Below are positions 1-64,000 of a stretch of DNA of 64,000 nucleotides, piece by piece (the first letter of the stretch is position 1; each line of letters starts with the position of its first letter). The DNA is from Octopus vulgaris (taxonomy: Eukaryota): positions 173,042,001-173,106,000 of the forward strand of contig OX597816.1 of assembly GCA_951406725.2 (NCBI GenBank). The letters run 5' to 3'. The notes below the pieces were generated by a model. That model was not told the DNA's origin and ran no database searches. It was given only the letters and a program-made list of their open reading frames with translations. The position numbers and the translations under genes are program-made.

Positions 1-28197: not shown

Positions 28198-28601
28198 TGA
28201 ACTATTCTTCAGCAACTAGCTTCACTACGACTTTACAATCAAAGAGGACATAATATTAATTTTATTTCTTTTCCTTTTCCTTTTTTATTCAACCTTCCAC
28301 TCTTTGTATCTAACATCTAGTTTTTCCTCTTTATTTCTCTTGTACCAGCGTCCTGTTTTTTTTTATTGAATAGATAAAGTCTCAGAGCCTGAGGAACAGT
28401 CAGAGATACAAAGTGTGTTATAAAAACCGGCCTAGAGCATCTCCAATGCAAAAACTACTAGTAGCACATATCTTTATATTCTGCACTATAAATTATATAT
28501 ATATGTGTGTGTGTGTGTATGTATATATATATATATGTAGATATATGTACATGCATGCATATATATATAGATATACGTATGTATGTATATAAATATATAT
28601 A

Positions 28602-28657
<56 letters not shown>

Positions 28658-28871
28658 CGTACATATGTATATGTGTATTTTTTCAATGTGCACAAATAAC
28701 ACGGAAAGAATAAATAAATAGTTACCAGGGTAGCAAAAATTCACATAAGTACCAAGGATGTAACAACCTACTTATAAAGGTAGAAATTCCAGGGTTTAGT
28801 GAAATGTTTTTGTATAACGTATATAAATAAATAAATGGAGTTAAACGCATGTGTTATTCAAATCTTTATAC

Positions 28872-28957
28872 TTCCGACATATGTTTCGAAGAAAACATTC
28901 GTATTGTTCCAGAAGGAATAAAATGATATAAAACAATGCAATCTTCTCATCAGGGAA
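28872..28957 (-). ncRNA. Type I hammerhead ribozyme motif
   Basis: ttcc CTGATGA gaaga...tcttc GAA ACATATGT C ggaa. Confidence 0.75.
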
Positions 28958-29760
28958 AAAAGGGAAACAAAACGCATCAATAAGAGATTTTAACCGAATG
29001 TGCTTACTGCATATATGATGAAGGGAACGCTGGTAAGTTATTTATTTTAAAAAACCGTTAATAGATATAACGTCATTCGTTTCCTTAGCTGTAATTCTAA
29101 GACTAGAAACTCTGCTTATCAATGTAAAATTACTTCCAGTTCTGACGTCTTTTTTTAAATAGGTAGTTCTTCATCTCAGTTGTCCAAAAGAACACCTAAC
29201 CATTAATCTACATTTAGACATATCAATAAACGCAACAATACTGGGCTTAGTAAATTAATTTGGTCTCTAAAGGAACATAAACAATTTGATTCGGGATGGA
29301 ATATTTTATCCAGATCCTTTCCTTATGATAAAGGAGAATCTTTTTGTTCGCTCTGTAACGATGAACTGTAATTCATCCTGTCTTCTGAGAATCCTCTTGT
29401 AAACACGTTTAAAGAACGCGTTTATCGTTGCAAACATTGGCAAAAACATACCTTTAGTTCCTATAAGTAATTTCTACCAGTCTATAAAATTCAACCTTTA
29501 ACTGTCTTCTTACGTTTCATTTCTACTAGATATATCTATTTCCACGCCTTTAATCTTTATTTCTATTCACCTATCACACTATAATTTCTCCACTCTTAGT
29601 TTTCTCCTCATGTCTTCCTCCTCCTTCTCTCTCTATAAATTACCTTTGACATTATATCTATAAACGTTTTTTTTTAAATAACTTATCAGCGTTCCCTTCA
29701 TCATATATGCAATAATCACATTCGGTTAAAATGTCTTATTGATGCGTTTTGTTTCTCTTT

Positions 29761-29848
29761 TTTCCCTGATGAGAAGATTGCATTGTTTTACATCATTTTA
29801 TTCCTTCTGGAATAATACGAATGTTTTCTTCGAAACATATGTCGGAAA
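29761..29848 (+). ncRNA. Type I hammerhead ribozyme motif
   Basis: Stem I tttcc/ggaaa, core CTGATGA, stem II gaaga/tcttc, GAAA, palindromic ACATATGT stem III, GTC cleavage triplet at 29841-29843. Confidence 0.8.
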
Positions 29849-30547
29849 TATAAAGATTTAAATAACACCTGCGTTTAACTCCATTTATTTATGTGTGAGT
29901 GTGTATGTGATTTAATAAGCACAAGAATTAAATGTAAACTTACAAAATTTCATGTTCTGTAAGCGCAGTTATGTGACGAGTTTCTTTAGTGTGCTGTGTA
30001 GTATCCTGCACTTTTCAGGTACAAACAAGTATGACTGCTCTCCGAGAAAAATGGAGAAGAAACGGGAAAGAACAAGAACAAAAAGGAGAAACGAGAAAGA
30101 AATGCAAAATAAAACGATAAAGGAGTTTAAATTTGTGTCCTTTTGGCTCATTAGAATGGGAATTAACAACACTTGGAAGGGTTGATATGATGAGAAATGA
30201 TTAAAGTTTGTAAGAGCCTATACCTAGTCCAGAGTGAGCGTCGTTCACTAGTTCGATAGCAGACGCTGACATACTTACATTTTGTGAAAATTTGCGATAT
30301 CATGTTTAGTAGGTCGGTGGAGTTCTTAGATTTAAAAAGGATATTATTTCTTTCAGCTAAACAAAACCCGGAAGTACAGACACATACACATAAATGCGCG
30401 CGTACACATACATATTATATATATACACTCACACACACACGCACAGATGCAGATTTCAAATTTTATTTTAATGTTGAGTTCCAGAGATCAGTTACGAATT
30501 TTGAGCGATTTTGTTCAAGAATGAGAGCAAAATCGGGGGTTTGCTAT

Positions 30548-30893
<346 letters not shown>

Positions 30894-31290
30894 AAGGAAT
30901 TTGATTAGGGTAACAGAGTCAAAAGACCCTCACGAAACCTCAGCAACAATCCTCACATCTATGCACCAAATAGAAAAACAAAATCTTACTTTATCGTCAC
31001 ATTATAAATTGCCCCAAATAATTCAGAAACCCGTACTGTTGGAGAAGCGTAAACGCCCGACAAGACGTGGTCTGACTTGGAATATAATAATTTGAATTCG
31101 CGACTGGTGCTTTCGGGCGAATATGCTCCCTGTCAGTACATATGTATACAATTATGTGCTTTAAATACAGCATTTGAGCTGTTCAGCTCTTATTTCTAGC
31201 AATGTAGGTGTTCTAACACCCTAGTCACATTTAGTGACAATTATAGTTTTCCTTTTCGGTAAAACATTGCACAGTGCTGTCTATATTAAA

Positions 31291-31686
31291 TCTTTATATA
31301 TAAAAGTGAGGTTGTGTGCTGTCTGTCTCCTACGATTTAGATTCCTAACTACTCCCACATTTTGCGGTGCAGTTTAACCCAAACCGGGTATCTTATAGTC
31401 ATGATTCATATCGAGCCCTTCTGGGTATTAGCGTGCGTCTACGATGAGTCTACGGTTAAAAAAAAAATTACCATCAATTTTTCCCATTTTTAATGCATTT
31501 TTGGCATATATAAGGGAAGTAACTCTCTAAAAATGTATTATTAAATCTCAGAATGTAAAAAGCTACAGTACCCCCCCCCCGTTTGTGGTTAGCCATATTG
31601 AGATGGCTATTATACTTTGCATCTCTAAAAATGCTTGTATAGTTATTTCCCTTACAAACCCGAGCAACGCCGGGCGATACTGCTAG
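31291..31686 (+). mobile_element. Helitron H1
   Basis: A|TC...hairpin-CTAG|T. Confidence 0.85.
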
Positions 31687-31827
31687 TTATATATAAGATT
31701 TTAAGACGTTCATTTCACAGCCACCTGGTTTTAGGTTTGATCCCTCAGTGTGACACAGATGCGACTTCTGCTATAGCTATGATAGGTAAAAACTATCTGG
31801 GATCTCGACGCGGATATACAAATTAAA

Positions 31828-31861
<34 letters not shown>

Positions 31862-32756
31862 ACGTGCGCATAGCTGTGTGTATGTCTGTGCGTCGGAGTG
31901 AGGAGAGGGAGCGCTCGCATGCATACGTTTACTAACATTAGCGCCAGATATTGATGACTTTACGCTAGGCTTGAACTTAACTGAAATGAACAATTATCAC
32001 TCTTAAATCTGTTGCCAGTGACCTCCTGAACCATTTCTTAATGACCTTAATTGAACTGGCCCTTTGTGGCTTTAATGAAAGCAATCATCGCCAGTGCTAC
32101 GTCATTCTTAAACAACCCAAGTCCGCCTTACTCCGCTTCACACGCCCCTTCATTCAGAAGCCCTTGTCTGGGGAGAATGAGAGAGACAGAGAAAAAAATG
32201 TCCATTTTAATCCCAACAGACCGCTAATCACGGCTTCTATCAACCTGATGGCTTTTTGGCTCTTACCCAGAATGCATCTTTCTTCCGGTAAAATTTAGTC
32301 CCATGCAGCAACAGATTAGAACTCATCATAGTCTCCAAGGAGAAAACACTCGTGAAATTATCTGTGTATATTCGTTTGTAGGCATCTATGTGTGTGTGTG
32401 TGTACATCGGCATGTATGTGTCTGTGAGCAGGGGTGCGTGTGTATTGTACGCGTGCGTGTGCGTGCGTATGTATGCGTTTTGTACAGTCTTGATTTTATT
32501 ATTGCACTACAAATGTTTTAGGGCAATTCAAACACATTGACGTATACATAAGACTAGAACTAGCACAACCCCTCTTGTGCATATAGGCATATAAGGTACA
32601 TATAAGCACACACATGCACACACACACACACTGAAAGCCAAACCCACAGATGTATGTTTACGGAACAGCACACATGTTGACAGCCAATTAGAAAGGCAGA
32701 TTGATAAACAGATAAACAGTCAAATAGAAAAATATGTATGTGCGTACTTTCGTGTA

Positions 32757-32794
<38 letters not shown>

Positions 32795-32865
32795 GGAGTA
32801 AACACATAAATGTGAAACAAGGTGGAAAAAAGAGTACTCAAATACCAGTGGTAGAGTAATATGCT

Positions 32866-32972
32866 TTATTTAAAGCAGCAGAAAATTCAACAAAACCTAT
32901 TACTCTGAGTTTCACGTTGCCGTGAACGTGAAACTCAGAGTAACAGGTTTTGTTGAATTTTCTGCTGCTTTA

Positions 32973-32977
<5 letters not shown>
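32866..32977. repeat. Fold-back palindrome (PLE pseudo-LTR-like remnant)
   Basis: About 53 bp near-perfect inverted arms inside (TA)n; each arm carries GAAACTCAGAGTA. Confidence 0.8.
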
Positions 32978-33012
<35 letters not shown>

Positions 33013-33084
33013 AATGTGGATGAACAAAAGTTCACATTGTGGTTCCTATTTGCATTTCTCCTCTATGATTGTTTGGGGCCCCTG

Positions 33085-33310
33085 CAATTCATTTTCCTGG
33101 CGCATTTAAATGTCCAACCACAATGGATAGCCAAGGAGCACTTTCTGACATTAAACTACAGATAACAAAGTCCAAAGCTGGATTCATCCAAACTGGATCA
33201 CTTCTTGATTTGATTTCATTATTAAGACTCATACGACTTGATGCCAGTACAAACAAGATGGCCCAGATTCCACTTATGGGGATAATCAAACGATTTGAAG
33301 TAGCTTGCTA
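33085..33310 (+). pseudogene. Probable RTE LINE RT remnant
   Basis: FKCPTTMDSQGALSDIKLQITKSKAGF resembles FKYLGS...DI..RI.KA..AF. Confidence 0.45.
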
Positions 33311-33381
33311 CATTTGACTCGAATCGAAATTCTGGCTCCGTGCACCGCTTCTTAGCGTAACACGATATATACGTAATATAA

Positions 33382-33442
<61 letters not shown>

Positions 33443-33616
33443 TGTCTATAAGCATATATATTTACGAACATATATATACACATACACTTGCATATACATA
33501 CATTACATACATGCGTATATATATATATATATACATATATTATTAAGGTCTATTATATATATAATATTATTATATTATATATATATTATTAAGGTCTATT
33601 ATATATATAATATTAT

Positions 33617-33647
<31 letters not shown>

Positions 33648-33834
33648 AATATGAAATACATAGACAAACGAGTTAAATACATACATGTATGTACATATGA
33701 TATTTCTTGACTATTCTTTCATATGTTTCCAGTGTGTATCTGCCATCAGGATATTTATGTAGTGTTTAGTGTTCAAAGTTTAATCTTAAACTATTTAAAG
33801 TTTCAACTGAAAACATGCATTAATTTTTTTATGC

Positions 33835-33900
33835 TTATTTTACTGAGAACGTAATGGCAGACGAAAATACTGCTAAGCATTTCGCCCGACGTGCTTACGA
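33835..33900 (-). mobile_element. SINE S3 head fragment
   Basis: gaacgtaatggcagacgaaaatactgctaagcattt matches the S3 head; abuts (AAT)n at 33901-34055. Confidence 0.6.
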
Positions 33901-34056
<156 letters not shown>

Positions 34057-34755
34057 TTAAGTAACCAGAAGAGATCTTTAATACCAAATAAAGATTTGCT
34101 ATTAATCTTTATTCTGTACAACGGTCGCTTCGACCCATCCTCTTACAGTCTCTTCATGTTGTGCTGTAGCTATTCTGTTATCTGGGTCTCATCAGGTACA
34201 TCCATACATGAAGTAGTGCCTCGCTAAAGATCCTGAGTTTTGACTATCATGTTGTTATATGCCCGTCTGGTTACGTAATGAAACTTTGCTCCAATTTTCA
34301 GTTCCTGTTAACTTTCTATAAGAATTGCAAACATCTGTAAATATAGACAAATAACTGTTGATAAAAAAAAATTGTAGGGAAGTGAATGAATGGATAGGAA
34401 TGGGTTGAGTTACATTGGGTTTAAGATAAAAGAATGGTACTAGGAAAAAGAACAGAAAGATATATGCAGGCTAGAATGTCTACGGGGCGAAAGGTTGTTT
34501 AGCTAGCTAGCTTAGGTCGGGAGCATATACATATTTTCCACACACACATGCTCGTAGTACACTTACACATACATATTCACATATACATATACCTACAAAC
34601 ATATATTTTTATATACACACGCGTGTGCCCAATCACACGCAAACTCACTCAAACAGGTGTACGGATATACCCATACATATATATATATATATACACACAC
34701 ATATACATACATACATACATACATACATACATACATACATACATACATACATACA

Positions 34756-34789
<34 letters not shown>

Positions 34790-35167
34790 CATACATACAT
34801 ACATACATACAAATAATATACACACGCATATATATATCAGCATATACATATATGTATATTCACACACACACATGCATGTGCGACCCACATATGTGCACAT
34901 AAATGTGCGTACGCATACACCTGCACATATACTGTCCCCCTCCGCCCCACACAGACACACATGTATACGTATTTCTACTCATCTGGTTACTTAAGAAATT
35001 ATTATTATTATCTCAACAAAAGGCGCGGAGTTCCTGAAGTAGATCCAATGGTAATAAACCCTGACTGTGGATGACACCAGGTGGCCCAAACTGTGCCAGT
35101 GCCCTACTAAACACTTCAACACACTAATCGACATATACACATTAGACCATAATATTAAATATATATA

Positions 35168-36500
35168 CAGGATGAGACAGGGAGGATGGACGTTTTTGAA
35201 AAGTTCACAAAATCATTAATTTTAGCAACAAACAAATTTTATTGACATCAATATGTTCGTATTGATTTAGCATTTATCAAAATCAAGTGTGGAAAACAAC
35301 ATCCATCATGTGGTGTCCGTTCTCATTGATGCATTTCTCAAGGTGTTCTTGGAAGTTGGCCTCCACTCTCTCCAGCATTGCTCTGTCGATTTGGGCGACT
35401 TCCACGTGAACAGCTTCCTTCAAATCGTCCAATGTACGGAGCTTATGCGCATACACACGTGCCTTGAGGTTTTTCCCCACAAGAAATAATCACACATAAA
35501 CAAATCAGGGGACCAAGGGCCCAGGGAATGTCAGAAAACCTGGAAATGAGGCAGTTATCGAAGAGCGGGTGATGGACGTCCATTGATGCTCTGGCTGTGT
35601 GGGCCGTTGCCCCTTCCTGCTGAAACCACACACGTCGAATAGGCATACCTTTTCGTTGTAATTCAGGCACAAAGATGTTATCATCTCGATGTAACGCTCG
35701 TCGTTCACAGTAACAGCATTTCCATTATTGTCTCCAAAAATTAAGGACCAATGACGGCAGCTTTTCCAACAGCACACCAGACCGTCACTTTTGGGCTGTG
35801 CAGTGGTCTTTCATGCAGTTCTCTCGGATTTTCACGAACCCAATTACGACAGTTCTGTCGATTCATCACGCCACTGAGATGAAAATAAGCTTCATCACTC
35901 AAAAAAATGAGGTTGTCATTTGCCTCAAAGATTGCTTCCATCTGACGTGCGAAGTGAAGCCGCTGTGCATCATCTTATAGTTTTAACTGTCACCCAATGA
36001 CCAAATTATACGGGTGGAAATGCAGGCCTTCATGCAAAATACGCCTTACCGCTCGATTACCGATGCCAGGTTCAGTGGAATGTCTCTGAGCAGCGCGAAA
36101 CGGACTTCGTATCAAGGCTTGTGTGACGCGTTCCACATTTTCCGGGGTCCGTACCGTTCGTGGCGCCCCCACTAGTCTCCTGTTCATTAGTGTACATGGT
36201 GTACGAAGTGCATTCACCCAACGTAAGATTGAGTTACTGGTAGGAACAGCCTGATTTTGGTGGATGCTGAGGTGGCGCTGAAACTCACGCTGAACTGTTG
36301 TGACAGACTCGTTATTCTTCACGTAACTGTCGTAGGCAAACACGCGATGCTCTATCGTCCACAGCACCATGGCTTCACTTGAAAAGAAAAGAAAATGCTA
36401 AGACAGTAAGGACCGAATGGTACTTGTCGGGCATATGTCCCTCCCACTGGGGCTGAATAATAGCCATTTCAAAAATGTCCGTCCTCTCTGCCCCACTCTG
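35168..36500 (-). mobile_element. Full-length DD41D (rosa-type) Tc1/mariner transposon
   Basis: Imperfect TIRs CAGGATGAGACAGGGAGGATGGACGTTTTTGAAA / TTTCAAAAATGTCCGTCCTCTCTGCCCCACTCTG with TA on both sides. Confidence 0.92.
35283..36370 (-). pseudogene. DD41D transposase pseudogene
   Basis: N-terminal HTH (EHRVF...QREF), SDEAYFHLSG..NRQN, PLHSPKVTVWC, WFQQEGATAH (second D reads E), about 41 residues to the third D; several frameshifts. Confidence 0.88.
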
Positions 36501-36513
36501 TATATATACATGC

Positions 36514-36694
36514 ACGAAGGGTATCGCGAAAGGTTTGATTGGTGGCCCAACCTTCCGAGTTCTTTAACAGGGTTTAGAAAAACTGAAGAACCGCTACAAT
36601 AAGTGTTTGAATCTGAGAGGGAGATATGTTGAATAAAATCATAATTAACTGATCCTCCTGTATAGCGAAAGCCACGGACTTTTCAGCACCCTCG
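36514..36694 (+). mobile_element. Internally deleted mariner remnant
   Basis: Encodes GLEKLKNRYNKCLNLRGRYVE*, a mariner C-terminus; ends ACTTTTCAGCACCCTCG. Confidence 0.65.
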
Positions 36695-36744
36695 CGTATG
36701 TATGAACAAATTATGACAACATAAACGTATTTATGTATTTACAA

Positions 36745-36793
<49 letters not shown>

Positions 36794-36795
<2 letters not shown>

Positions 36796-36922
36796 CTTAT
36801 AAATAAGGGCAAACGAAAAAACACCTTGTCCATAGCCATATAATTATATGGTTATGGACAAGGTGTCTAATTTCGGCATATTTATCATTAGAAATTTTTT
36901 CGTTTGCCCTTATTTATAAGTT
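36794..36922. repeat. Fold-back palindrome within (TA)n
   Basis: aacttataaataagggcaaacgaaaaa...tttttcgtttgcccttatttataagtt with inner hairpin acaccttgtccatagccatat/atatggttatggacaaggtgt. Confidence 0.8.
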
Positions 36923-37119
36923 GTTTATAATTTTAACCTTTAAAGGTATTTTTTAATATGCTGGCCATTGATAAAATTATTTTTTCGAAAAAAATGTTAT
37001 CCTACATTAAATATATATATATATGCTGATTAAATCCATGAAAATATACGAAATTTTGGAAAAATCAAGTATTACAGAAATGGATTTGAGTGATTCTGTG
37101 TAAGTATGTATGTCATTGT

Positions 37120-37608
37120 TCAGTTTTATTTCAAGATGTCTTGCCAATAGAGAAAGAGCCGGTTTCTAACCTAGATTCAAGGCTCCTTCACTGGAGTTTC
37201 AACATTAACAACAGTGTTTTTTTGTTTGTTTGTATGTATGTATGTATGTATGTATGTATATGTACAGATTAGTTTGTTTTGCTTCATGTTATGTATTCTC
37301 ATGCATATAGTTGCATATCTAGACATGTTCATATATATTTAAATGCTACACCTCGGGAAAGGTTTACAGATTATTACATTTCCAGTGATGGGTTGGATCT
37401 GTAGTCTTCGAATTAGCTTTCTCCTTTCTGGTTTTGAGAGGCCTAATTTCTCAAGATTGGTTTTTAGGCAGTGTGTTACATATCCTAGGGCCCTAATAAT
37501 TACAGGTATAAACTTGAACTTGTAATCTGGATAGAGTAAGTGCAGATCTCTCAATAGTTCAGCGTATTTTCTTTTTCACTGATCTTTCAGCTTTATGTTA
37601 ACATCCGC
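37120..37608 (-). pseudogene. R4/Dong-type element 3' end (restriction-like endonuclease and 3' UTR)
   Basis: KYAELLRDLHLLYPDYKFKFIPVIIRALGYV matches the RLE C-terminal K..KY..L...PI.IGALG pattern. Confidence 0.75.
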
Positions 37609-38300
37609 TGAACAGCTAGATTCCGCAACTGTGCACAGTATGTATGTATGTATGTATGTATGTATGTATGTATGTATGTATGTATGTATGTATGCATGTA
37701 TGCACGTATGTACGTATGTACGTATGTATGTATGTATGTATGTATGTATGTACGTACTACGTACGTACGTATGTATGTACATATGTATGTATGTGCAAGT
37801 GTGCGTGTGTGTGAAAATATTTATACACAAATTGAAATGAAAAAGAAAATATAATTTCAAAATAAATATGTCATTTTAACAAATTATCGAAACGATCCAG
37901 TAAAAATAATAAATAACGGTAAGGTAGTGGGGGCGTTGAAGGGAAGCAACGGTACTCTCGTGAGAGCTATGCGAGAGAAGCTATCACGTTATACACAAGC
38001 ATATTGTTGTTATGATATAGGTGGTAAATAGAAAACGTAACAATTAAGGCTTGCTTCAGAACGAATGTAGAAGCATTTCTCTTGTGTATGGTTGCGGAGC
38101 GTGTTGAAAATGGATTAAATGTTGAATTTAAAAGTGTGAAGAGGAAGAGTGTGTCTGACAGTTCGAGGCGGGGAAGGGAATAAAAAATATATCAAAAATA
38201 CAGGATTCTCCTCATATCTTCCTTTCTATTTGCTTCGTTGTCTGTTTATTTAACTTTGAATTTTTCTATACATTTATGTATATACCTCTACATATTCATC

Positions 38301-38680
38301 ACCAACCACATGGTTCCGGGTTCAGTCCCACTGCGTGGCATCTTGGGCAAGTGTCTTCTACTATAGCCTCGGGCCGACCAATGCCTTGTGAGTGGATTTG
38401 GTAGACGGAAACTGAAAGAAGCCCGTCGTATATATGTATATATATATGTGTGTGCGTGTATGTTTGTATGTCTGTGTTTGTCCCCCCAACATCGCTTGAC
38501 AACCGATGCTGGTTTGTTTATGTCCCCGTCACTTAGCGGTTCGGCAAAAGAGACCGATAGAATAAGTACTGGGCTTACAAAGAATAAGTCCCGGGGTCGA
38601 GTTGCTCGATTAAAGGCGGTGCTCCAGCATGGCCGCAGTCAAATGACTGAAACAAGTAAAAGAGTAAAAGAGTAAAGAGA
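38301..38680 (+). mobile_element. SINE S1, 5'-truncated
   Basis: Match to 55698-56120. Confidence 0.9.
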
Positions 38681-38719
38681 ATATATGCATACAGAGTGCA
38701 GAATGCTAAGAAGAAGCGT

Positions 38720-39088
38720 TGTACCTTACCCTGAGAGGAAGTTGCTTTCCTTCGGGGGTTGACCAGGATCCCTTTTGTTTCTCACTCCTGCATCTAACAC
38801 ATCTATGCCTCTACGGATGCTGCAGTGCACAGGAGAAGCCACATACTGATTCCTGCTTTATACTGACCTGCTAAACTACGTGAGTGAACCTGAGGGTTGG
38901 GATGCTGCAGAGTGTCCAAGATAGTATAGATTCAACAGCAAGGACGTCATCCGAGACATATCTGAAATCCGTAAGAGGAGTTTTAGAATAGACACAAGGA
39001 ATCTCAGGACTTTGAATAAACAAGGGAAGCTCGTCAACTTAATCCAGGAAGCTGATACCCTTAATACAGATATTATCGGTATATCTAT
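38720..39088 (+). pseudogene. RTE LINE 5' fragment (APE N-terminus)
   Basis: [33 protein letters not shown] resembles IGTWNVRTL..GKL...DI.GISE. Confidence 0.7.
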
Positions 39089-39095
39089 ATCTATA

Positions 39096-39161
<66 letters not shown>

Positions 39162-39403
39162 GTATGTATGTATTTATGTATGTATGTATGTATGTATGTA
39201 TGTATGTATGTATGTATGTATGTATGTATGTATGTATATATGTATGTATACCAAATATATACGTTTTATTTACTTTTTTGTACATTACTTAATCATTGTT
39301 ATATTTTTTATCTTATATTTAAACTTTCTATAATATGTAATTTTTCTAAATGGTATAATTTAATTTTTCATTATTGGATTGATAAAAGGTGGGTTTTTTC
39401 CTA

Positions 39404-39503
<100 letters not shown>

Positions 39504-39506
39504 AAG

Positions 39507-39559
39507 GAGCTTCTACAGGACTAGAACTGTTTCATTCAAAAGAAATCATCAGGAAGCCC
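39507..39559 (-). ncRNA. Type I hammerhead ribozyme motif within fold-back palindrome 39499-39606
   Basis: gggcttc CTGATGA tttcttttgaat GAA ACAG ttctagtc CTGT A gaagctc. Confidence 0.7.
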
Positions 39560-39679
39560 TTTCTTTTGAATGAAACAGTTCTAGTCGTGTAGAAGCTCCT
39601 TCTATAAAATAAATTAATTTACTCTGCTATGTATTGAGTACCTTATTTACTGTGGTTAACCCCGATTCAACCCGGGACC

Positions 39680-39743
<64 letters not shown>

Positions 39744-40414
39744 ATATAAATATAGCACCACATATGCATATTAACCCATACAATATACATGTGTATATGT
39801 ATATATGTATGCATGTGTGTATATGTGTGTGTTTATGTGCATGTATGTATGAATGTATGTATGTATGTGTGTGTATGTATGTATGTATGTATGCTTGTTT
39901 ATATGTATACACGTATATTTGTATGTTTTATATGTGTGAATGTTTGTGTGTATGTATGTATGTATGTATAAGTTGCTAATCCTTTTAAGTAGTAGTATGG
40001 AGGAAGTAAATAAAGTCGAAAATGCACACAGTGTGTATAAGATGATTTATTTATATTAATACAATACACGGCCCCAAAACTACAAAAACATGCAATATTG
40101 TCCATCAAAACATTCCATTCTCAAGACAAGACCCAAAAAGGGAAAATATTCTCAAAATACGTTCAAATGATCAAAAACGAAAGAAGGCCAAAACACCCCA
40201 AACTTTACTTAGCACCAAATTACCCACTGAAACATTAACTGCGGGGATACGAAAAAAACTGCAGGACCTGAATCAGCTTCGTATAGGACATATCTAATAA
40301 ATTATATAAGGTGGTAACGTCCAGGTTTTCTCGGTACTCTCACACGATATAGTCAATAATGTAACACAACCTTAACTTTTAGGACCCTAACACGCTAGTA
40401 CTACGCAGAGCTAA

Positions 40415-40811
40415 TCTTTATATATAAATCTAAAGTTGTGTGTCTCTCTCCTACGATTTAGATTCCTAACTACTCCCACATTTTGCGGTGCAGTTTAACC
40501 AAAACCGGGTATCTTATAGTCGTGATTCATATCGAGCCCTTCTGGGTATTAGCGCGCGTCTACGATGAGTCTACGATTTTAAAAATAATTTACCATCATT
40601 TTTTTCCATTTTAATGCATTTTTTCGCTATTATATAAGGGAAGTAACTCTCTAAAAATGTCTACGATGAGTCAACGATTTAAATTAAAATTTACCATCAT
40701 GTTTTTCCATTTTTAATACATTTGTTTGCTATTTTTTGGCTATAACTCTCTAAAAATGCTTATATAATTATTTCCCTTACAAACCCGAGCAACGCCGGGC
40801 GATACTGCTAG
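40415..40811 (+). mobile_element. Helitron H1 variant with internal tandem duplication
   Basis: A|TC...hairpin-CTAG|T; repeated tctacgatgagtc...taactctctaaaaatg block. Confidence 0.85.
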
Positions 40812-41096
40812 TCGAATTCTAAAACTGATCTCATGACTATCATCAATCAATCAAGCTGTATCTTAACTGATAAGAAATTTAGCCATAATCACTTCATAAA
40901 TAAGATCAAATTTTCAAACTCCGATCAAAATCGAGAAAAATAACGATTAATTCCAGATCACTCTGTCCCGCAGTATTTTTGTGGTGTCTATCTCGCAATA
41001 CTTTTGAAAATTAAGAAATCATGAAACCAATTGACTTCAAGTGCATTTTTACTCCCTCTCTGTCCCCCTCTACCTCTCTGTCTCCCTCTCTCTCTG

Positions 41097-41133
<37 letters not shown>

Positions 41134-41279
41134 CTCTCTTTCTTCCTCCTCTTCTCTCTGTGTGTGTTAGCGCGCGCGCACGTGTATGAAGATAAGACAA
41201 GTACTTTTAAAGATATGAAAAACAAAGAACATTGACTGAATAAAGGATTCAGTCAATGCGTTTTGTTTTTTATATATAA

Positions 41280-41676
41280 CTAGCAGTATCGCCCGGCGTT
41301 GCTCGGGTTTGTAAGGGAAATAACTATATAAGCATTTTTAGAGAGTTATAGCCAAAAATAGCAAAAAAAAAATGCATTAAAAATGGGAAAAAAATTATGG
41401 TAATTTTTTTAAAATCGTTGACTCATCGTCGACATTTTTAGAGAGTTACTTCCCTTATATAATAGCGAAAAAATGCATTAAAATGGAAAAAAATGATGGT
41501 GAATTTTTTTTAAATCGTAGACGCATCGTAGACGCGCGCTAATACCCAGAAGGGCTTGATATGAATCACGACTATAAGATACCCGGTTTTGGTTAAACTG
41601 CACCGCAAAATGTGGGAGTAGTTAGGAATCTAAATCGGAGTAGACAGACACACAACCTTACTTTTATATATAAAGA
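41280..41676 (-). mobile_element. Helitron H1 variant
   Basis: Reverse copy of the 40415-40811 type with intact termini. Confidence 0.85.
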
Positions 41677-41718
41677 TAAGTGTACTCTGTACTATGATAA
41701 ATATACTCTGAATATGCT

Positions 41719-41955
41719 TTATTCTCTCTTTACTCTCTTTTACTCTTTTACTTATTTCAGTCATTTGACTGCGGCCATGCTGAAGCACCGCCTTTAATCG
41801 AGCAACTCGACCCCCGGGACTTATTCTTTTGTAAGCCCAGTATTTATTTTATTGGTGTCTTTTGCCGAACCGCTAAGTAACGGGGACATAAACACACCAG
41901 CATCGGTTGTCAAGCAATGCTAGGGGGACAAACACGGACACACAAACACACACAC

Positions 41956-42004
<49 letters not shown>

Positions 42005-42170
42005 TACGACAGGCTTCTTTCAGTTTCCGTCTACCAAATCCACTCACAAGGCTTTGGTCGACCCGAGGGCATAGCAGAAGACACTTGCCGAAGGTGCCAC
42101 GCAGTGGGGCTGAACCCGGACCCATGTGGTTGCTAAACAAGCTACTTACCACACAGCCACTCCTGCGCCT
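41719..42170 (-). mobile_element. SINE S1
   Basis: Full-length reverse copy. Confidence 0.9.
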
Positions 42171-42442
42171 ATTCTGAGTATATTTTTTGTAATAGTTTAA
42201 ATAGATACGCCTTTATTTGTAAAAACTTCGAAATCACTGTCCACTAAATAATGTATGTATCCATGTATTTATGTATGTGTGTATGTATGTGTTAAATGTG
42301 TGTTACGGCAGACTTCCCTTTCTAGATACGTGAAGTGTATATTAATGTTGGTAGGATATCCGATTTATAAAATGCTGTCTGATGTTCAGTACTGAATTTT
42401 GTTCTGTTCCCGAAGAGAAAACTCGGAGTTTATTATTAACAC

Positions 42443-42505
<63 letters not shown>

Positions 42506-42537
42506 CAGCAGCAGTAGTAGCAGCAGCAGCAGTACTA

Positions 42538-42603
<66 letters not shown>

Positions 42604-42619
42604 TTAGTAGTAGTAGTAA
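42443..42619. repeat. (TAG)n microsatellite
   Basis: Direct reading. Confidence 0.95.
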
Positions 42620-43131
42620 TTAGAAGACGTTGTAATGCAAAATAAAAAGTACTCAGATAATCTTTGAGGAATCGAGATTTTTAGAATATCAAAGTGTGCA
42701 TTGTGGTCTGGAAAATGACAACTCTCTAATTCATCCATTGAGGCTTCTGTAAACCTCTCTGATTGTCCACCTACACAATGTAACTGTCGTTTTCTGCAAC
42801 CGCGCTTCAGTCAATATGTCTGATATCTAAATTGAATGAAAGTTAGAGTAAAAGGTTCTGTTATTCTCTTCCATTCAAATAAATAAAGCGAAAATTTAAA
42901 AATACAGTGTTTATGGACGTCTGTTGACTTGCAATGTAATTCATCACCGTCTGTTAAAATATACGAGATTCTGCATGAATGGCTAGTTTAGTGAAGGTGG
43001 GAGGAGGAAAACATAAGATATTGAGGTGAAGGGGTGAATGGCAAAAAGAGATGGATAAATGCTGGAAGGTTGGAGAGAAAGCAAGGTAGAGAGAGAGAGG
43101 GGGAAGCGTACTAGAGGAAGGAGTATGAAAT

Positions 43132-43179
<48 letters not shown>

Positions 43180-43519
43180 ACGAAAGAAAGAGGGAATGGA
43201 TGTATATGAAAACCAGCAAAGAGAAAAAAAGCTGCCAAGATATAAGGAAAAGAGAGAAAAGATATGAGGAGATACAATAGATTATGAATACATGAGGGAG
43301 CAAGACAAACGAGGAGAAGAAACAAAACAAAAAAAAAAGAGAGAAGTTGTGAGACGCGTGTAAGATTGAATATGTACATATGAGAGAATGTGTGCATATG
43401 TGAGAGAGAGATACAGTGAAAAATTAGCTGATTAGATGACAAAAAGTAAGGGAGACAATGCGAGATGAAAGAACATCATTTAAGAAGTGAGAGAAACAGT
43501 GTGAGAGATGCAACAAGAG

Positions 43520-43642
43520 AACAAAAAGAAAAAGAAAGAGAGAGAGAGAGAGAGTGAAAGAGGGAGAGAGACAGAGACACAGAGAGAGAGATACAGACAG
43601 AGACAGACAGACGGACAGACAGACAGACAAAAAGAAAAAGAA

Positions 43643-43677
<35 letters not shown>

Positions 43678-43806
43678 GACAGAGAGAGAGAGAGTGAAAG
43701 AGAGAGAGAGAGTGAAAGAGAGAGAGAGAGAGAGAGAGGCAGAGATAGAGAGAGAGAGATACAGACAGAGACAGACAGACGGACAGACAGACAGACAAAA
43801 AGAAAA

Positions 43807-43853
<47 letters not shown>

Positions 43854-43862
43854 GGGAGACAG
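43520..43862. repeat. GA/GACA compound repeat with ~170 bp internal duplication
   Basis: gagagatacagacagagacagacagacggacagac...aaaaagaaaaag block occurs twice. Confidence 0.8.
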
Positions 43863-44161
43863 GTAAAATAAGAAAGAAAACCAAAAGCAAAGATTTTTGA
43901 TACAGGATGGTGCTAAATGGAGAAAGATGTGTGTGTGTTGGAGGAAAAACATTAAAACTACTTGAAAAGAAAATAAAAAATACGAAGAGATTAAATAAGA
44001 TATATATGTATAATTATATAATATACACATACATATATATCACATATATATTTTACATATACATATGTTTATATATATATATATATATATATACATGTAA
44101 AATTCATAAGAAAATTAAAATTTATCTAATATAGTGGCGTTTTCAAACTTCTTTTTTACAA

Positions 44162-44236
<75 letters not shown>

Positions 44237-44259
44237 TATATGTATGTATGTATACACAC

Positions 44260-44328
<69 letters not shown>

Positions 44329-44355
44329 TATCTATGCATGCTTATGTGTGCGTAT

Positions 44356-44387
<32 letters not shown>

Positions 44388-44466
44388 ATGCATATACGCA
44401 CAGCGCTCAGAGATAGAGAAAGAGAAAGAAAGAAGAAAGTTAAAAGAAAGAAAATGGAAAATTAAA

Positions 44467-44536
44467 TAGACAGACAGACAGACAGACAGGCAGGCAGACA
44501 GACAGACAGATAGATAGATAGACAGATGGATGGATG

Positions 44537-44634
<98 letters not shown>
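44467..44634. repeat. (GACA)n/(GATA)n microsatellite
   Basis: Direct reading. Confidence 0.95.
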
Positions 44635-47409
44635 CTTTCTATATTCCTTATTTTCTCGACTCTCAGTATTTTTCGTCCCCCTCCCTCTGTGCTCTGTGTC
44701 TTTCTCTATTCGTTTTTCTATCGTTACATCTCTGTATATAAAGTTCACCAATTCATCCTGTATGACGTCTCTCTTTTACTCTCCTTCTTTCTCTCTTTCT
44801 CTCTCTCTCTTTCTTTTTTTCTCTTTCTCTCTCTCTCTCTCTCTTTCGCCGCCGTCACCATCCTTCTTTCTCCCTCTTCATTTCATCTTGATTTATCGTC
44901 CTCCAAAATTTAATCGCCACAAATATCTCAGAAGCTGTCAGTCAGTTTATCTCTCTCACTCTATCTATCTATCTATCTATCTACCCACATATCATTCTCT
45001 CCTCCTTTCTGTTGCTGTCTTTACACACACATACGCATACGCGCGCGCACACACATACATATGTGCGGGAATATAGATATCCCTCTCCTTTCTCCCATCA
45101 AAACTCGCTTCTTTTACCCCTCTCTTCATCGCATTACACAACACTATTCCATTACCACCCTACTCCTCCCACTCCTTCCTCTCTCTCTTCTCTCACTCTC
45201 TCCCTCCCCTTCTATGTCTATTTTACTTTCGCCCCTGCTTCGTTCTACCACGTTATTATCTTTCCTCTTTGAAGAGTGCGCTCTTCAAAATGGTTGACCA
45301 TATATCATAGAAATTAGACAAGCCAGACTGGGCCAAACTTAAACTTCCGTAACAAACTAGATATTATTTTACAACAAACATATTCCATAGAATCAAAACG
45401 GAACAGGGGGGGAGAGGATAAAGCAAAAAAAAATAACTTATAGTAAAACAAATGAAATATCTCCAGACAAAAGCTGAAAGAGGGAAAAAAAATAGCAAAG
45501 TGGAAGATTGTTAAAAACAATTAAACCGAAAGAATTGGTTCAGTTGAAGTTTGGACAGCTAAAAAATATATATTGCCAAGAGCTAAAAAAACATAAAAAC
45601 CATGACGAAACGTATTTCTCTGTGACTGTAGAATTATTTACTTTTTACTTATGTATGGGCGTTCAGATATACAGACACACACATACACACACACATACAC
45701 ACACACACATATATTCACACAGACACACACACAGACACACACACACACACACATACATACACACAGGCACACACATACACACAGGCACATACACACACAC
45801 ATACATACACACAGACACACACACACACACATACATACACACAGACACACACATACACACACATATACACACACACATACATACACACACACACATACGT
45901 ACATATATATGTATGAGTAAATGTGTATATACAAATATGTATTTATATGTGTGTGTGGGTGTATATATATATATATACACATACACACATACACACATAT
46001 ATGTATATACATATATACACACAGACGAACACACAACACTCTCACATACATATGTGTGCACACATACATTTGCCCACGTGAGTGCACGTGGCCGTATGTT
46101 TACGTGTGTATGGAGATATATACAATATTTCTATATGTAGGAATATGTGCTTGTGTGTGTGTGTATATGTCTGTGTGTATGGAGGAAGAGAGATTTACAT
46201 ACAGGCACACTTACATACTAACGTTATACAGTATTACAGAAAACACACTACATATGTGGGAAATTTTGTCTGTGGGTGTGTTTGTGGAGTTGTTAGCTAG
46301 CTCCTCCTACATCGTTGTATCGATTTTGATGAAACTTGACACATGAGTAGAACTCATGTCTGGAAACCTCATGGCATACTCAGATTGTTGAAAAGATCGA
46401 TAATAGAGCCCCTGGAAGGAATCCTTATATATATCTAATATATTTTATTTTAAAACCAAGGGAAATAACCCATTCGCTCCTCACCAATTAAGAGAAACGT
46501 TGCTATTTTCGGCATAAGCGCAAAATCATGAGGCCGGGCGGATAGTCTAACAAATCGCGTTCGCTAAAGCGTACGAGCTGGTTTAGAGAATTACATGATT
46601 TTAACTTAAGTTTTTTCATTAAGAATATTGGTTAACTCATAAATCAAAAACTCACGGCAAAACTTTTGAAACTAAATGTTAAGTATCGTAATATCTACTC
46701 AGGTCTACTGACTTTTTCCATTTCTCCACATTAACCAGTCACAAGGTGCCTAGATACATTACTGCACTGAGGAGTAAAAGGGCTTCCAAAAGAACTGTTC
46801 GCTAGATTTAATGATATCAAAGCTAAAGAAGCCAATTTTAACGTTTTTTCTTTTTTTTTTTTTTTTTGCAAATCATTTCATTAGAAGAATAATACAAATT
46901 GAATTGCAGGTTAATATACATCTGTAGCATTATTCAAAGATGCCTATTCGAGCGTTATGCCACTCTTTCTGCAAAATCCCATCCTGCAACGACATGCTTC
47001 GCTAGAAGATGCATCTCCCTATTATGTTAACAGAGGGTTTTTCCCTACAAATAGAAAAACATAAAATAAACTAAAACAAAAACAAAATTAACAAACAATT
47101 ATCTTAAAGAGAGCTTTCAAGTTGACACATCTCAATTACTTCTAAATATTGAGAGGATGGCAAAAAATAAATAAATAAAATTGCTGCACCGTGTTTCTCG
47201 CTAAAATTAGCAAGAAAACACTTTTTCCGATTTCACTGTTGTGAAAGAACAATGAAAGTTACATGGATTTTTAGTCGACAGTAATCTGCATAATATTAAA
47301 TAATAATGAACTCGGTTTAATTTACATATATATTAATTCGTGTATGTGTGATGTATGCATATGTATATATAAATATATATGTAAATAGACTCATATATAA
47401 CTATTTGAA

Positions 47410-47497
47410 ATCGAACTCGGAATCTTGGGGTTAGTAGCCCGTGGTTAAGAGCACGGGCTACTAACTTCAAGATTCCGAGTTCGATACCAGGCAGTGA

Positions 47498-47578
<81 letters not shown>

Positions 47579-47752
47579 CATCGAAAAATACCTTAGGAAT
47601 GAGAACCCAGTTTCGAAATTCTCCCAAGACACCTGATGAAGGCTTGAGGGTATATCAGCCGAAACGTTGTGTTAACATCAAACAAGATGAGGACAAATAT
47701 CCGTCAAATGTAAACAATGTACATTACTCCTCATCTCTTAAATATAGAACTG
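47410..47752 (+). mobile_element. tRNA-head/(AAT)n/hammerhead-tail element with 5' fold-back
   Basis: Head 47441-47500 with B-box gagttcgatacc, (AAT)n 47502-47574, tail 47575-47752 matching 15919-16103 and 17321-17472. Confidence 0.8.
47628..47673 (+). ncRNA. Minimal type I hammerhead ribozyme motif
   Basis: gacac CTGATGA a ggcttgagggtatatcagcc GAA ACGT T gtgtt. Confidence 0.7.
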
Positions 47753-47779
47753 TACTGACGATATATATATATATATATA

Positions 47780-48134
47780 TTCTTTTACTTGTTTCAGTCA
47801 TTTTGACTGTGGCCATGCTGGAGCACCGCCTTTTAGTCGAAAAATTCGACCCCTTGGCTTATTCTTTGCAAGCCTGGTACTTATTCTATCGGTGTCTTTT
47901 GCCGAACCGCTAGTTACGGGGACATAAATACGCCGAGATCGGCTATTAAGCAATGGTGGAGGGACAAACAAATATATATATATATATATACAACGGGCTT
48001 CTTTCAGTTTCCGTCTACCAAATCCACTCACGAGGCTTTGCTCGCTCCGAGTCTATGGTAGAAGGCACTTGCCCAGGGTTCCATTTGCTTATGTGGTTGG
48101 AAAGCAAGCTTCTTACCATACAGTCACGCCTGTG

Positions 48135-48137
<3 letters not shown>
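47780..48137 (-). mobile_element. SINE S1, diverged
   Basis: Reverse copy; a + strand S1 tail fragment follows at 48194-48253. Confidence 0.8.
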
Positions 48138-48196
<59 letters not shown>

Positions 48197-48605
48197 CGGT
48201 GCTCCAGCATGGCCGCAGTCAAATGACTGAAACGCGTAAAAGAATAAAAGAGTATACGCATATATACACGTGCGCGTGCGCACAAGCATGCACATAGAGG
48301 CAGGAAAAGAAAGCACACGTGACAGAGATACAAAAAGAAAGGAATGGACAACATGGTGGGAGGCAAGCAGCTAATCAAAATGAATGCCAAAAACAGAATG
48401 GTAAAAGATATATGCAGATATAATAAGCATATGCATACACACATGCACACGCACATACAAGAATATGCTCACACCCACACACACATAAAACACACACACA
48501 CACACATACAAGCACGCATCCGTGAATATATTAATATATGTATGTATATATGTATACACATGCATATATATATATATGTACATATGTGTGTATATGTTTG
48601 TATTA

Positions 48606-48925
48606 GTGAAGGCGCATGACTCCGTAGTTAGAACGTCGGGCTTACAATCGTAAGGTTGTGAGTTTAATTCCTAGACCGGGCTGCGTGTTGTGTCCTTGAG
48701 CAAGACACTTTATTTCACGTTGCTCCGGTTCACTCAGCTGTAGAAATGAGTTGCAACGTCACAGGTGCCAGGCTGTATTGGCCCCTTTGCCTTTCCCTTA
48801 GGTAACATTGGTGACGTGGAGAGGGGAGGCTGGTATGCATGGGCGACTGCTGGTCTTCTATAACCTTGCGCAGACTTGTGCCTCGGAGGGGAACTTTCTA
48901 GATGCAATGCCATGGTCATCCTTGC
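48606..48925 (+). mobile_element. SINE S2
   Basis: Match to 12131-12474. Confidence 0.85.
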
Positions 48926-48994
48926 CCGATGAGGGATATTATATGTTTGTATGTATATATGTTCATATATGAATCTATGTATCTTTGTGATTGC

Positions 48995-49180
48995 ATCTGT
49001 CCTAACCACCGCTTCGTAACCGGAGTTGGTTTGTTTACCTCCCGTAAATTAGCGGTTCCGCAAAATAGACCGATAGAATAAGTAACAGGTATTAACAGGC
49101 AGCAAAACGGAACTCGAGTCAAATTGTTCGACTGAGCCCCTCAAGAAGGTGCCCCAGTACGGTGTCAGAAACAAATAAAA
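48995..49180 (+). mobile_element. Old S1-related 3' fragment
   Basis: ttagcggttccgcaaaatagaccgatagaataagta. Confidence 0.6.
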
Positions 49181-49219
49181 AATATATGTATCTACTTACG
49201 TGTATGCTTGTATACACGA

Positions 49220-49269
<50 letters not shown>

Positions 49270-49271
<2 letters not shown>

Positions 49272-49587
49272 TCTTTTATTGTTTTACTTGTTTCAGTCAT
49301 TTCACTGTGGACATGCTGGAGCACCGCTTTTCAGTCGCAGAAATCGATCCTTGGACTTATTCTTCCGCTAAATTACTGGGACGTAAACACACCACCATCG
49401 GTTATCAAGGTGTGGGGGTCAAACACATAAATATATGCATAAATATATTGGACGTGTTTTGTTCAGTTTCTGTCTACCAAATCCACTCACAAGGCTATAG
49501 TAGAAGACACTCGCTCAAGGTGTCACGCAGCGAGATTGAACCTGGAACCATGTGGTTGAGAAGCAAGCTTCTTAACACACAGCCATG

Positions 49588-49590
<3 letters not shown>
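49270..49590 (-). mobile_element. SINE S1, diverged with deletions
   Basis: Head and tail both recognisable. Confidence 0.75.
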
Positions 49591-49633
<43 letters not shown>

Positions 49634-49828
49634 GTAGATTAGAGATAAAACCACTATTATGCAACTCAAACAGTAATAGACAAAAACCAAAACATAAATC
49701 ACAAATATATTTTTATAAAATATAAACTAGATCTCAAAAAGTATAAAGATGAATGATCAATATATAATAATACATGTATGTATGTATGTATGTATGTATG
49801 TATGTATGTATGTATGTATGTATGTATG

Positions 49829-49938
<110 letters not shown>

Positions 49939-49948
49939 TGTATATATG

Positions 49949-50000
<52 letters not shown>

Positions 50001-50165
50001 AAGAGAGAGAGAGAGATAAAGAGAGAGATACATACATACATACATCCATACATACATATAAAGTGAGAGAGACATTGATGAAATATGATAGTCTTGTAGT
50101 AGTCGTGGTTACAAATTAATGTCACCTCTATTTTGAGTTTTTTTTTAAAGCAATATTCAACAATG

Positions 50166-50261
<96 letters not shown>

Positions 50262-50506
50262 AAGTAGGTGAATGAATTATCCTATGTTTATCGTCAGCAT
50301 GAAAAATTCGTTTAACCGAAACCTGGGTAGCAAATTCACGTCAGAAAACACGGTTGAAGCGACCTGTCAAGGGTAGAAACTCCGGGTTCATGTGCAGAAA
50401 TTTGTGTGTTGTATATGAATAAATGAAAGAATGGAGTCAAGGAATTTTGTTAACATCTTCGTTCGACTCCATTCTTTCATTTATATATATATATACACAC
50501 ACACAC

Positions 50507-50682
50507 ATATAAGAGGGATGATCACTAAGTAGACATCCGTTATACTAGACCCTGTATGGTCTTACCACTAAGAAAGGAATGTTCTGAAGAAAACTGAGAA
50601 CATTCCCTTCTTAGTGGTAAGACCATAGGAGGTCCACTTCTAGCATAATGGAAGTCCACTTAGTGGTCATCCCACTTATATG
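50507..50682. repeat. Fold-back palindrome
   Basis: catataagagggatgatcactaagt...tatggtcttaccactaagaaaggaatgttct / agaacattcccttcttagtggtaagaccata...acttagtggtcatcccacttatatg. Confidence 0.8.
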
Positions 50683-50930
50683 TATGTAGTATAATTTTTC
50701 AGAATCTTCAGATTTTTCTATATGCTAGAGCATTGGTTTTAAATTGATATTAATCAAATTAATATTCAATTTTCCACCCATATTATTTTAAACTTATATA
50801 TGTATATATTCTCAACCAAAACTTTCCGACGAACGGGAACGGGAAACTCTGAGTAACAGTTTTTGTGATGTCTTTGCAGCTTTATTGATAAACTATATGT
50901 ATATATATATGTGTGTGTGTGTGTGTGTAT

Positions 50931-51355
50931 ACTCTCTCTTTTACTCTTTTACTTCTTTCACTCATTTGACTGCGGCTATGCTGGGGCACCGCCTTTATTT
51001 GAGCTAATCGACCCCAGAGCTTATTCTTTGTAAACCTAGTACTTACTCTATCGGTCTCTTTAGCCGAACAGCTAAGTTACGGGGACGTAAACACACCAGC
51101 ATCGGTTGCCAAGCGATATTGGGTAGGGGAACAAACACGGACACACAAATATATACACACATATACATATATATATATACATATATATATATACATATAT
51201 ACGACGGGCTTCTTTCAGTTTCCGTCTACCAAATCCACTCAGAAGGCTTTGGTCGGCCCGAGGCTATAGTAGAAAACATTTGCCCAAGATGCCACGCAGT
51301 GGGACTGAACCTGGTTGGTGAGCAAGCTACTTACAACACAGCCGTTCCTGCACCT
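50931..51355 (-). mobile_element. SINE S1
   Basis: Near full-length reverse copy. Confidence 0.85.
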
Positions 51356-51403
51356 ATATATATTCTTAAATCCTTAAAAATGTTTTAGCCCGAAGGCCGC
51401 GGC

Positions 51404-51614
51404 CATTGACTGCCGTCATGCTGGAGTACCGGATTCAGTCGAAGAGATCGACCCCAGAACTTATTCTATATAAGCCTAGTACTTATGCCATCGGTCAGTT
51501 TTGCCGAACGGCTAAATTGCGGGGACATAAACTCACTAACATCGGTTGTTAAGCGATAGGGTGGGACAAACACACACACACAATTACATACATACATACA
51601 TATATACATACATT

Positions 51615-51669
<55 letters not shown>

Positions 51670-51696
51670 GTATATATATATGTATGTATGTATATA

Positions 51697-51747
<51 letters not shown>

Positions 51748-51772
51748 TTATATATATACATATATATGTGTG

Positions 51773-51811
<39 letters not shown>

Positions 51812-51974
51812 GACAGGCTTCTTTCAGTTTCCGCCTACGAAATCTATTCATAACGCTTTGGTCAACCCGAGGCTATAGTAGAAGACACTTGCTCAAGGTG
51901 TTACGCAGTGGGACTGAACCCGGAACCATGCGGTTGGGAAGCAAGTTACTTACCACAATGCCGCTCTTGCGCCT
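51404..51974 (-). mobile_element. SINE S1 with expanded internal (TA)n
   Basis: Reverse copy; internal microsatellite about 240 bp. Confidence 0.85.
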
Positions 51975-52011
51975 ACACACAGACACACACACACACATAC
52001 GCACACATATC

Positions 52012-52047
<36 letters not shown>

Positions 52048-52539
52048 CGTGCGGGTGTGGACACACACGCAAATGCGTTGAAAGCCGTGTTCTGAGAGAT
52101 GGAAAGAGAGGGATAGAGAGCATAAGCAACCAAAAAAAAAAAAAGAAAAAGGGGGGGAGATGAAATGGTTAGAGAGATATAAAGAGAGGTAGATGAGGGG
52201 GGGGAAGGTCACGAAGGAAGCATGCTGAAGCAGGTTTTCACAGTCAGTGCCAACAATATTTTTCTACGGCGAACCTTGCCACCAAAGGTTAATAAAGCTG
52301 CGAAGATATGAGACCAGAGGCAAGTAATGGTAACTACATACAAGACCACTTCACAGAGGATGCATCTGAACAATACAGAATCAGACATGATGACTGGCGA
52401 GATGATGTAAGTGCGGTGATTTGATAGCAAATCCTCTGCCAAAGAACTGGAGGCGCTGTTTCGAATAGCAGTAACGTTAACCTTTCTCTCTTCACATATT
52501 TTTGCTGGTTGTTTTCTTGATTATGTCCGGTGTATGTGG

Positions 52540-52586
<47 letters not shown>

Positions 52587-52663
52587 TATCCATATACATG
52601 CATGTGTTAATTGAACGTATGTGTGTTTTAGTGAGTGTGCTTTGGTGTAGGAGTGTATGTGTT

Positions 52664-52710
<47 letters not shown>

Positions 52711-53074
52711 ATGCGTGTACATAACATATATGCGTGTATTGTACGAGTTTGTGCACATTCTATGTCTTGAGTTTTTAATGTATTTTTGTATGTATATGTG
52801 CCTGTGCTTTTATGTGTGTGTATGTGTGTGTGTGTGTATGTACGGACCTGTATGCGTGCGAGCGAGCGCGCGAACGTATGTGTTTTCCCTAAATTCTTCT
52901 GATATTCATTTTTCGATATAGTTTGTCATTAACTCTGAGCCAACCCGCTTCCTGCTTTATCATGGTTTCGATTCTCGGGTGAAATCCAATTCTTGTACAC
53001 CAATAATTTTGCTGATAGCAGTCACAAAAAAAGGCATGAAAGACACCGTAATATTACGGTGTGTTTATAATATT

Positions 53075-53260
53075 AGTATATCAGTCTGCCGTTACGTTGT
53101 GAGTTCGAATTCCGCCGAGGTCGACTTTACCTTTCATCCTTTCGGGGTCGATAAATTAAGTACCAGTTGCGCACTGGGGTCGATGTAATCGACTTAATTC
53201 CTATGTCTGTCCTTGTTTGTCCCCTCTGTGTTTAGCCGCTTGTGGGTAATAAAGAAATAA
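53075..53260 (+). mobile_element. SINE S3 with Nin-domain-like centre
   Basis: gagttcgaattcc B-box; gtcgactttacctttcatcctttcggggtcgataaattaagtaccag resembles the Nin SINE domain. Confidence 0.75.
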
Positions 53261-53315
53261 GTATATCACCTAATCATTATCCACGTAAGAGAACATGTAA
53301 ACCGACACTTGATAT

Positions 53316-53517
53316 ACTCTTTTACTTGTTTCACTCATTTGACTGCGGCCATGCTGGAGCACCGGCTTTAGTCGAGCAAATCGACCCCGGGACTTATTCT
53401 TTGTAAGCCCAGTACTTATTCTATCGGTCTCTTTCGTCGAACCGCTAAGTGACGGAGACGTAAACACACCAGCATCGGTTGTCAAGCTATGCTAGGGGGA
53501 CAAACACAGACACGCAA

Positions 53518-53583
<66 letters not shown>

Positions 53584-53861
53584 CGATATATACGACTGAA
53601 AGAAGCCCGTCGTATATATGCATATATATATATGTGTGCGTGTGTGTTTGTGTGTCTGTGTTTGTCCCCCTAGCATTGCTTGACAACCGATGCTGGTGTG
53701 TTTACGTCCCCGTCACTTAGCGGTTCGGCAAAAGACACCGATAGAATAAGTACTGGGCTTACAAAGAATAAGTCCCGGGGTCGAGTTGCTCGGCTAAAGG
53801 CGGTGCTCCAGCATGGCCGCAGTCAAATGACTGAAACAAGTAAAAGAATAAAAGAGAGAGT
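53316..53861. mobile_element. Two headless S1 halves fused in inverted orientation
   Basis: Minus copy 53316-53596 and plus copy 53595-53861 meet at atatacgac/gtcgtatat. Confidence 0.85.
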
Positions 53862-53934
53862 AACAAAGGATAAATGTACGCGCGCGCATGCACATACACC
53901 CACACACCCACACACACACTTGTATATATAAAAG

Positions 53935-54180
53935 GATAAGATCCTTCCCGAGGCAATATAAACCCATAGAGCTGGTTTCCCAGTTTCTATGGTGCATATA
54001 TTCACCCCTGGAAGGACGCCAGTCCATCGTAGGATTACTCATTTTTACCAGCCGAGTGGACTGGATTAGAATAAGATGAAACGAAGTGTTCTGCTCAAGA
54101 ATACAACGCGTCGCCCGGCCCAGGAATCGAAACTACAATCTTATGTTCATGAGTCCAACACCCTAACCACGTGCCTTCAC
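53935..54180 (-). mobile_element. S2-related tRNA SINE with a different 3' half
   Basis: Reverse reads gtgaaggcacgtggttaggg...gtttcgattcctgggccgggcgacgcgttgtattcttgagcag. Confidence 0.7.
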
Positions 54181-54212
54181 ACACGCACGCACACAACACA
54201 CGCGCACGCGCA

Positions 54213-54253
<41 letters not shown>

Positions 54254-54255
<2 letters not shown>

Positions 54256-54644
54256 TCTTTACTCTTTACTTGTTTCACTCATTTGACTGCGGCCATGCTG
54301 GAGTACCGCCTTTAGTCGAGGAAATCGACCCCGGGACTTATTCTTTGTAAGTCCAGTACTTATTCTATCGGTCTCCTTTGCCGAACCGCTAAGTGACGGG
54401 GACGCAAACACACTAGCATCGGTTGTCAAGCAATGCTAGGGGGACAAACAAACACATACATATATATATATACATATATACGACAGGCTTCTTTCAGTTT
54501 CCGTCTACCAAATCCACTCACAAGGCATTGGTCGACCCGGGGCTATAGTAGAAGACACTTGCCCAAGATGCCACGCAGTGGGACTGAACCCGGAACCATG
54601 TGGTTGGTTAGCAAGCTACTTACCACACAGCCACTCCTGCGCCT
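54254..54644 (-). mobile_element. SINE S1
   Basis: Full-length reverse copy. Confidence 0.9.
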
Positions 54645-54874
54645 ATATATATATATACTTTTTATCTATTACATGTTTCAGTCATATGTCTGCAAAATTT
54701 CACTTAAAAATTGTGCAAATTTTTGAAGGTTATGCCGGAAGAAAGAATGGTGAGCCCTAAACTAGGTATGCCCAAATCGTGTGTACCTAATCTTTAATTG
54801 AAAACGCGTCAGCGCGCCAGTGAATATGTCATTAACTATACTCTTTTCTGAAAATACCCCTCCTCTTCCTTCAT

Positions 54875-55040
54875 CACTGCTTGACAACCGGTGCTGGTCT
54901 ATTTGCGTCCCGGTAACATAACTGTATGGCAAAAGAGACCGACAGAATAAGTACCAAGCCTTAAAAAGTACTAGGGTTGATTCGTTCGACTAAAACTCTT
55001 CAAGGCGATACCCCAGCTTGGCCGCAGTTCAGTGACTGAA
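54875..55040 (+). mobile_element. Old S1-related 3' fragment
   Basis: gcttgacaaccggtgctgg...ggcaaaagagaccgacagaataagtac. Confidence 0.65.
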
Positions 55041-55697
55041 AAAAATGTAAAAGATAAAAGTACATGCAATCTCCACTCTTGGAAACGTATATCTGCACAA
55101 TGCTATTTTTTTTAAATGCATTTAATGAGTCTTGAGGTAACAGAATCCGAAGAATGGGACATAATCCGCTACTTCTCAAAAAAGAAAAAATCTTTCTAAG
55201 ATCTTATATCAACTAACATAATCGTAATCTACATACTCGAAAATATAAATCTGCAAAATTTCGTTACAATCTAGGGATTTTTGTTTTTCAGAAGGTTATA
55301 CGGAAACAAAACTGGAGTCACCAAACTTTCATTATGCCAACGTTTTTTGAGATGTACAGAGCAACATTACGATTTATTATATTTTTATGTTAAAATGCGG
55401 AAAGTTTTTAGTTAACAAATTTATCAATGGTTTCCGCCATTGTTTGAAGAAATGAGCGATTTTCCATCATTAATAGAACTACCGTCATTTTTAACACGTG
55501 AGAATGAAATCACACACACACACACACACCTAGATATACATCAAAGCAGAAGAGTGGAATTATTTATTCATAATTACACGTGTTTCATTTGCCAATAAGA
55601 GTCACAAAATTGTACATGCAGATGAGACATGTAAGATATCTCCTACAAGAAATTCTTCAGATAGAGAATCGAATGGTATAATTTGATTCCATGAAGA

Positions 55698-56120
55698 GGC
55701 GCAGGAGTGGCTGTGTGGTAAGTAGCTTGCTAACCAACCACATGGTTCCGGGTTCAGTCCCACTGCGTGGCATCTTGGGCAAGTGTCTTCTGCTATAGCC
55801 CCGGGCCGACCAATGCCTTGTGAGTGGATTTGGTAGACGGAAACTGAAAGAAGCCTGTCATATATAAGTGTATATATATGTATGTGTGTTTGTTTGTGTG
55901 TCTGTGTTTGTCCCCCTAGCATTGCTTGACAACCGATGCTGGTGTGTTTATGTCCCCGTTACTTAGCGGTTCGGCAAAAGAGACCGATAGAATAAGTACT
56001 GGGCTTACAAAAAAGAATAAGTCCCGGGGTCGAGTCGCTCGACTAAAGGCGGTGCTCCAGCATGGCCGCAGTCAAAGGACTGAAACAAGTAAAAGAGTAA
56101 AAGAGTAAGAGTAAAGAGAG
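55698..56120 (+). mobile_element. SINE S1, full length
   Basis: GGCGCAGGAGTGGCTGTGTGG head through (AAAAGAGT)n tail. Confidence 0.92.
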
Positions 56121-56385
56121 TTTCTGATTGGTGACATCTTACATGTACACTTTTGTGTAAATCCTATTAGTAAATGAAACACGTGTAACGGTGAACAAAT
56201 AATACAAAAGATCATTTCAAATCTCTTGTCTTCATATGTAATAAATCTGCAAATATTTTTCAGAATTTTCAATTCTTAGGTATGCCTCACACAATCTCAA
56301 CTCCAACAGGTAATACTGGAGTGTGCAGATGTGCTTCACGAGGATACCGCTTGGGTTACAACACTCCATAATGCATGTATGTTTC

Positions 56386-56502
<117 letters not shown>

Positions 56503-56571
56503 CATATAAATATACGCACATATATACACACACATATATACGCACATATACGCACATATATACACACACAT

Positions 56572-56621
<50 letters not shown>

Positions 56622-56716
56622 TATAATAATAATTATTATTATTATTATTTGAGGGAATATTATTCCTAACTTACAGGGAAAAATTCAATTTAGAAATACT
56701 AAATCAAATTTCACAA

Positions 56717-56778
<62 letters not shown>

Positions 56779-56783
56779 TAGAC

Positions 56784-57120
56784 AAAACCACATTTTATCA
56801 ATTCAAAATGAACAATCAAATTACACCATCTAGAAAATTACATATAATAGAAATATTAAAGATAAAATAACAATAAGATACCGATGATTAAGTAAATTGC
56901 AAAATAATAATAAAAATGTAATAATAAAAATATTACATTTTTATAATATTATATTATATATAACAATATTCTACCAAATATATACATTTTTATTATTATT
57001 TTGCAATTTACTTAATCATCGGTATATTATTGTTATTTTTTTTAAATATTTCTATTATATGCAATTTTTGTAGATGGTGTAATTTAATTGTTCATTTTGA
57101 ATTGATAAAAGGTGTTTTTT
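56784..57120. repeat. Long AT-rich fold-back palindrome within (TA)n
   Basis: About 135 bp inverted arms; related single arm at 39250-39408. Confidence 0.8.
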
Positions 57121-57193
57121 CTCATTTTTATATATATATATTTATATATGTATATATGTATGTATATATATATATATATATGTGTGTATGTGT

Positions 57194-57232
<39 letters not shown>

Positions 57233-57238
57233 TTTGTA

Positions 57239-57308
<70 letters not shown>

Positions 57309-57713
57309 AATGCGTTTTTACCGCTTGGTTCGCTTTCAATGCCACTACATCCCGTCCGATTCGCTCCAAAATTTACAGGGACATGTAGAATGAGGTGACG
57401 ATGCGCGTGGGCTACCTTAGAAATCCCTATCTTAAAAGGTGTGGTTGCTAGGGGCCATCTTCCTACCTCACCCTATTTCCTCCAGTACTCTGTCACTCCT
57501 CTTCATAACTTTCAGAAGTCCACTACGGTTATTTAAAGTATCTGTCACTATCGCTATTTCCTTTCTTTTTCACTGACTCTGTTTCCTACCTTCCTATCAC
57601 TTCGGCGACGTTCTTTTAAGTATATGTCTGTCACCAACAAACAACACACGAGCATGAGAACAAATATTATGAATCAGATATTCTTGCGTTCATTTATATG
57701 TGTGTGTGTGTGT

Positions 57714-57885
57714 GTGTTCTATATATAAATATGTATATATAATGTATGTGTGTGTATGTGTGTTCTATATATAAATATGTATATATAATGTATGTGTGTG
57801 TATGTGTGTTCTATATATAAATATGTATATATAATGTATGTGTGTGTGTTCTATATATAAATATGTATATATAATGTATATATAC
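57714..57885. repeat. Minisatellite, ~44 bp unit x4
   Basis: gtgttctatatataaatatgtatatataatgtatgtgtgtgtat repeated. Confidence 0.85.
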
Positions 57886-58033
57886 AAAGTGTATATATCT
57901 GTATTTATGTATATTAAACTTTTTCATACTTTTTCATAGTTATATATATTTTTAAACAAATTATAAATATAATTTCATAATTTTTATTTTCAATTTAAAT
58001 AATTTAAAGTTTTCAATTTTATATTTTACTATA

Positions 58034-58495
58034 TAACTATATAAGCATTTTTAGTGAGTTATAGCAAAAAAAATAGCAAAAAATGCATTAAAGATGGAAT
58101 AAAAAATGATAGTAATTTCTTTTTTTAATCGTTGACTCATCGTAGACATTTTTAGAGAGTTACTTCCCTTATATAATAGCGAAAAATGCATTAAAATGGA
58201 ATAAAAAAATGATGGTAATTTTTTTTTTAATCGTTGACTCATCGTAGACATTTTTAGAGAGTTACTTCCCTTATATAATAGCGAAAAATGCATTAAAATG
58301 GAATAAAAAATGATGGTGGTTTTATTTTTAAAATCGTAGACTCATCGTAGACGCGCGCTAATACCCAGAAGGGATCGATATGAATCACAACTATATGATA
58401 CCCGGTTTTGGTTACACTGCACCGCAAAATGTGGGAGTAGTTAGGAATCTAAATCGTAGCAGACAGACACACAACCTTACTTTTATATATAAAGA
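58034..58495 (-). mobile_element. Helitron H1, 3'-truncated, triplicated internal block
   Basis: TC 5' end at 58495; ~103 bp block repeated; no CTAG end. Confidence 0.8.
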
Positions 58496-59011
58496 TTTGT
58501 GAAACAACTAAAACATTCGGTTGTGCAAATTGTTTGCACAGGAAACCTGCCCTGTGTGGCGGTTTTTGCCGTTTTTGTGGATCTGTTTCAGTTTTTTTAG
58601 CGATTTCTGTTTTGGCGACTTCAAGCCATGAAGTCGTTCTTCTAAAAGAACGCTGGTCTCCTTCACAACGCATTACGACGTTGATTTCCTTACACTCCCT
58701 TCCCCACAGCTTCACGAGGGAGGGAAGAAGGGGGAGAAGCAACACAGGTGCAGGCGTGAGCGTGGACGCCAACTCCGCCGCCATCGATACACGAAAAAAT
58801 ATGCATTAAAATGGAATAAAAAATGATGTTAAATTATTTTTAAAATCGTACACTCATCGTAGACGCGCGCTAATACCCAGACGGGCTCGATATGAATCAC
58901 GACTATAAGATACCCGAATTTGGTTAAACTGCACCGCAAAATTTGGGAGTAGTTAGGAATCTAAATCGAAGGGGACAGACACTCACACAACTACAGTTTT
59001 ATATATATAGA
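58496..59011 (-). mobile_element. Helitron H1 long-form 5' portion
   Basis: TC 5' end at 59011; carries the 21300-21510 segment plus about 100 bp more. Confidence 0.8.
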
Positions 59012-59152
59012 TATATTTTCTATGTTATATTTTCTTTTTTTATGTTTTTGTTTTTGGTTTTTCACTGTTTGATTTTCCTATTAGTGGTTTTATCTCTAAT
59101 TTAATTTATACAGATATATATCTCATTTGTATACATTTGTATATATAATGCG

Positions 59153-59198
<46 letters not shown>

Positions 59199-60029
59199 CA
59201 CACATATATATATATAATGTGTGCATTACGTAGTCTGTCGATTCACCTGAAAATATGCACACCTATGTTAAAGTTGCTGACAAGTTTGCATCACAACTAT
59301 TTTGTTCCTCAAATGAAAGGCGTCACCTCTAGGACAAAATTCCTCATCTTATAAAATGTGGCCCCAGTACACCCGAATGAAATCGGGTTATATTAACCAA
59401 AATGTGAAAAGGGGTCTAAATGGGGCTGGAAGGGGATTAAAATTTCAAAGAGCGGGTGTTTAGGAATTCTCTGTTGCATCAAGCTAAAAAATTTGCGCCA
59501 GCCTTTTAATCGTCAATGTGTTGCCGTCCATGATAAAGAAGTTTTGAATGCTTGCCATGGTGAGTCTACTGTCGTGAGAAAGAATCACTTCAAAACTTGG
59601 TGTTTACGAATTTTCTTTTACATCAAGTTCAAAATTTTACGCCAGCCGTTAAACTGTCACTACGTTGCTGTCCGTCGTTAACAAATGCCAGCCATGGTGA
59701 CTCTACTATCCTCAGATTCTATCCCTTCAAACTTTGGTTTCCAATATTTTGTTATTTTTATTCAGCTCGCAAGTTCGTCTGTCCCTTTTGAATGTTAGCG
59801 TTTTGCTGTCTGCCTTGAAGCAGACCTTTCCATTGCCACTGCCTCATATTTCTGATTGATCTTTCTAAATATTTTATTTCTCAACTTACTCAAGATCTTC
59901 TGTTGTTTATAAATGGGAGAGAGATAGATAAAGATAGAGAGTAAGAGAAAGCGAGGGAGAGTCAGAGAGAAAAGAAAAGTAAGAGAGTGGGAAAGTGAGA
60001 GAGAAAGGAGAGAGAAACAAATACGGAGA

Positions 60030-60338
60030 ATCATCATCATCATCATCGTTTAACGTCCGTTTTCCGTGCTAGCACGGGTTGGGCAGTGTGACCGGGTCTC
60101 GGAAGCCAGGAGGCTGCACCAGGCTCCAGTCTGATCTGGCAGTGTTTCTACAGGTGGATGACCTTCCTAACGCCAACCACACTGTGAGTGTAGTGAGTGC
60201 TTTTTTCGTGCCGCCGGCACTGGTGCCAGGGGGCTCGCAGTGGCAACGATCGGTTGGTGCTTTTTACGTGCCACCAGCACAGAAGCAAGTCAAGGCGGTG
60301 CTGCAATCGGCCACGTTCGGATGGTGCTTTTTACGTGC
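60030..60338 (-). mobile_element. Retroposon fragment with (ATG)n tail
   Basis: Minus strand ends ...ccaacccgtgctagcacggaaaacggacgttaaacgatgatgatg; absent from the equivalent site in H3 copy 2. Confidence 0.6.
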
Positions 60339-60759
60339 TGAAAGGAAGCAACAGAAAGTAACACCCACACTCTTACCCGCGCGTAGAGCGGGTCACCTTC
60401 AGCTAGTATATATATATATATAAAACGACCTCGAACCCACAAGAGTAAACAAGAGAGACAGAGACAGGCAGAAACAACGAAAATACCCCTTGTATTTGAA
60501 TACTTTGCAAGTATTCTTTTAAAAAACTTTTCATTTAATTTTTCCCAAATTTAATTGTTTTCCATATTTACAGTTGAAAAAGTCTCAATGACTTCGAAGT
60601 TGCACCTTTTTCATCTTTGACAGAGTATCTGATGAAAGTGAACAAATCACTGTCGATCTTTTTATCGGAAATTGCATACCTCTTCTCTCCCTCTCTCTCT
60701 CTCTCTCTCTCCATATATATACATACATACATATATACATACATACATACATACATACA

Positions 60760-60844
<85 letters not shown>

Positions 60845-61422
60845 AATTCTATAAATCTAAAATGAGAAAGTTTGTTTGTTTGTCTGGTTTTGGCATTGGA
60901 ACGGGTTAAAGGGCACTAGATCCCGTCAGATTGACTTCAAAATTTACAGGGACATGTAAGATGAGATGAGCATGTGAGTGTGGTAGGTTAGAAATCCCTA
61001 TCTTAAAAGGTGTGGTTACTAGGGTAAAAAACATACACTTTGACAAGTCTTCTCTCATTCTCTCATCTGCCTGTCTTCCTCCGTCTCTCTCTGTTTCCTC
61101 CCTTCCCATCACTTTCTCTCAATAACGACGTTTGACAGCTACTACTGTTTACCCCCGCCGCCTTCGCCAGTGCAGTCACTCTTTCTCTCACCGCCTCCTT
61201 CTCTCTCTCTTTCTCTTTCTCTCTTTCTCTCTCTCTCCCTCTCTCTCTCTGTACGTATGTCTGCATTCATAGAGAGTTTTATTATCGCCACCACCACAAC
61301 ACAATCATGAGAGCAAATATTATGAATCAGATATTTATTGGGTTAATTTATATATATGTGTGTGTGTGTCTGTATCTATATATAAATATGTATATATAAT
61401 GTATATATACAAAGTGTATATA

Positions 61423-61507
<85 letters not shown>

Positions 61508-61511
<4 letters not shown>

Positions 61512-62556
61512 CTTTGTGTTAATTGTCCTGTACTCCATTTTTTGTTGTTTTTTAAAAAAATGTCCAGTTCCTTTGGTTTGTGTCTATGTTTTCGTTTCTC
61601 TTTGTGTTCGACGTCCCTTTGGTGTCCTGTACTCATATATGCGTGTATATGTACATGCAGAGGTAGGTACGTACATATATGTTTATATATATGCATATGT
61701 TTTATTTCATTTATTAATATATTATATGACTAAACGCACGCACCCCCTTAAGTAAGATTGTTCTGTATATCAAGTTTTGGTCTTGATATTAACTCTGACG
61801 TGCACTCTTCACCTTTCTGTCCCATCCCTATTCTTTGATTTTCTTTTTCCTCTACTTAACTTGTCTCTTCCTCTCTCTCTCATTCTTCACTCTCTCTCTC
61901 CCCCTCACCATTCTTCATGGTTTCCTCGCAGCCATTCCCCTTCTTCTCTCCCTTCCTCTTGCTCCTCCTCCCCCTTCCCGTCGTCCACCCGCGACGATAC
62001 TTCCGCTCTGACTGTCTTTCTGGCCTGGCCTTTCAAGGTAACTGGACGACATTCTTCCTGCTCCCCTGTCGTTCACAAAAATTCTGCGTTTGCAATACTT
62101 TTTTCGTTCGGCGTCAACAGCCCTTCTTATCTTGTTTTTCCCTGTCCTGTCTTTTACTGTTTATATTTTTGTACTGTCGTTACTGTCCTGTTTTTTTACC
62201 ATTTTTTTACCATTTTTTACCCCTCTGCGAAAAGATCTCAGAATTTTAATTGATTTGCTTTTCGCAGGAAGGAAAGTTTCTTGTCGAAGATACGTCTCGC
62301 TTTTATCCTTCGAAACGTAGAGATGAAACCATAGCGACTGAAGAAGGGGTTTTTTCTTTGTGTTAATTGTCCTGCACTCCATTTTTTGTTGTTTTTAAAA
62401 AAATGTCCAGTTCCTTTGGTTTGTGTCTATGTTTTCGTTTCTCTTTGTGTTCGACGTCCCTTTGGTGTCCTGTACTCATATATGCGTGTATATGTACATG
62501 TAGAGGTAGGTACGTACATATATGTTTATATATATGCATATGTTTTATTTCATTTA

Positions 62557-62562
<6 letters not shown>
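61508..62562. repeat. ~210 bp direct repeats flanking a ~630 bp body
   Basis: 61508-61720 nearly identical to 62352-62562. Confidence 0.85.
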
Positions 62563-62618
<56 letters not shown>

Positions 62619-62621
<3 letters not shown>

Positions 62622-62843
62622 CTTTTACTCTTTTACTTGTTTCAGTCATTTGACTGCGGCCATGCTGGAGCACTGCCTTTAATCAAGTAACTCGACCCCG
62701 GGACTTATTCTTTTGTAAGCCCAGTACTTATTCTATCGGTCTCTTTTGCCGAACCGCTAAGTAACGGGGACATAAACACACCAGCATTGGTTGTCAAGCA
62801 ATGCTAGAGGGACAAACACAGACACACAAACACACACACACAA
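62619..62843 (-). mobile_element. SINE S1 3' half
   Basis: Match to S1 tail. Confidence 0.85.
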
Positions 62844-63539
62844 ATTGTATTTTTATGTAAAAAAAGGGGGTCTAAATGGGACTGGAAGGGGATTCAAATT
62901 TACAGGAGGGGGTAACTTGAGGGGTAAAATTGATTGGGAGACGTTTTGTGGTGCTACTGTGGTTGCTTTGGTGTGAAAACTGGGATTTTACTGATTTAGG
63001 GGGACACTTGGTGGTCTAGAGCGGACACCTTTTGCCCGATTTCTATCAAATTTTCAACATGGTAAAGTGGAAGCGGATTTGTAATTTAAACGTGGTGATC
63101 TAATTTTTTTATAAATGGCAGAGAGATAGATAGAGAAAGATAAAGAGTAAGAGAAAGTGAGGGAAAGTCCGAGAGAAAGGAAGAGGAAGAGAGTGGGAAA
63201 ATAAGAAAGGAGAGAGAAACAAAGAGGGAGAATGTGGAGATAAGAAACAGAAAGGAAGCAACAGAAAGTAACAACCACAACCTCACCCGCGCGTAGAGCG
63301 GGTCACCTTAAGCTAGTATATATATATATATATATTCTTTTATTCTTTTACTAGAATGACCTGTCATTTATTTATGTAAATTATATTTTAGATCCAATGA
63401 ATCAAAAGATATTGTAATGGATCATAGGATCTATGAAATTCATTGATTTTCTTTATAGTATTATCTTTATCAGTAAAAATTGTTTCTTTGTGGAATTCGT
63501 GTTACAACCATTAACAATTGAACATCGTTAGATACTCGG

Positions 63540-63820
63540 TCATTGTACCTTCGTGCATGCTGAGGAGCTGGTCTCTATCTGTCCAAATTGACAATTTAAG
63601 ATTAGATCTGTTAACCAAAGATGCCAGAGTTTTAATTTGTCTAATAAGCTCTCTATTTTCCTAAAGCATCTCTTAAATATCTCATGTGGTGTGTAACATT
63701 GTTGCAGGAAATCTGCATTCTGATATTAATTGGGTCATTTAAATCATCAATAAAATAATCGAGCATTTTTAGGAATATTTTCATCTGTATTATAGAATGA
63801 ACTGATTCTATCCCTTTATC
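63540..63820 (-). pseudogene. Possible Penelope-like RT N-terminal remnant
   Basis: Weak DKG..V....KMLDYFIDDL..Y pattern; heavily decayed. Confidence 0.3.
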
Positions 63821-64000
63821 CCTCTACTAGCTTCAGTCACTGGACTGTGATCATGCTGGAGCACCACCTTGATATGGTAAAATTGGTAAATATGCTAAAT
63901 ATGGTAAATTTGACTTTTTATTTTGAAAACTGACATGAATCCCAGTAGAGATATTGATTGATTCACCAACTCCAAAGAGTGTCATTGAAAACAATTCATT

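Follow-up and report, generated by a model that had tools for sequence, protein, structure and literature searches.

Repeat units in the window

The window analysed here, 64,000 nucleotides of Octopus vulgaris DNA (contig OX597816.1), is a repeat-rich stretch of a 2.80 Gb genome. It contains three tails and two heads of one repeat unit, located by methods that included BLAST with an intact head. The unit consists of a tRNA-Arg-like head, an (AAT)n linker and a tail with a hammerhead ribozyme motif. It forms the pseudo-LTR (pLTR) of a Penelope-like element (PLE) with a reverse transcriptase (RT) and GIY-YIG open reading frame (ORF). Head and upstream coordinates such as +14 or -7 are relative to position 0, the first base of the tRNA-like segment. 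The features are as follows.

15920-16108, minus strand: tail of the left arm of the second inverted insertion, with the long 3' end
16133-16459, minus strand: 5'-truncated copy (~330 bp) of another AAT-associated repeat, inside the left-arm linker; not related to the PLE unit
16577-16646, minus strand: head with intact A-box and B-box, from +4; 5' end of the left arm
16683-17236, plus strand: full copy of the same AAT-associated repeat, inside the right-arm linker
17317-17469, plus strand: tail of the right arm, headless, with the short 3' end
47400-47441, minus strand: inverted partial head copy, the left arm of a head-to-head insertion, lacking linker and tail (BLAST of an intact head against the window)
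47441-47501, plus strand: tRNA-Arg-like head from +14, the 5' part of the pLTR; A-box mostly lost
47458-47464, plus strand: CTACTAA loop of the focal head
47477-47484, plus strand: B-box-like GAGTTCGA of the focal head (the B-box itself is placed at 47479-47488)
47502-47573, plus strand: (AAT)24 linker
47574-47754, plus strand: focal tail; makes up the pLTR's 3' part, contains the beginning of the PLE ORF and ends at the longer of two 3' end classes
47599-47754, plus strand: first ~52 codons of the RT and GIY-YIG ORF, from ATG 47599; open frame
47628-47673, plus strand: predicted minimal type I hammerhead; stem I 47628-47632 with 47669-47673, palindromic stem III
47633-47639 and 47661-47668, plus strand: hammerhead core, predicted cut after 47668
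47641-47645 with 47656-47660, plus strand: hammerhead stem II, one mismatch in the focal copy

The first-pass annotation described the focal unit as a non-coding, SINE-like retroposon. Its CTACTAA loop, its B-box, its (AAT)n run and its three tails are all confirmed in the window. The A-box is intact, as it had reported, in the copy at 16577-16646, whereas the focal head, starting at +14, lacks most of it. The segment 47410-47441, taken as part of that head, belongs instead to the inverted partial copy. The order head, linker, tail had been counted twice, but the copy at 16646-16577 carries ~330 bp of another repeat inside its AAT linker, and the tail at 17317 belongs to that insertion too, as its opposite, inverted arm without a head. 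No target-site duplication is evident at the two window insertions.

The AAT linker differs in length among copies and often hosts insertions of other repeats. One of these, an AAT-flanked repeat of ~555 bp (16683-17236 on the plus strand; 16459-16133 on the minus strand), occupies both arms of the second insertion in copies 93% alike. None of its three forward frames stays open for long. The repeat is common in a sample of arbitrary DNA and is often found in this PLE's linker. Five other linkers (L015, L023, L017, L032 and L127) hold inserted 3' ends of apparently coding non-LTR elements, which we take to be consistent with an AAT-targeting LINE (Dong/R4).

The unit belongs to an autonomous Penelope-like element

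The unit is the pLTR of an autonomous PLE, probably of the Penelope/Poseidon type, and not a free-standing SINE. The full element runs in the order tail, RT and GIY-YIG ORF, spacer of ~35 bp, head, (AAT)n, tail. Coding sequence lies upstream of the head in four loci picked by their tail. In 30 loci chosen by sequence at the end of the ORF, one of them the query itself, the ORF end is followed by a head within 260 bp in 27 cases, usually ~35 bp on, and by a tail within 400 bp in 23. Near-full-length copies have a tail ahead of the ORF as well: the motif at the junction of tail and ORF start has up to 109 exact genomic matches, and of 60 junction copies, sampled from 100 of these matches, 49 extend more than 40 nt into the ORF. 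Since the head follows the ORF and the tail both precedes and follows it, head, linker and tail together constitute the pLTR. The earlier assignment of the tail to a Penelope pLTR hammerhead therefore stands. The PLE RT/GIY-YIG machinery was also rightly named as the maker of the copies, which carry PLE hallmarks. The idea that this machinery is borrowed does not survive: head, linker and tail all lie in the autonomous element's own pLTR, so nothing is borrowed.

Nor is the unit non-coding, as had been supposed. The tail is open from ATG 47599 and is the start of the element's ORF, with which the hammerhead overlaps; the ORF of anole Poseidon overlaps its hammerhead likewise, according to the available text of PMC11167929. 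Among 12 junction copies with a full tail, two lack the ATG motif, six lead in frame into the ORF (two of these with one stop) and four are frameshifted. A candidate intron in the tail (38-47 nt, GT..AG), which on paper joins an upstream ATG to the ORF, was rejected: the unspliced frame is already open, the homologue P0005 has a peptide matching the unspliced translation, and most length variants differ by 9 nt (47 nt in 11 cases, 56 in five and 57 in one). No spliced tail joint occurs among the RNA-read joints listed, which were obtained with a reference that did not contain the ORF start. At one locus the junction of two inverted arms includes 35 nt captured from the ORF start (L007:1373-1406), which suggests that the template RNA extended into the ORF.

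The RT domain is recognised by RVT_1 above cut-off in two of four fragments, the DKG and YVDD core motifs are visible in the translations, and there are 81 longer RT homologues at E <= 0.001. Pfam gave no direct GIY-YIG match in the element's own fragments; two homologues with Pfam GIY-YIG matches, P0025 (E 1e-30) and P0050 (E 8e-9), align with the element's C-terminal 247 aa, and the alignments span those matches. No CxxC of a zinc-finger linker between RT and endonuclease was seen by eye in the translations. The element combines the features of EN+ PLEs, namely a PLE-type RT, a C-terminal GIY-YIG domain, flanking pLTRs, an optional 3' extension and a minimal hammerhead.

Linkage and shape of the copies

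Head and tail are linked throughout the genome, in agreement with the expectation of the first-pass annotation. Among 30 head-picked loci, a tail lies within 260 bp in 22, further off in four and nowhere within the locus in four; among 30 tail-picked loci, a head lies within 260 bp in 17 and further off in five, while eight have no same-strand head upstream. These eight, and the fact that other repeats do occupy the linker, are what might be expected if head and tail were distinct repeats brought together by chance insertion into AAT tracts. Most headless tails are, however, truncated arms of inverted pairs, the 22 close pairs speak for linkage, and order and spacing are fixed after the ORF. 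Chance co-insertion is refuted by the constant order of ORF, head, linker and tail, and we give it practically no credence.

Eight arms in 264 kb (the window together with 200 kb of DNA from arbitrary places) extrapolate to up to ~85,000 arms genome-wide, and corrected head counts to ~11,000. Copy anatomy was studied in 88 loci on contig C1, which remained of the first 100 hammerhead matches after two duplicates had been dropped, close pairs merged and two places left out; the set is unselected for 5' ends and biased to well-kept hammerheads. Head-to-head inverted arms are present in 55 of the 88 loci. By position, the first 100 matches include eight inverted pairs and two tandem ones. The 3' ends fall into two classes ~30 bp apart, at tail positions 144-152 (65 of 148 arms) and 173-180 (59 of 148), and the same two classes recur in reads of another species label. 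Both head-to-head arms and two 3' end classes are PLE hallmarks, as described in the available text of PMC8557442.

The hammerhead in the tail

The minimal type I form, as described in the available text of PMC4209133, has a short stem I, an extra unpaired base ahead of stem II and a palindromic stem III, and the sequence of the window's putative hammerhead fits this description. The core sequence given by the first-pass annotation, with its predicted cut after 47668, was confirmed, and folding of a near-majority copy (L004) recovers stems I and II. A 30-nt stretch of the hammerhead has 4202 exact genomic matches, against none for the reversed control. Core sites are conserved in 780 of 809 cases and flanks in 5271 of 5597, a weak difference (p 0.008, uncorrected for base composition). 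A distant relative (L327) has the same core with a different but paired stem II. Rfam, run on three short stretches including the unit, and ARAGORN gave neither a tRNA nor a hammerhead call, so that the Infernal-type search suggested earlier returned no hammerhead there; over the window, the Rfam matches listed (150 of 280) include microsatellite-driven miRNA matches.

All three window tails carry a G-to-T change in stem II (47645, 17390 and 16036), found elsewhere in two of 70 copies. Two carriers lie in one insertion and the third 30 kb off, which may reflect local conversion or a minor subfamily.

The 3' ends of the copies lie 50-85 nt beyond the predicted cleavage site, so self-cleavage does not make or define the copy ends. 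In the anole element, cleavage is dispensable for insertion in vitro (PMC11167929, available text). The octopus hammerhead would be expected to cut only as a dimer or with the help of protein, and would not be the source of the copy ends.

The tRNA-Arg-like head and the 5' ends of copies

The tRNA origin of the head, with its A and B boxes, was borne out by comparison with the genome's own tRNAs. In copy L004, the first 60 nt of the head give an ungapped alignment with tRNA-Arg(TCG) (z 9.0, 0 of 500 shuffles). Among the 25 distinct tRNA sequences compared, drawn from 30 tRNA loci, Arg(TCT) reaches z 8.4; Arg(TCG) is a candidate parent. A follow-up search for the parent brought up only near-identical relatives of the Arg(TCG) gene among its matches. 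Near-identical tRNA-Arg(TCG)-like genes form clusters at C1:130863971-130899508 and C20:5232699-5237301. In the head, the A-box and B-box occupy their tRNA positions, +7 and +52 respectively, and identity to the tRNA is 17/22 at box positions and 22/39 at the others. The cloverleaf has been lost, judging by the fold and by the lack of an ARAGORN or Rfam tRNA call.

The copies end abruptly at the start of this segment. After removal of duplicates, 77 of 146 arms reach the head and 56 get to +8. Of the latter, 42 stop within -10..+8 (0.040 per bp), and the 14 that pass -10 stop further upstream at ~0.0016 per bp, so that the wall has ~25 times the upstream rate. Intact head starts number 71. Their match to the native upstream sequence is lost between 0 and -6 in 37 of them, precisely at -7 in 16 and at -8/-9 in two; in the remaining 16 it continues beyond -21, and none loses it from -10 to -21. 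Genome-wide counts of 20-mers rise from 818 at -144 and 1014 at -39 in the spacer to 4941 at +3 in the head; the mutation correction applied to such counts is rough, and the count at -144 is biased low by the choice of reference loci.

Short copies and the element's own lineage

The first-pass annotation had proposed a separate non-autonomous unit, that is, an independent SINE or retrozyme that is transcribed by Pol III and that PLE proteins re-mobilise in trans. Several observations could be accommodated in this way. Short copies that start at the head outnumber ORF-linked ones by ~4.5 to 1 after a rough correction, the A and B boxes are intact and the sense majority has no T4 run. Divergence is also slightly lower in short copies (5.6%) than in ORF-linked ones (6.6%), the loci having been selected differently. 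Nevertheless the entire unit lies inside the autonomous element, and short and ORF-linked arms have an identical majority sequence. A comparison of 83 short with 32 ORF-linked arms, made up of 56 tests, revealed no diagnostic site (lowest p 0.03), and pairs of short copies share no excess of derived changes over short-ORF pairs (one arm per locus, 71 short and 30 ORF-linked; permutation p 0.98). The short copies form no separate lineage in this sample; with tens of thousands of copies in the genome, so small a sample may miss minor short-only subfamilies. The phylogeny has a star-like appearance, such as descent from shared masters would give.

Compared with a tRNA SINE, the unit has the head with A and B boxes; it is not a non-coding unit distinct from its partner, and the sampled arms have no source lineage of their own. 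It ends in neither poly(A) nor a LINE tail. The tandem hammerhead arrays of non-LTR retrozymes are likewise not seen, 55 of 88 loci being inverted and the first 100 matches holding eight inverted pairs to two tandem. Moreover, the short copies do not contain the downstream ORF RNA that the anole protein requires, according to the available text of PMC11167929. An independent SINE or retrozyme thus appears improbable, and the claim of a separate retroposon is not upheld: the unit is a PLE pLTR whose short copies have no diagnostic changes.

Promoter or passive head

That the short copies arise as by-products of the pLTR is highly probable, however the head itself is to be understood. We favour, at roughly even odds (about 0.5), the reading that the unit is a PLE pLTR whose tRNA-Arg-derived head acts as an internal, Pol III-type promoter and sets the 5' end of the RNA. 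Pol III transcription from the head stays plausible because 5' ends pile up at its start; we infer a start at -7 from the copy ends, and Pol III as the probable maker from the A and B boxes.

Transcription of master copies with a whole pLTR ahead of the ORF would start ~7 nt upstream of the tRNA-like segment. Next, the PLE protein would nick AT-rich DNA and begin reverse transcription inside the ORF start. In vitro, the RT of anole Poseidon initiates inside the first ~150 nt of the ORF and needs RNA further downstream (PMC11167929, available text). Internal initiation on an RNA that runs from near -7 into the ORF would give copies of ~300 bp ending at the head start. Where reverse transcription started in the 5' pLTR, it would come to the RNA's 5' end ~300 nt on, run off there and leave short, SINE-looking copies, while a start in the downstream pLTR would give long copies bearing the ORF. 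The cDNA end may often fold back or switch onto itself, producing head-to-head arms. Most short copies would be dead ends because they are without the ORF sequence past the RT start site.

A bolder version, held only tentatively, is that the PLE has taken a tRNA-Arg Pol III promoter into its pLTR and put it to use, and that Pol III makes the template, possibly for the whole element, which would then amount to a SINE in the making inside its own partner. The associated suggestion that Pol III template RNA from the captured promoter filled the genome with tens of thousands of SINE-looking copies is just as tentative. The 2572 nt sense majority contains no T4 run, where 1.5-4.6 are expected; the chance of zero is 0.01 under a mononucleotide model, 0.09 and 0.22 under Markov models and 0.15 for a synonymous shuffle of 404 codons, and G4 is absent too.

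Several findings count against the promoter reading. Uncapped Pol III RNA translates poorly, so a second RNA would be needed for the protein. Solo head arms number only 16, and four of these are at the wall. Within the tail, 5' ends cluster by eye at a small palindrome (nine of 33 at tail positions 36-41). Within 500 nt of one copy, no 26-nt fold is stronger than a native hairpin at -7..+4, and 11 junctions are symmetric fold-backs on this hairpin, a count that applies a strict pattern and leaves out loci where the pattern fits native sequence. Masters also appear scarce. Those with a pLTR ahead of the ORF are few (L266, L287 and L288); just five of 49 ORF-leading junction copies keep any head, which makes candidate masters rare, and two reach the head start.

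These findings give weight to an alternative with the same element and the same by-product origin, in which the head is a passive relic and the 5' pile-up comes from the -7..+4 hairpin or from an ordinary Pol II start. The strength of the hairpin could cause RT pausing and fold-back priming, as the 11 fold-backs would suggest, and the loss of the cloverleaf agrees with a relic. Palindromes likewise stand at the start of rotifer pLTRs (18 and 38 bp in Adineta, where inverted junctions are palindromic too), and tRNA is absent from the available text of that account (PMC3846280). By analogy with these rotifer PLEs, a native hairpin at the head start is a strong rival explanation. The one mapped Penelope promoter, in Drosophila, is internal in the pLTR and resembles TATA-less LINE promoters (PMC2377424, available text). 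Against a passive head, five arms (L145, L147, L149, L155 and L230) end at -2..-7 with a partner that starts far off in the linker or tail or is absent. A longer pairing to -14 is used by no fold-back, all 11 matches to that pattern being native ORF-linked sequence, and the A and B boxes are preserved at tRNA spacing although the cloverleaf is gone. We consider a passive head a serious possibility, somewhat short of even odds. RNA reads from three raw runs under a related species label cover the unit at equal depth in both mate directions and without a pile-up of molecule ends; they therefore have no bearing on Pol III use or cleavage.

Should the head be a working promoter, a Pol III promoter would be tied to an autonomous retrotransposon, offering a route for the birth of SINEs, which usually pair with LINEs. 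Should it be passive, the element would be an ordinary PLE with a decorated pLTR. The sharp 5' wall provides a genomic test of the internal-initiation model for PLE reverse transcription, and some tRNA-SINE calls of repeat pipelines in such genomes may be PLE pLTRs.

Relation to known elements

The element's closest counterparts are the EN+ PLEs of the Penelope/Poseidon group, namely Penelope of Drosophila virilis, Poseidon_Ac of Anolis and Pen of Adineta. As far as the available texts describe them, these have the same ORF of RT and C-terminal GIY-YIG, the same direct and inverted pLTRs with a minimal type I hammerhead over the ORF start, the same optional tail of ~30 bp, AT-rich surroundings and many solo or truncated copies, and the same palindrome at the pLTR 5' end (PMC4209133, PMC11167929, PMC3846280, PMC8557442). 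The octopus pLTR adds the tRNA-Arg-like segment with A and B boxes, the (AAT)n run and 5' ends at the segment start, and the endonuclease motif of its subclade is YKG, unlike that of the PLEs named.

Other systems share single features. In Helenus and TRIMp3, a tRNA-derived, presumed Pol III promoter likewise lies in the terminal repeat and has been proposed to stem from SINE insertion (PMC10886601, available text). These are non-autonomous LTR elements with a PBS and PPT, whereas in octopus the segment is borne by an autonomous PLE. The schistosome repeats SM-alpha and Sj-alpha also combine a Pol III-type promoter with a following type I hammerhead in a short repeat; from the available texts, they are often tandem, with a canonical hammerhead and units released by cleavage (PMC6765202; PMC8490949). 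Octopus copies occur solo or as inverted arms, extend 50-85 nt beyond the predicted cut and belong to a coding element. Animal non-LTR retrozymes are short hammerhead sequences related to PLE pLTRs and probably moved by PLEs. They form tandem arrays with a hammerhead per unit, and a tRNA head is not mentioned in the available text (bioRxiv 10.64898/2026.07.22.740005). Known already from such sources, as far as their available texts go, are pLTR hammerheads, solo and inverted pLTRs, schistosome repeats with Pol III promoter and hammerhead, PLE-derived retrozymes and tRNA in LTRs.

Octopus also has the SINEs OR1, OR2 and OK, which are reportedly of tRNA-Arg origin. They too have a tRNA-derived head, and OR1 is classed as a CORE-SINE (PMC4824008, available text). 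By description, the PLE unit is set apart from them in having no room for a central CORE domain and in that its 3' part is PLE ORF. The unit is not described in the available text of octopus repeat surveys (PMC13282606 with its text supplement; PMC8967140), nor in that of PMC4824008 and PMC2678813. The literature searched, with Repbase, Dfam and most subscription papers outside its scope, held no tRNA-derived head in an autonomous PLE pLTR and no PLE-dependent tRNA SINE. The family may already be listed, possibly as a SINE, in Repbase, Dfam, the 1994 octopus SINE paper or the sequence supplements of PMC8557442.

Relatives and other repeats of the window

Metagenome relatives were found at nine loci with 30-55% identity. 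Four of the nine have hammerhead-like motifs and none matches the A and B boxes; they are too distant to date the head. The element's words are present in runs X15-X20 under five organism labels, so the family is common to related species.

Five further stretches of the window are very abundant interspersed repeats (47761-48159, 7516-7957, 27793-28199, 38301-38686 and 53072-54673), with up to 11-27 matches per 200 kb of arbitrary DNA, and are likely to represent the genome's main SINE or MITE families. An open frame between microsatellites at 24911-25300 is like the RT C-terminal part of a non-LTR element, presumably R4/Dong-like. A short stretch at 38925-39404 on the minus strand, interrupted by a microsatellite, resembles the N-terminal endonuclease of a LINE, which we take to be of the RTE type. 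Finally, long (TACA)n-type arrays extend over 9489-13996, one of them inverted to the rest, with arms of ~700 nt.
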